DNA of 64,000 bases from Candidatus Poribacteria bacterium (GCA_965218095.1 OZ244587.1:1216001-1280000); one strand, 5' to 3'. Numbered from the stretch's first letter, positions 1 to 64,000 are shown. Numbers and translations are program-made. The notes: a model not told the origin generated them from the sequence alone.

Positions 1-765
1 ATGCGCGATGCGGTGCGAGCCGCGGGCGTAAAAACGCTTGTCAGCTTTGTGCTGCGCTGGAATCCGCTATTTGAAACCCTCAAGGCGATGATCGCTGAGA
101 ATGCAGTGGGCGACATCTACTTTGTCGAGGCAGACTATCAGCACGACATCGCCAGTTGGTGGACGGGCTACGAAGATGCGCGGAAAAAATCAACGGGCGT
201 CAGCGCATTGATCACGGGGGGCTGCCACGCCGCCGATGCAATCCGTTGGTTCGCTGCCAAAGGGCAGTATGAAGCTGCGGACCCTGTCGAAGTGTTTGCC
301 TACTCCGGAGGCTATCGCAAAGGGCTTTCGGAGAAGTATGATTACTTCACCTCCCAATGGCGCGAGGCGCCGCCCCTGGAATATGACGATTTCGAGATCT
401 GTCTCGTCAAATTTGCGAACGGCACATTGGGAAAAGTCTCCGTGAATTACGGCTGCATCATGCCCTACACCTTTCCACTTGAGATTTTCGGCAACCGGGG
501 ATCAATCAAGGACAACCGAATCTGGTCGCATAAGTATCCCGGACAGAATGGATGGGTCGAAATTCCAGCCATCCTGCCGGACAGCGCAGATGTCACGCAT
601 CACCCATTCCAGGGGCAGATGGATCATTTCGTCGATTGCATCCTGAATAATCAAGAATCGCACTGCAACTTGGAGGACGCGATTAAAACACACGAAATCG
701 CTTTCGCCGCCTTGCAGTGTTACGAAACGGGGCAACCGGTGAAATTGCCCTTGTTGGAAGGTTAG
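1..765 (+). CDS. Gfo/Idh/MocA family oxidoreductase (5'-truncated by window edge)
   Basis: C-terminal GFO features: FVLRWNP, GGCHAAD, LEIFGNRGSI, HFVDCI; no N-terminal Rossmann motif inside window. Confidence 0.85.
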   Translation: MRDAVRAAGVKTLVSFVLRWNPLFETLKAMIAENAVGDIYFVEADYQHDIASWWTGYEDARKKSTGVSALITGGCHAADAIRWFAAKGQYEAADPVEVFAYSGGYRKGLSEKYDYFTSQWREAPPLEYDDFEICLVKFANGTLGKVSVNYGCIMPYTFPLEIFGNRGSIKDNRIWSHKYPGQNGWVEIPAILPDSADVTHHPFQGQMDHFVDCILNNQESHCNLEDAIKTHEIAFAALQCYETGQPVKLPLLEG

Positions 766-926
766 GTGGTATGGTTATTGGGCAGGTATATCGTTTGGGG
801 GATGAATCAGAAAACTCATAGAAGTGCAGAGCTTGCTCTGTGATGGGAAAGTCAAGCCGGTTCTGCACTCTGAAAATACCACAAGGTCTGTTTTGGCTGA
901 CTGCCATTCCACATCCGAGGGCGTTG

Positions 927-1916
927 TTAGCCTTGCTGCTTTATCGATATCAATCCTGCTGGACGGAAGCGCATCATGAGAATCAGGATGACGCCGAAGA
1001 TGAGATAGCGCGCTTCGCCGAATGGACGCAGGAGTTCCCCTAAAGACACCAGGATGCCGGCGCCGATAACCGCCCCCTTGATGCTTCCCATCCCGCCAAG
1101 CACGATCATGCACAGGATGAAAATCGATTCCCAAAATTCAAACGCCCCTGCGCTGATGTTGACCTGAAACTGTGCGAAAAACGCCCCACCGACGGCACCA
1201 ATCGCCGCGCTAACCGCGAAGGCGAGGGATTTGTATTCGCGCAGATTAATCCCCATGCTCTCCGCTGCACGCTCATCCTCTCGAATCGCCGCCCACGCCC
1301 TCCCCACACGCGAATTCTGCAAACGATAAACAGCGATAATTGTGAGAATCAACAAGATCAGGATATGGTAATACTGTTGCCAGTACTTGTAAAGCTCATG
1401 CCCAAAGAGCGTTGGGGCGGGGATGTCGTTTACAAACCCGTTGGGCCCACCAATCAGCCACTCCTCATTTTTCACGACGCGGAAAAGCAACTCTGCAAAC
1501 CCAAATGTTACAATAGCAAAATAGTCTCCCGTGAGTCGCAAAGTTGGCGCTCCACGCAGTAATCCCCAAAGTGCTCCGTGGAGCGCAGCAATTGGCAGAG
1601 CAACCCAGTAACTCCAACCGAGCCTCGCCATCAACAACCCCGCTGTATACCCGCCGACGAGGTAAAACCCCACATATCCCAGATCAAGCAACCCGGTAAA
1701 TCCCGGTACAATGTTAAGCCCCAAAGCCAGTAGCATGTAAAGGCAAGCCTGCACGAGGATGCGGAGGAGGTAGTCTCCACCTGGTATCTCATCAGGCACA
1801 GTAATTCCTTGGCCTAATATCCATTGGATGATAAGATCCCAGCTATAGGTCAACAGCGGAAAGAGGCACACGACTGCAACAAAAATAACGGCTTTGGCTG
1901 ATAACTTATTTCGCAT
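927..1916 (-). CDS. livM: Branched-chain amino acid ABC transporter permease
   Basis: GLLDLGYVGFY, LRLTGDYFAIVTFGF, AIREDE..AESMGIN, GGMGSIKG motifs. Confidence 0.93.
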   Translation of the reverse strand: MRNKLSAKAVIFVAVVCLFPLLTYSWDLIIQWILGQGITVPDEIPGGDYLLRILVQACLYMLLALGLNIVPGFTGLLDLGYVGFYLVGGYTAGLLMARLGWSYWVALPIAALHGALWGLLRGAPTLRLTGDYFAIVTFGFAELLFRVVKNEEWLIGGPNGFVNDIPAPTLFGHELYKYWQQYYHILILLILTIIAVYRLQNSRVGRAWAAIREDERAAESMGINLREYKSLAFAVSAAIGAVGGAFFAQFQVNISAGAFEFWESIFILCMIVLGGMGSIKGAVIGAGILVSLGELLRPFGEARYLIFGVILILMMRFRPAGLISIKQQG

Positions 1917-1990
1917 GGTGGTTTATCTTGCGTAATGCGTAAAACCTAAATGAACCATTAAACCAATGAACGCATGAACCAATTTCCGCA

Positions 1991-2884
1991 TTAAGCTCGT
2001 GTCGCCGTTGATTTCCCAAGTAAGCCGGATGGGCGAAAGATGATCACGAGAATCATGATGATATAAGCGATCGCTAGGCGGTATCCGGAGGAGATGTAGC
2101 CGGCGCCGAGGACTTCAGCGACGCCGAGTATCACACCACCAAGCATCGCGCCGGTAACATTGCCAATCCCTCCAAGCACAGCAGCAGCAAATGCTGCAAC
2201 GCCTTTGTAGTAGCCCATTGTAGGTTCGGTGACTTCGCGCAAGCCAACCATAACGCCAGCGACCGCACCCAGGGCAGATCCGATTGCAAACGTTACAGCA
2301 ATGATGTGATTCACGTTAATGCCCATCAAGTTCGCGGCGACTTGGTCCTGGGCGCATGCTCGCATCGCTTTGCCAATTTTCGTTAAGTAAATCAACCGGT
2401 TTAATCCAATCATTAAGCCCACGGCGAGCAGGATGATGAAGAGATCCAAAAACGAGATGTGCGCCCCACCGGGCAGCGGGATAGCATTTGCTGTCAAAAA
2501 CGCAGGCGTTGCTTCAGTAGGGAATGGACGCCATCTTGCCCCCCAAATCAATCGAGCGAGATTTTGTAGCATTAGGGATATACCAATGGCGGTAATCAGT
2601 GCGGAGAGGCGTGGCGCATTACGGAGCGGACGGTAGGCGACGAAGTCGATGAGCATCCCCATCAAGGCGCACAGGAGCATGCTAATTGGTAGGGCAAGCC
2701 AAAAGGAGAGCCCCAGCGTCGTGACACAAAAAAAGGCAAAATACGCACCGAACATGAAGATTTCTCCGTGCGCGAAGTTAATCAGTTGGATGATGCCATA
2801 GACCATGGTATAGCCCACAGCGATCAGGGCGTAGATGCCGCCAAGTACAAGGCCGTTAATGATTTGCTCTAGCAGTTGTGTCAT
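1991..2884 (-). CDS. livH: Branched-chain amino acid ABC transporter permease
   Basis: GGIYALIAVGYTMVYGIIQLINFAHGE, GKAMRACAQD..AANLMGIN motifs. Confidence 0.95.
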   Translation of the reverse strand: MTQLLEQIINGLVLGGIYALIAVGYTMVYGIIQLINFAHGEIFMFGAYFAFFCVTTLGLSFWLALPISMLLCALMGMLIDFVAYRPLRNAPRLSALITAIGISLMLQNLARLIWGARWRPFPTEATPAFLTANAIPLPGGAHISFLDLFIILLAVGLMIGLNRLIYLTKIGKAMRACAQDQVAANLMGINVNHIIAVTFAIGSALGAVAGVMVGLREVTEPTMGYYKGVAAFAAAVLGGIGNVTGAMLGGVILGVAEVLGAGYISSGYRLAIAYIIMILVIIFRPSGLLGKSTATRA

Positions 2885-2919
2885 GCAGTTTTGTTAGCTC
2901 TCCTCGTTGCATGCTCTTC

Positions 2920-3508
2920 TTATTGGATGAGCGCTGATGCGACCGTATGAAGTTTCATGCCGCGATCCGTGGCATTAACGAGATTTTTGAAGAACGCCTT
3001 AACATCTTGGAGTGCTTTGCTCGTCAGGCGTACCCTTCCACTGGGCACCTGAGTCCAGTCGTATGCTGGCATTCCGAAACCGTGAGCGAAGCTATGACGC
3101 ACCCTCAATGTTTCATTTAACCGATTCCGCACGTCCAAACCTTCCATCCCACGTCGACTCTAAACCCAGTCGTTGATGGGATCATACCCGGTGCACAAAA
3201 AGGTTGCGCGTGTTTTCTGCGTTCGGGGTATTGAATCTCTCCAGTGACCTTTCGGCCAACACTTGAGCAGTCGTGTAGACGGCGTGGAACTTTGTGTCTA
3301 ATGGATTTTCTATCACATTGTAGAAATCGCGCATAAGTGCGTTAATGTATGCGTACCAAGCTACAACATAAGCTGCAAGTGAGGCGTGGTAGTAAACCTG
3401 TATCTGATCATGCGAAATTGGTCTAAGACGCTTATCGGTCGCTGCAACGAAACACAGGAAACTCTTACCAACTCCCCCTTTGTTGTTCCAGAATGCGTAA
3501 GCTGTCAT
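2920..3508 (-). pseudogene. ParA N-terminus fused (by deletion) to a HEPN-domain protein; frameshift and in-frame TAG
   Basis: Starts MTAYAFWNNKGGVGKS (deviant Walker A), switches to a helical segment, frameshifts near 3190 to TGYDPINDWV*SRRG and continues to an RHSFAH (RxxxxH) motif. Confidence 0.7.
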
Positions 3509-3592
3509 AATATTATCCTCTCATCACATGGGGATACAAGAACATATTGGGGTGTTGAATCCTCGCTGCCCCGTTACACATCACGTTTCACG

Positions 3593-4753
3593 CTACATGT
3601 CCGTATCAAGCATCTGGTTTTCGGCAGGGACAAATTTGCCATCACGTACTACCTTGACATAAGCCGGCTTGATGCAGTCGCCGTTCTTATCGAAGTAGGT
3701 TAAGCCCGTGATGCCTTCGTATCCTTTTTCGGGGGTGGTTATCGAGGCCAAATGTTTCTGGATGGCTTTGCGGTTCTCACCGCCCTTTTCAATCGCTTCG
3801 ACAATCATGCCAACCGCATCATAACTCAACGCCGCCCAGGTATCGGGCGCAACGCCGTATTCTTCCTCAAACACCTTTGCGACCCTTTGAGCTTCGGCTC
3901 CTCCAAGTTCAAACACAAACGGGGTCGAAACATACGTACCTTCGGCAGCATTGCCGGCGATCTGAAGGAAATCTGGGGAATCCACACCATCGGCGCCGAA
4001 GAGTTGGGCGGTGATGCCCGTCTCACGAGCTTGTGAAGCGATCAATCCAGCTTGACTGTATAAACCGGAGATAAAAATCAGATCCGGATTTTTCGCCTTA
4101 ATGCTTGTCAATTGCGCCTTAAAGTCGGTGTTATCCCGATCATACGCCTCTGTCGCAACGATTTCGATCCCAATTTTTTTGGCGGCGTTTGTAAAACCGT
4201 CTTTGAGACCTCGCCCGTAATCGTCGTTATCAAAGAAAATCGCGATTGTCTGGGATGTTTTCAAGACATTCTTGATATACTTTGCCACAAACTCGCCCTG
4301 AAAATCGTCACGATACAAATTTCTGAATGTCCAATCGCTCCCCTCACAAACACGGACATTGGTGGAGCCGGGTGAAAGCTGGACAATCCTCGCTCGTTTA
4401 TAGATCGGTTTCCCTGCCAGTGAACAGGAGCTATTAAAGTGTCCAACGACTGCAAGGATGCTCCGATTAGTCGCAATTCGCGTTGCAACCAAACTTGCCT
4501 CTTTGTCTTTGCCAGCGTCATCCTCAAACATGAGCGTGAGCGTTTTGTCATTGACGCCTCCAGCGGCGTTAATTTCTTTTGCCCTGAGTTCAGCACCGCG
4601 TTTAATCATCTCTCCGAAAGCGGCAGTATTCCCCGTAAACGGACCGGCAACAGCGATCTTAATAGTCTTCGCCCCATAGCTCTCAAGAGTAGAACCGAAA
4701 ACGGCGATGAGGGTTATGAAAAAAAGTGCTATAATCTGTACTTTGGTTTTCAT
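3593..4753 (-). CDS. livK: Branched-chain amino acid ABC transporter substrate-binding protein
   Basis: Signal peptide, IAVAGPFTG, EINAAGGV, VVGHFNSS, NDDYGRG, YDAV motifs; upstream of livH/livM. Confidence 0.92.
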   Translation of the reverse strand: MKTKVQIIALFFITLIAVFGSTLESYGAKTIKIAVAGPFTGNTAAFGEMIKRGAELRAKEINAAGGVNDKTLTLMFEDDAGKDKEASLVATRIATNRSILAVVGHFNSSCSLAGKPIYKRARIVQLSPGSTNVRVCEGSDWTFRNLYRDDFQGEFVAKYIKNVLKTSQTIAIFFDNDDYGRGLKDGFTNAAKKIGIEIVATEAYDRDNTDFKAQLTSIKAKNPDLIFISGLYSQAGLIASQARETGITAQLFGADGVDSPDFLQIAGNAAEGTYVSTPFVFELGGAEAQRVAKVFEEEYGVAPDTWAALSYDAVGMIVEAIEKGGENRKAIQKHLASITTPEKGYEGITGLTYFDKNGDCIKPAYVKVVRDGKFVPAENQMLDTDM

Positions 4754-4871
4754 TTTTTTCGTCCATCCTTAGAAATTCTTCTCTAGGTAAAAAATTGCCA
4801 GCAACGAAACCGAAATTAACCTTTCATTGCTGGCAATGAGATAAAAACTGGATAACGGACATGACAGTAAT

Positions 4872-5666
4872 TTATTCTTTTACGTTCACAACTTGCCGAA
4901 AATCGAACTCAAAATCGACTTTTGACCGCTTTTTATCCTTATCGATGATCAGGACTTCCGGCAAGATGACTTTCACATCCGTTGCGGCAACGTCAAGCCG
5001 ATCAAAAACCAGAAGCCCGTCACGCTTCGCTCCTGAGAAAAGCCTGCCTCCATCGAATACCGTCTCACGAGCAACCATACGCTCATGATTCACAGCGTTC
5101 GGATCTGGATAGTAGTCGTATACCCGGTACGGTGGGTAACGGTACGGATAACCGTAATGATAACGGTAGAGACTGCGGTAGTAAGACCTGGGGATGGGGT
5201 AAGAGTATCGATATCCGATGTCGTGGAAAGCCACTGTGCGTGGCCTCGCGTTCTCGTAGAGCTCTTTGAAGTAATCATAAGGGAACGAGGCATACTGCTC
5301 GCCGTTCTGATCGACTAAGATTGCCATCGGATCGACGATAACCCTCGGATTGCCTGTATTTTCGATGCGGATGCCGAAAACGGTATACAATGGCTCGACA
5401 TTTCCCCAACGGTCAATCCTGACATAAGGATTAATCCGCGCGTCCTCCGTAAGTTCAAACAGTTCCACTTCATCGAGCGGTTCGAGCGTAATCTGCACAC
5501 CCCGCTGTTCTACAGAAATCGACCCCGTCTGTGCATCAATTTGCGCCTGTTCCCTGCCTGGGACAGGCTCCATATACATCTCAACGTATGGCTTTGGCGC
5601 ACATCCCACCAAAATGCTGATTGCCGTGATAAGGGCAAAGACGCCCAGGAACTTTCGGTACATCAT
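4872..5666 (-). CDS. Hypothetical lipoprotein with Tyr/Arg-rich insert
   Basis: Lipobox ILVGC after hydrophobic stretch; GGAG RBS upstream. Confidence 0.7.
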   Translation of the reverse strand: MMYRKFLGVFALITAISILVGCAPKPYVEMYMEPVPGREQAQIDAQTGSISVEQRGVQITLEPLDEVELFELTEDARINPYVRIDRWGNVEPLYTVFGIRIENTGNPRVIVDPMAILVDQNGEQYASFPYDYFKELYENARPRTVAFHDIGYRYSYPIPRSYYRSLYRYHYGYPYRYPPYRVYDYYPDPNAVNHERMVARETVFDGGRLFSGAKRDGLLVFDRLDVAATDVKVILPEVLIIDKDKKRSKVDFEFDFRQVVNVKE

Positions 5667-5875
5667 TTTGATTTACTCCTTCAAGATTGGGTATCAGGGT
5701 TTAGGCATCAGGTATTTGGTATAACACCCAACACCTAATCCCGCATTAATTATACGCTAACTTGTCAGCATTGGTGGATAACGCAATATTGGGGTTTCTC
5801 AAGAAGACTCGAACTTCTTTTGAAACAGCTATAGTTTAACACAGAAACGTGAGGAATTGCAATCATATTCTGACT

Positions 5876-7108
5876 TCAATATCGACGTAAAGCCGCAATC
5901 CGCTGAAGCACCGGCGGATGGCTGTAATTGAGAAATACGGTCAAGGGATGCGGCGTCAGATTACCGAGATTGGAAACAGACAGGGTTTTCAAACCAGAGA
6001 TTAGCGGCTCTGGGGAGGTGACGGTCTCGGCGGCAAAGGTATCTGCTTCATATTCGTGCTTGCGGGACATATAGTTCACACCAATTGAAAGCACGAGTTC
6101 AATTGGAGAGTAGAGGATTGAGAAGAAAACGAACCCAGCATAGATCGAGATCTGCTCCATCCGAAAGGCATCAAAAAGCGCTCCGTTGTCAACAAAGCGA
6201 GAGAGGAGAAACAGCAGTATCCCCGCATGAAGAACGGATAAAACCGTGCCTTTCAGAACATGCTTTTTCTTGTAATGTCCCACCTCGTGAGCGATGACCG
6301 AGACGAGTTCCTCAACAGAATGCTTGTCAATCAAAGTATCAAACAGCGCAATCCGCTTTTTCTTGCCGAAACCGCTGAAATAGGCGTTGGAATGGGTTGA
6401 ACGTTTGGAGCCGTCCATAACAGAAATTTCTGTGAGCAGGAATTTCGCTTTTGCAGCATACTGCTGAAGGGCATCTTTAAGTTCACCATCTTCTACAGGG
6501 GTAAACTTGTTGAACAGCGGTGCGATTACAGTCGTAAATAGTAGCGGCGCGATGATGATGAACAGGGATACCAGCCCCCAGGCATACATCCAAGCGTAGG
6601 CGCCGGTTTTCTCAAAGAAGTACAGCAGCCCACCGAGCAAAATGGAGCCTAAGATGATGACCAAAACGTAGGTTTTAATCCTGTCCAAAACAAACGTTTT
6701 GACTGTCATTTTGTTGAAGCCGAATCTTTCTTCAATGCCAAAATCGGTATAGAGAGAAAAGGGTATAGAGATGATTTCTCTCACAAAATAGAGTATACTA
6801 AAGAAGATTAGGCCCGTTGGGATTGGTGACAGATCCAGGCTGCGAACGAAGTTATCGACATAATTAAATCCGCCGAGTAGGATGAAAGCCAAAATTAAGG
6901 ACAGATCAAATGTGGACGAAACATAAGCAAACTTTGCGTATACTCTGGTGTATTCTTGAGATTGGCGGTATTTGTCTTCGTCATAAAATCCCTGAAATTC
7001 ATCGGGCAGCTTCGGATTTAGTGCTTTTAAGTTTAAATAACGCGCAACGCTGCGAAGGGTAAACTCGCCAGTCAGCGCGGTGAGTATAATTACAAGATAG
7101 ATATTCAT
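5876..7108 (-). CDS. M48 family (Ste24-like) zinc metallopeptidase
   Basis: DGSKRSTHSNAYF, HEVGH, EYEAD, YSHPP motifs; multiple TM helices. Confidence 0.93.
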   Translation of the reverse strand: MNIYLVIILTALTGEFTLRSVARYLNLKALNPKLPDEFQGFYDEDKYRQSQEYTRVYAKFAYVSSTFDLSLILAFILLGGFNYVDNFVRSLDLSPIPTGLIFFSILYFVREIISIPFSLYTDFGIEERFGFNKMTVKTFVLDRIKTYVLVIILGSILLGGLLYFFEKTGAYAWMYAWGLVSLFIIIAPLLFTTVIAPLFNKFTPVEDGELKDALQQYAAKAKFLLTEISVMDGSKRSTHSNAYFSGFGKKKRIALFDTLIDKHSVEELVSVIAHEVGHYKKKHVLKGTVLSVLHAGILLFLLSRFVDNGALFDAFRMEQISIYAGFVFFSILYSPIELVLSIGVNYMSRKHEYEADTFAAETVTSPEPLISGLKTLSVSNLGNLTPHPLTVFLNYSHPPVLQRIAALRRY

Positions 7109-7150
7109 AGAATCGCTTCAAAACCTTAGCTTTGTAAACTTCTAGACTGG

Positions 7151-7393
7151 TTAGGTGTTGCTTGACACCGTAGATACTTCTATTGAACCAACCTTTGTTG
7201 GGGTTAGCTCACTTGAATGTCGTGTCAGATATTCAAGAACTTCCCCTTACATCTTTTCGATCTCCGTCCGAAACCCACTTGAAATGAGGGGAAATCCTTC
7301 AGGTGTTGCTTTGACACGCAATTGTAAAAGTAGGTTTTGAAAATACTCAATACGTTCCTGAGTGGTTTTTAGTTCTTTATCATTGCGAATCAT
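7151..7393 (-). pseudogene. Small hypothetical protein with internal TAA
   Basis: Hand translation MIRNDKELKTTQERIEYFQNLL...EIEKM*GEVLEYLTRHSSE; internal stop at 7247-7249; terminal stop lies in an ACCTAAC (attC R''-like) heptamer. Confidence 0.55.
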
Positions 7394-7447
7394 TCTCTCA
7401 CCGCAAACAAATGTTAGCCGCCCAACACAATCAATATTCCCATATGA

Positions 7448-8065
7448 TTACGGCAGCCGCAATATCACCATCTTATCATCATCGCCCGCAATTGCGACAA
7501 CAGTATCGTTCAATCCCAATACCACCACATTATCAACACCTACATCCGCCTCACAGTCGCCACCGCCAGACACTTGTTATCGGGTGAAAATGCCAGGCAG
7601 TGTTCCAAAGTGTCGAATTGTTTCCCCCAGACCGCCCCCAGGTCGCTTAGACGATAAACCACCACCTCCCCGCCGCTGCCCTGCACCGCAAGGTAAAGTC
7701 CATCCGGTGAGATCGCCAGCGCATTACTCGCCGGATACTTCCGGAATTGTGGATTGATCATTTTACCGGGAGACCCATCAGCCATTGACCAGAATCGCAC
7801 AGGATCCTCATCCCAGGGAATACTAGCAACTTGTTTTCTATCGGGCGTAATGCACATGTCGTAGGCAGAATTTTCGTACGGCGGTTGCGTGGGTCAATGT
7901 CCTTCAGCTTGCCATACCTGGTTTCCGGTTGCCGCGTCTATCAAAATTACGCCACTGACGACACCCCCCGCGACGATGTATTTGCCATCAGCAGAAAATC
8001 CCAGGCCCCGAATGTAACCGTTGCCGGGCTCTGCGTGCCACACGACGACGCCATTTTCAGCAATA
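7448..8065 (-). pseudogene. WD40-repeat protein fragments
   Basis: GLGFSADGKYIVAG, ITPDRKQVAS, LAISPDGLYLAV, LAFSPDNKCLAV spread over different frames. Confidence 0.7.
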
Positions 8066-8108
8066 CTTCTCGTACTCGGGGTGCAATTCATCATCAAGTG
8101 CAATTATA

Positions 8109-8404
<296 letters not shown>

Positions 8405-8481
8405 TTATTTCTGATTTGTTGTTCTACTTTGACGACACAGCGAAATCTCTTTTTTCCCCTGCCTAACGACTGGTGAAGTTT

Positions 8482-9066
8482 TTATTCTTTGAGAACCATA
8501 TCGACACACATCACGGCTGCAAGGATTAACTGACGGACTACATTCTCATGGGGCACAGATTCACCAATCTCAAGTACATAATTGTCTGCACTTGTAAAGA
8601 GTTCCTTGCCAATCCCTGCCCATTTCTTCGTTACATGAGCCAATTCAGTCTCATCTGCCATGAACTTAAAATCCCATCCTGTCCACTTGCCTTTGAGTTG
8701 GCAAACGGGTCTCTCGCTTGCATCAAGGACACTAAAAGCACCACCTATCGAAAAATTCTGCTTGAACCCACCTATACACTGATCGTTTCCGTCAAGAACG
8801 TTCACTTCAGAAAGAAAGACAGAAATTCCTCTCGTAATACGAACGATCTGATGTCCATCAGGAGTTCTGATCTGAATATCAAAAGGTGTCATTCTTTTGA
8901 AGTTCGTGAACCTGAGAACCTTGGTGAAGATTCCCAATCGTTCTTCACGACACTCCATGATAATGTGACCCGTTTCCGGATCATAAATGTCGTAATTATT
9001 AGCTGCCTTGAACATTCCAACATGTTCTTTGATGAGGAAAATATTCCTATTCAATACGTCGTGCAC
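8482..9066 (-). CDS. Scramblase/LURP-one-related (tubby-like) protein; probable gene cassette
   Basis: IKEHVGMFKAANNYDI, GKWTGWDF, KKWAGIGKELFTSADNY, LILAAVMCVD; GTG start at 9066 after purine-rich RBS chosen over the 9240 start, which would run through the attC. Confidence 0.8.
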   Translation of the reverse strand: MHDVLNRNIFLIKEHVGMFKAANNYDIYDPETGHIIMECREERLGIFTKVLRFTNFKRMTPFDIQIRTPDGHQIVRITRGISVFLSEVNVLDGNDQCIGGFKQNFSIGGAFSVLDASERPVCQLKGKWTGWDFKFMADETELAHVTKKWAGIGKELFTSADNYVLEIGESVPHENVVRQLILAAVMCVDMVLKE

Positions 9067-9092
9067 TTTGTCCCCCCTTTTCTTCCCCTGCT

Positions 9093-9197
9093 TCCTAACA
9101 ACCGAGTTGAGGTACGTTGCAATCACTGACATGAATCGAATGGCAGAACCACTTTCATCCACTGCTGGCTCAACGTCAACTCCAACGATGGTTAGAC
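9093..9197 (-). other. Integron attC site
   Basis: Minus strand: R'' GTCTAAC, L'' arm GTTG(G)AGTTGACGTTG pairing with CAACGTACCTCAAC with extrahelical bases, R' GTTAGGA; 105 bp. Confidence 0.75.
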
Positions 9198-9252
9198 TCC
9201 ACACGCGCCAGGCACCGTGCGCCGGTCGATAAACTCCCACCGCGAGCTGCCG

Positions 9253-9318
9253 ATCTAACTCTTGATTATGCGGAAAAAATTCCGTATAATCCTTTATGCC
9301 AGAATTTTTTCCGTATAA
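9253..9318 (-). other. Putative attI site
   Basis: Minus-strand GTTAGAT core (9253-9259) preceded by two tandem imperfect palindromes TTATRCGGAA..TTCYGYATAA-like (9266-9289, 9294-9318). Confidence 0.55.
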
Positions 9319-9348
9319 AAATTTTAGGCATTGTATAGATACAGGCTT

Positions 9349-9840
9349 TTAGTCTACGCTAATGCCATGCTTCTGCATGTGACATTTGGGACATAATGCT
9401 TGCAAGTCCTCTAACCCTTCTTCACCTATCCGCTCATAATTAAGATGATGCACTTGTTTCGCTTCGTTTGTACATCCCTCATTTTCACAAATAGACCACG
9501 CAAATGACATCACCGCATCCCTTTTACGTTTCCACTCATCAGATTTTAGATACTCACGCTTATACGCTCGTTCATCCATTCGACAATACGGACCCCACTG
9601 GATCACACTGCCACATGGATGTATGATATTCTCAGGCGTAGATTCAAGACGAGATTGTAGTTCTTTGTCTGACAATGTTAAATACAGCCATTGAGCCTTA
9701 TAATATTCTGGAGTACAAAGATTGCGATCTAGTATATTTGGGTTCGACTTGATTTGTCTGGGCACGCAGATAGTGCCAGCGCGCCCTGATAGTTCGTAAA
9801 GGTGTATCATCACCTTTCTTTCATCAATACAATTTTTCAT
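9349..9840 (-). CDS. HNH endonuclease domain protein
   Basis: YLKSDEWKRKR..CENEGC..QVHHLNY..LQALCPKCHMQKH. Confidence 0.85.
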   Translation of the reverse strand: MKNCIDERKVMIHLYELSGRAGTICVPRQIKSNPNILDRNLCTPEYYKAQWLYLTLSDKELQSRLESTPENIIHPCGSVIQWGPYCRMDERAYKREYLKSDEWKRKRDAVMSFAWSICENEGCTNEAKQVHHLNYERIGEEGLEDLQALCPKCHMQKHGISVD

Positions 9841-9963
9841 TGGGTTTTCTCCTTCATTCGTAGATGAAAAAGCCTATATCTACACATCCCCAAATTTTAT
9901 CCAGAATTTCCACCTGAATCAATTTCCAAAACCTGATAAAATAGAAATCAAACGGTTGACGAA

Positions 9964-9992
9964 ATTATACAACCTTTCTAAACCACAGTCAA
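9964..9992 (-). promoter_or_regulatory. Sigma70-type promoter (Pc-like) facing HNH gene and cassettes
   Basis: TTGACT-17 bp-TATAAT on minus strand, just upstream of and divergent from intI. Confidence 0.7.
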
Positions 9993-10013
9993 CGGAAAGT
10001 TGCGGAGAGAAAA

Positions 10014-10217
10014 ATGCAGCGACGCCCCAAGAAACTCCTCGATCAAGTCCGTGAAAAGATGTCAGTGAAACACAACCCCAGCCGGACTGAAGAAGCCTAC
10101 GTCAACTGGGTTCGGGACTACATTCAGTTTCACAATAAGCGGTGCCCGAAAAATAAGAGCACCCACGAAAATCGAAGCGTTTCTAATTACTGGCCGAATC
10201 CATCATACAGTCATTAG
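10014..10217 (+). pseudogene. intI: Integron integrase N-terminal (SAM-like) fragment
   Basis: KLLDQVREKM..KH..RTEEAYVNWVRDYIQFHNKRCP, continuing as EIEAFL after a frameshift; catalytic domain absent. Confidence 0.8.
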
Positions 10218-10231
10218 CAGGGAACAGAACA

Positions 10232-11050
10232 ATGCGTTTAACGCAAGAGCACATTTATCAGTTTCGGGATGAGGGATATATCGCAATCCCCGACTTCTTC
10301 TCTGAATGCGAGGTAAAGGCGATGCAGGCTGAACTTGATTGGCTATTTCGAGGAGGGAAGCTGCGCAACGTTGCGACCGACGGTGATGGGAAAACTCATT
10401 CAACTACGAGTTTTAATTTCCAGATCTGTCCAATCTATCACAAGAGTGACTTCTTCAGGGCGATGCCTTTTGACCCCAGGATTATCGAAGTTGTGACGCA
10501 ACTCATCGGCGACCGGATTATCGAACATCTCGATCAGATTTTTCTTAGACCCGCCCACACAGGTGCACCCACCAACTGGCATCAAGACAACGCCTACTTC
10601 AAGATTGATGACCCTCTGCGCGGCACAGCGATGTGGACAGCTATCCATGATGCGACGGTCATCAATGGAACCCTCCGCGTTATCCCCGGTTCGGGAGGCG
10701 TATGAACATGCCCGAGACCCCGACAGCGACCATCACATCCGATGTTACCCGCCCGAAGAACGGGCTGTACCTATCGAATTGCCGCAGGTGGCGCAGCTTT
10801 CTTCTGTTACGGTACGGCTCACGCCACCGGGCCCAACAAGACAAACAAACCCCGTGCCGGTTTGGCGATTCACTTTCTCCATACTGACTATGCCAAACCG
10901 TCCCTGGTCGAGGAAAATCGAACGACCCGACCCTACCTGGCAGGTCCAGAAGCAACCGGCGGGCTAAAGGAATATGGCGTCAAGCTCGAAGGTGCCTGGG
11001 GGCAGGAAATAGCGCATATACTTGCCGAAGCCCAGGCAGCCGCAAACTAA
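10232..11050 (+). pseudogene. Phytanoyl-CoA dioxygenase (PhyH) family, two frameshifts
   Basis: WHQDNAY and NGTLRVIPGS in first frame; HARDPDSDHHIRC in second; GGAAFF..AHATGPN..RAGLAIHF in third. Confidence 0.8.
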
Positions 11051-11410
11051 ATAATCCCGCGCAAATTCTTTTCACTTTCAACAACCTGTCAGCGTCACGA
11101 GGGAGTGAGCTAGTGCGATTGAGTCCGACGACTTAATCGAGTTACTGCACCATTTGTCGACGATTGTTAATTTCAATCAACCGCCACAACGGCTGCAAAG
11201 TGTAAAAAAATCAGTGGAATTATTTAGTTGGCACATGAATTGTTTTCATAATGCCCTTATTGCACAAAAAAGTTGACAAAACCAGATGATTACCCCGATT
11301 GGTCCTTTGATTTTGAACACTTGAGCCATCAGGCTTATACACAACAGGGATGAACAGGCTACCTTTGTCTGTTCAATCGGGAATAGTTCTGCCGACTTTT
11401 TCTGGCTCTA

Positions 11411-12150
11411 TCACCGTCGAACCGCCGATCCCTCTACCCCAATCAGTTCCGCCTTTTGCAGCAGCCACCCACGCTCAACGGCGTTCACGACAGCCAAAGT
11501 CAGTGTCAAGTCATACGCCCCCGGCCCCGTGATAATTCTCGATACATCAACCCCACCCGTGATGACCGGTTTTTCAACAGGCCGCACCTCTCCAATCGCT
11601 TCTTCTTCGACAAACAGATTCCCATTGACACCAATACTCAAAAACGCTCCAGTCTTTGCCCCATCCTGAAGGATCTCATATCGCAGCGTCACAGCCGGAC
11701 GCAAGAGTTGCGTGACATTGACCTGATATTTCAATACGGGTGTTTCATCTTCACCTGACCAATAGGTGTTAGAATCGATCCGGAGCGATTGGAGGACAAC
11801 AACCTCGACTGTAATCGAACCCTGGTCAACCTCAAATCCATCGGTCAACTCTAGCGTAATTGTGTACACGCCAGGCGCATCCGGCGCAAGATAGGTCACA
11901 CTCGCCATGCCCCCGACAATCCGTCCGCCGTTTGCCTCCCATGTATAGATGAGATCTGCTTTATCCCCCGAATAATCGAACAGCGCAGCAACGGTCGCAG
12001 TACTACCCGTGTTCAGCATCTGACTTGTAATGTTCAATTCATTTATTTCGATGATATGCCGCATCGGACGAATTGGGTTTTCATCGTCGCCGCAGCCAAT
12101 TAGTATTAAAACTGAGATGAAGATCGGCGCCAGCCGGGGCCAACCGTTGA
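11411..12150 (-). CDS. Lipoprotein with PKD/Ig-like domain (start uncertain)
   Basis: Lipobox LIGC, YTWEANGG..VTYLAPDAPGVYTITLELTDG; the ORF extension to 12346 overlaps the upstream gene. Confidence 0.6.
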
Positions 12151-12155
12151 AAGGT

Positions 12156-12491
12156 TCATTCCCTTTCAACGGTTTCAGCCGGTTTCGTAAGTTCGTTTTT
12201 CTGCAAAACATTATTTCGGAAAACATATCTTTGGTCCCCATACCACTCGATACGCCAGCGATCAAATCCACGCTCAAACTCGATGACGCGATCCGGTTCA
12301 CCGAGTTTGGCATGGAGCGCCTCGACGGTGTGTTGGTCGTGTCCAATGAGGTGCTTTGTCAGCATCGCAACCCCGGCTAAGATCGCTACCAACACCAATT
12401 TCCCCCGCGTTTTCACACTGATGCTATACGCTATTGAAGTGGGGGTCAATAAGAAAACGACTAGTAGTAAGTAGCAGATGAACTTTTTCAT
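12156..12491 (-). CDS. Hypothetical secreted/membrane protein
   Basis: Signal peptide MKKFICYLLL, second hydrophobic helix, LGEPD motif. Confidence 0.6.
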   Translation of the reverse strand: MKKFICYLLLVVFLLTPTSIAYSISVKTRGKLVLVAILAGVAMLTKHLIGHDQHTVEALHAKLGEPDRVIEFERGFDRWRIEWYGDQRYVFRNNVLQKNELTKPAETVERE

Positions 12492-12581
12492 AAGATTGAA
12501 ACGTGATGCGTGAAGAAACTCCTCGCTATGCGGGATTTCGCTACCCTCAACCTGAACCCTTGAACCTATGCACTCCTGAAT

Positions 12582-13064
12582 TCATTGCCCAATTTCCTGA
12601 ATTTCCCACAGCCATTTCTGAAAATTCCGCGTATGACTCCCTCGCCAAAACAGCTTGTTACAGGTCGGACATTGGTGAAACTGATCTTGTGCGCGATAAA
12701 CATAAGCTGGAACCGCAGACCGCACCTGCGCTTTGGGAACAGGCTGAATGACGGTGTTGCAATCAAGACATCGCGTAAAAAAGGAGTCGTGGTTGAGTTT
12801 TAAGTTGAATGCCCGAATGACCTGCTTGAGTTGCTCAACCGGATCTTGGCTGGCGAGCAGGAGACATTGTTCAACCATGCAGCGTTCCAAGAAGTCACGA
12901 TCTCGGGTGAGGATGACCCGATTCTCACGCAGTGCTTTGAGGGCAAGCTGTGCATCGGTCGCGGGAGATTGGTAAGAGACGTCATATCCTAAAATTCGTA
13001 GCCACTTGCCGAGTTTGCCGACGTTCTCATCAGCAAGAAATTTCGGGACTGGAGAATCTGTCAT
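12582..13064 (-). CDS. Mut7-C RNase (PIN-like) domain protein
   Basis: FLADENVGKLGKWLRILGYD, RVILTRD, RCLDCN, CPTCNKLFWRGSH. Confidence 0.92.
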   Translation of the reverse strand: MTDSPVPKFLADENVGKLGKWLRILGYDVSYQSPATDAQLALKALRENRVILTRDRDFLERCMVEQCLLLASQDPVEQLKQVIRAFNLKLNHDSFFTRCLDCNTVIQPVPKAQVRSAVPAYVYRAQDQFHQCPTCNKLFWRGSHTRNFQKWLWEIQEIGQ

Positions 13065-13523
13065 AATGGGAATCTCCTCAAAGCCAGCCGTCAGCCCAAA
13101 CACGGTTGCCAACGGCCGGAATTGTTACCGTTTATTGTATCGGAATTCGAGAAATTTTGCAAATGCTAACTTCGTTATTGCGACAATCCATGCCTTCATG
13201 TTACCATTATGAACAATCTACTTACAAAGGGAGGTTTGATAAACGTGGAAAACCCAGGTCGAAAAAAAGAAGACAGCCGATCGGAAACTTCCCACACCGA
13301 TGAGTCGCCAAGCCAATCTACTTCGCAGCTTCCGCAGCGAGCACCGCCTAATCAAATCGAACATAGAAGTGAACAGGATTCGTCAAATTTGAAGGTCATT
13401 TCTAGCGTACTTGAGCATCGCATCTTGGAAATGGAATCGAGATTCTCCCACGAGTTGGGGACGATGCAATCAGAAATAGATAGTGGATTTTCAGGATTGC
13501 ACGGCGATATCTCGGATTTAAGT

Positions 13524-14628
13524 GAGGGGTGCTCATAAGTCCCCTTATCGAAAGAGTGTAATCAGATGTGTTACATTTCTCAGGGGTCTTCCCCAAATAG
13601 AATTGACTAACATAGCCAGTTGCAGTAAAACCACCCCCAGCATCAAAAAGGTAGAGACATTCGCTTTTCGACTCACCGGCAATTGCTTATGATTGGTATG
13701 GGTCGATAGTAATTGGCTCAACAATCCAAAGATAGGTTCAATAGCAACCTTGCGCTTGTGTTGATAGGTCTGCAACTGCGCCGATTGATTCACCGCTTCA
13801 ACATAACGCCGTGCCCGCTGACTCTTTGCGCCTCTGACGGGAGTGATTAGCAACAGTCCCTGGTTCGCCAAGTGTTGGGTACGTTTCAAGTCGGTATAGC
13901 CGGCATCAGCGACTAAATACCCGATGTTCTGTTCAAGCAGTGTGTCGAGTTGTCGGTCAAGGACGGCTTTTTCACTCACACACGCGGTGTCAATGGCACT
14001 CATACGAGGCAATCCCTCTATAGAGACGGTCAGATGAAGCCCATAGCCGTAAACCCAACCGTGATAGTGACTCTTTGACCAACTGGCGTCTGTGTCAATG
14101 GCACGGATGCCAGTTGGGATGCGATTGGCATTTCTATCCTTCTGATGCCAGACGCTTCCTTTTGCCTTAAACAGACTTTTGTCTTGGTAAACCACCTCTG
14201 GAGGTGAGTCAGGTATCAAAGTCATTCCCACATCACCGAGATACCCGATGAACGCCTCTAGCTGGTAAGCGAGTTGTTTGTAGCGTCGGCAAAGGGTTGC
14301 CCGAGACGGAACACATGCCAGTTTAAGACGACACAGCCACTGCGGGTGTAGCTTGAGCCATCTGTGTTGTGCCTTAAAGCGATGGAGGCCTTTGAGCGTT
14401 AAGATGGCAAAAAGGACAATCAAGCAGTCGTCTGTATACGATTTCGGACGTCCATGGCTCTCAGGTGGCGGTGCATGGCTGGAAGCGTTGAAATGGTCAA
14501 GTTGTTCAAACAAAAATGTGATATAATACGTACTGTCAGGATAACCCATGTTATAATCCTCTCTTTCTTGCACGTTAGATTAGATTATAACCGTTATCCT
14601 GACTCAAGTCTACTTATGAGCACCCCTC
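13524..14628 (-). mobile_element. Insertion sequence, DDE_Tnp_1 (IS982/IS5-like), 1105 bp
   Basis: 17-bp TIR GAGGGGTGCTCATAAGT / ACTTATGAGCACCCCTC; 8-bp TSD ATTTAAGT / AGTTAAGT (1 mismatch). Confidence 0.9.
13545..14573 (-). CDS. DDE transposase
   Basis: QDKSLF, DASWSKSHYHGWVYGYGLHL, VADAGY, IEPIF. Confidence 0.9.
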   Translation of the reverse strand: MQEREDYNMGYPDSTYYITFLFEQLDHFNASSHAPPPESHGRPKSYTDDCLIVLFAILTLKGLHRFKAQHRWLKLHPQWLCRLKLACVPSRATLCRRYKQLAYQLEAFIGYLGDVGMTLIPDSPPEVVYQDKSLFKAKGSVWHQKDRNANRIPTGIRAIDTDASWSKSHYHGWVYGYGLHLTVSIEGLPRMSAIDTACVSEKAVLDRQLDTLLEQNIGYLVADAGYTDLKRTQHLANQGLLLITPVRGAKSQRARRYVEAVNQSAQLQTYQHKRKVAIEPIFGLLSQLLSTHTNHKQLPVSRKANVSTFLMLGVVLLQLAMLVNSIWGRPLRNVTHLITLFR

Positions 14629-14789
14629 AGTTAAGTGATTCCCTCAACGAATCGATGGATCAACTCGAAGACACAGTAGGGCGGTTCACCTCTACGATGA
14701 AATGGTATCTTGTGGTGACAGGGATAATGGCGATTGTCGCAATCGCGTTCCTGCTGTGGCAAATCTTCTTTGGCTAAGGGAGAAACAAA

Positions 14790-15578
14790 ATGAGTCACGC
14801 AAACACAAATGAAAGTTGGGAAATTGAAACGGGGGTCACCGATGAACAGGTAGCTTTCTACAATGAGAACAGCTATCTCAAATTCGGCAGAATCTTTACC
14901 AAAGCGGAGTTAGACGAATTACGCGATTACGTTGATGATATGATTGCATCGCTCCCCGAAGGTAAACGCCCTGAACAGATGGACGTCCCGCACTTCGAGC
15001 ATCCGTATTTGTTCAAATACCTCGCGCACCCGCATGTGCTGGATGTTATCAAGCAATTCATTGGGCCCGATATTGCCCTCTGGTCAAGTCATTTTATCAG
15101 CAAACGCACGAGCGATGGCCTGGCGGTACCGTGGCATCAGGACGGTGTCTACTGGGGCGACCGGCTGCAACCGATGCGCGTCATCACAATGTGGTTAGCC
15201 GTGGACGAGTCAATGGTCGAAAACGGTTGTATGCGCGTGATTGCCGGTAGTCATAAATTCAGGAATCGGCGTTACGAGGCGGTCGATAGGGAAAAGCACC
15301 TGTTTGGCAGTGAGATCATCTCCGAGGACATCGATTCGTCGAAGATTGTGGATCTGGATCTGAAGGTTGGCGAATGCCACTTCCATGATGCGTTCACCAT
15401 CCACGGCTCGAATCCCAACACCTCGCAGAAACGCCGCTGTGGCTACACGATGCGTTATATGCCAGCGACCGTCCACTGTAATGACCCTTCGTTGAAACCG
15501 AGTCATCGCATCTATCTTCTGCGTGGCGAGGATCGGACGGATGGCTTTAATATCTATGCGCCGGTGCCGGATTTTTAG
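14790..15578 (+). CDS. Phytanoyl-CoA dioxygenase (PhyH) family protein
   Basis: PWHQDGVYW, ENGCMRVIAGSH, IHGSNPNTS..RR. Confidence 0.92.
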   Translation: MSHANTNESWEIETGVTDEQVAFYNENSYLKFGRIFTKAELDELRDYVDDMIASLPEGKRPEQMDVPHFEHPYLFKYLAHPHVLDVIKQFIGPDIALWSSHFISKRTSDGLAVPWHQDGVYWGDRLQPMRVITMWLAVDESMVENGCMRVIAGSHKFRNRRYEAVDREKHLFGSEIISEDIDSSKIVDLDLKVGECHFHDAFTIHGSNPNTSQKRRCGYTMRYMPATVHCNDPSLKPSHRIYLLRGEDRTDGFNIYAPVPDF

Positions 15579-15589
15579 GGCCTGATCGA

Positions 15590-15950
15590 ACGCTTCCTGA
15601 ATCTGGGATTGGGTTGACCTTTCGGCATTGGGGGAAAAACCTATCAACCTTGACATGAAGGCGCCCTCCGGCATTGGTGGGCTTGATCCAAGAGAACATG
15701 CTTCACCCGAAGCCGGTCAACATTGCGCGAAGCTCGCCTCGGAGGCAATCGGGCGGAAAGCCGGAGAGTTACTAGCTTCCTTGCCCAAGGAGCATCAGAC
15801 GTTCCATACATATTGCCATGGAAGATCTGAAACTTGACCGCCTCACGGCGATCTACCCCGGCAAGCGTATGTTTAGCCGACCATGTGATGGTCATCCCGC
15901 TAGCAACGCTGGCAACCGGAGAGGTGAAAGACCTTTTGCAAGCATCTATT
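15590..15950 (+). pseudogene. Chimeric remnants: creatininase-like C-terminus then DUF4143-ATPase-like C-terminus
   Basis: VDLSAL..GIGGLDPREHASPEAG and IAMEDLKLDRLTAIYPG; no N-termini. Confidence 0.4.
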
Positions 15951-15971
15951 CAATGATTTACGAGGTCACAG

Positions 15972-16739
15972 ATGAGTTTACAAAACAAAGTTTGTATAAT
16001 CACCGGCGGCGGTAGCGGTATCGGTCGTGGTGTGGCGATAATGATGGCACAAAATGGCGCCAAGGTGGCGCTGGTAGGCAGGACGGCGGCAAAAGTGGAA
16101 GCGGTCAGAGACGAGATTATCGCTGGCGGCGGCACAGCCTTAGCATTTGCACTGGATGTTGCCGACTACGACGCAGTTCAGAAGATGGCAAAGGATGTCC
16201 TCGACGCCTTCGGTCATATTGATGTTCTGGTGAACAACGCCGGTCACAGTTCCCACCATCGAAGACTGCTGACTATAACGCCAGAGGAAATCCGCAGCGT
16301 CATTGATTCCAACCTGATTGGCACGATTTACTGCACACAGGCGGTGGCCCCCGCCATGTTGGAAACGAAGCAGGGCACGATTATCAATGTATCATCGCTG
16401 GCTGGCGTGACCCCTGGACCCTTTAGCGGTTTGGCTTATGGTCCCGCTAAGGCGGCGGTCATCAATTTCACCGAATTCCTCAATGTTGATCTCAGGAACA
16501 CCGGCATCCGGGCAAGCGTGGTTATTCCTGGTGAGGTGGATACGCCTATCCTCGGCGAACGTCCCATTCCTCCCTCCGACGAGACTCGCGCCATGATGGT
16601 GGACGTTGAGGAAACTTCGGAAGTGATTTGTCTCATTGCCAGTCTTCCGCAGCGAACCAACATTCCCTCGCTGGTCATTAGGCCGACCATGCACCGGGAT
16701 ATGTCTAAGGAGGTGGAGGCCGCGCCAGAGGTGGGATGA
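15972..16739 (+). CDS. SDR family oxidoreductase
   Basis: TGGGSGIG, NNAG, YGPAK (YxxxK), PGEVDT. Confidence 0.93.
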   Translation: MSLQNKVCIITGGGSGIGRGVAIMMAQNGAKVALVGRTAAKVEAVRDEIIAGGGTALAFALDVADYDAVQKMAKDVLDAFGHIDVLVNNAGHSSHHRRLLTITPEEIRSVIDSNLIGTIYCTQAVAPAMLETKQGTIINVSSLAGVTPGPFSGLAYGPAKAAVINFTEFLNVDLRNTGIRASVVIPGEVDTPILGERPIPPSDETRAMMVDVEETSEVICLIASLPQRTNIPSLVIRPTMHRDMSKEVEAAPEVG

Positions 16740-16838
16740 GAAGCTGGAGAAGGAGAATCAACGTCAGTATTGTGATGCGGTGAGAACGTGATTCTTATAC
16801 GATTTTGCATTTAACCTTAAGGGTCGCTTTTGCCATTT

Positions 16839-17600
16839 TTACACATCCACAACCAAGCCGTCATAAGCGAGTTGAACGTTTTTAGGAAGTCGCGCATTCG
16901 TCGAATGATGTTCGACATCATGGGTCATGTGGGTGAAATAGGTTTGTTTGGATCTGAGTTGTTCCACAATTTCTAACGACTCTGGAATGATGAAGTGGGT
17001 CGGATGCGGTGGCTGCCATCGAAGTGCATCGAGCACCAGGAGGTCTAGAGCGCGCAGCAGATCCATTGAGGAGGGCGGAATCAAGTTGCAGTCCGTTACA
17101 TAAGCGAAATTGCCGATCCGAAATCCCAGAACCTGCGTATTTCCATGCAACAGGTCGATTGGAACGATTTCAACGCTAAATAGCTGAAATGGCCCATCAA
17201 TTGTCACAAGCTCGAGTTGCGGGATGCCGCCACCGAGATGCTGAAGTTGAAAGGCGTAATTAAAAACGGTGCGGATGCGGTCAAGGGTCGCAGGGCTGCC
17301 GTAGCAGGGGATGGAAAACCCTTGAATTGCAGAAAAGGCGCGAACATCATCAAGCCCGTGCAGGTGGTCAGCGTGGTCATGGGTAAACAGGATGGCATCA
17401 ATGTCTTCGATGCCGCATCTGATAACCTGAAGTCGAAGTTCCGGCGAGGTGTCAACGAGGATATTTTTGTCGTCGAGCGTGATGACGATGGAAGGGCGGG
17501 TACGATGATTTTTGGGATCTTTTGATTGGCACACCGAACAGTGGCAAGCAATCACCGGGACGCCGTGCGATGTGCCTGTACCAAGAAACGTAATCTTCAT
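16839..17600 (-). CDS. MBL-fold metallo-hydrolase, PhnP-like
   Basis: MKITFLGTGTSHGVP..CHCSVC, THDHADHLHGLDD, THMTH, AYDGL; start at 17600. Confidence 0.92.
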   Translation of the reverse strand: MKITFLGTGTSHGVPVIACHCSVCQSKDPKNHRTRPSIVITLDDKNILVDTSPELRLQVIRCGIEDIDAILFTHDHADHLHGLDDVRAFSAIQGFSIPCYGSPATLDRIRTVFNYAFQLQHLGGGIPQLELVTIDGPFQLFSVEIVPIDLLHGNTQVLGFRIGNFAYVTDCNLIPPSSMDLLRALDLLVLDALRWQPPHPTHFIIPESLEIVEQLRSKQTYFTHMTHDVEHHSTNARLPKNVQLAYDGLVVDV

Positions 17601-17782
17601 GGATGCTCCTGCAACCTTTTCTTCTTCGGGAAAACTACTCCGCATTCTGGACACGCGGCAGTATATGACCGGATTGCGAAGCCGCATCTGGGACAAATTC
17701 GTTTGGTCCGATGCCGAGAAATCAGAATTACGCCCAGAAAAATGATAAGCACAATCATGACTTCCCAAAAACCGATGGACAT
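17597..17782 (-). CDS. Small membrane protein with zinc ribbon
   Basis: MSIGFWEV + TM helix + CPRC/CPEC; AGGAGG RBS; ATGA overlap with next gene. Confidence 0.75.
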   Translation of the reverse strand: MSIGFWEVMIVLIIFLGVILISRHRTKRICPRCGFAIRSYTAACPECGVVFPKKKRLQEHP

Positions 17783-17899
17783 TTTGCATCCCTCCTATGC
17801 CTGAAACGTGATGCGTAAAACGTAAATCAACTCATCAATCCGTGAACTACTGAACTTTTGAATGCCTTGCCTCCTTCTTCCTTCCCGTCTTCTATCCAT

Positions 17900-18745
17900 T
17901 CACCTATTCTCTATCAACCCCCTCAACACAGCAAGATTGGCCGCGTGCATCGTTTCCATCTTCGGTGTTTCGATAATCATTGGGACTTTCTCGAAGCGTG
18001 AATCGTTGAGGAGCAGTTTGAAGGGGATTATGCTGATGTTGCCCGCGCCGATGTGGTCGTGGCGGTCGACCCGGCTGTTATATGCCGACTTCGCATCGTT
18101 GAGGTGAAACGCAAGCAACCGGTCTAACCCAATAATCCGATTAAATCGGTCAAGAGTTTGGTAATAGTCATCTTCCGTGCGCAGGTCGTATCCCGCCACG
18201 AAGACATGACAGGTATCAAAACAGACCCCCAGTCTTTCGGGATACCGTGATCCATCAATAATCTGATGTAGATGCTCAAAACAGTAACCCAGATTCGTCC
18301 CTTGCCCTGCTGTTGTTTCGAGCAAGATAATGACCTTTTCGCCTTCCGTTTGCTCAAAGAGCTGATCGAGGCTGCGGCTTAATAGTTTCAAGCCCTGCGC
18401 TTCGCCTGAATCGAGATGTGCGCCCATGTGCGTCACGATATACGGAATCCCACAGAGATCCGCGAGTTGCATCTGCGCGAGAAACTGTTTGTGGGAGTTT
18501 GCGAGGACATCCATCTTAGGGGACGCGAGGTTGGTCAAGTGAATGTCGTGGACGAGAATCTCTTGGATGGAAGATGCGCGCCAGTCCGCCCTGAATCGAT
18601 CTATTTCAGCCTCAGTCGGTTCTTTGCCAACCCAGCGGTTTGGATTTTTCAGGAAAATCTGGACGGCTTCACACGCCAGCTTTTCCCCGTTATGAATTGA
18701 ATTGTGTAAACCGCCAGCGGCGGAGACATGGGCACCGAGAGTCAT
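17900..18745 (-). CDS. nfo: Endonuclease IV
   Basis: LGAHVSAAGG, LLETTAGQG, CFDTCH, FHLND, DRHDHIG, IIETP. Confidence 0.95.
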   Translation of the reverse strand: MTLGAHVSAAGGLHNSIHNGEKLACEAVQIFLKNPNRWVGKEPTEAEIDRFRADWRASSIQEILVHDIHLTNLASPKMDVLANSHKQFLAQMQLADLCGIPYIVTHMGAHLDSGEAQGLKLLSRSLDQLFEQTEGEKVIILLETTAGQGTNLGYCFEHLHQIIDGSRYPERLGVCFDTCHVFVAGYDLRTEDDYYQTLDRFNRIIGLDRLLAFHLNDAKSAYNSRVDRHDHIGAGNISIIPFKLLLNDSRFEKVPMIIETPKMETMHAANLAVLRGLIENR

Positions 18746-18769
18746 TGACGATAACCTTTTCTATTGTCA

Positions 18770-18817
18770 GAAAAAGAAAAACAGCCTGAAATCAATTTTG
18801 GATTCCAGGCTGTTTTT
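18770..18817 (-). terminator. Rho-independent terminator after oxidoreductase beta gene
   Basis: AAAACAGCCTG...CAGGCTGTTTT hairpin followed by T-rich tract on minus strand. Confidence 0.7.
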
Positions 18818-18869
18818 GGGCTTAATAATTGAGACCAAACGAAAAAACATTTCGTTCAGCTGATATCTG

Positions 18870-19790
18870 CTACATCATCTTTTTGATGATTGCCTCGCCC
18901 TGTTCCTTTGGAACTCCAAGTTCCTGACGCGCGAGCGGGACGCCCTCATGCAGGACCGGTTCAAGGTCTTCAAGCGCAGGACGACTCGTATCTTCATAAA
19001 ACAGCCCGACGGGGATTTCATCACCCCACACCATAGCTTGCTCAAGGGCTGCCTGCACATTGGTGGGATCGTGTTCCGTTTCTTCGAGTTTCTTCACACG
19101 CTGTTTGAAGAAGGCAAACGTATTGTCCTTGTTAAAGGTAATACAAGGGCTGAAGACATCCACGAATGCGAATCCATTGTGTTCGATCCCTCTGTACATC
19201 AGTTCAGCAAGGCCCCGCGTATCGCCGCTAAACCCTCTGGCAACGTAGGTCGCGCCTGAGACGATTGCTAAAGCCAGTGGATTGAGCGGTTGTTCGACGC
19301 TGCCAAAGGGTGTACTTTTGGTCTTCATCCCCATTACGCTGGTGGGTGAAGCTTGACCGATTGTCAATCCGTAGATCTGGTTGTCCATCACAATATACAG
19401 TAGATCAATGTTGCGGCGCATGGTGTGCATGAAGTGATTCCCGCCAATACCAAAGCCATCGCCATCGCCTCCCGTGACAATCACTTTTAGATCGTGGTTA
19501 GCGAGTTTCACGCCGGTCGCCACAGCAAGCGAACGCCCGTGAAGCGTGTGCATGCCATAGGCGTTGAAAAATCCAGGCAGGTTGGACGAACAGCCGATTC
19601 CGCTGACTGTGATAAATTCGTGCTGTTCACAGCCGGTCTTCGCGCAAGCCATCTCAAGGGCTCTCAATACGCCAAAATCGCCACAACCGGGACACCAATC
19701 CGGGGATACGCTGCCCCTAAAATCTTTTGCTGTTGGGGCTGCTTTAATGGATGCATCGTTTGGCACATTTTCTCTTCTTTTCCTCGCCAT
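18870..19790 (-). CDS. korB: 2-oxoacid:ferredoxin oxidoreductase beta subunit
   Basis: WCPGCGDF, SGIGCS, HGR, GDGD, DNQIYGLT.GQASPT; substrate specificity not determinable. Confidence 0.9.
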   Translation of the reverse strand: MARKRRENVPNDASIKAAPTAKDFRGSVSPDWCPGCGDFGVLRALEMACAKTGCEQHEFITVSGIGCSSNLPGFFNAYGMHTLHGRSLAVATGVKLANHDLKVIVTGGDGDGFGIGGNHFMHTMRRNIDLLYIVMDNQIYGLTIGQASPTSVMGMKTKSTPFGSVEQPLNPLALAIVSGATYVARGFSGDTRGLAELMYRGIEHNGFAFVDVFSPCITFNKDNTFAFFKQRVKKLEETEHDPTNVQAALEQAMVWGDEIPVGLFYEDTSRPALEDLEPVLHEGVPLARQELGVPKEQGEAIIKKMM

Positions 19791-19801
19791 GTTATCCCTC
19801 C

Positions 19802-21580
19802 TTAGACTACAATTTCTTGGTATGGTACATAGAGCTCTGCACCCGCCAGTATCTTCTCGACACCATCAACGATATGATGCGGCATGAATGGTTCGCCATC
19901 GTATTTTCGGATGTGACCGTTAGCCTTGAAGCTAGTTTCACTCCGCAGGAAACGGGCGAACTGGCCCGTGTAGTTGCACTCGACGATGATTGAGTTCTTA
20001 CAGATCGAGAGAATCTCACTGACCCCATCTTCAGACATTGGGTAGAGCCATTTGAAGTGAATATGATTGACATGATGGCCTGCTGCTCTCAACAGACTAG
20101 CGGCTTCACCAATGACACTCTGCGTAGACCCCCAGCCAATCAAGGTGATGTCGGCATCTTCAGGACCGTCGACCGAAGGCAGTGGTAATTCATCGATGAT
20201 ACCGTCCATCTTGCGCTGCCGTTTTTCGATCATGTCGCGTCGCTTATGTGGGTTTGTGAATTCGTCACTAATCAGCACGCCGTCCTCATCGTGTTCGTCA
20301 GTTGCCACAACGTGGACATGTCCCGGCGTTCCCGGTATAGCCCGAGGAGAGATTCCACTCTCGGTGATCTTGTAACGCAGATATGGCTCACCCGTGCCTT
20401 TATCTTTGGCGATCAGTTCGCCACGATTAATCTCCTGAGACCAGTTAATCTCGTCCGGATCGATCGTCGAATATCCCATGGAGAGTGTGAGATCGGAAAC
20501 CACCATTCCTGGGCACTGATATTTATCGACCAAATTGAAAAGCTCAGGAATCGTGTGAAAACCATCGGCAATACTAGTTGGCGCCACAATAATCTTTGGG
20601 AAATCACCTTGACTGGCGCCGAGGGCCTGCCATAGATCACCTTGCTCGGTCTTTGTCGGCAACCCTGTGGAGGGTCCGCCACGCTGGACATTGATAACAA
20701 CCATCGGTATTTCCATCATCCCTGCACTGCCGATAGCTTCGGTCATCAGGGCAAAGCCACCACCGGAGGTCGCGCACATTGCACGACAACCCGCATGGGC
20801 GGCGCCAATGGTCATATTGATCACGCCGATTTCGTCTTCAACTTGCCGAACCATGATGCCCAAATCGCGTGCGTTTGTAGCCATCCAGTGCAGAACACCG
20901 GTGGATGGACTCATTGGATAGGCACAGTAGAATTTCACACCGGCTGCCGCGCCCCCCATCGCCATCGCTTCGTTGCCAGTCGTCACTGCAAGCGGCTTAT
21001 CTTGTTCCGGCAAAGGTGTGGCGAACGGTGTGAAATGTTCAGCGGCATGATTATAGCCTGCTCGAGCAATACCGACGTTTTCATCAACAACCGCCTGCCC
21101 TTTCCGCTTGAACTGGATCGTTAAAATATTCTCAAACTGTTCCAAACCTGCACCGGTCATGTTAAGCGTAGCCCCAAGTAACAAGGTATTGAGCATGACC
21201 TTATTTCGACTGTTGTTGGATAACTCTTTGAAGGAGAGCGGACACAACTGGACACCCTCTGGGGCATCATCTCCGGGTGTAGTATCATCACTATTATAGA
21301 TAATTGCCCCACCCGAAACAACATTCCGAAGGTGTTTATCCATTGCGTCCTGGTTCAATGCGATTACCAGATCCATTTTGTCACCATGATTTGCAACAGG
21401 CTCTGAATTGATTCGCATTGTTAAAAAGGTGTGACCACCACGGATCAGGGATTGATAGGCACTATAAGTGAAAACATGAAGACCCCGACGGGCGCAGATT
21501 CTCACTAGAACGGGCCCAGCACTTTCAAGCCCCTGACCGGGCGCCCCACCCATAGCAATCGCAAAATCGAATTTTGCCAT
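19802..21580 (-). CDS. korA: 2-oxoacid:ferredoxin oxidoreductase alpha subunit (gamma-alpha fusion)
   Basis: GGAPGQG, YPMSPS, QVEDEI, TSGGGF, QRGGPSTGLPTKTEQGD. Confidence 0.9.
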   Translation of the reverse strand: MAKFDFAIAMGGAPGQGLESAGPVLVRICARRGLHVFTYSAYQSLIRGGHTFLTMRINSEPVANHGDKMDLVIALNQDAMDKHLRNVVSGGAIIYNSDDTTPGDDAPEGVQLCPLSFKELSNNSRNKVMLNTLLLGATLNMTGAGLEQFENILTIQFKRKGQAVVDENVGIARAGYNHAAEHFTPFATPLPEQDKPLAVTTGNEAMAMGGAAAGVKFYCAYPMSPSTGVLHWMATNARDLGIMVRQVEDEIGVINMTIGAAHAGCRAMCATSGGGFALMTEAIGSAGMMEIPMVVINVQRGGPSTGLPTKTEQGDLWQALGASQGDFPKIIVAPTSIADGFHTIPELFNLVDKYQCPGMVVSDLTLSMGYSTIDPDEINWSQEINRGELIAKDKGTGEPYLRYKITESGISPRAIPGTPGHVHVVATDEHDEDGVLISDEFTNPHKRRDMIEKRQRKMDGIIDELPLPSVDGPEDADITLIGWGSTQSVIGEAASLLRAAGHHVNHIHFKWLYPMSEDGVSEILSICKNSIIVECNYTGQFARFLRSETSFKANGHIRKYDGEPFMPHHIVDGVEKILAGAELYVPYQEIVV

Positions 21581-21949
21581 TTTATATCCTTTCTCATTGA
21601 ATTTCGATAGTCTGACGTAACTTCAAAAATTCATGCCTTTTCAGTTTTACCTAATCCTTTTGAAAACCGCCCGTTTCTTGGATTCGATGAAAAAATCCGT
21701 TGGCAATTTTACTACCGACCGAAATGAGTTATGCGATTCACTAGATCAACTGAGCTTTCCGATGAGCGGGTGAGCGATTGCGCTACGGAAATTCTGCTTA
21801 ACTTAGATCGGGGCATAGAAAGATATTGTTCCTATAAGGCTCAATGGTAGGTAGGAAATCTTGGAAAACATAGACATAAGAATAACACATTTATGTGCAT
21901 TTTTTCAAATGAATTATCCAATTTCACCGAGTATCTCACATCAACAATC

Positions 21950-22703
21950 CTCTTTATGACATAGCGGTTCTGGTAAATGCCGGCTCCATCCCAGATCTGC
22001 GGCATTTCCGTCATCGCTTCACTTTTCAACATGGACGGTGCCGTCCGCGTCTACGGTGAAGCAAGATCTTTGGATCCCAGAACAGGGGCCATGCATTACA
22101 ACACGCTGTTCTTCCGTCATGCCCTCCACCAATTCTTCACCCCAGTAGATTTCAGGGGGTGCGCGGTGTCCGGTGGTTTTCGAGGATAATTTTCCAGATG
22201 TCCTCAACGGGCTCCCCTTCTCGGATAATCTTTACCGGCGGCAATCGGAGACCTTCTTGGTACACCTCCTTGGCATCTGCCGCAAAACCGCCGACCGCCT
22301 TCCCACCGATCTCCGTGACATGGGCAATATTGCCGATGAACCCGTATAACTCGCCGTTGTGGTAGACCGCCTTGATCACTGTATGTTCCGGCATGTGACA
22401 GCCGCCGCGATAGGGGTCGTTGTGCATCACCACATCGCCGGGCTTAAAATTCTCCAGGCCGATTTCGGCGATTGTCCACTGCATGGTGTAGAATATCGCG
22501 CCGATCTGGGCGGGACAAAACTCCGCGTAAGCCACCATCTCGCCGTCACGATCGAAGATGACACAGGAGAAATCCAGTCCTTCGTTAAAGATAGAGGAGT
22601 ATGAGGTTTTCATCATTGCCAAACCCATCTCACGACAGGTGTTGACAAGGTAGTTGTTGATGATAGTGAGTGTGACGCTGTCGATTGATTTTTCCGTTTT
22701 CAT
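21950..22703 (-). pseudogene. Truncated hydantoinase B/oxoprolinase, joined to a possible radical-SAM/SPASM remnant
   Basis: SSIFNEGLDFSC, NDPYRGGCHMPE, AHVTEIGG, QEGLRLPP ends at 183 aa; downstream HGPCSGIQRSCFTVDADGTVH fragment. Confidence 0.75.
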
Positions 22704-22849
22704 TTGTTTCTTTAATCAGAAATTTATAATAGCGTAGTTGATTGCGCGTCCGGCTGAGCAATGAATCGCCCTATGACAATTCACTCCAAGGGAGGCGTCA
22801 CGATAAATCGGAATTTACGCTCACTAATCCTAAAAGGTAGAGACTACCA

Positions 22850-23578
22850 CTAGGGAACATTCTCAATAGTCCAACTTCCGTCGGGGTTTTTGCTGGCAGA
22901 AAAACTAGTCCCAAAGAAGTTATCTCTTTCTATATTCCACTCTACACAGAACTTTGTGTTGCGAACCTGAAATTGCTCTGGTATCTCTATCTGGACTCTA
23001 CGGAGAGGTACTTGTTCTCGACACACGGTGCCATCCTGAAGGACAGAAAAGATAATTTCCGCAAACGGCTCATTACTGTCGTAACTACAACCCTTCCCCG
23101 GCTTCAATGTCATTCCAACGGTGCAAGCTCCTTTGTCAATAAAAGATGATGGTGGTTGATTAATCCCAATCCCAATCTGCACCGATGGTGGCGGTTCATT
23201 GACCGTAACCTCAAATGTTACCGGTACTGATGCTACATTATCTTGTCCGCTGTCATCTGTGGCGGTGACGGTGACAGTCGCGGTGCCTGCCTCCATAGCC
23301 ATGATGGTAAGAGTTGTATCCCTCACTGAAACGGTGGCAATGATAGTATCGTCAGTGAATGCACTGATAATATGTGTGTCGTCCACATCCGCATCAGTGA
23401 TGTTGACTTCCACCGTCGTTTCATCTCCAACATTAAGCGTTTTATCGCTTATTGTTTCAATGAACGGTTGGCTGTTATCCTCTTCAGAGGCACCGCAGCC
23501 AACGAAGAAAAATGATGTGAACAGAAGGATTGATAAGGTTACGCCGAAGATTTGCCTCAAGAGTAGGTTAGATCCCAT
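22850..23578 (-). CDS. Lipoprotein with cadherin/Ig-like domain and Cys-pair C-terminal domain
   Basis: Lipobox FVGC; NSQPFI..TDADVDD..TVTVTATDDSG. Confidence 0.75.
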   Translation of the reverse strand: MGSNLLLRQIFGVTLSILLFTSFFFVGCGASEEDNSQPFIETISDKTLNVGDETTVEVNITDADVDDTHIISAFTDDTIIATVSVRDTTLTIMAMEAGTATVTVTATDDSGQDNVASVPVTFEVTVNEPPPSVQIGIGINQPPSSFIDKGACTVGMTLKPGKGCSYDSNEPFAEIIFSVLQDGTVCREQVPLRRVQIEIPEQFQVRNTKFCVEWNIERDNFFGTSFSASKNPDGSWTIENVP

Positions 23579-23608
23579 TTCGACTTCAAAATGAGTATTT
23601 TCCGCGTG

Positions 23609-23775
23609 GTAGGGCAGGAAGCCCTGCCTACTCATAAAACTGATGTCCAGATAGGGCGGGGCAAGATGCCCCGCCTACGGGAGATGGATTCCATTAACCA
23701 CGGAGGAAGTTGAGTGTAGCGAAATCCCCGATGAATCGGGACAGGCCCGATTTATCAGGGATGCCCCGCCTACAA
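23609..23775. repeat. Cluster of GTAG-type REP-like palindromes
   Basis: GTAGGGCAGGAAGCCCTGCCTAC; TAGGGCGGGGCAAGATGCCCCGCCTAC; CCCGATGAATCGGG; GATGCCCCGCCTAC. Confidence 0.7.
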
Positions 23776-23807
23776 ACGGGCTCTTAGTAAAGATATCAAC
23801 TCCTTTC

Positions 23808-26800
23808 CTACTTGATGATGAGCATCTTCCGAGTAGCGGAAAAGTCGCCTGTGGACAGGTGATAGAAGTACACACCACTTGCCACCTGTTCACCGAAATC
23901 GTTACGACCATCCCAGTGGATTGCTTTCGCTCGAGATTCGTACACCGCTGCCGGTTTGTAGCCCACATCTATGCTTCGTACAACCCGTCCGGCTGTATCG
24001 TAGATGGTCAAGTTGACGACAGCATCTTCTGCCAACCGATACGGTATCCACGTCTCTGGGTTGAACGGATTCGGGTAGTTTGGGAGCAGTTCCGTTTCTG
24101 TTGGTATTTCATAGGCAATCAAATTATCTAACTCAATCCGACTCCACTTCACATCTTCAGCAGTAACCGTATGACGCAACGGTCGTACACCGATTCGTGG
24201 GTCTGGGGATCGCACCGAGATTTCAAGGATATCCCCAATCTGCGCTGCCCCGCCTGTCTCCGTGTCAACAACCGTAAGTTGATAACTGCCCCCTGTATCT
24301 CCGGTCACAGTGGCGACTGATTTGCGGGTTGAGAGGTTCTTGACGATAACGCGGAAGCCCGACCCTGACCGTAGATGGGGCATCCTGCCCCACTCACCTA
24401 CGGGGGAAACGATTGAACCCGTCAACGCCAAAACAGGAGTAGTATTTCCCACTTCAATCCCCGTCAGTGCCACCGGTGCGGCGGCAGCTACCCCTGATAC
24501 ATTATCCCATCCCTGACCGGAGATAGCAACCGTTGTTTCTTCCCGCGCGTTCAGGATAAAGGATTGTCCCCCCGTGATGGGAATATCACCGGCATTGCCC
24601 GCCTGTTCGACTGTTTGGAATATCCCGTTATTCAAAACCGTAATGGTGGAGACGTTGGCCCTAATCCCTTCGAGCGCGAATAGGTCGCTGACGTGGGTTA
24701 TTCTTGGGTCTTTCAGCGACATTCCTACCAAGTTTGTGCCCGGGTGCAATGTAATTACACTATTTCCGTTGCTACCTAGCGCGTCGCCATCCAGTTGCAG
24801 CGAGACTGGCGTTTTCATGTCGGCAATAATACCTTGGTGATCAGCCAGAACAGTATCAGCGATAGTGCCTCGACTAGCTTCTCCCAGATAACTGCGCCAA
24901 CTCTGAGTTGCGGGATCATAAGTGATGAGAAGGTTAACAGTATCCGCACCACCGAGTACGTCGTAAAGGGCACTGACCGATTCGATGGTCTGTGCCACCC
25001 CGTCAACGGCTGTCACCCGCAGGGGGACGTGAATTAAGCTAATGCCGCTTGGTGCCCTCAAAACCTGCTCTGTCGCGGTGACAGTTATTTGCGCTGTGAG
25101 CGCGGGACCGTTGTAATCTGCTATAGCATCTGCGCCGACTGTGAAGATTAACGTAGAGGTGGAGTCAAAGTTGGTGCCATCAAATTCGAGTTCAAGAGTA
25201 AGTTCAGTATCACTTTCTCGGTCAGGGTCGTGCCAAGGGATTGTTACACCGTTAATGCCGGATACGGTCACAGCATCTCTGATGTCAAAGATAGAGCGTG
25301 CGTAATTCCTGCCGGTAAGTGTGAGTGTGACAACGCTTTCATCTAACGTTGCCTCTGTCAATGGAGAGGCAGTCGTGGCTACTATGGATTCTGTGCTTGC
25401 GGTGACAGAGACTTGCACGGTGAGTGCGGGACCGTTGTAGTCAGCTATAGCCCCTGCTCCTACGGTGAAGGTGAGTGTAGCATCAGTATCAAAATCACCA
25501 TTAAATTCCAGTTCAACAGTGGCTTCCGTATCACTAATGCGGTCTACCCCATACCGTTCGTAAGTAGCACCGTCAATACCGGTTATAGTCAAAGCACTTC
25601 TAATGTCCCGGTAACTGGGTACGTAATGTCTGCCGGTGAGTGTGAGTGTGACGATGCTTCCATTGAGCGTCATCTCAGTTAGCGGAGCGTCAGTTGAAGC
25701 AACTATTGATTCTGTGCTTGCGGTGACAGGCAGTTGTGTAGTGAGCGCGGGCCCCTTATAATCTGCGATTGCTCCTGCTCTCACAGTGAAGGTGAGTGTA
25801 GCATTAGTATCAAAATCACCATTAAATTCCAGTTCAACAGTGGCTTCCGTATCACTAATGCGGTCTACCCCATACCGTTCGTAAGTAGCACCGTCAATAC
25901 CGGTTATAGTCAAAGCACTTCTAATGTCCCGGTAACTGGGTACGTAATGTCTGCCGGTGAGTGTGAGTGTGACGATGCTTCCATTGAGCGTCATCTCAGT
26001 TAGCGGAGCGTCAGTTGAAGCAACTATTGATTCTGTGCTTGCGGTGACAGGCAGTTGTGTAGTGAGCGCGGGCCCCTTATAATCTGCGATTGCTCCTGCT
26101 CTCACAGTGAAGGTGAGTGTAGCATTAGTATCAAAATCACCATTAAATTCCAGTTCAACAGTGGCTTCCGTATCACTAATGCGGTCTACCCCATACCGTT
26201 CGTAAGTAGCACCGTCAATACCGGTTATAGTCAAAGCACTTCTAATGTCCCGGTAACTGGGTACGTAATGTCTGCCGGTGAGAGTGAGTGTGACGACGCT
26301 TTCATGCAGCGTTGCCTCCGTCAACGGGGCCGGAGTTGATGCACGTAGGGTCAAGGTGCTATCGCCACCTCCTTGTTGTTGAGGTTGTTGTGGTGTGACA
26401 GGGGTTTGTCCATCGGTTACATCGGTAACGACGGGTGTTTCCGTGCTAGCAGAGACAGATAGTTGTGCGGTGAGAGCCGGTCCGTTGTATCCAGCGATGG
26501 CACCTGCACCGACAATAAAGGTCAATGTGGAATTTGTGTCAAAGTCGGTGCCATCAAATTCGAGTTCAAGAGTAATTTCAGTATTACTTTCTCGATCAGG
26601 CTCATGCCACGGCATTGTTACGCCATTGATGCCGGATACCGTCACAGCATCTCTGATTTTGGAGACGGCTCTCTCGTAAGTAGCACCGGTGAGAGTGAGT
26701 GTGACAACGCTTTCATCGAGTGTTGCTTCTGTCAACGGAGATGCCGTTGAGGCGACAACTGACTCAGGGAGAGCAGACACAGATATTTGCGAAGTAAGCG

Positions 26801-29800
26801 CATCCCCATCATAGTTCGCAATAGCGTCTGATCTCAAGGTGAAAGTTAACGTGCTATTCGTGCTAATGTTGCCATCAAACTCAAGTTCAACAGTGGCTTG
26901 TGTATCGCTGACACGAACCACGCTGAACGGCTCAAAGTCGGCACCTGTGATATCAGACACTGTTAGAGAACGTCTGATATCGAATGTAGTGCTTTCATAA
27001 GTGCCGCCGGTAAGTGTGAGCGTGACGACGCTTTCATTTAGCGTTGCCTCAGTTAGTGGTGACGGAGTTGATGCACGTAGGGTCGGCGTGCCACCGCCAA
27101 TTTCTACGGGTTCCTCTGAGGCAGAAACAGAGACTTGTGCAGTGAGTGCGGCACCGTCATATCCTGCGATGGCATCTGCTCCTACAGTGAAGGTCAGCGT
27201 GCCATCTGTGTTGATGTTCCCGTTGAATGTCAGTTCAACAGTGACTTCCGTGTCGCTTTCGCGGTCTATATTATAATTCTGAACGGTGACCCCTGCAATG
27301 CCGGAGACCGATACCGCTGTTCTGACTGTAGAATCGTTTCGCTCAAATTTCCTGCCGTTGAGCGTGAGTGTGACGACACTCTCATTGAGTGTTGCCTCAG
27401 TCAGTGGTTGTGGAGTTGAAGCGTCTAATGACTCTGTTCCTGCGGAGACAGGAACTTGTGCGGTGAGAGCGGGACCGTTATATCCAGCGATAGCCTCTGC
27501 GCCGACGGTAAAGGTCAGTGTGCTATTAGTGTTGATGTTCCCGTTGAATGTCAGTTCAACAGTGACTTCCGTGTCGCTTTCGCGGTCTATATTATAATTC
27601 TGAACGGTGACCCCTGCAATGCCGGAGACCGATACCGCTGTTCTGACTGTAGAATCGTTTCGCTCAAATTTCCCGCCGTTAAGCGTGAGTGTGACGACAC
27701 TTTCATTGAGTGTTGCCTCAGTCAATGGTCGTGGAGTTGAAGCGTCTAATGACTCTGTTCCTGCGGAGACAGGAACTTGTGCAGTGAGTGCGGCACCGTC
27801 ATATCCTGCGATGGCATCTGCGCCGACGGTAAAGGTCAATGTGCTATTAGTGTTGATGTTCCCGTTGAATGTCAGTTCAACAGTGACTTCCGTGTCGCTT
27901 TCGCGGTCTATATTATAATTCTGAACGGTGACCCCTGCAATGCCGGAGACCGATACCGCTGTTCTGACTGTAGAATCGTTTCGCTCAAACTTTCTACCGC
28001 TAAGGGTGAGTGTGACAACACTTTCATCGAGTGTTGCTTCTGTCAAAGGTGCAGCAGTTGATGCAGTGACCGACTCAGTGACAGCAGGCACAGATATTTG
28101 CGAAGTCAACGCAGCCCCTTCATAGTTCGCGATAGCATCGGATTCCAAGTTGAAAGTTAATGTGCCACTCGTGCTAATGTTGCCATCAAACTCAAGTTCA
28201 ACAGTGGCTTGTGTATCGCTGACACGAACCACGCTAAAAGTCTCAAAGTCAGCACCCGTGATACCAGAAACTGTTAGGGAACGTCTGATATCGAATACAG
28301 TGCTTTCATAAGTTCCACCGCTGAGGGTGAGTGTTGCGACCCCTCCATGCAACGTTGCTTCTGTCAATGAGGATGCCGTTGATACAGTTAGCGTCGGAGT
28401 TTCCCCCACATCTCCGGGTTGTTCCGGCTGTTCAGGTGTCTCAGGTTGTTCGGGTCTGTCTTCTCCAATTTCTTTGATTTCCCAAGAGTCATTGGAAACT
28501 TCTTCAGCGACGAAATGATAGTCTTGATTATTGATAGTTGCAGAGATGCGCATTGAACCGCCAATAGATGTTTGGTTAATCCACGCGAGCCACGAGGGTA
28601 AATCGGGGATGTTCCATTGCGAATGCCCATTATCAAGCACAGAAAACGTGGCATCGGTGCCGGGGTAGGTACAGCTCTCCCCGGGAGCGAGTATATCCCC
28701 AACTTTACAAACCCCGATGTCCGTGGGTGCTTCATCTACGTCGGTAACATTGATAGTAACAGTGATTGTGTCGGTGAGGCTGCCATCGGAGACGGTGACT
28801 GTTGCAGTATAGGTGGTTTTGGTTTCGTAGTCGAGTGCGGACTTGGTTTGCAACTGCCCCGTGCTGCTATTAATACTAAACGATGCCGCATCGGTGCCGC
28901 TGAGAGTGTAAGTCAGTGTGTCGTTGTCAGCGTCCGTGGCAGCGATTGCCGCCCCAATGTTTACGCCGGGTGCCGTATTCTCCGCCACAGCGCGGGTGGT
29001 ACTGGCACCTTCAGTGAACGTCGGTGCCCTGTTCGCAGCAGAGCTAAAGATTTCCAACGGTAGGTTAGCGGATCTGGTGAGTTGATAGCCTTGATGGTTT
29101 GTGGGTAGCCCCGGCAACGTGCCGATATCCACGGTGACAGCGGCGGTCGTGCCGGCTGTGCGTGTCACCGTGAGGCGTCCGCTTTCCACGCTGCCTTGCG
29201 GAATCGTGAGGGTACTTACCCCACTGCTGATAGTCCCGTTGGCAACGTTGATCGGTATGGTGATAGTGAACGGTGCCCCTGCAGGCACGGAGGCTTTGAA
29301 CTGGTTGTCCCCAACTTTCTCTAATGATATAGTAAGGGGTAAGGGGTCAACTGTGTTGCCTTGTAGCCAGAGCTGCGTTGATGCCGTCAATCCACGAAAC
29401 ATTCCCACTGATAAAGTAGACATTTGGTTTTTATTTAGGAGGAGTTGTGTCAGGGACGGTAATCCCGAAAACAGGTCTGCTGGTAGGCTCGTCAGGCGGT
29501 TGCCATCCAGATAGAGGTATTGCAGGGACGACAATCCAGAAAACAGGTCTGCGGGTAGGCTCGTCAACTTGTTGTTACGCAGGAAGAGTTGTGTGAGCGA
29601 CGACAATCCGGAAAATATATCTGCTGGTAGGTTCGTCAGGCGGCTGGTATGCAGGTTGATTTGTCTCAGAGACGACAGTCCGGCAAACAGATCTACGGGT
29701 AGGCTCGTCAGCTGATTGTTATGCAGGTAAAGATCGTGTAGTGCTGTTAATTCGGAGAACACGTCTGGGGGCAGGCTCGTTAGTTGATTGTTACCTAGAT

Positions 29801-32800
29801 AGAGCCTTCTCAGAGATGACAGTCCGGAAAATATGTCTGCCGGCAGGGCACGCAGTTGATTGCTCTCCAATCGGAGTTCTTGCAGTGACGACAGTCCCTC
29901 AAAATCACCAGGTTTCAGTGCGGATATATTCTTATCTCTCAGGTCTAGCAGGTCGCGTATCGCCGCGAGGTGCGTTTCGGTCACATTGCTGCAATCGCTC
30001 ACACCTGGGACTGCAGCCACGATAGCATCGCGCACCTGCGGTGTGCGGTCGCAGACTGGGGTCAACGTAGAGACTACTGGGGTATCGGCTACATCGTTGA
30101 CATTTATAGTGACAGTGATTGTGTCAGTCAAACTACCATCGGAGACGGTAACCGTTACGGTATAGGTGGTTTTGGTTTCGTAGTCGAGTGCTGCTTTGGT
30201 TTGCAACTGCCCGGTGCTGCTATTAATGCTAAACGATGCTGCATCGGTGCCGCTGAGAGTGTAGGTGAGGGTGTCGTTGTCTGCATCCGTAGCAGACACG
30301 GGACTACCGATGTTTCGTCCTGCTGCGGTATTCTCCGCTATTGTGCGAGCGGTGCTGGCACCGTCAGTGAATACGGGTGCGGTGTTTGTTGTGACCGGTG
30401 GTTGCGGTGTATCAGGGGGCTGACCATCGGTATCCACGTTTGGAATTGCTGTGGTGAAATCTGCCTCATCAAGATAGATTTTAAAGAACATCCCCCAATC
30501 ACCGAAGTTGTCGCTGACTTTAACTAACAAGAGATTGTCCCCCGCTTTCAGATTTACGCTGAACCGGTCCTGGATGCCCGTAGTTCTTCTATCAACGTTA
30601 TTTCTGTGAACCACCGTGCCATTGAGCCAAACTTTGACGGCATCATCGCTCCCCACGCCCATCGAAACACCGTTTTGATCACGCGTAGAGATAATGTTAA
30701 TCAAGGCATACGCAGAATAGAGATTGAGATTATGATTTTCGCTCAGTCCAATCGCATTGACCACGTGGTTGACATTATCCGAATAGCAGCCCGTCCAGAA
30801 CGTACAATAAGTTGATGGATAGATCTGCCCGCGCGTCCATTGCAGCTCACCTAAGTTATCTCCTTCGTTTACCCCATTTTGGGCAACCTGAGGCTCCGTA
30901 ATCGTGCCGTTACTTTCTTCGGCGAGATAATCCATGTCTATGTCTGCCCCGCTAGCAATCATCCAGAGCCAGGGACCTTGTATATAGTCCTGTGCCGCGG
31001 GTGTCTCGTCTATGTCAGTGACGCTGATAGTAACAGTAATTGTGTCGGAGAGGCTACCATCGGAGACGGTGACTGTTGCAGTATAGGTGGTTTTGGTTTC
31101 GTAGTCGAGTGCGGACTTGGTTTGCAACTGCCCCGTGCTGCTATTAATACTAAACGATGCCGCATCGGTGCCGCTGAGAGTGTAGGTGAGGGTGTCGTTG
31201 TCTGCATCCGTAGCGGCTACTGCGTTGCCGATGTTTACATCTGCTGCGGTATTCTCTGCAATTGTGCGGGTGGTGGAAGTGCCATCGGTGAATGTCGGTG
31301 CGGTATTCGTCGTCGTTGCTGTAGCGGTGAAGGTCACTGATGTAGAAATACCTTGGACACTTACGTGAACCGTATTTGTGCCAGCGGTATTGCCGAGCGT
31401 CAACGTGCTTTCTGCTCTGCCGTTCGCATTGGTAGTAGTGTTAGACACATTGAGCGTGCCACCGCCTGCTGTGACAGCAAACGTCACCGGCACCCCTGCA
31501 AACGCGACACGGCTTGCATCTTGCACTTCCACAACAAACGGCTGTGCAAGCGTTGTGCCGGTGTTGCCCGATTGCGTATCTCCCGATATTTTCACAGGTG
31601 TGGTCGCTACGCGGTTATCAAATTCTATATACACATTTTTCGCCTGCAGGGCGGGTATGTGCGTATAGATAGATGGATAATTCAACGGATTTCCCGACGC
31701 ATTGAGCTCGGTGAACTCTCCAAATCCTGTATTAGCGACTAACGGTGAGAGGTCAGAAACGGCGTTATTCTGAAAATATAACTCTGCCAGTTTGGTGAGA
31801 TTTTGGACAACAGATATATCTGAAATGCTGTTGTTCGGCATATCCAACCACACCAGTTTGGTGAGGTTCTGAACAGGCGTTATGTTTGTGATGGTGTTGT
31901 TTCCGATTTGCAGTTCTGTCAGGTTTGTCAAGCCTGCCAACGCCGATATATCTGAGATGGCGTTGGCTTTCAGACTGAGTTCGGTCAGGTTCGTCAATCT
32001 TGACAGGATAGATATATTTGAAATTGTATTTTCACTGATCTTCAGCTGCGTGAGACTTGTCAATCCTGCCAACGCCGATATATCTGAGATGCTGTTCCCC
32101 CAGATATACAGTTTTGTGAGGTTGGTTAGGCTTGCCAGTATAGATAGGTTTGAGATTTGGTTATCCCATAGCTGCAACTCTGTCAGGTTGGTCAACCCCG
32201 CAAGTGCGGATATATCCGAGATGCTGTTGTCTCCCAGTTTGAGTGTTGTGAGGTTTGTCGCTGTCTCAAGTCCGGTCAAATTGGATATACTTGCATCTTG
32301 TGCGGTAAGCGAGGTGAGCGTTGCCATCTCTGTGGGAGTGATTGGGTCTCCTGATTTTTTACCGAGAGCGGCTTCAATTTCGGCGCGTAGATTGGGGTCT
32401 GGGATGTTTACTGCTGCCACCACTTTAGCGGTATCGTCTATGTCGGTGACGTTGATAGTAACAGTAATGGTATCTGTGAGACTACCATCGGAGACGGTGA
32501 TTGTTACGGTATAGACGGTTTTGGTTTCATAGTCGAGCGCGGATTTGGTTTGCAACTGCCCGGTGCTGCTATTAATGCTAAACGATGCTGCATCAGTACC
32601 ACCGAGTGTATAGGTGAGGGTGTCGTTGTCAGCATCCGTGGCGGCTATAGCAGCCCCAATGTTTACGCCTGCCGCAGTGTTTTCTGCGATTGAGCGAGTG
32701 GTAGAAGTGTCATCGGTGAACACTGGGGCGGTGTTTGCCGCCACCGTTGTGACTTCAATCGTGCCTTGTGTGACTTGGCCGTTTTGAATTATACAATTAT

Positions 32801-35800
32801 CCGCAGAGACACAGGTATATGTTCCGTTATCCGCAGTTAGACTTCGTCCAGGGCCCATTGTAAGACGGGGTGTATTAAATCCACTGGGTAATGGAATATC
32901 ATCACCGACCTCGTAAGTAGCCATGTCGGTTTGTTGCTCATCGACATCTGTGACATTGATGGTGACGGTAATGCTGTCACTACCGCCATTCCCATCCGAG
33001 ACGGAGACTGTGACAGAATAGGATGACTTCGTTTCATAATCTAGTGCTGTTTGTGTTTTCAACTGCCCAGTGGTACTATTGATATCAAACAAAGCCGCGT
33101 CGGTGCCGCTGAGAGTGTAGGTGAGGGTGTCGTTGTCTGCGTCCGTAGCGGCTACTGCGTTGCCGATGTTTACATCTGCTGCGGTATTCTCTGCTATTGT
33201 GCGGGTGGTGGAAGTGCCATCGGTGAATGTCGGTGCGGTATTCGTCGTCGCTGCTGTGGCGGTAAAGGTTGCCGTCTGGGAAACCCCTTGGACACTGACG
33301 CGAACCGTATTTGTGCCAGCGCTGTTTCCAAGCGTCAGCGTGCTCTCTGCCCTGCCGTTAGTGTTGGTTGTGGTGTTTGTTGCACTCAATGTGCCCCCGC
33401 CCGCGGTAACAGCAAACGTCACCGGCACCCCTGCAAACGCGACACGGCTTGCATCTTGCACTTCCACAACAAACGGCTGTGCAAGCGTTGTGCCGGTGTT
33501 GCCCGATTGCGTATCGCCCGATATTTTCACAGGTGTGGTCGCTACGCGGTTATCAAATTCTATATACACATTTTTCGCCTGCAGGGCGGGTATGTGCGTA
33601 TAGATAGATGGATAATTCAACGGATTTCCCGACGCATTGAGCTCGGTGAACTCACCAAATCCTGTGTTTGCAACTAACGGTGAGAGGTCAGAGACGGCGT
33701 TATTCTGAAAATATAACTCTGCCAGTTTGGTGAGATTTTGGACAACAGATATATCTGAAATGCTGTTGTTCGGCATATCCAACCACACCAGTTTGGTGAG
33801 GTTCTGAACAGGCGTTATGTTTGTGATGGTGTTGTTTCCGATTTGCAGTTCTGTCAGGTTTGTCAAGCCTGCCAACGCCGATATATCTGAGATGGCGTTG
33901 TCTTTAAGACTGAGTTCTGTCAGATTCGTCAATCTTGACAGGATAGATATATTTGAAATTGTATTTTCATTGATCTTCAGCTGCGTGAGACTTGTCAAGC
34001 CTGCCAACACAGATATATCTGAGATGCCGTTCCTCCAGATATACAGTTTTGTGAGGTTGGTTAGGCTTGCAAGGATAGATAGGTTAGAGAATGGGTTATC
34101 CCAAAGCTGCAACTCTGTTAGGCTTGTCAATCCTGCAAGTGCAGAGATATCCGATACCGAGTTGTTTCCAAGTTTGAGCGTGGTGAGGTTTGTCGCTGTC
34201 TCAAGCCCTGTCAAATCGGAGATTCTTGCATCTTGTGCGGTAAGTGAAGTTAACGTTGCCATCTCCGCTGTGGAGATTGGGGCACCGGATGTTTTGCCGA
34301 GCGCGTCCTCAATTTTGGCGCGGAGGTTGGGGTCGGGGATGTTTACTGATGTTCTCTGTGTATCAACAACGGTAGGTCCTGCACTGATGACTTCAAGTGG
34401 TAGGTCGGGAGATTTGGCGAGTTCATAACCCTGGTGAAGAGCACTACCGCGTTGGTCCGCATCAGTCGGTAACCCCGGCAACGTCCCAATATCTACGGTT
34501 ACAGCAGCGGTTGAGCCTGCGGGGCGGTTCACAGTAAGCACGTCGCTTTCCACACTGCCGATGGGGATCATGATACTTGTTACGTCCCCACTGATACTAC
34601 CGTTCGTAACGGTGAGGGGCAGCACTATATTAAACGGAGCGCCTGTGGGTGCGACTGCCTTAAACTGCCCATCTGCAACCTTCTCCAACGAAACGGTAAG
34701 TGACAGATCCGTTGTCTCCTGACGCAGTTTGAGTGTTGTCAGTGAGGTGAGCCCTTCAAATATGCCATCCGGCAACGTCGTCAAATCGTTTCTACTCAAG
34801 TCAATCGTTGCCAGTGCGGTGAGCCCATCAAATATGCCATCCGGCAACGTCGTCAAATCGTTGCCCCACAAGCTGATCGCTGTCAGCGCGGTGAGCCCAT
34901 CAAATATGCCATCCGGCAACGTCGTCAAATCGTTTCTACTCAAGCTGATCGTTGTCAGTGAGGTGAGCCCCTCAAATATGCCGGCAGGTAACGTCGTCAA
35001 ATTGTTACTCTGCAACTCGATGGTTGTCAGTGAGGTGAGCCCCTCAAATATACCGGCGGGTAACGTCGTCAAATCGTTGCCATACAAGGGGATCCTTGTC
35101 AGTGCGGTGAGCCCCTCAAATATGCCGGCAGGCAACGTCGTCAAATCGTTGTTCCACAAGCCGATTGATCGCAGCGAAGTGAGACCCTCGAAATCACTAG
35201 ATTTCAATGAAGTTATTGACTTTACTTGCAGGTCGAGGTATGTAATTGCTTTGAGGTGTGCCAAGGACACATCGTCAATGGACATATCGTTAACGCGAAC
35301 GGAATTTAAATTAGCCATAATCGCGTCCCGTACCTGAGGCGTACGTTCACTTACCCGGATTAATGTTGTCCCACCCAGTTCTGTGAACTCCAGTGGCCAG
35401 CCAGGTGATTTAACGAGCCTATAGTCAGAATGACCAGAGGGCAACCCCGGCAACGTTCCGATATCCACGGCAACAGCATTGGTCGTGTCGGAAGCACGGG
35501 TCACGGTAAGAATTTCGCTTTCCACACTACCCGCAGGAATCGTGATGCTCGTTGCACCACCGTTGATACTCCCATTGGTAACAGTGAGTGGTAACACCAT
35601 TTCAAACGGCGCGCCCGTGGGTGCTACCGCCTTGAATTGCCCTTCTCCAAACTTCTGTAGTGATAAGGTAACGCGCAACCTGCCTGGATTATTATACATC
35701 GAAAGCGATGTCAGGTTTGAAAGTCCTTCAAATATACCCTCTGGCAGATTCGTAAGATCATTGTCAGACAACCTAAGTGATGTCAGATTTGAAAGTCCTT

Positions 35801-38800
35801 CAAAAACATCTCCAGGTAGACTCGTCAGCGAATTGTGTGCCAGATAAAGTGATGTCAGATTTGAAAGCCCATCAAACACCTCCTCCGGCAGACTACTTAG
35901 CGAATTGTTACGCAAAAAGAGAGTTTTCAATGCCGACAGCCCATCAAACACCTCCTCCGGCAGACTACTTAGCGAATTGTTATATAAGTCGATTGTAGCC
36001 AATTTTGAAAGCCCATCAAACACTTCCTCTGGTAGACTCGTTAAGGAATTTGAAGCCAACTGGAGTTTTTCAAGTGCCGACAAATCTTCAAACACGTCCA
36101 CAGGCAGGCTCGTTAGCGCATTTGATTGCAGCCAGAGTTCTTTCAATGCTGATAACCCATCAAACACGTCCTCCGGCAAACTGGTTATGGAATTGTTATC
36201 TAGGATAAGCGTTTCCAGAGACGGCATTCCGGAAAAATCGCCAGTTTTCAGTGAGGTAATTGATTTATTGCGTAGAGAAAGGTAGGTTATTGATCTTACG
36301 TGCACCGGTGTCACATTGTTGGCAGAAATCCCTTGCTGAAACCTAGCGCGAGTAAGGAGCACTATTTGATCGCGCACCTGCGGGGTACGCTCGCTGACCG
36401 GGGTGAATACGGGATCCAGCCCGGTGAATGTCAGCGGCAGGTCGTCTGATTTGACAAGGGAGTAGCCGGAATGATTTGTGGGTAACCCCGGCAATGTTCC
36501 GATATTCACGGTAACGGTGGAGGTCCTATCGGAGGTGCGCAATACCGTGAGCGGTTCACTTTCCAAGCTGCCGGCAGGAATCGTGATGGTTGTTGCGCCA
36601 CTGTAAATGGTGCCGTTGGCGATGTTGAGAGGCAGCACAATATCAAAGGGTGCGCCGGTCGGTGCTACCGCCTTGAACTGATTGTCACCAACCTTCTCAA
36701 GGGAAACAGTTAGGGGCAGGGGATAAGCTGCATTTTCCTCTAAATGGAGCCTTGTCAGTCCGGTCAACCCTTCAAAAATGCCATCTGGCAAAGTGGTGAA
36801 CTGATTGCCCCTCATAGCCAGAACCGTCAGCTTAGTTAGCCCGTCAAAGATGCTGCTGGGCAGAGTAGTAAACCGGTTGTAACCGAGTTGGATCCATGTC
36901 AGCGAGGTAAGTTCATCAAAGATGTCCTCCGGCAAGCTGCTTAATTGGTTGCCATATAGGCGGAGGGTTGTCAATACAGTGAGTCCGTCAAAGATGTCTT
37001 CCGGCAGTATCGTTAACTGGTTGGAGCCCAAGTGGAGTTCCTCTAAGCCGGTGAGTCCCTCGAAATCGCCGACTTTTAGCGAGGTAATTGACTGACCAGA
37101 TAGATCTAGGTACGTAATCGCTGCAAGGTGTGCCTCTGTCACTTCGTTGGCAGAATTAACACCCGGCACCGCGGCGACGATAGCATCACGTACCTGTGGG
37201 GTGCGTTCGCTAACTGGGATAAATCCGCTTACCAAACGACTGATGACGAACAGTGGTAAGTCGTCGGATTTGACAAGGGTGTAACCTTGATGAAGAGGAG
37301 TTCCATACCGATTCACATCGGTAGGCAGCCCCGGCAACGTTCCGATATCCACGGTGATAGCTGCGGTCGTGCCAAGCGTACGGGTCACAGTGAGGGATGT
37401 GCTTTCCACGCTGCCCTTGGGAATCGTGAGGGTGTTCGCCCCACCGCTGATGCTCCCGTTCCTAGCACTGACCGGCAGCACAATATCAAACGGCGCGCCT
37501 GTGGGTGCTATAGCCTTGAACTGACCCTCTCCAACCTTTTCCAGCGACACAGTAAGGGGCAGTGGGTCAACAGCGTTACGCCCTAAGCGTAGTGATGTCA
37601 ACGACGGCAACTGAGAAAAGATACCTGCAGGTAAGCTGGTTAACTGATTACCGGACAAATCAAGCGATGTCAGCGACGATAGCCCAGAAAAATCGTCTGC
37701 CGATAAACTACTGAGCCTGCCACGTATCGTAAGACTTGTTAGTGATGTTAGATTGTCAAACACACCATCCGGTAGGGAGGTGAGTTTCACTCCGGACAAG
37801 TTGAGCGAAATCAAAGATGTTAGATTGTCAAATACGCCATCCGGCAGGGAAGAAAGAAGACTATTACGCTCCAAGTTGAGACGCTCCAACGATGTCAGAT
37901 GGTCAAACACACCATCCGGCAGGGAAGTAATTTTGTTTTGGGCTAGGTCAAGCGTTGTCAGTGATGTCAAATTGTCAAATACGCCATCCGGCAGGGAGGT
38001 AAACGTATTAGCATAGGCAGCACCATCCAAAATAAGTGTGTTTAGCTGGGTCAACTGGTCAAAAGCTCCGGCAGGGATGGAAGCGATTCGGTGGTAACCC
38101 ATATTTAGAATCTTCAGTGAGGTTAGACCGAGGACCGCGTTAGGGATGGTAGTGAATTTTGAGTTGTAAAGGCTGAGTCTTTCCAGTGAGGTCAGATCGT
38201 CAAAAATACCATCTGGTAGGATGATACCCGCATGCCCATTCATCTCAAGGGTTGCCAGTGCGGTCAACCCCGAAAAATCGCCTATCTGAAATTGAATGGG
38301 TGTGCTACTCAGGGGTGTCCCTGATGGGAGCCCCCTAATCCCTGCGAGGTGTGCCTCTGTCACTTCGTAGTCAGCACTTACACCCGCTGCTCGCACAATT
38401 GCATCGCGCACCTGTGGCGTGCGTTCACCGACTGGTGTAGGACCCCCCGACAAGCCTTCAAGCACCTGTATCGGCAGCCGTGTGGGTGTTTTGAACAGTT
38501 CGTAGCCTGCGGGCGGATTCGGTAGGTTCCCGATATTAACAATAACCGGAAACGTCGTGCCGGGTATGCGGGATACGTTGATAACATCACTTTCTGTGCT
38601 GCCTGCCGGAATCGTGACAGTTGCCGCTCCCACTCCGTTGATGATTGTGATTGGCAGGACGATGTCAGATGGCGCACTCGCGGTTGCTGTGGCTTTGAAC
38701 TGACCTTCGCTGACTTGCGTCAGCGAGACAAATGCGGTCGGACTGTTACGTGGTTCGCCCCAAATTCTGATTTTCAACGGATATGCCCTAAATGAATCAG

Positions 38801-39641
38801 ATGAAATACCTGGGGCTAAACTATCCCCATTGTCATCTCGGGCCCTCTGCCAACCTGGAAGGATGGACGCGATTGATCTATTATAGACTCGATCACGAAT
38901 AGACCACCCCGGCGCGGAGCCAGTATCCTCGTCGTCCTCATAGGTGAGGGATAACACGGAACTGTTGGCATCAGTCGCTTTAACTTTAATAAAGTATTCC
39001 GTATCAGGGGCAAGTATAACGCTATTATTCCCACTGAATACTTGGACTCCTGTACCTGTGTTTTGCGAACGACCTAATGTGTATAGAAGCGAATCAATCC
39101 GAAAAAATCCACCCGATGCGTGTCCAACCCAGATACTTACGGAAAGATTAAGTGGCGTTGAAGGATCATTTGCAAACCGTACATGAAGATTAACACCACT
39201 AATTCTGTAGCCATTTCCATGGACTCCAGTCCGGAATCCTTGAGTCAAGGGGGTCCAAGCTCCAAAGCTCACCCGGTGATGGTCGTCAAAAGGTACACCT
39301 ACGCGAGCAAGGAAGAATTTGTCTGGTTGATCGAAGTTGCTCACGAGCAGCTGTTGTGCATGCGCGCTGTCGACCGCACCGAGGACCGCGACCCCCATCA
39401 AGACAACGAAAGCGCAGCGGACCAATAGACTGATTGACCGGGAAAGACGGGACATTCGCCTTGATTGTTTCATGTGTGCTAAGGTCAAATTGTGTATAAA
39501 CAACTCAGGCGACGATTTTCTTCCGCTGCTTGAGGGGCGATCCGTTTCCATGATTGTGTTTTCCTTATGACCACGAGAGGCAAAGCGAAGAAGTTGCCTT
39601 TTCATGATTTTTGACTCCTTTACGATTAAGCAGTCGTGCAA
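23808..39641 (-). CDS. Giant secreted LRR / cadherin / Ig-like repeat protein (5277 aa) with FlgD-Ig/T9SS-like C-terminal domain
   Basis: Signal-like segment ending AHA-QQ; five 24-aa LRR blocks; two internalin-type 22-aa LRR blocks with Big_1-like domains; five cadherin repeats (LDYET); about ten 107-aa repeats; LLPNYPNPFNPETWIPY tail; true start probably 39604 or 39550. Confidence 0.93.
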   Translation of the reverse strand: MHDCLIVKESKIMKRQLLRFASRGHKENTIMETDRPSSSGRKSSPELFIHNLTLAHMKQSRRMSRLSRSISLLVRCAFVVLMGVAVLGAVDSAHAQQLLVSNFDQPDKFFLARVGVPFDDHHRVSFGAWTPLTQGFRTGVHGNGYRISGVNLHVRFANDPSTPLNLSVSIWVGHASGGFFRIDSLLYTLGRSQNTGTGVQVFSGNNSVILAPDTEYFIKVKATDANSSVLSLTYEDDEDTGSAPGWSIRDRVYNRSIASILPGWQRARDDNGDSLAPGISSDSFRAYPLKIRIWGEPRNSPTAFVSLTQVSEGQFKATATASAPSDIVLPITIINGVGAATVTIPAGSTESDVINVSRIPGTTFPVIVNIGNLPNPPAGYELFKTPTRLPIQVLEGLSGGPTPVGERTPQVRDAIVRAAGVSADYEVTEAHLAGIRGLPSGTPLSSTPIQFQIGDFSGLTALATLEMNGHAGIILPDGIFDDLTSLERLSLYNSKFTTIPNAVLGLTSLKILNMGYHRIASIPAGAFDQLTQLNTLILDGAAYANTFTSLPDGVFDNLTSLTTLDLAQNKITSLPDGVFDHLTSLERLNLERNSLLSSLPDGVFDNLTSLISLNLSGVKLTSLPDGVFDNLTSLTSLTIRGRLSSLSADDFSGLSSLTSLDLSGNQLTSLPAGIFSQLPSLTSLRLGRNAVDPLPLTVSLEKVGEGQFKAIAPTGAPFDIVLPVSARNGSISGGANTLTIPKGSVESTSLTVTRTLGTTAAITVDIGTLPGLPTDVNRYGTPLHQGYTLVKSDDLPLFVISRLVSGFIPVSERTPQVRDAIVAAVPGVNSANEVTEAHLAAITYLDLSGQSITSLKVGDFEGLTGLEELHLGSNQLTILPEDIFDGLTVLTTLRLYGNQLSSLPEDIFDELTSLTWIQLGYNRFTTLPSSIFDGLTKLTVLAMRGNQFTTLPDGIFEGLTGLTRLHLEENAAYPLPLTVSLEKVGDNQFKAVAPTGAPFDIVLPLNIANGTIYSGATTITIPAGSLESEPLTVLRTSDRTSTVTVNIGTLPGLPTNHSGYSLVKSDDLPLTFTGLDPVFTPVSERTPQVRDQIVLLTRARFQQGISANNVTPVHVRSITYLSLRNKSITSLKTGDFSGMPSLETLILDNNSITSLPEDVFDGLSALKELWLQSNALTSLPVDVFEDLSALEKLQLASNSLTSLPEEVFDGLSKLATIDLYNNSLSSLPEEVFDGLSALKTLFLRNNSLSSLPEEVFDGLSNLTSLYLAHNSLTSLPGDVFEGLSNLTSLRLSDNDLTNLPEGIFEGLSNLTSLSMYNNPGRLRVTLSLQKFGEGQFKAVAPTGAPFEMVLPLTVTNGSINGGATSITIPAGSVESEILTVTRASDTTNAVAVDIGTLPGLPSGHSDYRLVKSPGWPLEFTELGGTTLIRVSERTPQVRDAIMANLNSVRVNDMSIDDVSLAHLKAITYLDLQVKSITSLKSSDFEGLTSLRSIGLWNNDLTTLPAGIFEGLTALTRIPLYGNDLTTLPAGIFEGLTSLTTIELQSNNLTTLPAGIFEGLTSLTTISLSRNDLTTLPDGIFDGLTALTAISLWGNDLTTLPDGIFDGLTALATIDLSRNDLTTLPDGIFEGLTSLTTLKLRQETTDLSLTVSLEKVADGQFKAVAPTGAPFNIVLPLTVTNGSISGDVTSIMIPIGSVESDVLTVNRPAGSTAAVTVDIGTLPGLPTDADQRGSALHQGYELAKSPDLPLEVISAGPTVVDTQRTSVNIPDPNLRAKIEDALGKTSGAPISTAEMATLTSLTAQDARISDLTGLETATNLTTLKLGNNSVSDISALAGLTSLTELQLWDNPFSNLSILASLTNLTKLYIWRNGISDISVLAGLTSLTQLKINENTISNISILSRLTNLTELSLKDNAISDISALAGLTNLTELQIGNNTITNITPVQNLTKLVWLDMPNNSISDISVVQNLTKLAELYFQNNAVSDLSPLVANTGFGEFTELNASGNPLNYPSIYTHIPALQAKNVYIEFDNRVATTPVKISGDTQSGNTGTTLAQPFVVEVQDASRVAFAGVPVTFAVTAGGGTLSATNTTTNTNGRAESTLTLGNSAGTNTVRVSVQGVSQTATFTATAATTNTAPTFTDGTSTTRTIAENTAADVNIGNAVAATDADNDTLTYTLSGTDAALFDINSTTGQLKTQTALDYETKSSYSVTVSVSDGNGGSDSITVTINVTDVDEQQTDMATYEVGDDIPLPSGFNTPRLTMGPGRSLTADNGTYTCVSADNCIIQNGQVTQGTIEVTTVAANTAPVFTDDTSTTRSIAENTAAGVNIGAAIAATDADNDTLTYTLGGTDAASFSINSSTGQLQTKSALDYETKTVYTVTITVSDGSLTDTITVTINVTDIDDTAKVVAAVNIPDPNLRAEIEAALGKKSGDPITPTEMATLTSLTAQDASISNLTGLETATNLTTLKLGDNSISDISALAGLTNLTELQLWDNQISNLSILASLTNLTKLYIWGNSISDISALAGLTSLTQLKISENTISNISILSRLTNLTELSLKANAISDISALAGLTNLTELQIGNNTITNITPVQNLTKLVWLDMPNNSISDISVVQNLTKLAELYFQNNAVSDLSPLVANTGFGEFTELNASGNPLNYPSIYTHIPALQAKNVYIEFDNRVATTPVKISGDTQSGNTGTTLAQPFVVEVQDASRVAFAGVPVTFAVTAGGGTLNVSNTTTNANGRAESTLTLGNTAGTNTVHVSVQGISTSVTFTATATTTNTAPTFTDGTSTTRTIAENTAADVNIGNAVAATDADNDTLTYTLSGTDAASFSINSSTGQLQTKSALDYETKTTYTATVTVSDGSLSDTITVTISVTDIDETPAAQDYIQGPWLWMIASGADIDMDYLAEESNGTITEPQVAQNGVNEGDNLGELQWTRGQIYPSTYCTFWTGCYSDNVNHVVNAIGLSENHNLNLYSAYALINIISTRDQNGVSMGVGSDDAVKVWLNGTVVHRNNVDRRTTGIQDRFSVNLKAGDNLLLVKVSDNFGDWGMFFKIYLDEADFTTAIPNVDTDGQPPDTPQPPVTTNTAPVFTDGASTARTIAENTAAGRNIGSPVSATDADNDTLTYTLSGTDAASFSINSSTGQLQTKAALDYETKTTYTVTVTVSDGSLTDTITVTINVNDVADTPVVSTLTPVCDRTPQVRDAIVAAVPGVSDCSNVTETHLAAIRDLLDLRDKNISALKPGDFEGLSSLQELRLESNQLRALPADIFSGLSSLRRLYLGNNQLTSLPPDVFSELTALHDLYLHNNQLTSLPVDLFAGLSSLRQINLHTSRLTNLPADIFSGLSSLTQLFLRNNKLTSLPADLFSGLSSLQYLYLDGNRLTSLPADLFSGLPSLTQLLLNKNQMSTLSVGMFRGLTASTQLWLQGNTVDPLPLTISLEKVGDNQFKASVPAGAPFTITIPINVANGTISSGVSTLTIPQGSVESGRLTVTRTAGTTAAVTVDIGTLPGLPTNHQGYQLTRSANLPLEIFSSAANRAPTFTEGASTTRAVAENTAPGVNIGAAIAATDADNDTLTYTLSGTDAASFSINSSTGQLQTKSALDYETKTTYTATVTVSDGSLTDTITVTINVTDVDEAPTDIGVCKVGDILAPGESCTYPGTDATFSVLDNGHSQWNIPDLPSWLAWINQTSIGGSMRISATINNQDYHFVAEEVSNDSWEIKEIGEDRPEQPETPEQPEQPGDVGETPTLTVSTASSLTEATLHGGVATLTLSGGTYESTVFDIRRSLTVSGITGADFETFSVVRVSDTQATVELEFDGNISTSGTLTFNLESDAIANYEGAALTSQISVPAVTESVTASTAAPLTEATLDESVVTLTLSGRKFERNDSTVRTAVSVSGIAGVTVQNYNIDRESDTEVTVELTFNGNINTNSTLTFTVGADAIAGYDGAALTAQVPVSAGTESLDASTPRPLTEATLNESVVTLTLNGGKFERNDSTVRTAVSVSGIAGVTVQNYNIDRESDTEVTVELTFNGNINTNSTLTFTVGAEAIAGYNGPALTAQVPVSAGTESLDASTPQPLTEATLNESVVTLTLNGRKFERNDSTVRTAVSVSGIAGVTVQNYNIDRESDTEVTVELTFNGNINTDGTLTFTVGADAIAGYDGAALTAQVSVSASEEPVEIGGGTPTLRASTPSPLTEATLNESVVTLTLTGGTYESTTFDIRRSLTVSDITGADFEPFSVVRVSDTQATVELEFDGNISTNSTLTFTLRSDAIANYDGDALTSQISVSALPESVVASTASPLTEATLDESVVTLTLTGATYERAVSKIRDAVTVSGINGVTMPWHEPDRESNTEITLELEFDGTDFDTNSTLTFIVGAGAIAGYNGPALTAQLSVSASTETPVVTDVTDGQTPVTPQQPQQQGGGDSTLTLRASTPAPLTEATLHESVVTLTLTGRHYVPSYRDIRSALTITGIDGATYERYGVDRISDTEATVELEFNGDFDTNATLTFTVRAGAIADYKGPALTTQLPVTASTESIVASTDAPLTEMTLNGSIVTLTLTGRHYVPSYRDIRSALTITGIDGATYERYGVDRISDTEATVELEFNGDFDTNATLTFTVRAGAIADYKGPALTTQLPVTASTESIVASTDAPLTEMTLNGSIVTLTLTGRHYVPSYRDIRSALTITGIDGATYERYGVDRISDTEATVELEFNGDFDTDATLTFTVGAGAIADYNGPALTVQVSVTASTESIVATTASPLTEATLDESVVTLTLTGRNYARSIFDIRDAVTVSGINGVTIPWHDPDRESDTELTLELEFDGTNFDSTSTLIFTVGADAIADYNGPALTAQITVTATEQVLRAPSGISLIHVPLRVTAVDGVAQTIESVSALYDVLGGADTVNLLITYDPATQSWRSYLGEASRGTIADTVLADHQGIIADMKTPVSLQLDGDALGSNGNSVITLHPGTNLVGMSLKDPRITHVSDLFALEGIRANVSTITVLNNGIFQTVEQAGNAGDIPITGGQSFILNAREETTVAISGQGWDNVSGVAAAAPVALTGIEVGNTTPVLALTGSIVSPVGEWGRMPHLRSGSGFRVIVKNLSTRKSVATVTGDTGGSYQLTVVDTETGGAAQIGDILEISVRSPDPRIGVRPLRHTVTAEDVKWSRIELDNLIAYEIPTETELLPNYPNPFNPETWIPYRLAEDAVVNLTIYDTAGRVVRSIDVGYKPAAVYESRAKAIHWDGRNDFGEQVASGVYFYHLSTGDFSATRKMLIIK
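25390..26335. repeat. Three near-identical 321-bp intragenic tandem repeats
   Basis: GRHYVPSYRDIRSAL unit three times; antisense ORFs recur at 25413/25734/26055. Confidence 0.9.
27130..28080. repeat. Three near-identical 321-bp intragenic tandem repeats (second subtype)
   Basis: KFERNDSTVRTAVSV unit three times; antisense ORFs recur at 27135/27456/27777. Confidence 0.9.
31120..34350. repeat. About 1.3-kb direct duplication (internalin LRR + Ig + cadherin start), offset 1935 bp
   Basis: VNIPDPNLRA..TTPVKISGDTQSG..NTAPTFTDG occurs twice; antisense ORFs at 31882 and 33817. Confidence 0.9.
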
Positions 39642-39970
39642 TTCGTTGTGCGTCTTGACAAAACGAGTGTTGAGTTAGCTCCGGTTCCGTTCATCCCTAC
39701 GAGGCCTGCCGAATTTGTAATGGATTGGAAGTTGGTAGCCGCTCGCCTACATCTTCTGCGACTATCATCCTACAATACTAGGTTCTAAGTCAACCCTTGT
39801 TTGGCACTTGACGATGACCTTCTGCTGCGCGCTAGGATCAAGCGACTGAACAAGGAGTGATCAACTGAGCGAATAGTGAAGGCGATAGAAGATCCCGATA
39901 GTAAATCCTGTGCGATAGAGATCCTCTTGCCCCGCTCCATGGAAAGTGATAAGAGAAATTCACTCCTTCC

Positions 39971-42067
39971 CTATTTGATGATGAGCATCTTCCGCGTAGC
40001 AGAATAGTCCCCGGCAGACAGATGATAGAAATACACGCCGCTTGCCATCTGCTCACCGAACTCGTTACGACCATCCCAGTAAATCGCTTTCGACCGACTT
40101 TCGTAGAACGCCGCCATCCGATGCCCAACTTCAAGCGTACGAACAATCCGTCCACTCTGGTCATAGATGGTCAGCGTTACAAAAGCATCCTCTGCCAACC
40201 GATACGGAATCCACGTCTCTGGGTTGAATGGATTCGGGTAGTTTGGCAGGAGTACCGTCTCTTTAGGAGCCAGCGTTGCCAGAAGTCGCTCCAAGAAAAG
40301 AACGCCCCGCTGCGACGTTGCATCCGTCAAGTTTAGTGTTTGCGTTTGAGCCAACCACTGCCCCACGTCTGTTGCCGTCAGCATCGTCAGTGCCCGTGGA
40401 TTTGAGGACGGCGCGGCTGCCACATTCCCAAACGCCCCCGCTACCAACACCAAATCCTGGATGTTCACAATCCCATCGCCGTTTACGTCCGCCACCAGAT
40501 CTAGACCCTCATCCCCGAGATCTGACGCCACCAACACCAAATCCAAGATATTTACGACTCCATCGCTGTTCACATCGGGATCAACGACAGTAACTAACGG
40601 GCTTTGTCCGATCAATTTCAAGGTTCTATCCGAACGTGACGCGGAGCTAACGATGAAGGTAGCAATGCGAGCCGCGGAGGTAGTTGCTCCCGAATTACCG
40701 CCGCCACTGCCATAAGTAACAGTGATTGTATCACCGGGCATCAGGGTCTGAATATCGACTTGAATCTTATGCTTGGTGAACGTTACATCACCAAGCATTC
40801 CGGTTGAGGTAACGGTCGTGTATCCCGGTAGGCCTTGAATCCCCTGTGGCGGTGTCCAACCTGACGCAACGTGGACCGTAATCGCCCCTCCACGCATCCT
40901 GCCTTCGGCGGTATAGGTAATAACCATTTCGGTGCCATCGCTATGTGCAGCGACAGAAGCCGGCGAAACAGAAGCCGCCCCAGATCCGTCTGGGGTGTCA
41001 GGCGGCGCCTCAAACGCCAGATGATTCGACAAAAACTCCAGCGATTTTTCGGCGATGAATGTGTGTCCATCGTTATGCTCCTCGTATTCGTGATTGATCC
41101 CGAGATTAGTCATAGCGCGATCCAGCGCTCTCCCCTGGCGAAGGAATGCAGTTTCGTCCTTAGTACCATGGACGAGCTTAATTCCATTCAACTTCACCGG
41201 CAGATCGAGCGCCCGATCCAATTCATGGATGATGTCATTCTCAATAATGCGCTCCCAGACTTCATCCACGCGCCGAAACCAGAGGCCGTCCACTTCATAC
41301 GGCATATCCAAATAGAAGGGCGGCTTGTCAGGGTTGGGGGCGACCGCCGCCAGATACGCGAGGCCGTTTCGTGCCGGCAGGGGCAATTTATCGAAGAGCT
41401 CCCAAGCCTGGTCTTCAGGCAATATCTCCAAACCGAGCGAGACGATAGCGCCCACAACCTCTACGAAATTCTCAACCCAATAATCACTGAAATTGTAAGT
41501 ACCTGCCTGAGCGACGACCACACTGAATACATCGGGATATTTCAGGGCAAGGTGCATCGAACCGTATCCCCCCATCGAAAAGCCGGTAATCCCTCGACTG
41601 TCCCGGTGGGGGATTGTCCGATAATTGGCGTCGATAAAATTGACCACATCCCTCACAATGTACGTTTCATAATCTCCGATCGTTGGAGAACTGATATATT
41701 GACTGCCGTCAAACCTGTTCGAGCCATCAACGAAAACGGCAATCATTTCCCCAATTTCCTCATTTTGGATCATCCGGTCCATCGCTGATTTGACTTTGTT
41801 CGTCAGGCTCTTCGCGTTTCCGCCGAATCCATGAAGCACATAGATTACGGGATATCGCTTTTGGCTGAACTCATAGCTTGGCGGCAGATAAATCCCTGTC
41901 GATTTGGCTCCCGAATCGCCGATGAGATTGTCCTTCAATGCATCCCAGGTGCGCTGCCACCAAACCAGCTTGCTCCCCTGCGCCAGGGCAGCAGGCTGCG
42001 AGGCCAGAGTGATTAGCAACCAGAGCAGAATGTAAAACGGTGGATTTTTGAGCGGAGTTTTGAACAT
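39971..42067 (-). CDS. Secreted alpha/beta-hydrolase esterase with dockerin and FlgD-Ig/T9SS-like C-terminal domain
   Basis: YPVIYVLHG, GFSMGG, HGTKD..GH; DVNSDGVVNILDL/DVNGDGIVNIQDL; LLPNYPNPFNPETW. Confidence 0.9.
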   Translation of the reverse strand: MFKTPLKNPPFYILLWLLITLASQPAALAQGSKLVWWQRTWDALKDNLIGDSGAKSTGIYLPPSYEFSQKRYPVIYVLHGFGGNAKSLTNKVKSAMDRMIQNEEIGEMIAVFVDGSNRFDGSQYISSPTIGDYETYIVRDVVNFIDANYRTIPHRDSRGITGFSMGGYGSMHLALKYPDVFSVVVAQAGTYNFSDYWVENFVEVVGAIVSLGLEILPEDQAWELFDKLPLPARNGLAYLAAVAPNPDKPPFYLDMPYEVDGLWFRRVDEVWERIIENDIIHELDRALDLPVKLNGIKLVHGTKDETAFLRQGRALDRAMTNLGINHEYEEHNDGHTFIAEKSLEFLSNHLAFEAPPDTPDGSGAASVSPASVAAHSDGTEMVITYTAEGRMRGGAITVHVASGWTPPQGIQGLPGYTTVTSTGMLGDVTFTKHKIQVDIQTLMPGDTITVTYGSGGGNSGATTSAARIATFIVSSASRSDRTLKLIGQSPLVTVVDPDVNSDGVVNILDLVLVASDLGDEGLDLVADVNGDGIVNIQDLVLVAGAFGNVAAAPSSNPRALTMLTATDVGQWLAQTQTLNLTDATSQRGVLFLERLLATLAPKETVLLPNYPNPFNPETWIPYRLAEDAFVTLTIYDQSGRIVRTLEVGHRMAAFYESRSKAIYWDGRNEFGEQMASGVYFYHLSAGDYSATRKMLIIK

Positions 42068-42239
42068 GATTTGTTAGCTTCCTGGTGTAAGAGATACACA
42101 ACTTCTTGGGATGGTTCTGAACCGGTTAATTTCACACTTGCCAATTTGTGTATATTTCGTATTGCGTAGAACATAAAAGAAGTCGTTCTTCTTACGTTTT
42201 ACTTGATTCAAGTTCCAATCTAACTTGACTTTGTATGAG

Positions 42240-42625
42240 ATTAAAAGAGGTAATCGGCAGATCCACTGGTGGCTCCGGTCTCCGACCGAGAGTCTTTGAC
42301 CTGTCTTCAACTCGATTGCCTTCTGCCCCGGGATATCCTCGTGGCGCGTGTTGAGCAGGCACTCCCGCTCGTGGTCTGTCCGGTAGCGCCGTTGGCTGCC
42401 GGGGACGACCATAAGGCGGGCATCGTTTATCAGCGTCAAGTGCTATTTGAGCCGGGTCATGGGCCGGTTCAGGATCTCAAGTTCAACCTCTTCTGTGCTG
42501 TCCCGTTCATTTTTGCCGAAATCCCGGTGCCACCCAAAGCCGTAATCGGCATTGTAGGGATTGTTGATAGAGCAAATATATTTGCTCTCGGAAAAAGTCT
42601 CGTCATTTCCTCTGCTGTTAGGCAT
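42240..42625 (-). pseudogene. PhyH-family remnant
   Basis: GWHRDF..LK*HLTLINDARLMVVPGSQRR in one frame with internal TAG; both termini missing. Confidence 0.65.
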
Positions 42626-43394
42626 CATGAGTCTCAAACAGGCAGCGGACCGCTTCGCTGACACGGGCAAAGGCTTCGACGCTGAGAGCACTCGGAGAGA
42701 AAGAATTGGCCATATAGGGATCATCACGGCGGCGCCAAAAACTCGTGACGGCTGGCCGGTCGTCCACACTGCGATTGAGCGTGGCGCCGTGCCAAAGGTG
42801 GCTATTGAAGACGATGACCGTGCCGGCAGAACCGAGCAATTTAATTTCCCGTGGGTGCGGGGCATTCAGATCATCTATCGCATCTTTTGGGTGTTTGCCA
42901 CTGAGATGACTACCGGGAACCACACGCGTCGCGCCATTATCTTCAGTGAAATCCGTTAGAAGCCATATCGAGTTACACACACAATACGCTCCCGGTTTGG
43001 TGGGTGGCCCACTCTTGAAAGCATCATACGGATAGTCAACATGAAATGCCTGGTGACCACACCCCGGCGGATTCGGCCGCGAATGGATGCCTAAAGATAT
43101 GAAATCTTCCCTTAGCACATGAGCGATTGCGGCAAGCACGCGTGGGTGCGTCAAGCAAATATCAAAATCGGGGGCTTTGTTTTGCATGTTTCCACACTCC
43201 GATGGTCCTCCCTCTTCACCTGTCTTTTCGAGGGCAAACAAATTCTCTATCGCGGTACGCATCTGGGCGATCTGCTCGGAGGAGAGAATACCAGGCAGTG
43301 GTAGAAAACCGTCTCTATCCAACTTGAGTTTCTCCTCCTCGGAGAGGGTATTTTCTCTAACGCCAAGCGCATAAAGCGCTTCTTGACATGTCAT
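42618..43394 (-). CDS. Phytanoyl-CoA dioxygenase (PhyH) family protein
   Basis: QAFHVD, WLLTDFTEDNGATRVVPGSH, LWHGATLN. Confidence 0.92.
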   Translation of the reverse strand: MTCQEALYALGVRENTLSEEEKLKLDRDGFLPLPGILSSEQIAQMRTAIENLFALEKTGEEGGPSECGNMQNKAPDFDICLTHPRVLAAIAHVLREDFISLGIHSRPNPPGCGHQAFHVDYPYDAFKSGPPTKPGAYCVCNSIWLLTDFTEDNGATRVVPGSHLSGKHPKDAIDDLNAPHPREIKLLGSAGTVIVFNSHLWHGATLNRSVDDRPAVTSFWRRRDDPYMANSFSPSALSVEAFARVSEAVRCLFETHDA

Positions 43395-43508
43395 GATGTT
43401 GCCTCCTGTGCCTGAAACGTGGTGTGTGATGTGTGAAACGAGATTCGTCGATTTGCTGATTTGACTCCCTCTAACTCTCCCTTGGTAAACCGAGAGCCCA
43501 AGACCTGC

Positions 43509-44534
43509 TCAATGGGCAGAACCCTCCATCTCCCCATCCTCTTCATCGTGAACCTGTGTTTCACCTTCCACATTCGTCGTCAACTGTAAGAAGACCTCCT
43601 CAAGCGTTATTTCGACAGAACGCATTTCAAGCAAGCTCCAACCGTTTTGGATGATGGTTAACGAGACGTGTGCGCGAATATCCGCACTCAGATCACAATT
43701 CAGATGGAAAGCTGGGTTGTCGCCATCGCTCGAGCCGCGGCTTTCAACATGATTGACACCTGGAATGTTCCCCAGGGCGATCCTCACGTCATCCGCTGGA
43801 CCCGATACCTCAAGATAGAGCGCTTTGGTATCGCCAAGCTCTGTGCGCCCACCATCACCTGCGTCAATAGAAACTGCACGCCCCTCCAATAGCTTCACAT
43901 CGCCGGTGATCCGCCCTTCATTGATCACGATCAGCCGCTCACAAGTCATACTCGCTTCAGGGAGGATGTGCGTGCTGAGGATGATAGTGTGTTCCACCCC
44001 GAGTTCCTTAATCAGTTCGCGGATTTCGATAATCTGCCGCGGATCTAGTCCCGCTGTAGGTTCATCAAGGATGATGACGTCCGGATCGTGAATCAGCGCC
44101 TGTGCCAAGCCAACACGCTGACGATACCCTTTAGACAACTGACCGATAATCTGAACCCGTCGCTCTGTCAAACCACAGGATTCAATGGCCATATCCAATC
44201 GCTCAGCGCGCTTGCTGCGCTGCAGCCCTTTGATCTTTGAAACAAATTTGAGGTAGCCGGTGACGGTCATCTCAGGGTAGAGCGGTACACTTTCGGGGAG
44301 ATACCCGATGTGCTTACGAACCTCCAGAGATTCCTTGAAAACATCGTATCCTGCGACGGTCGCTTTTCCACTGCTCGCCGGCATAAAGCAGGTCAGAATC
44401 CGCATCGCAGTTGTTTTGCCGGCGCCGTTTGGTCCCAGAAAACCGACCACTTCGCCTTGGTTGATGCGAAAGGAAATACCTCTCAAGGCTTGAACCAATC
44501 CATAATTTTTTGTGAGGTTTTCAACTTCGATCAT
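43509..44534 (-). CDS. ABC-2 type transporter ATP-binding protein (GldA-like)
   Basis: GPNGAGKTT, LSKGYRQRVGLA, LDEPTAGLDP, STH; no permease adjacent. Confidence 0.92.
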   Translation of the reverse strand: MIEVENLTKNYGLVQALRGISFRINQGEVVGFLGPNGAGKTTAMRILTCFMPASSGKATVAGYDVFKESLEVRKHIGYLPESVPLYPEMTVTGYLKFVSKIKGLQRSKRAERLDMAIESCGLTERRVQIIGQLSKGYRQRVGLAQALIHDPDVIILDEPTAGLDPRQIIEIRELIKELGVEHTIILSTHILPEASMTCERLIVINEGRITGDVKLLEGRAVSIDAGDGGRTELGDTKALYLEVSGPADDVRIALGNIPGVNHVESRGSSDGDNPAFHLNCDLSADIRAHVSLTIIQNGWSLLEMRSVEITLEEVFLQLTTNVEGETQVHDEEDGEMEGSAH

Positions 44535-44640
44535 TTCTCATTTATCACTTTCTCCGGATGGTTAAAACGGTTTGATATTTGATCTAATCTTCAGTATAAT
44601 TCACCAAGCAAAATTAAAATTTACTTGGTCAGAAAGGGAA

Positions 44641-44937
44641 TCAAATGACATCAAAAGTCAAGGTCAGCAAACCCAATTTCCACCAGGACACTATTTTTTG
44701 AAGCCCGAGAATCCGCGTGATGGAATCTTTAAAATTCTTGAAGTTCGTCTCGGTCAGCAACCTTCGCATTTCGTCTGTGCTGTCGTCTGCCGCAAGCAAC
44801 GAAGCCACAATCGCCCCCGCGGAACTTCCCGCTGTCGCACGAAACGTGATCTGTCTCTCTTCGGCGGCGGCAACCGCGCCCACTAAGGCGATACCGCGCA
44901 CCCTCCCGCCTTCAAAGATGCCATACACTTCAGCCAT
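44641..44937 (-). pseudogene. Truncated patatin-like phospholipase
   Basis: FEGGRVRG and GSSAG present, DGG motif absent, ends at about 98 aa. Confidence 0.75.
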
Positions 44938-45009
44938 GATCAGCCTCGTCCACACAGCAGTAACGTCATCAATAATAGCATACCCTAACACAACGTAGAT
45001 GTCAATCTG

Positions 45010-45888
45010 CTATTTACGTCTTCTACGAATGACAAACACCCGATCCCCTTCACTCCCCAAATACATCTTGCGCTGATCGGGATTGGCGGCGGTAGATTTG
45101 GCAACGACATCCGGGAGATCAAGTTGACACGATGTAATGCAAATCTGATCAGCCTCGACGACGACTTGACGCCACATCATTGGATAGCAGATCGCTGCCA
45201 CCGTGATGGTGTGTAACACACCGTTTCGCTCGTAAACACGGTTGAGATGCAGGTGTCCATGAAATGTTACCAAGAGATGATCAAAGCTATTGAGGATGTC
45301 CAGCACCGTCTCTGAATTATCGATTCGTGCGCCGAGCCCCTGAAACTCTTGAGGAGGTGGACAGATGAGTTGATGAGAGAACAGAAGGGCCTCCTGATCA
45401 GCATCAGCGGCGGCTTGTAATTCGTTCCACAGCCATTCAAGCTGGCGTTCGCCGATATGCCCGTGCGTCAAATCTGTGGGGACCTCCTGTGAATCGAGGA
45501 GGATAAACCGAAGATCCTCGTGGACGAAGCTGGTGTAGGCGAGTCCGTCTACGCCAAAGTGATTCAGGTACGCAGCCTTAGATCCAGTCACGGGGTCAAG
45601 ATCGTGGTTGCTAGGTATGTAGTAGCACGCAGCGTGCAATTGTTCCTCGAAACCCTTTGCTTGCGCTAACGCTGCTTCATGCTGATCAACGGTCGTACCA
45701 AAACTATCCCCACCACAGACAATATCGCCGCCATGAATGACAAATGCCGGCTGAAAATCATTTAATTGTCGGATCAATTCCGTGTAAATTTCAATGCTAC
45801 TCTCTTGCTATTGCGTGCCATCCCCAAAATTCTGTGGAGCATCTGGAAAAAAATGTGTGTCCGTGATGAATGCAAATCGAAAAGCCAT
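45010..45888 (-). pseudogene. Calcineurin-like metallophosphoesterase with internal TAG
   Basis: In-frame upstream start MAFRFAFITDTH at 45888, TAG at 45808-45810, then GGD, SNHD (canonical GNHD), HGHLH. Confidence 0.8.
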
Positions 45889-46092
45889 GTGGTCCTTCCT
45901 GTTTCAAGCAGATTTTTCTTGGCTAATAGTGTACCAGAGTTTTGCGTCTGGCTCAATCCTTTTCTCATATCAGTTGTTGACAATCTGCTGCTAAAAATCC
46001 CGATCAAAGATCGGGCATGGGATCCGTTAGTAACCTTTAGATTTCGACCTGGTATCAGTTTCAATCTTACCGGCAAATCTTGAAGATCCATT

Positions 46093-46121
46093 TTGACAGG
46101 TTAATGAATAGATGTTATAAT
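46093..46121 (+). promoter_or_regulatory. Consensus sigma70 promoter
   Basis: TTGACA-17 bp-TATAAT with TGn extension. Confidence 0.8.
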
Positions 46122-46162
46122 CGTTGACGGTGTTGAAATCTATTGCAGTCATGGAGGAATGA

Positions 46163-47617
46163 ATGATGTGTTTAAGACAAAGGTCTGGTCAATCAAGAGT
46201 TAGCGAAGGGATCTTCATTTGGACCCTCGTGATTATTTTCGGAGGCGGAGGAATCGTCCCCGAAAGCTCGGCAGAACACAACTGGACGGAACAAATCGCA
46301 GTCTTCAAACCGATGGTTGTGAACGTGGAGACCTCTTCGGAGGTTGTGTTTGAAACGGAATCGAAGGGAACAAATTTCGCCACCGGCTTCATCGTTGACG
46401 CAGAACGTGGCCTCATCGTAACCAACCGACATGTGACTGGCAGTAGCCCGTCTTATGTCAAGATCAATTTCTATAACGGCAGCTTTACAGAAGCGAAGAT
46501 GCTTTACTATGATCCGACACACGATTTCGGTTTTTACAAAATCGATCCGGACGAAGTTCTGTTTGAACTTCAGGCGGTGCAACTCGGTTCGTGGCGCGAC
46601 CTGGCCTTGGGAGATGAACTGCTCCTGATCGGCAACAATGAAAAAGAGGAGTATTCAATCAAATTTGGCACAGTCGCCAATCTCAACGTGAACAAGGGAG
46701 ATCGGCATTCGAGCTACATCCACACGACGTTTGATCGCACGGGCGGCTCAAGCGGCAGCCCTGTCTGGAACACAAAGGGAGAGGTCATCGCCATCCATGC
46801 GCGCGGCACCGACACTTCCAGTTTTGAGTTACCTATCAATTATGTGATCGATGCCTTGAAGCAGATCCAGAGCGGCACGCCAATTCAACGCGGAGAAATT
46901 GGCGTAGATCTGGAGTTGATTTCAATCGGAGAGGCAATCAAGCACTTCGGGCTTCCCGAAGCCTCGCGTGCGGAGATTGGCCCCTCGGAAGCAGGGACGC
47001 CGAAAGTGATCCAGATCGAATCCATCATCCCCAAAACGACAGGCGGAGCGAACCTTCGCGCTTCCGATATTATCTATCGGATTAACGAGAAGCTGATCCG
47101 CGACGATCTATACACCTTCGATGCAATACTCAATGAAAGCGTGGAACGAAGTGTTGCGCTAGACATCTATCGCAACGGGAAGGGGTTAACCGTTGAAGTG
47201 CCGACAGAAGATCTTGAGATGAAAAAAGTTCGTCGGTTTGTCCGCTTTGCGGGTTCAATCTTTCACGATATAACCCCCAATCTCAGACAGATGCTTTACT
47301 TTGAGGCAGATGGGGTTTACCTGCCGCATGCGGTTGCTGGGAGTAGCTTTTCCCGTGTCGGCATGCGCGAGCATAATGGAAATTCAAAAGTGGTGATTTT
47401 GGAGATCAACGGGCGAGCGATTAAGAATCTGGACGATTTTATCGGTGCCTGTACCGAGATTTCAGATGGACAGCATACATACGTAGTCATCCGCGACTTC
47501 AACCTGTTTGACAGCTCACCAACGCCCAGAAGTTTGACAATCAATCTGAAGTTTGGTCCGCCCGAAGTGTTCGAGTGGAATGAGGGCAAGCTTGACTGGG
47601 AAAAGGTGGAAGAATGA
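46163..47617 (+). CDS. Trypsin-like serine protease with PDZ domains, Nma111-like
   Basis: ATGFIVD..TNRHV, DPTHDFGF, GGSSGSPV; N-terminal signal/TM. Confidence 0.88.
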   Translation: MMCLRQRSGQSRVSEGIFIWTLVIIFGGGGIVPESSAEHNWTEQIAVFKPMVVNVETSSEVVFETESKGTNFATGFIVDAERGLIVTNRHVTGSSPSYVKINFYNGSFTEAKMLYYDPTHDFGFYKIDPDEVLFELQAVQLGSWRDLALGDELLLIGNNEKEEYSIKFGTVANLNVNKGDRHSSYIHTTFDRTGGSSGSPVWNTKGEVIAIHARGTDTSSFELPINYVIDALKQIQSGTPIQRGEIGVDLELISIGEAIKHFGLPEASRAEIGPSEAGTPKVIQIESIIPKTTGGANLRASDIIYRINEKLIRDDLYTFDAILNESVERSVALDIYRNGKGLTVEVPTEDLEMKKVRRFVRFAGSIFHDITPNLRQMLYFEADGVYLPHAVAGSSFSRVGMREHNGNSKVVILEINGRAIKNLDDFIGACTEISDGQHTYVVIRDFNLFDSSPTPRSLTINLKFGPPEVFEWNEGKLDWEKVEE

Positions 47618-47676
47618 AACGTGATGAGTCATAAGTGAATCCTTGACTCCTTGATTCTCAATTCATAGGAGGGAAT

Positions 47677-49056
47677 TTGATACCTTACAAACGAGTTTAT
47701 CCTATCGTAACATTTCTCTTTGTGTTTTGCCTAATCGGTAGCGCAATTGCAGATGTTGAAATCAATATTTTTCTATTGAATACGGAGTTCTTTTTCGATA
47801 ATGAAGAACCCCACGGCAAAGTGGTTGGCGATTCGGCGCCCATCCCAACACCGGAAGAATATGAAGCCAAAGCCATTGCCGAATTAATCGACGGACATCA
47901 AGCAAATCTCGTTGGGCTCGTCGAAGTGGAAAATCGAGACGTTGTCGAAAAGGTCAGATCTTACCTCACAAGCCCTGACGAATGGAAAATCGCCTTTAAT
48001 GAAGGGAGAGATACTTTTACTGGCCAAGATGTCACCATCCTCACGAAATTTGGGATCGTGCCGGGAAGTGTGACGAACTTCCCAGAGGAGCGTGGAATAT
48101 TCTTCGTGGGTGACAAAGAACAAGATGTAAACCCCTCAAAGATTCTCGGCGTCGAATTGAAAATCGCCGATGATCCCTTCTATATCCTGATTACCCACCT
48201 CATATCTCACCGCAACCCCGCAAATGACGCCAAGCGACTCGCTCAAGCGACCGTCGTACGTCGTCAAGCCGCCAAGGCAATGATCAACGACAAAAACGCC
48301 ATCGTCATGGGCAACATGAACGACACGCCGGGGACGCCGGTCATCAATCGGCTGCGGGGGTTCGATGACATCTGGGGCGACCTTCTTCAGACCGCCAATG
48401 TGGTCGAGGCGAATGAGCGGTATACCTACGTCTACGAAGGTCAGAAAAACCTGCTCGATCACATTCTCATCAGTCCAAGTCTGTGGAACGAGTTTCGCAA
48501 TGTTGAAGAAGGGAAGCGGTGTGAAATTATCGATGTCGGTAAGCTATCAGATCGCCGGGCAATTATCGCGCGATTGCGGATTGTCCAGCCCGTCGTCGCG
48601 ATTGAAACAGACAAAGGCACAATCGAAATCGAGCTCTACCCAAGCGTTGCGCCGAAAACTGTTGCCAATTTTCTCAGGCTTGTCGAAGATAAATTTTACG
48701 ATGGGCTGACCTTCCACCGTTATGTCGAGAACTTTGTGATTCAGGGCGGCGATCCGAGCGGTGATGGCACCGGTGGGCCAGGTTGGACAATCGAGGGCGA
48801 GTTTCAAAATCCGAAGCTCCGCGCAAAGATGCCTCGACATGCAAAAGGGATCGTTGCTATGGCACGGACCGGCGATCCGGACTCCGCAGGAAGCCAGTTT
48901 TACATCTGTCTGGATAAAAACAGATCTCGTTATCTTAGTCTGAACGGGCAATATACGACCTTCGGGAAAGTCATTGCTGGAATCGAGGTCGTCGATCAGC
49001 TTCAGGCGGGGGATGTGATGAAGATGGTACGGCTGCAGGGGGAGAACGGAGAGTAG
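47677..49056 (+). CDS. Secreted EEP nuclease-fold domain fused to cyclophilin-type PPIase
   Basis: N..LVEVEN..THL..GNMND..LDHILIS; C-terminal APKTVANF, FHR, QGGDP.G.G.GG, AMAR..PDSAGSQFY. Confidence 0.88.
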   Translation: MIPYKRVYPIVTFLFVFCLIGSAIADVEINIFLLNTEFFFDNEEPHGKVVGDSAPIPTPEEYEAKAIAELIDGHQANLVGLVEVENRDVVEKVRSYLTSPDEWKIAFNEGRDTFTGQDVTILTKFGIVPGSVTNFPEERGIFFVGDKEQDVNPSKILGVELKIADDPFYILITHLISHRNPANDAKRLAQATVVRRQAAKAMINDKNAIVMGNMNDTPGTPVINRLRGFDDIWGDLLQTANVVEANERYTYVYEGQKNLLDHILISPSLWNEFRNVEEGKRCEIIDVGKLSDRRAIIARLRIVQPVVAIETDKGTIEIELYPSVAPKTVANFLRLVEDKFYDGLTFHRYVENFVIQGGDPSGDGTGGPGWTIEGEFQNPKLRAKMPRHAKGIVAMARTGDPDSAGSQFYICLDKNRSRYLSLNGQYTTFGKVIAGIEVVDQLQAGDVMKMVRLQGENGE

Positions 49057-49062
49057 GGCTGC

Positions 49063-49095
49063 AACCTTCCGAAGGTTTGTAACCTTCGGAAGGTT
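49063..49095. repeat. Palindrome between convergent genes (REP-like or bidirectional terminator)
   Basis: AACCTTCCGAAGGTTTGTAACCTTCGGAAGGTT; related CCTTGAAAAGGTTCGCAACCTTTTCAAGG near 56562-56590. Confidence 0.6.
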
Positions 49096-49110
49096 ATTTT
49101 CTGTTACGCA

Positions 49111-50595
49111 TCACGAGATCCAATCCCGCACGAGTTGTACCAGCAGGCGCACACCGTAGCCAGACGCACCCGTGGGAATGTACGATGAGCCTTTGATGCC
49201 CCACGCCGTGCCGGCAATGTCCAGATGAACCCAGGGATAGCCCCCCGCAAATTTTTTCAGGACCGCAGCCCCGACGATTGTCCCCGCCGTTCCATCGCCG
49301 ATATTTTTCACATCAGCCACATCGCTTTTAATTAATTCATCGTAATCGTCCCAAAGCGGCAGGCGCCACACTCGTTCATGCGTTTTCTCAGCGGCGGCTT
49401 GGATCTTATCCATCAGGTCGTCATCCGTCCCCAACATTCCACAGGCGAAGTGCCCTAGCGCCGTGACGACTGCGCCGGTCAACGTTGCCAGATCGATGAC
49501 AGCTTTTGGGTCATACTGGGTGGCGTAGCCCAACGCATCTGCCAGTACCAACCGTCCTTCCGCGTCCGTGTTGAGGATCTCGATCGTTTTGCCACCGTAG
49601 GTTTTGACGACATCTCCCGGCCTCTGAGCGGTGGCGCTCGGCAGGTTTTCGCTCGCGGCGATCAAGCCGACGACGTGCAGATCGGGTTTGAGATGGCCGA
49701 CGACCTGCATGGCACCAAGCACGGCTGCCGCGCCGGACATATCATGCTTCATATCCATCATCCCTGAACCGGACTTGAGCGACAGTCCACCGCTATCGAA
49801 GGTGATGCCTTTTCCAACAAACACGACGGTGTCTTTTCCCTCACCGTTGGGGGTATGTTCCAGGATAATAAATCTCGGTTCCTCGCTGCTTCCCTGAGAT
49901 ACACCGACTAACGTGCGGAAACCTTTCTCCTTGAGTTGCGCGAGATCAAAGACCTCACATTTTAGCCCTGTTTCATTTGCGACCGCACCCGCCTTTTCAG
50001 CGAGCATCGTTGGCGTCAGGTGATTCGGCGGTTGATTGCTCAGATCCCGTGCCAGGTTCGTCCCATTCGCAATCGCTTCGGCGACCACAACGCTGCCTTC
50101 GACCGCCGATTTGCTTTCTTCATTCTCCACAAGAAACGTGATGGATTCAAGCGCCCTAATCTTGTCGAGGTCTTGCGTCTTGTGCTGATTGAATTGGTAG
50201 AGCGAAAGCAGGCAGGCTTCAGCAGCGGCTTGTACCATCTCTTGCGGTGCTTCAGGCGGCAACGGAATAGCGACGGTTTTGATCCTCAGATTACGGAGTT
50301 CCTGGACAATTTTGCCCACTGCCTGACGCGCTTTCTCTGAATCAAAATCCTCGTTTTTGCCGAGGCCTACCAGCCCAATCCGTGGAGCGGTGAGCCCACC
50401 TCTTGTGTAGAGTAAGCTAGTCTGTTTGAGTTCGCCTTTGAAGTCGCCTGATTCCAGCAATTCGCTAATCGCACCATTGATTGCCTCATCAGCGGCTTGA
50501 GGACCACTGATGAGTTCTTTTTCTTCAAAAACGCCGAATATGACCGCATCGGCTGCTTCTGTCCTGAAATCTCCAATTTTGACGTTAATTTGCAT
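49111..50595 (-). CDS. pepA: Leucyl aminopeptidase (M17)
   Basis: VGKGITFDSGG, MKHDMSG, NTDAEGRLVLAD, ATLTGA, HLDIAG. Confidence 0.96.
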   Translation of the reverse strand: MQINVKIGDFRTEAADAVIFGVFEEKELISGPQAADEAINGAISELLESGDFKGELKQTSLLYTRGGLTAPRIGLVGLGKNEDFDSEKARQAVGKIVQELRNLRIKTVAIPLPPEAPQEMVQAAAEACLLSLYQFNQHKTQDLDKIRALESITFLVENEESKSAVEGSVVVAEAIANGTNLARDLSNQPPNHLTPTMLAEKAGAVANETGLKCEVFDLAQLKEKGFRTLVGVSQGSSEEPRFIILEHTPNGEGKDTVVFVGKGITFDSGGLSLKSGSGMMDMKHDMSGAAAVLGAMQVVGHLKPDLHVVGLIAASENLPSATAQRPGDVVKTYGGKTIEILNTDAEGRLVLADALGYATQYDPKAVIDLATLTGAVVTALGHFACGMLGTDDDLMDKIQAAAEKTHERVWRLPLWDDYDELIKSDVADVKNIGDGTAGTIVGAAVLKKFAGGYPWVHLDIAGTAWGIKGSSYIPTGASGYGVRLLVQLVRDWIS

Positions 50596-50742
50596 AATAA
50601 GCTATCCTTTCTGATTTGGAATCTCCTTGTTTAGCGCTGCTGATTATGACCTATAGTTCCGGCTCCGGAAGGAGGCAGGAAGGGACGGAAGGATAAGTGA
50701 TAAACTTCCAATCTTCCTTCCACTCCTTCCATTCTTCCTGCT

Positions 50743-51330
50743 TCAGTTCTCATCTTTCCGTTTCACGCGATAATTCACCCAACCCGCTCGCCAATTATCA
50801 GGAGCAACCGATTCATCCAACTGACAAAGTAAGCCATCCGTCGTCAACGTTTCCCCAGCCGGCTGCCACGTTTTCTCCTTCGTGATGACGAGCAGCGTTT
50901 CCAAGCCAAGTCCTCGCTCCGCTGTGACAGCCACATTATCAATTTGGGCCACCCACCCCAGTGCTTTCGGCACAATGCGCCAGCCATCCCCGTGATACTC
51001 ACGATTCACCTGGATAGATTGCTGATACCCGAAATGTCCATCGGCAAGGATAGACAGCAGGTAAACATGGTAATCTCAGCTTCGATTTTGACCTCCACTT
51101 CTCGACTTAACATCCCACGCGCGTTTGTCTCAGCCGCCTCAAGTTTCGGGGCGGCACCAACGCCGTAGTAGAATTGTGGGTCGATTGGCTGCTGCTTGAC
51201 CCAATAAGGTAGTTCATCAAGTGTCTCGGTTTGAGATGCTACATTGGGAGTTTCGAGGAGCGGTGTCGTCTTGCCGCTGCAAGCGAAAAATGGAAGGAAA
51301 GGAATTGCCTAGTTTTTTCCCCCAGTCCCA
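50743..51330 (-). pseudogene. Remnant of lipoprotein (LPP20-like N-terminus) joined to an unrelated fragment
   Basis: Hand translation FFAC..LPYWV..YYGVGAA..AETNARGMLSREVEVKI without valid start; frame change near 51060. Confidence 0.4.
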
Positions 51331-51370
51331 TCTCTTGTTCTTTACTGAACTTTGCTGAAATTTTATTCGT

Positions 51371-51865
51371 TCACTCATTTTTGACATTGTACCTTTCGCA
51401 GATTGTTTTGATGAGATCGGTTGTCGATTTGCCCGAAACGTTCAACCCAACAATTACCCGACCACCGTTGGATTCGACAATCTCTCGCTCAATGACCTGC
51501 TCGATCGTGTAGTCACCACCCTTGACGTGGATGCTCGGCTTGAGGGCAGATAACAGTTCAATCGGATTTAGTTCCGGGAAGATCGTGACGTAATCCACAC
51601 ATGCCAGGCCTGCCAGCATTTCCGCGCGTTCGTCGTCGGGAACGAGGGGACGGTTTTCCCCTTTGAGGACGCGAACCGAGTCATCACTATTGACGCAGAC
51701 GACGAGAAGATCTCCGAGCGCCCGCGCTGCCTCCAAGTACCGCAGATGACCGACGTGCAGCACATCGAAACAGCCGTTGGTCGTCACGACGATTTTGCCG
51801 TGTTCTTTCGCGCGGTGAACAATCTCGGCGAGTTGATCGCGTTGATAGGTTTTTTCTTTTGACAT
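51371..51865 (-). CDS. rfaE2: D-glycero-beta-D-manno-heptose 1-phosphate adenylyltransferase
   Basis: TNGCFDVLHVGH, NSDDSVR.LKG..RP, VKGGDY, GKSTT. Confidence 0.92.
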   Translation of the reverse strand: MSKEKTYQRDQLAEIVHRAKEHGKIVVTTNGCFDVLHVGHLRYLEAARALGDLLVVCVNSDDSVRVLKGENRPLVPDDERAEMLAGLACVDYVTIFPELNPIELLSALKPSIHVKGGDYTIEQVIEREIVESNGGRVIVGLNVSGKSTTDLIKTICERYNVKNE

Positions 51866-52162
51866 AATTCGTAAAACGTAAGCGTAGTGCTTAAGAAACT
51901 GAACCCTTGTTGTCTATCTTTCAGCGGGCAGTCTCTTCTCCTTGCTACCTATGATAGACTTTCCCGCTCAATTTCGCTCCGCACGCAGCCTATCAAGATA
52001 TAAGCAGGCGTCGGCAAGCAGTTGTTCCTGTTCGCGGATGATGTGTTCCAACTGTTCAACGTTCGCTTCGAGTTGTGCCTTTTCTTCCCATAATTTGGTT
52101 TGCCGCTGCTGCATCCGGGTGCATATAAAACTTGGGGGAGGCCCCAAAAACGGCCAAGAATT

Positions 52163-53777
52163 TCACCCATTCGCACCCAAAACCGAGGTTTCAACAAAAA
52201 TCGGCACAACGGTCACCGAGGTTTGCGGATCTTCGGAGACCGTTTCATACTTTGTCCAGTTGGTTTTATTAATCGTTTCGACGAAACAGATCAGCAAAAT
52301 CTCGCTCAAACCCAGTTGCTGACCATAACGTGCGGCTTGCGCGAGGGCTTCTTGATACCCAAACTCATCGGTAAAACTCTTTAATTCAAGCCCATAGATC
52401 TGCCCAGCGTACCTGATGATGAGGTCGATTTTGCCATTTCCCGTCGGGAATTCAGGGAAGACGTATCCTTTGCGGTGTTGGAGAAAGTTCGCTAAGTACA
52501 TGTACAATGTGAAATGGTAGACCGCTTCATAAATCCGCAAATCAGTTCGACGCGGTGCCCCTTTGAGTAATCAATCGCGATTGTTTCTCAAGTGGCTCTC
52601 AAACCATCGAATCAAGTTCTTAACAGTTAGCCCATCCACCGTGATGGTATCCGACAGGTCTTCAAATGGCTCATATAATTTCCCCATGTAGCAGAAGTGC
52701 GTGAACGAAAAATAATTGAAAAGCCCTTTCTGAACGAAGGGAGAGGAAAACTTCAGATAACGTCGGTTGTCGTCAGCAATTTCCATGTCGACCACGCCAT
52801 TTGTATACAGGAAACTGGTATGTGGCTCATTGAAACGAAATGGAATCTTCTCATCAGTTTGAAACATATCCAAGACCAGTCCACGATAAGGCTCCTGTTT
52901 CGCTTTGCTGATGATATTCATAATGTTCGCATTCGGTAGGGCATCGATCGCCGCCGCGTAGGCCGTCTCGAAATCTTGTATGGTGATAGTCGGCTTGGGT
53001 TCGTTGTACGTCTTGGTGAGCAGTTCACCCAACCATGAAGTCAATCCCAGTTGCCCTTGGGTTTCATAGAAAACCTGCTCGATGACGGCGGATTCCACCG
53101 TTTGACCGCTCTCCCGCTCGTACCAATGGAATATGCTTTGGATTTCGTCAAAGGTCAGGTTGGGGACGTGCAAACTCCGCTGGACATTAAAAGGCGAGCC
53201 GCTCACGTTCTCGACGCCGAGTATGCTCCGCACCCCGATGAGCGCGACGCCGTGCAGGAAATAGTCTTTTTCAGCAGAAGGTTTATCGGCTTGGTACCGT
53301 CTGTTGCCATAGATATTCCGAAAGACGCCAGCAATACCATTGATCGCATTTTCAGGCGAGGCATCGAATTCATCAAGAATTAAAATCAGTGGTTTCTTGA
53401 GAGTTGTTTTTTCAAAGATAACATAAAATTCTTCCAAGTCATTAACGGGTACATCTTCAACTTCAAGTTTCTTTACGATTTCACGAGCAATAAACTAGAC
53501 GATAGGTTCAACGCAGGTCTGCATCATGAAATGTTGCAAACTGAGGACAACCATATCGAAATCCTTGTATTGCGATTCATGCAGTAACTTTTCTTTTGCA
53601 CCACCTGCGTCATAATCCACGTTTTGCCGCGCTATCAAGGCGCCCAGATGGTCATGTAGTACCCGCCTTTATTCGGTCGCCGACGAGTTGGTTTAAGACG
53701 TATTCAATCGAGGCTGTGCGAGGCACATAATAATGCAAATCTGTATCAACGGGTCCGTAAGATGAAAATTTACGCAT
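52163..53777 (-). pseudogene. AAA-like ATPase with C-terminal PD-(D/E)XK nuclease domain, multiple lesions
   Basis: MRKFSSYGP start at 53777, disrupted Walker A region, LILDEFD, SPFNV, in-frame TGA at 52571, PEFPTGNGKIDL..ELK. Confidence 0.8.
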
Positions 53778-53907
53778 TGTCTTCTCCTTGTCCAATCAGT
53801 CAGAATGATGAGACCTGCTAACAGATTGATAGGCGATTTTAGCACGGTGTAGACACTGTGTCAATATCAAAAGTGAGAACGAAGCGGGGATGCTATGGTA
53901 TAATGAT

Positions 53908-54027
53908 CAGGACTTACGCAATTGAACCAGCGGATTATACCCCCAACCTCCTGTGCATCTTGTATCCGGTTCAGGACTCAAGATATGGTGAAATCGCAGG
54001 TTCTGCACATCGGCTGCGTAGGTCCTA
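53908..54027. mobile_element. Candidate MITE (120 bp)
   Basis: Imperfect TIR CAGGACTTACGCA / TGCGTAGGTCCTA; related end TAGGACTGACGCA at 63118-63130; no TSD seen. Confidence 0.4.
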
Positions 54028-54221
54028 CAGATGTTGAATTGTATTCCAACTACCTTCGACGGGAGGTGTATCTCACTTTCCCTGATCAGCGTGCATAAGG
54101 GATGCCCTTCCCAACGATCTTTTGAATTCAAGAAGAGAGTCCTCCTCAAAGACAAAGACCGTCCTGGCCGAAATTAAGAAATGAACCACTCAGTTGCTTT
54201 GCCACACGGGATTTCGCGTAG

Positions 54222-54335
54222 TTTATCCCGAGCACGGATTGAGGAATCTCCGTGCTCGGCCGATCTATCGGACTTCGCTTCGACTTGCATCCCGAATGAA
54301 GATCGGGGTTATCCCGATCCTATCGGGGCTCCTAC
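54222..54335. repeat. Cluster of palindromes (CCGAT-NN-ATCGG family)
   Basis: CCGAGCACGGA..TCCGTGCTCGG, CCGATCTATCGG, CCCGATCCTATCGGG; similar to 23725-23760. Confidence 0.55.
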
Positions 54336-54386
54336 TCGACTGGCCCTCCGAGAACACTAAATAATCCTGAATTAGAAAGATGTCTA

Positions 54387-55222
54387 GGTTCTGTTGACAT
54401 TTCAAGCGAGCCATATAAGAGTGGCGACAAAGCTGAGAAATCCAAAATAACGGACAACTAGCTTCTCAAACCGAGAGAAGATACGACGATACCATTTTAT
54501 CTTGTTGATGAAACATTCAACCCGATGTCTCTCTTTGTATAAGTGTTTGTCATACGTTCTTTGGTCAACACGATGACTTTTTGGCGGTATCACCGCAATC
54601 GCTCCATTCGCCTCAATAACCGCGATAAAAGCGTCCGAATCGTACTCCTTGTCTCCAATCACATATTCACTGTTATATCCGATTATCAACCCTTCCGCCT
54701 CAGTTATGTCATGTCTCTGACCGGGGGTCAGATGAATTCTTAGCGGATTGCCTAGTCCGTCAACGGTGATGTGATTTTTTGTACTGAAACCGCCCCGAGA
54801 CCGACCTAATGCTTGGTTTTCAGTGCCACCCTTTTTTTTAAGGCGCCAGCTTTTTAAGGCGCCCGCCGCAGACGGGTGAGCGCAGCAGATGGTACTGTCC
54901 ACAATAAGCGACTCGATATCGGGGTCAGAGGCGAAGTGGTAGTGGATCTGTGTGAAGATACCTTTGTCGCACCATCGAGCAAACCGCTTGTAGCGGGTGT
55001 TCCATTTGCCATAGGTGTCTGGTAGAAGTCTCCATTGAGCGCCGCTACGAGTCACCCACAGAACTGCTTCGACGAAGCGGCGTGTAGCAGCTTCGTCGCC
55101 AACATAGATGGTGGGACAGCTTAGAAGAAACCGGTATATCTTATTCCATTGTTCATCAGGTAAGGTTATTGGCGTCATTCTTCTATTATGCCACAACCTT
55201 ATACTCAAATGTCAACAGAACC
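54387..55222 (-). mobile_element. IS5 family (IS427 group-like) element, copy 1, 836 bp
   Basis: 16-bp TIR GGTTCTGTTGACATTT / AAATGTCAACAGAACC flanked by TA; reconstructed target CTAA. Confidence 0.92.
54402..55208 (-). CDS. IS5 family transposase (single ORF)
   Basis: RSGAQWRLLP..YGKWNT, VDST, LGRSRGGFSTK, GDKEYDSD, YKERHRVECF. Confidence 0.92.
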   Translation of the reverse strand: MSIRLWHNRRMTPITLPDEQWNKIYRFLLSCPTIYVGDEAATRRFVEAVLWVTRSGAQWRLLPDTYGKWNTRYKRFARWCDKGIFTQIHYHFASDPDIESLIVDSTICCAHPSAAGALKSWRLKKKGGTENQALGRSRGGFSTKNHITVDGLGNPLRIHLTPGQRHDITEAEGLIIGYNSEYVIGDKEYDSDAFIAVIEANGAIAVIPPKSHRVDQRTYDKHLYKERHRVECFINKIKWYRRIFSRFEKLVVRYFGFLSFVATLIWLA

Positions 55223-55298
55223 TAATGAAAAACTTGCATTTTCTTTAACAGTAAGGCAAACTGAATAAGGAAAATTTTAACAGAAAGGGGATTGTATT

Positions 55299-55793
55299 AT
55301 GTTATATTTGAATTCAGTTGGGAATGCTACCGCCAGCAAAACGGAGAAAAGATACGCGATCTGTCACGAAAAGGTTCCCCTTATGCAAAACATTACGGAA
55401 TTGGCGCCGTCAAAGGAACTTCTGGCACAGTGGCAATCAGAAAAGATTGACTGGGAAGACTTTTGGCAGCGATTCATTGACGAAATGCGAGCGGAGTATC
55501 GCAAGGACGACAAAAGCCGACTCAAGAGATTGGCAAAATCTGGAAACGAGAGAGCAGGACAAAGCGCGCGAGAACCGATTGGGGATACACAACTGACTAA
55601 GGTAGATCGACAGCGAATGGAGGAAATCGCTGCGAAATGTGAATTTTTTTCGTCCGGACAGCCACGCAGCCGGCGGCGAACCTGCCAAGTCTGTAAGCAT
55701 TTAGATCAACAGGCCTATATGTGTCCTATGACCCGGCAGGTCGTCATCCATTACGAGTGGACGACGCTGCTCCGGTTCGGTCCTCAAGCCTGA
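55299..55793 (+). CDS. DUF488-like protein with C-terminal Cys cluster (possibly internally deleted)
   Basis: ELAPSKELL..W..IDWEDF..RF..EM; lacks usual LLCxE..CHR; CQVCKH..C tail. Confidence 0.55.
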   Translation: MLYLNSVGNATASKTEKRYAICHEKVPLMQNITELAPSKELLAQWQSEKIDWEDFWQRFIDEMRAEYRKDDKSRLKRLAKSGNERAGQSAREPIGDTQLTKVDRQRMEEIAAKCEFFSSGQPRSRRRTCQVCKHLDQQAYMCPMTRQVVIHYEWTTLLRFGPQA

Positions 55794-56542
55794 TACGCAT
55801 GACTGGTTTTGAGGAATGCTTGTACTTCAGATGGCACAAGATGATCAATCGAATTTCCCTGTTGGATCTGTGTACGAATGTCCGTTGAAGAAATCTCGGC
55901 ATAAAAATTTGGCAATCCGATTAGATCGATGCAGCTTGCGTAACGTTGGAAATCCGGCTGTGCCAGCAATTGCCTCATGGCGTCGGCATTATGTTCTTGA
56001 CGGTTTGCAACGATGAGGCAACACTGACCGAGGAGGGCTTCCAATGCGCCGTGCAGATTGGTATAATATTTCGCGTTGAAGATGCGAACCAGCGTATCGT
56101 AGCCGAGGATAAACGAAAAGTGCGTGCCGGATGGATACGCTGGCTTTAAGGCTTCAATTTTCTCGATGAACCTGCCGTGACTACAAGCTGCCACAGAGAA
56201 ATTCTTCCGGCTTACAGCGTACAGCCTGAGCATCAACAGCCGATCTGCGAGAGAAAGCCCGAACACGCCTTTATCGACGTTTACTCTCGCCAAGATTAGC
56301 AAAATCTCATCCAGATTGTATTGCTTGTGCGCCTCTTCGATCATTTTGATGTGGGCGACGGTGAGCGGATTGAAGGAACCGGAGAAAATACCAAGCCTTC
56401 TTCCGCTGTCTTTGATACGTTGAGGGGCACGATAAACCCAGCAAATCTCTGGTTCGCCATCTGGATCTAGCTGATCAACAAGCCTCTCTAGGCGACGATA
56501 TTCATCGGACTGTTTGAATGTTTGAATGTCTCCCACAATCAA
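55784..56542 (-). CDS. Cytidylyltransferase-superfamily nucleotidyltransferase, NMNAT/Pof1-like
   Basis: GSFNPLTVAH, NVDK, GYDTLVRIFNAKYY, ISSTDIR. Confidence 0.85.
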   Translation of the reverse strand: MIVGDIQTFKQSDEYRRLERLVDQLDPDGEPEICWVYRAPQRIKDSGRRLGIFSGSFNPLTVAHIKMIEEAHKQYNLDEILLILARVNVDKGVFGLSLADRLLMLRLYAVSRKNFSVAACSHGRFIEKIEALKPAYPSGTHFSFILGYDTLVRIFNAKYYTNLHGALEALLGQCCLIVANRQEHNADAMRQLLAQPDFQRYASCIDLIGLPNFYAEISSTDIRTQIQQGNSIDHLVPSEVQAFLKTSHAYQA

Positions 56543-56739
56543 ACTCCTGTTAGACCATGATCCTTGAAAAGGTTCGCAACCTTTTCAAGGGTTCCACATT
56601 TCTGCCGTGATGCCCTACTACACTGATAAATCCTGACAGTCAAAACTAATTTTAACTACTCTCATCGCTTATGTCAACGACATTCCCTTTAGAGCAGCAC
56701 CACTAGCGCTGAGAATCAAGAGAAATTTTGCTTATAAGC

Positions 56740-56768
56740 TTGACAAACTTTCCCAAATCGCATATCAT
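56740..56768 (+). promoter_or_regulatory. Sigma70-type promoter of PTPS-tgt operon
   Basis: TTGACA-17 bp-TATCAT. Confidence 0.65.
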
Positions 56769-56787
56769 AAAACTATCCTGAAGTGCG

Positions 56788-57189
56788 TTGAAAGAAAGGA
56801 ATTGCCCCTTGTATACAACCGTCATCGTCCCATTTGAATTCTATGCAAGTCACAGCCTGTCTGTTCGGGAAAAGCCGCATAATCACTATTGGACACTGAA
56901 GCTGTTTGTGAAAGGCATCCCGAAAAATGGCATGGTTATTGACATTCTCAAGCTGCGACAACTCACAGATCCGTATGTCGAAAAGCTTGTAGATACTTAC
57001 CTGAATGACAATCCCGCCCTGACCGAAGAACAGGCGGCTTGCCCAACTTGTGAAATGCTTGCTGCCTATTTCTATGAGCATGTCTCCCAAGCCCTGGAGG
57101 GGTTCGATGCTGAACTCAAAGCCGTCGAGGTTGAATTACGTGAACTTGAAGGGAAGGAATGGGGTGCGGCACGACTCGAAGCGGATTAA
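56788..57189 (+). CDS. 6-pyruvoyl-tetrahydropterin synthase/QueD family protein, ExxHNH variant
   Basis: FYASHSL..EKPHNHYW, GMVIDI, YLND, PTCEMLA; likely TTG start at 56809. Confidence 0.85.
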   Translation: MKERNCPLYTTVIVPFEFYASHSLSVREKPHNHYWTLKLFVKGIPKNGMVIDILKLRQLTDPYVEKLVDTYLNDNPALTEEQAACPTCEMLAAYFYEHVSQALEGFDAELKAVEVELRELEGKEWGAARLEAD

Positions 57190-59069
57190 AATGACTGACG
57201 CTCCGACTTATCAAACCAAAATCCGAAGGAAGGGTGGCAGGATCGGTGAGTTTCACCTAAAGCGTAACAGTAAAGGGCTCCACCCGTTATCAACACCCAT
57301 TTTGTACCCTGTCCTCTCATTCATGACCGGTACAAGTCCACGCGGCGGTGGGATTTGGAAATACCTGTTGAGAGATTTCATGAAGCACAACGTGCCGATC
57401 CTCTCGCAAGTGCTGCATTTTCTGGACTTCAATCTCACCGGCAAGCACATTAAACGCTGGCGAAATAAGTCGATGCGTGAATGGTACCGAGGGGTAAATG
57501 GATTGTATCATGCACCACTTGTCCTGGATTCCGGCGGGTTCAAATTGCTTTACAATGCCGGACTCGATCTCTCAGAGTTTGGGATTCATAGAGAGACAGA
57601 GGCGGATGATATTCTTGCGTTTCAACTCGATGTCGGAGGGGACATCATCGCATCGCTGGATTATCCACTTCCTCCCGGACTTGCCCGCCCCGAAGCGGAA
57701 GCCCGCATGAATCGAAGCCACCAGAACGCATTTCGGGTTGCAGAGCGACTCGCAGAGATGGACAAACCACCTTACCTGTATATCTGCTGTCATGGACAAT
57801 CGAGAGCAGATATTCAAAATTATGTCGATCAGATTTTTGATCGGTTAAAGGGTGTACTTCCCTCTTTCGGTCTTGCAGTCGGTTCACTGGTGCCGCTGCA
57901 GGGCGGCAATGATTCGGAGGTGCTCTTACGAATTTGCGGTGTCCTCGACGCAATTTCTGAATCAGAGCGAGATCTAACGCCTATCCATGCTTTTGGGATT
58001 TCTGGTAATCTGACGCCTATATTAGCCTACCTGGGAGTCGATAGTTTTGACAGTACAAGCTACATCCAATCGGCGCGGAATCTTGGCTATTCCGAGCCCG
58101 AGACGCAAAGAAAATTAAAGGTCATGGAATTGGATACGATGGATTGTACTTGTCGTGTCTGCCGGGAAACTTCCCTTGAAGAAATGCAGCAGGCATTTAT
58201 GGAAGCCGAAAGCTATCGGCGAACATCAACAGGGAAGTACAAAAGCGAATATTACGCCGCAATTGCGCTGCATAACTTCGAGATGGAAGCCGAAACGCTG
58301 AGAGATATGAAGGACGCGATTACAGGCGATGACACGCTTGAGGCGTTAGTTCGCCATGCCTCGACGGCTCGCGGTGTTCGAGAGGCAGTAGACTAGCTGG
58401 CTGAAAATGACGATGAATTCGCAGTTCAAATGTCAAGAACGGCTGTGGTTGTTCCCAAACGTTTGACAAGTCGGCGTACTTATCAAACAAACTCCTATCA
58501 GTTAGAACTCTTCACCTGCGCAGCCCCACCTCAAACCGATCTGTTCCTTCACGAAGAACAACCGACGATTTCGCTGAATTATACCCCCGACTCATTTTCC
58601 ATTCCGCCAGACTATCAGCCGCCCAACGGGAAGCGGATCCTTTTAACGATTCCCTGCGCAGGGAAGAAGCCGTATTCCCTTTCGCGTACCCACTCGATTG
58701 TCGACGCCAAACTTCAAACCGCCTTCGGAGAAAATCAGCGAGCGATTCACAAGATCACCTTTTCGGGCTTATACGGGCCCGTTCCTGAAGAATTTGAATC
58801 AGAGGAGGCTGTGATACGCTATGAATTCCAATTGTCGCCCCGACATACCGACCAGATACAGCTTTGCGCGGATCGGTTCAATACCTACCTACCTCGACGA
58901 ACAGGGGGAACACTATGAACTCATCGTCGGATATGCCACAAGTCGTGCCTATCGCGAAGTCTTTGAGCGCATCCAAAAGCATCGACCAGATTTTATCCTG
59001 CTCCCCACAAAACCGAAGCAGAAACGACTCTCCGAGTTCTTCCGACATATCCACCTTGATGAATTAATA

Positions 59070-60178
59070 GAGGGGTGTGCATAGTAGTTCATTGGAAAAC
59101 AGCCGCCATATGAGAGATATTGCGAGCAGGTAACTTCCATATGGCATTGGCAATCATAGCCACTTGCACTGATAACACCCCGATAGCTAAACAACAGCGT
59201 ACATTGAAAAACCCCTTGACCGGTAACTGCTTCTGTTGAGGAGTGGTGCCTATCACTTTAGCAATCAAGTCAAACAACGGTTCAACCGAACTGCGACGTT
59301 TGCTTAAACAGAGACGCTGCTTGGGTTGGTTGATAAATCGATGATACGCCTTGGCAAACCGTCCCTTTGTCCATCTAAGTGCCGGGGTAATCAAAGCGAC
59401 TTGTGCCTTCGCCCAACGACGGATACGGTCTGCTTGGGTATAGGCATCATCGGCAGTGAGTGTCTGCGGTGAAAGTTGTGTCAGAATCTCAGACGCTTTA
59501 GCATCTATCGCCCAACTTTCGGAGACCGACGCACGGTGCACAGTTATCAGTGTTGGGAACGCACCTTGTGTGCAGATAATGTGAAGTCCGTAGCCATAGA
59601 CCCAGCCATGATAACCACTCTTGCTCCACGTGGCATCGGTGTCGAGGTTGCGTAGATGTTTAGGTACTTTTCCTGCTTTGCGGTCAGTTTGATGCCAGAC
59701 GGGTCCTCGTGCCTTAAATAAACTTTTGTCGGCTACCAGATGAGCCAAGTTGAATTGTTGGGACAAGTCAGTGGCATACTGACCGATAAACAATACAAAT
59801 GCCTCTATCACTTCATATAATGCCTTATAGCGACGTGCAATCGTGGTTCGATGAGGGGGCTGTTGCCACCCCAGCATTTGTAACACTTCTGGGTGATTGA
59901 TTAGCCACCGCCATTGCGTTTTGAAGCCATAGATGCCGTGAAACTGCATCAACATGAAGAAAATGATAAACGAGGTGGTTGAATATGTCAATGGTTTTGC
60001 GTGTGTGACACCTGGTTTGTCAATACGGTGTTGCATAAACTGCTCAAAGAGTTGCATAATAAGAGTGACATAATCAGCCAACATTGGTCTTTGTACCATA
60101 TTGGGGCTCCTTTTGCTATGATAACAATAGGAAACCCTTTTGGCTTGATTATGTCAACTATATTTATGCACACCCCTC
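59070..60178 (-). mobile_element. Insertion sequence, DDE_Tnp_1 (IS982/IS5-like), 1109 bp
   Basis: TIR GAGGGGTGTGCATA / TATGCACACCCCTC; perfect 8-bp TSD AATTAATA. Confidence 0.92.
59089..60099 (-). CDS. DDE transposase, homologous to 13545-14573
   Basis: ADKSLF, DATWSKSGYHGWVYGYGLH, ADDAY, VEPLF. Confidence 0.9.
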   Translation of the reverse strand: MVQRPMLADYVTLIMQLFEQFMQHRIDKPGVTHAKPLTYSTTSFIIFFMLMQFHGIYGFKTQWRWLINHPEVLQMLGWQQPPHRTTIARRYKALYEVIEAFVLFIGQYATDLSQQFNLAHLVADKSLFKARGPVWHQTDRKAGKVPKHLRNLDTDATWSKSGYHGWVYGYGLHIICTQGAFPTLITVHRASVSESWAIDAKASEILTQLSPQTLTADDAYTQADRIRRWAKAQVALITPALRWTKGRFAKAYHRFINQPKQRLCLSKRRSSVEPLFDLIAKVIGTTPQQKQLPVKGFFNVRCCLAIGVLSVQVAMIANAIWKLPARNISHMAAVFQ

Positions 60179-60244
60179 AATTAATAGAAGTTTTATTGAG
60201 TGTTTTAGAGAAGAAAGCTGTTCAGGAGGGCTACAATGGTGCTA

Positions 60245-61068
60245 GGTTCTGTTGACATTTCAAGGGAGCCATATAAGAGTGGGGACAAAGCTGAGAAATC
60301 CAAAATAACGGACAGCTAGCTTCTCAAACCGAGAGAAGATACGACGATACCATTTTATCTTGTTGATGAAACATTTAACCCGATGTCTCTCTTTGTATAA
60401 GTGTTTGTCATACGTTCTTTGGCCAACACGATGACTTTTGGGCGGTATCACCGCAATCGCTCCATTCGCCTTGATAACCGCGATAAAAGCGTCCGAATCG
60501 TACCCCTTGTCTCCAATCACATATTCACTGTTATATCCGATTATCAACCCTTCCGCCTCAGTTATGTCATGTCTCTGACCGGGGGTCAGATGAATTCTTA
60601 GGGGATTGCCTAGTCCGTCAACTGTGATGTGATTTTTTGTACTGAAACCGCCCCGAGACCGACCTAATGCTTGGTTTTCAGTGCCACCCTTTTTTTTAAG
60701 GCGCCAGCTTTTTAAGGCGCCCGCCGCACACGGGTGAGCGCGGCAGATGGTACTGTCCACAATAAGCGACTCGATATCGGGGTCAGAGGCGAAGTGGGGG
60801 TGCATCTGTGTGAAGATACCTTTGTCGCACCATCGAGCAAACCGCTTGTAGCGGGTGTTCCATTTACCATAGGTGTCTGGTAGAAGTCTCCATTGAGCCC
60901 CACTACGAGTCACCCACAGGACGGCTTCGACGAAGCGGCGTGAGATGGTGGAGATGGTGGGACAGCTAAGAAGAAACCGGTATATCTTATTCCATTGTTC
61001 ATCAGGTAAGGTTATTGGCGTCATTCTTCTATTATGCCACAACCTTATACTCAAATGTCAACAGAACC
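60245..61068 (-). mobile_element. IS5 family (IS427 group-like) element, copy 2, 824 bp
   Basis: Same TIRs as copy 1, TA flanks; net 12 bp shorter (TISTISRRF vs TIYVGDEAATRRF). Confidence 0.92.
60260..61054 (-). CDS. IS5 family transposase (third catalytic Glu appears as Lys)
   Basis: Near-identical to 54402-55208; RHRVKCF instead of RHRVECF. Confidence 0.88.
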   Translation of the reverse strand: MSIRLWHNRRMTPITLPDEQWNKIYRFLLSCPTISTISRRFVEAVLWVTRSGAQWRLLPDTYGKWNTRYKRFARWCDKGIFTQMHPHFASDPDIESLIVDSTICRAHPCAAGALKSWRLKKKGGTENQALGRSRGGFSTKNHITVDGLGNPLRIHLTPGQRHDITEAEGLIIGYNSEYVIGDKGYDSDAFIAVIKANGAIAVIPPKSHRVGQRTYDKHLYKERHRVKCFINKIKWYRRIFSRFEKLAVRYFGFLSFVPTLIWLP

Positions 61069-61116
61069 TAATTGCATTCAAGAATAAATGCCTGAAAGGT
61101 TAGAGGTAAGTTCAGA

Positions 61117-63084
61117 TCACGCTTTCATCAGGTTGTCGATGGCTGTCAAGTGCCAGTTCGGATCTTCCAATGCTTCATACACAACGCCACCCTCGACATT
61201 CCGAGGTGTGGGGAGTCCCAACAGGTAGCAGAGCGTCGGTGCGACATCGATTACCCGCACCTGCCGCTGAAGCGCTACGCCTTTACGGACACCAGCACCG
61301 GATAGAATGAACGTCGAGTGCTGCCCGCCGATACCGAAACTGACGGAGGGGAGTTGTTTGCCGTGTGCGCCGTCAAACTCTGGGTGCAGTGCGTAAACCA
61401 CATCGCCCACCAGATTGCTCGTGAGGTTGACCATCTCAGCGTCAGCGCGGGTGAGTGCAAGCGAAAAGGGGTGCCTGCCGGTCTCTGAGTCCTGATAGGC
61501 GTGAAGGGCGGCGATGAGCTCCTGCTGCGTGGCTTCATAGTCTGCGGAATCGACCATACCGTCCGGTTCACGGCCTTTGAGATTGATGAAGATATGCACC
61601 AAGCCAACGTTGACCGCACGGGTTTTCGACCAATCGATTTCCCGTGTTCCCTCTTTGTACATAATGAAACCGGCCTCCTCCAACACCTGAGCGATGTCCA
61701 CCACACGAAATTGGTTGGGGGTTCCGCCGTGATCTGAGCACACGAGGATAACCGTGTCATCGTCGGCGAGCTCCATCACGCGCCCGATCATCCGATCGGT
61801 CGAAGCGTAAGTCCGAATGACTCCATCACGGCACCGCTGGATTGTCTCAGGAGCGGCACCGCTCACTTCATCGGCCTGACTCAAGAAGAAGTGGCTCGTG
61901 TAATCCGGCGCATGGGTTTCGACCATGAGGACATCCCACTCGCCCGTCTTCGTCAAGTGCTGCGCGACATCGGCGAGTCGCTGGTGGTGGTATTCTAAGG
62001 ACTCGAAGTAGGTGTCATCATCTATTACGCCCAACGCATCCCGACCGGGGTTCTGAAGAAATGAACCGATTTCCTGATCGATCTCTCCCGCGATTTCTGC
62101 AGGGACGGTGTAGCCTTCGCGGGGCCAGATCTGCGGGACGAACAGTTCAAATGCATCGGCATTCGGGGTGAGGGTAATCAGTTTCATACGCACATACCCC
62201 TCCACATCAGCCCCGTCAATCTCGAAGGCGTCAAGCCACCAATCGCTCCAATCACCCACGCCAAGCTCTGAGACAGTATCACTTCCAGACCGACTTCGGC
62301 AGACCCGTACCCGATCATAGCCGTTATCACCGGTGGCGTAGATTAAACAGAAAAAGGATTTTGGCGTACCCTGTTTTCCCCGATTCATGTCCTCCCGACC
62401 TCGCGTCAGCGGCTGAATTGTCAATTCAACCTCGTGTGGCGGTTGCGTTGAATCGGGGAGCTCTGTCCAATCCTTCCCTTGAGCGTCTTCAATCGTCACC
62501 GGATCGATATTGCGAACCGTTTGCAACGCACTTGGATCCAGCGTCTCCGGGTCGCGCTGTCCACCAATCGGGCGTGGCGCCCACTTTCCACCAGCGAAGA
62601 GGTGATAGCCAGCAACTTGATGGTGATTTGATACACCGGGGCCCGTGCCTTCCACCTGAATACCGGTCATCACTGTGGGGGGCCAGGACATCTCCCACTT
62701 GACAAGGATCGGTTTGCGTCCGACGCGCTCGACGAGATTCCAGAGGTATTCCGACTGACACAACTTCGTGTTGATGCCCCAAACGGTCTGATCTAACCGT
62801 TCGCCCAAAGCGCGGATGTTAAAATCCATCACCCGGTGGGTGCCGGGCCATGAACCGGTGGAAAGCGCCGTCCAGCCCGGCGGGGTCAGGGTTGGGAAAA
62901 CGCCGATCATGTGTCGATAAACCCCCTGTTGCATCAACCGAGCCATATTCGGCGCATGCCCCCAGTCAATCATGTTTTTGACCAGTTCCATACTGGCGCC
63001 ATCTATGCCAATGACAATTGCACGTTTCGCCGGAGATATATTCGATACATCAGGATTCTGATACATAACAAACTCCCTTTTCAC
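61117..63084 (-). CDS. Alkaline phosphatase superfamily / type I phosphodiesterase-nucleotide pyrophosphatase
   Basis: IGIDGA, PTLTPPGWTALSTG, SDHGG, INLKGREPDG, DVAPTL. Confidence 0.88.
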   Translation of the reverse strand: MKREFVMYQNPDVSNISPAKRAIVIGIDGASMELVKNMIDWGHAPNMARLMQQGVYRHMIGVFPTLTPPGWTALSTGSWPGTHRVMDFNIRALGERLDQTVWGINTKLCQSEYLWNLVERVGRKPILVKWEMSWPPTVMTGIQVEGTGPGVSNHHQVAGYHLFAGGKWAPRPIGGQRDPETLDPSALQTVRNIDPVTIEDAQGKDWTELPDSTQPPHEVELTIQPLTRGREDMNRGKQGTPKSFFCLIYATGDNGYDRVRVCRSRSGSDTVSELGVGDWSDWWLDAFEIDGADVEGYVRMKLITLTPNADAFELFVPQIWPREGYTVPAEIAGEIDQEIGSFLQNPGRDALGVIDDDTYFESLEYHHQRLADVAQHLTKTGEWDVLMVETHAPDYTSHFFLSQADEVSGAAPETIQRCRDGVIRTYASTDRMIGRVMELADDDTVILVCSDHGGTPNQFRVVDIAQVLEEAGFIMYKEGTREIDWSKTRAVNVGLVHIFINLKGREPDGMVDSADYEATQQELIAALHAYQDSETGRHPFSLALTRADAEMVNLTSNLVGDVVYALHPEFDGAHGKQLPSVSFGIGGQHSTFILSGAGVRKGVALQRQVRVIDVAPTLCYLLGLPTPRNVEGGVVYEALEDPNWHLTAIDNLMKA

Positions 63085-63166
63085 AATTTGACGAAGATAT
63101 GTCGATTTTAATGGGTTTAGGACTGACGCAGTTGGCGTCTAAAGCAATTCCAGGTCTCAACCGGTA

Positions 63167-64000
63167 TCAGGAGGTTTCCGACTCAAACTCCAATCCAACC
63201 CGAATCGCTCCACCCTGTTCGGCCAACGCAAAGGCTTCGTTGATCTGACCGAATGGGAAAGTATGGGAGATGATCTTGTGGAACGGATATTTACCCTGTG
63301 TGCGTTTCAGGAAGTCCAGCGCACGGGCGATGACCCAACCCTCATAAACGATGATGCCCCGGATAGTCCTGCTGCACCGCACAATACTGCCCGGATCGAT
63401 TTCGGTGGGCATCCCGAGATTGATATTCCCAATCCAGAGATAACGCCCGCCCCAACGGAGCATCTCAATCCCTTCGGATAGGACGCGCGGCGAGCCAACA
63501 AATTCAGCGACGAGGTCTGCGCCGGCCCCCTGTGTGTGATCAAGGATGTATTCAACACGGTCTTTTACGGAAAGTTCATCGACGTTGATGAGGTGGTCTG
63601 CGCCAAATTCACGGGCAAGCTCAAGCCGCGTCCGCAGGCGATCCAACACGACGATCTGTCCGGCGCCCATCTCTTTCGCCACAGCCATCGCGTAGAGTCC
63701 GAGCCCACCCGCGCCCTGAATCACCACCGTATCGCCGAGCGTGACACCGATTTGGTTGAGCCCATAGATCACTTCCGACAGCGCACAATTCACCGGTGAA
63801 ACGAGCGCGTCAGGCAGTTCATCAGGGACCTTGAAGATCCAGTGTCCGGGCTTCATGTAGTAATATTCGCCGTAAGCCCCGTGAAAATGCGGGGGCTGAT
63901 CGCTTGGCACACCGAGCCAATCCCGATAGCGGTTGGGACAGCCGGGCTTTCCGTTGAGGCACATCCAGCAGTGATGACACGGCTTGAAATAGGAATAGGT
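63167..64000 (-). CDS. Zinc-binding (MDR) alcohol dehydrogenase, 5'-truncated by window edge
   Basis: CHHCWMC..C zinc cluster, QGAGGLG, FGAD, ISHTFP. Confidence 0.88.
   Translation of the reverse strand, partial: TYSYFKPCHHCWMCLNGKPGCPNRYRDWLGVPSDQPPHFHGAYGEYYYMKPGHWIFKVPDELPDALVSPVNCALSEVIYGLNQIGVTLGDTVVIQGAGGLGLYAMAVAKEMGAGQIVVLDRLRTRLELAREFGADHLINVDELSVKDRVEYILDHTQGAGADLVAEFVGSPRVLSEGIEMLRWGGRYLWIGNINLGMPTEIDPGSIVRCSRTIRGIIVYEGWVIARALDFLKRTQGKYPFHKIISHTFPFGQINEAFALAEQGGAIRVGLEFESETS

Follow-up and report, generated by a model that had tools for sequence, protein, structure and literature searches.

A decayed TGT-DUF5591 fusion gene in Candidatus Poribacteria belongs to a widespread family of putative nucleic-acid-modifying enzymes

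The window analyzed here, the whole stretch of 64,000 nucleotides from Candidatus Poribacteria bacterium, a sponge symbiont, contains at 56809-60241 on the + strand an operon remnant whose main gene is a pseudogene copy of a widespread, uncharacterized family of TGT-DUF5591 fusions. When intact, such a fusion probably introduces a 7-deazaguanine modification into nucleic acid, DNA being the likeliest target. On the reading we favor and hold to be reasonably probable, the locus is what remains of a three-gene operon in which the fusion would insert preQ0 and then derivatize its nitrile, likeliest in the cell's own DNA. An intact paralogue, 71% identical to the window copy, is present elsewhere in the genome (287709-289613).

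Layout and decay of the fusion gene

The locus comprises the following features:

56740-56768, + strand: sigma-70-like site, candidate promoter (TTGACA-17-TATCAT), upstream of the PTPS-like gene
56809-57189, + strand: PTPS-III-like T-fold gene, intact, 126 aa from TTG (PF01242)
57191-58393, + strand: TGT domain, N-terminal part of the fusion pseudogene (PF01702), with the catalytic Asp motifs and CxCxxC..H
58394-58396, + strand: premature TAG (TGG>TAG, a Trp codon in relatives), from alignment with orthologues
58397-58881, + strand: linker and first part of the DUF5591/ArcS-core (PF17884), with PC-x3-KPY-x2-S-x2-H and LSGLYGPVP
58882-58893, + strand: three TACC units versus two in relatives, a 4-bp tandem duplication giving a +1 frameshift
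58894-59068, + strand: DUF5591 remainder in the shifted frame (ORF 58821-59084), from the family HMM
59069-60178, - strand: IS of 1110 bp, DDE transposase 59089-60099 (PF01609, inverted repeats, target duplication)
60179-60241, + strand: tail of the fusion ORF beyond the IS (EVLLSVLEKKAVQEGYNG...), aligned to orthologue tails; the natural stop is not reached
60242-61072, - strand: IS5-family element, transposase 60260-61054 (PF13340 and PF01609)

Pfam recovered the architecture given in the initial annotation, a PTPS followed by a catalytically complete TGT and a DUF5591 domain, with matches to PF01242 (56788-57186, E 1.5e-15), PF01702 (57191-58393, E 1e-17) and PF17884 (58430-58915, E 4.5e-10; 40 bits where the cut-off is 26, the intact paralogue reaching 59.1 bits). 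The spacing of 1 nt between the first two genes was likewise found as described, with the PTPS stop TAA at 57187-57189 and the TGT ATG at 57191. The proposed upstream promoter stands as a candidate: the sigma-70-like site matches at 11/12 positions and its -35 hexamer is kept in 4/5 aligned orthologous upstream regions, and the region holds 8 such sites where 5.3 +/- 2.6 are expected. The longest PTPS ORF begins at 56788; the TTG at 56809 is the likelier start because GAAAGGAA is conserved upstream of it and orthologues carry ATG or TTG at that place.

All three interruptions that had been proposed proved real. The TAG aligns to TGG (Trp) in 6/6 orthologous genes, and the intact proteins carry W at this position. 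At the TACC repeat the window has one extra unit, opposite a 4-nt gap in 6/6 orthologues, and the remainder of DUF5591 continues in the shifted frame, as seen from a family HMM match (4.9e-19 on the 58815-59081 frame) and from 69% identity to residues 561-628 of the relative P0051. The 1110-bp IS, with its inverted repeats and DDE transposase (PF01609, E 7.6e-07), is flanked by AATTAATA, an 8-bp target duplication (59061-68 and 60179-86). Behind it the fusion frame resumes at 60187 and runs to 60241, where the IS5-family element starts (limits 60242/3-61070/2; 18-nt inverted repeats; second copy at 54384-55226), and many different flanks terminate at 60241/60242 in the reads. Restoration of the frame yields a fusion ORF of about 640-650 aa, and 14/14 related loci have a single uninterrupted fusion ORF.

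Contigs of sequencing runs X3 and X4 also carry the TAG, and they show no indel relative to the window at the TACC site, so the 4-bp duplication is shared. The empty-site junction 59061->60179 was found in X3 and X4 contigs, not in X1, and among public contigs the TAG and the extra 4 bp occur in three studies, the IS in only one. The TGG>TAG change and the 4-bp duplication came first and the IS insertion later, with the IS5-family element at the 3' end. The window copy is a dead pseudogene, and the decay in this strain that had been read from the sequence is borne out by the TAG, the frameshift, the IS and the IS5-cut 3' end. That the gene is alive, with the TAG read through or recoded or with its pieces working as a split enzyme, is extremely unlikely. 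The TGT part alone is an intact ORF of 401 aa, split TGT / DUF5591-type pairs do occur elsewhere, and contigs from an RNA library (X9) cover parts of the locus at a depth of 2-3.5, a level indistinguishable from carried-over DNA. However, the TAG stands at a Trp codon conserved in every orthologue compared, DUF5591 past the TAG is itself frameshifted and IS-split, and related loci uniformly keep the ORF whole.

Domains and family of the fusion

The catalytic Asp motifs and zinc site listed in the initial annotation (DSGGF, LDYP, FDS and CxCxxC..H) are present in the read-through translation as LDSGGF, SLDYP, SFDS and CTCRVC...HN. Across 35 family members the TGT columns D113, S114, G116, D157, D287, C321, C324 and H361 are invariant, and these cover the Asp residues of DSGG, LDYP and FDS together with the zinc site. 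The domain exceeds the cut-off of the TGT superfamily model (TIGR00449, 57.6 bits against 47.6), and the window read-through and intact paralogue score below the cut-offs of the models for bTGT (TIGR00430; 19.7 and 24.5 bits, cut-off 306.75), TgtA (TIGR00432; 83.7 and 79.5 bits, cut-off 350, with a Natrinema arcTGT as positive control at 629.8 bits) and DpdA (NF041059; 18.1 and 25 bits, cut-off 200). PADLOC returned a marginal DpdA match (PDLC02807, 16.1 bits, 9.3e-4).

The archaeal flavor that had been attributed to the TGT holds up, as its best curated and structural matches are to arcTGT. In the base pocket, GSLVP of the fusion aligns with GGVVP of arcTGT; the sequence matches the arcTGT structure 1iq8 at E 3.7e-34, and 1iq8 is also the top structural match of an AlphaFold model of the intact paralogue (pLDDT 90.5, pTM 0.89). 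The predicted model keeps an N-terminal lid (strands 6-13, 16-22, 33-35 and 37-41), and its N-terminus aligns to the lid segment of arcTGT. [quoted passage not shown]

The assignment of the C-terminal end to DUF5591 was also sustained: PCAGKKPYSLSRTH and GPVPEE occur in the read-through translation, PF17884 scores above its cut-off, and the best curated match is ArcS. The fusion carries exactly the ArcS signature motif PC-X3-KPY-X2-S-X2-H (PMC10516641, excerpt), and C488/K492/P493/Y494/S497 and G528/P531 are invariant in the 35 members. On the ArcS model NF040592 (cut-off 440) the window read-through and paralogue reach 69 and 90.9 bits; the control, a haloarchaeal ArcS from Natrinema, scores 846.6 bits and also matches PUA models, and neither Pfam nor curated models found a PUA or other RNA-binding module in the fusions. 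By sequence the domain matches PDB 2q07 (AF0587) at E 3.8e-13, and of 14 control genomes only 3, all archaeal, gave a DUF5591 match. The domain is homologous as well to DUF6884 (hhalign 92.7%, E 4e-7), a family related to the DNA-binding YaaA (PMC11701544, excerpt). A PHROGs search of the fusion gave nothing useful.

With the limit set at E<=1e-3 the family counts 667 representatives, and at <=1e-30 it counts 104; the proposed link between TGT and C-terminal domain is conserved across it, DUF5591 being fused to the TGT domain in 100+ full-length relatives. Fusions were found in 54/176 Poribacteria genomes (44/133 high-quality ones) and in 24/28 genomes of the window's own family. In a tree whose DpdA set consisted of curated DpdA from Poribacteria genomes, 43/43 fusion TGT domains formed one clade (SH-aLRT 96) outside bTGT, arcTGT, ArcS and curated DpdA. 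This placement, away from both canonical bTGT and characterized DpdA, is that of the non-canonical enzyme the initial annotation had envisaged. On long branches the fusions group with DpdA and other short TGT-like paralogues (SH-aLRT 93), and the Poribacteria DpdA genes (324-474 bits) form a separate clade (SH-aLRT 100). Curated DpdA is a separate gene in 20/176 Poribacteria genomes and is absent from this one. None of 118 pattern matches in viral contigs was confirmed as a relative, and in phage records a TGT paralogue of ~415 aa gives one weak, unannotated match. The candidate base-modification system suggested in the initial annotation is no one-off, however: the window gene is one dead member of a large family of such fusions.

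Gene neighborhoods and the likely target

Among 76 fusion-bearing metagenome loci, the genes found at most four genes away include a GHKL ATPase (42), DUF6884 (34), a second TGT (31), QueD (14), QueC (11), a QueE-like gene (10), a DEAD/ResIII helicase (11), PLD (7) and GIY-YIG (6). Near-duplicates are frequent in this set, which deprives the counts of independence. The islands that house distant fusions are Dpd-like and combine QueC/D/E with a second TGT, DUF6884, the GHKL ATPase, helicase and PLD nuclease. In Poribacteria, as in many other bacteria, unrelated housekeeping genes surround the fusion, and the Dpd-like context thus applies only to distant relatives, at 33-35% identity. At paralogue-type loci a DNA methylase adjoins in 8/16 and a MutH-like nuclease in 3/16. 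Archaeal ArcS requires a radical-SAM partner to complete G+, and no radical-SAM partner was found adjacent to the fusion. DpdA requires the ATPase DpdB (PMC10164549, excerpt), and no ATPase partner was seen beside the Poribacteria fusion genes. As for the supply of preQ0, QueC, a QueE-like protein and bTGT are all encoded in this genome, the bTGT at 4888672-4889718 (550.9 bits on PF01702).

Could the fusion be a tRNA enzyme, a bacterial arcTGT and ArcS in one polypeptide that places preQ0 in tRNA and converts it to archaeosine or a relative? The tRNA enzymes are its top matches (TIGR00432 at 79.5-83.7 bits, 1iq8, NF040592 at 69-91 bits), it has the N-terminal lid of tRNA TGTs, and the Poribacteria genes are chromosomal, mostly lack nuclease partners and occur in 24/28 genomes of the window's own family. 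We nevertheless regard this as rather unlikely, since the fusion has no PUA, C2 or other tRNA-binding domain where true ArcS scores PUA models, its arcTGT and ArcS scores fall far under the equivalog cut-offs of 350 and 440, and its clade groups, if on long branches, with DpdA and the short TGT-like paralogues and not with arcTGT/ArcS. Distant members moreover occur in restriction-type islands, and the fusion is phyletically patchy and multi-copy, with one copy dead. Far less probable still is a Cap10-like enzyme acting on protein or another non-nucleic-acid target. In type IV CBASS the TGT-like protein Cap10, reported to modify such a target, is encoded with the QueC-like Cap9 and a CD-NTase. 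The fusion does match PDB chain 9ntn (Cap10), weakly and over ~50 residues (E 2.8e-5), but no QueC-like Cap9, cyclase or effector neighbors occur in 92 tabulated loci, PADLOC matched no CBASS model, giving only its marginal DpdA match, and the C-terminal domain corresponds to the core of ArcS, a nucleic-acid enzyme. The tie to type IV CBASS raised in the initial annotation is accordingly dropped.

Points for DNA as the target are the PUA-less fusions, the Dpd-like islands, the DUF6884 homology, the patchy distribution, the methylase and MutH-like neighbors and the dG+ that phage ArcS2 and DpdA2 give in DNA; points against it are that the nearest counterpart of the TGT domain, arcTGT, works on tRNA and that no relative was confirmed in viral contigs.

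The genes on either side of the fusion

The first gene had been taken for a QueD-type PTPS, and this has to be revised: as far as sequence motifs can tell, the protein bears the PTPS-III signature rather than that of QueD. These signatures are ExxHGH and CxxxHGH, respectively (PMC5041015, excerpt). The PTPS-like protein has ExxH[N/T]H (R-E-K-P-H-N-H in the window), with the E nearly invariant among relatives, the G replaced by N or T and the QueD Cys absent; D-T takes the place of the HH pair before YLN, and on the QueD/PTPS-I model TIGR03367 the protein reaches 35.3 bits, where the cut-off is 89.25. The QueD genes adjoining distant fusions, unlike the window gene, do carry C-S-R-P-H-G-H. All 57 relatives are close and Poribacteria-type; a PHROGs search gave a weak QueD-like match (9.4e-5), and tblastn against 50,697 phage records found no match. 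Of 15 window-type loci, 6 carry an intact copy of the gene, 2 a broken one and 7 none; the PTPS partner is dispensable. The conserved PTPS linkage that had been expected is real at the six intact loci but confined to part of one Poribacteria clade.

It is a tentative reading, but one we take seriously, that the PTPS-like gene is no functional partner at all, being either a pterin enzyme of the PTPS-III type, with side-chain cleavage of the folate kind, or a paralogue in decay, and in both cases merely sharing the operon. Its motif fits ExxHGH and not CxxxHGH (PMC5041015, excerpt), its closest solved relative, PH0634, has ExxHGH, and the fusion is intact in 14 other loci although the PTPS-like gene is so often broken or missing. 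Against this, the 1-nt spacing, common promoter-like site and conserved RBS point to co-expression with the fusion; the family is of Poribacteria type only; in the loci in hand the gene occurs solely beside window-type fusions, save one copy ~1.5 kb upstream in locus L030; and the Zn-binding histidines and PTxE substrate motif are conserved. PTPS-III, typically found in genomes that lack FolB, can substitute for it (PMC4674097), and such a bypass was considered for this protein; the idea is weakened by the FolB encoded in the same genome (124.9 bits), which makes a bypass unnecessary. With its folate-type signature and its frequent loss, the partner may be unrelated to deazaguanines.

A conserved small Cys-rich gene lies 3' of the fusion in 12/14 related loci (dN/dS 0.10) and is absent from the window, where the IS5-family element occupies the place of its start. 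The lost third gene postulated earlier is thus right in substance, but the AGGAGG at 60225-60230 belongs to the coding part of the fusion tail, aligning with Q-D codons of orthologues, and the third gene does not begin at the ATG at 60236. Pfam assigns the small protein to no family, even at E<=1, and the protein database holds only 3 relatives. Complex prediction of a window-type fusion (A6) with the small protein (A7) gave ipSAE values of 0.00 and 0.01 (mark 0.32), which speak neither for binding nor against it. A simple IS5 break parting the window copy from its small gene, with the other half at 3.47 Mb (G000:3474694), was rejected in this form: the tails at the two places differ and also share an overlap of ~50 nt, which makes the 3.47-Mb locus a likely remnant of another copy.

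Discussion

DNA that contains 7-deazaguanine bases has been described for the bacterial Dpd system, in which DpdC is a YaaA/DUF328-type protein, and for phages. In the mechanism we propose, the intact operon would encode a PTPS-III-like T-fold protein, the TGT-DUF5591 fusion and a small Cys-rich protein. The TGT domain would swap guanine in nucleic acid for host-made preQ0, and the tethered ArcS-core would then act on the nitrile of the inserted base, giving an archaeosine-type (amidine or lysine-adduct) or related derivative. This chemistry and its substrate, like any role of the PTPS-like and small proteins, are inferred. The cell's own DNA is the likelier target over tRNA, and the product may be a protective or epigenetic mark of the Dpd or DpdA2-ArcS2 kind. 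In this strain the gene is dead, and the intact paralogue persists.

A close parallel is Vibrio phage nt-1, in which DpdA2 and ArcS2, a DUF5591 protein alone, give dG+ in DNA (PMC10516641, excerpt). Both cases have a guanine transglycosylase, a PUA-less DUF5591 core with a motif of the PC-X3-KPY-X2-S-X2-H type and preQ0 from the host pathway; here, however, the two predicted activities share one polypeptide, the TGT is no DpdA (18-25 bits against 200 on NF041059, and a separate clade), and the genes are cellular and chromosomal, with none in viral contigs and the DUF5591 not stand-alone. With archaeal arcTGT (TgtA) and ArcS the fusion shares the VP pocket, zinc site, N-terminal lid and ArcS signature motif, but it is bacterial, lacks C2 and PUA, and scores far under the equivalog cut-offs; in ArcS itself the TGT-like region is partial, non-N-terminal and accompanied by PUA, whereas the fusion has a full TGT with its catalytic Asp residues. 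As in the Dpd system (DpdA/B/C and DpdD-K), preQ0 genes cluster with distant fusions, along with genes for an ATPase, helicase and PLD-type nuclease, and a second enzyme, as proposed for the fusion, acts on inserted preQ0 (PMC10164549, excerpt). Unlike Dpd, the distant loci have a GHKL ATPase in place of the ParB-like DpdB, which was not seen there, the TGT retains its lid, and the Poribacteria fusion has no adjoining restriction partners. The first gene resembles PTPS-III (COG0720) as a Cys-less COG0720 member with Glu three residues before HxH, and differs in the G to N/T change, in D-T for the HH pair and in the presence of FolB in the genome. DpdL, a phage QueD paralogue with LxxxHRHxF, is also encoded beside a TGT-family enzyme, DpdA (PMC10516641, excerpt); the first gene lacks that motif and has no phage relative by tblastn.

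The window itself contributes a naturally inactivated allele whose lesions can be placed in order of time, and it reveals both a PTPS-like partner that is dispensable and not QueD-like and a conserved, unannotated small third gene. A broader proposal, which we consider distinctly unlikely, is that sponge-symbiont Poribacteria and many other fusion-bearing bacteria and archaea use one self-contained polypeptide to write an archaeosine-type 7-deazaguanine into the DNA of their own chromosomes, and that the window-type operon, adding its Cys-less PTPS-III-like and small zinc-knuckle-like proteins, may make or target an undescribed derivative. Archaeosine-type dG+ marks are described as shown so far for viral enzyme pairs only (PMC10516641, excerpt). 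A widespread cellular fusion of inserter and finisher would, if true, extend dG+-type marks to bacterial and archaeal chromosomes and offer a compact one-gene tool for testing them.

Layout of the fusion operon

The initial annotation had described a PTPS gene followed by a TGT gene with a DUF5591 domain, and ORF calls, the sequence itself and Pfam searches all bore this out. The stop of the PTPS-family gene and the ATG of the TGT are separated by 1 nt, and every motif that had been named was found in a read-through translation (X at the TAG): LDSGGF, SLDYP, SFDS, CTCRVC...HN, PCAGKKPYSLSRTH and GPVPEE.

Features of the operon and its insertions
56740-68: sigma-70-like site, 11/12 positions matched
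56809-57189, +: PTPS-family gene, stop TAA at 57187-89; PF01242, 1.5e-15
From ATG at 57191, +: TGT domain, 401 codons; PF01702, 1e-17
Past the TAG at 58394-96, +, same frame as the TGT: DUF5591 domain; PF17884, 4.5e-10
59069-60178: insertion sequence (IS), 1110 bp, DDE transposase on the minus strand; inverted ends, 8-bp target duplication
60242/3 to 61070/2: IS5-family element, 18-nt inverted repeats; second copy at 54384-55226

Sigma-70-like sites were not enriched over the whole region (8 versus 5.3 +/- 2.6 expected). Related loci conserve the -35 hexamer as well as a GAAAGGAA ribosome-binding site in front of a TTG/ATG start at 56809; the PTPS-like gene therefore most likely spans 56809-57189, and the predicted 126 aa product has the same length as its database relatives. 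Divergently oriented upstream of the operon is a gene resembling NMN/NaMN adenylyltransferases (55784-56542, minus; TIGR00482 at 82.5 bits, under the cut-off), next to a DUF488-N3a fragment (55299-55793) whose truncation is apparently due to the second IS5 copy (54384-55226). In related genomes the operon has neither gene beside it.

The fusion family and its distribution

With the TGT part as query, 471 database relatives were found at E<=0.001; among the 120 listed, nearly all were 610-660 aa long and carried both PF01702 and PF17884. The host genome (G000) itself holds an intact paralogue at C1:287709-289613 (635 aa, 71% identical), and therefore the family is alive although its member in the window is dead. 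When all 1.84 billion cluster representatives were scanned with this paralogue as query, 667 matched at E<=1e-3, of which 104 reached <=1e-30, and dozens were full-length fusions with 33-62% identity. Across 35 aligned fusions (alignment A1), the Asp, Ser and Gly of DSGG, the Asp residues of LDYP and FDS, two zinc cysteines and the His were invariant, while C488, K492, P493, Y494, S497, G528 and P531 of the C-domain (paralogue numbering) were invariant or nearly so. Relatives with organism names come from Candidatus Poribacteria MAGs; the fusion was found in 54 of 176 Poribacteria genomes (44/133 of the high-quality ones), including 24/28 genomes of the window's own family and 19/112 of another.

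Relation to known transglycosylases

We compared the fusion with models for the archaeal preQ0 TGT (TgtA, arcTGT), archaeosine synthase (ArcS), bacterial queuine TGT (bTGT) and the DNA TGT (DpdA).

Bit scores (window read-through / intact paralogue; cut-off)
TgtA: 83.7 / 79.5; 350
ArcS: 69 / 90.9; 440
bTGT: 19.7 / 24.5; 306.75
DpdA: 18.1 / 25; 200

Curated models assign the fusion protein to no named family, the TGT superfamily model being the only one that it passed; haloarchaeal controls in the same search scored 629.8 (arcTGT) and 846.6 (ArcS). The best PDB sequence match was arcTGT 1iq8 (3.7e-34), followed by the DUF5591-containing AF0587 (2q07, 3.8e-13), bTGTs (about 1e-12), Cap10 9ntn (2.8e-5, over about 50 residues only) and DpdA 7ui4 (4e-4). 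A confident AlphaFold model of the paralogue (pLDDT 90.5, pTM 0.89; linker 420-453 disordered) likewise had arcTGT as its top fold match, and GSLVP of the fusion aligns to GGVVP of arcTGT. Whereas true ArcS matches just the C-terminal part of TGT models, the fusion has a complete barrel, catalytic residues and N-terminal lid included; it lacks C2 and PUA, unlike the haloarchaeal ArcS control, which gave PUA matches. The C-domain is also homologous to DUF6884 (hhalign 92.7%, E 4.3e-7), with PCS..KPY and LSG.YG aligning to SCS..K and LSA..G; DUF6884 is described in the Pfam paper as related to the DNA-binding protein YaaA (PMC11701544).

We placed 62 TGT domains on a maximum-likelihood tree, using a quick search with SH-aLRT as the sole measure of support. 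All 43 fusion domains formed one clade (support 96) outside the host bTGT and five curated Poribacteria DpdA genes, in keeping with the non-canonical character first proposed for the enzyme. This clade was also apart from arcTGT, ArcS, the ~415-aa and ~345-aa TGT paralogues and two further host TGT-like genes. The fusions grouped with DpdA and the short paralogues, not with arcTGT or ArcS (support 93), although this deep placement is weak because several branches are long.

The PTPS-like partner is accessory

The partner had been read as a Glu-type PTPS/QueD; it is not QueD-like. Only 57 relatives were found in the database, all at least 58% identical and many truncated. Alignment of 22 members showed conservation of the first zinc His and HxH pair, of a strand reading G-M-V-I-D and of the motif P-T-C-E, but the QueD Cys is absent and D-T replaces HH before YLN. 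Their R-E-(K/T)-P-H-(N/T)-H motif fits ExxHGH of PTPS-III better than CxxxHGH of QueD, signatures that are given in PMC5041015, and the closest solved relative, PH0634, reads W-E-D-V-H-G-H. PTPS-III is described as a FolB replacement in folate synthesis (PMC4674097); FolB is present in the host genome. The sole other PTPS-family gene in the host is a tandem two-domain PTPS (L104, G000:C1:4048180-4049028), whose second half carries C-x5-HGH, a PTPS-II-type spacing, not CxxxHGH of QueD.

We compared 15 loci of the window's type (the window, L013, which is the same place as L121, L014, L015, L112-L120, L122 and L123). The PTPS-like gene was intact in six (the window, L013, L014, L113, L114 and L116), frameshifted in two (L112, L122) and absent from seven. 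Outside the window, each of the 14 loci has an intact fusion. The partner is therefore accessory, and may take part in either deazaguanine or pterin chemistry.

A conserved small third gene

Of the 14 window-type loci besides the window itself, 12 have a small ORF, detected with a family profile, whose start coincides with the fusion stop or is no more than about 20 nt from it. Its 65-70 aa product reads MKTK..EIGLCQTCQHVK.IENAN.SRFY.CLLS...YP.LPVLTC, with C12, C15, H17, C32 and C52 invariant; it matched no Pfam family and has only 3 database entries. Over a 46-codon core, median pairwise dN/dS was 0.10 (53 pairs), compared with 1.04 and 1.36 in the two other frames, and therefore the ORF is real, if mostly unannotated. 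By the same profile the gene is absent from the window, where IS5 lies exactly at its expected start. The initial annotation was thus right in substance to propose a lost third gene, but the AGGAGG that it cited belongs to the coding sequence of the fusion tail, and the conserved start is not the ATG at 60236.

Two lone copies occur in the host genome with no fusion gene beside either (G000:C1:3474779-3474955, +, and 4366106-4366321, -). The former lies upstream, at about 0.9 kb, of the gene found next after the operon in relatives. The 50 nt or so before it resemble a fusion-gene tail; it has the look of a scar left by a further, lost copy.

Order of the lesions

We called lesions by alignment with six orthologous genes. 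Relative to 6/6 orthologues, TGG (Trp) has become TAG at 58394-96 and an extra TACC unit within 58882-58893 shifts the frame, so that the rest of the DUF5591 domain is read in the 58821-59084 frame. The gene is broken off after 59068 by the 1110-bp IS; its frame picks up again at 60187 (EVLLSVLEKK...) and continues to 60241. The fusion gene is dead in the window strain.

Contigs assembled from public runs X3 and X4, which come from two other studies and other organisms, matched 57730-59061 with 2 substitutions and no gap, and carried both the TAG and the 4-bp duplication. They joined 59061 straight to 60179, an empty IS site; contigs from X1, probably the source sample of the window, enter the IS and lack this joint. 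The TAG and frameshift are therefore older and shared, and the IS insertion is recent and strain-specific, an order that rests on contigs, not reads, so that rare variants are possible. The populations also differ in the fusion ORF tail, where X3 and X4 contigs carry an additional ATAAC (5 bases) after 60233. The host genome is rich in IS (277 tblastn segments for the IS5-family transposase, 65 for the DDE transposase of the 1110-bp IS), and genes flanking the operon in relatives are dispersed across the host chromosome.

Gene neighbourhoods and preQ0 supply

Fusion loci of Poribacteria are of two types, one like the window, with the PTPS-like gene ahead of the fusion, and one like the paralogue. 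For the latter we tabulated 16 loci: an N6/N4 DNA methylase adjoins the fusion in 8, a MutH-like endonuclease in 3, and the other neighbours are metabolic genes. Metagenome fusions are only 33-35% identical to those of Poribacteria. Within four genes of a full fusion gene at 76 metagenome loci, we found a GHKL ATPase (42/76), DUF6884 (34/76), a second TGT of about 415 aa (31/76), genuine QueD with CxxxHGH (14/76), QueC (11/76), a radical-SAM QueE-like protein (10/76), a DEAD/ResIII helicase (11/76), a PLD-like protein (7/76) and a GIY-YIG protein (6/76), counts that are not independent because many loci are near-duplicates from hypersaline samples.

The host genome carries QueC, a QueE-like gene, bTGT and the tandem PTPS, and presumably could make preQ0. 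Its two further TGT-like genes are in defence-like settings. One (344 aa) belongs to a single-strand DUF6884-NurA-HerA-TGT cluster (G000:C1:3554560-3559625; L111:9060-14126, minus; DUF6884 of 256 aa, weak YaaA match), which resembles a further module for deazaguanine-type modification and defence. The other (393 aa) comes right after a BrxC/D- and ORC/Cdc6-like AAA ATPase (G000:C1:674029-679261; L110:5030-10262, +), with a DUF6884-like ORF about 3.5 kb upstream (tblastn). Curated DpdA (over 200 bits) occurs in 20/176 Poribacteria genomes and not in the host; there are also several remnants with internal stops, and many of the DpdA ORFs, at 574-642 aa, may include an extra domain.

Proposed activity and target

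Read from its residues, the TGT domain would be a base-exchange enzyme with an arcTGT-type, preQ0-size pocket, and the tethered ArcS-core domain would then act on the inserted base. A phage precedent is ArcS2, which is paired with DpdA2 and takes dPreQ0 to dG+ in DNA (PMC10516641); ArcS2 is a stand-alone DUF5591 protein, whereas here DUF5591 is joined to TGT in one cellular protein. Because catalytic TGT residues and such a pocket accompany an ArcS-core with a phage relative making dG+, we read the intact enzyme as a putative two-step, single-chain writer of archaeosine-type 7-deazaguanine. The initial annotation's proposal of a non-canonical deazaguanine-type modification of tRNA, DNA or another target is partly supported and can be sharpened accordingly.

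DNA appears the more likely target on four grounds: the fusion has no module for RNA binding, its distant relatives are found in Dpd-like islands, its C-domain shares homology with the DNA-linked DUF6884, and the family is distributed patchily and in multiple copies. tRNA is a serious rival: the nearest characterised relatives act on tRNA, the N-terminal lid is kept and the Poribacteria fusion genes are without nuclease partners.

Literature searches for DUF5591 with transglycosylase, DpdA-ArcS fusion and archaeosine/DNA/ArcS2 (from 2023) returned only the phage study of stand-alone ArcS2 (PMC10516641), whose supplements may list cellular fusions, and full-text searches for Poribacteria with queuosine returned no paper. 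The locus is a fused cellular form of the transglycosylase and ArcS-core pair, and its dispensable PTPS-III-like partner and conserved small third gene appear to be new.
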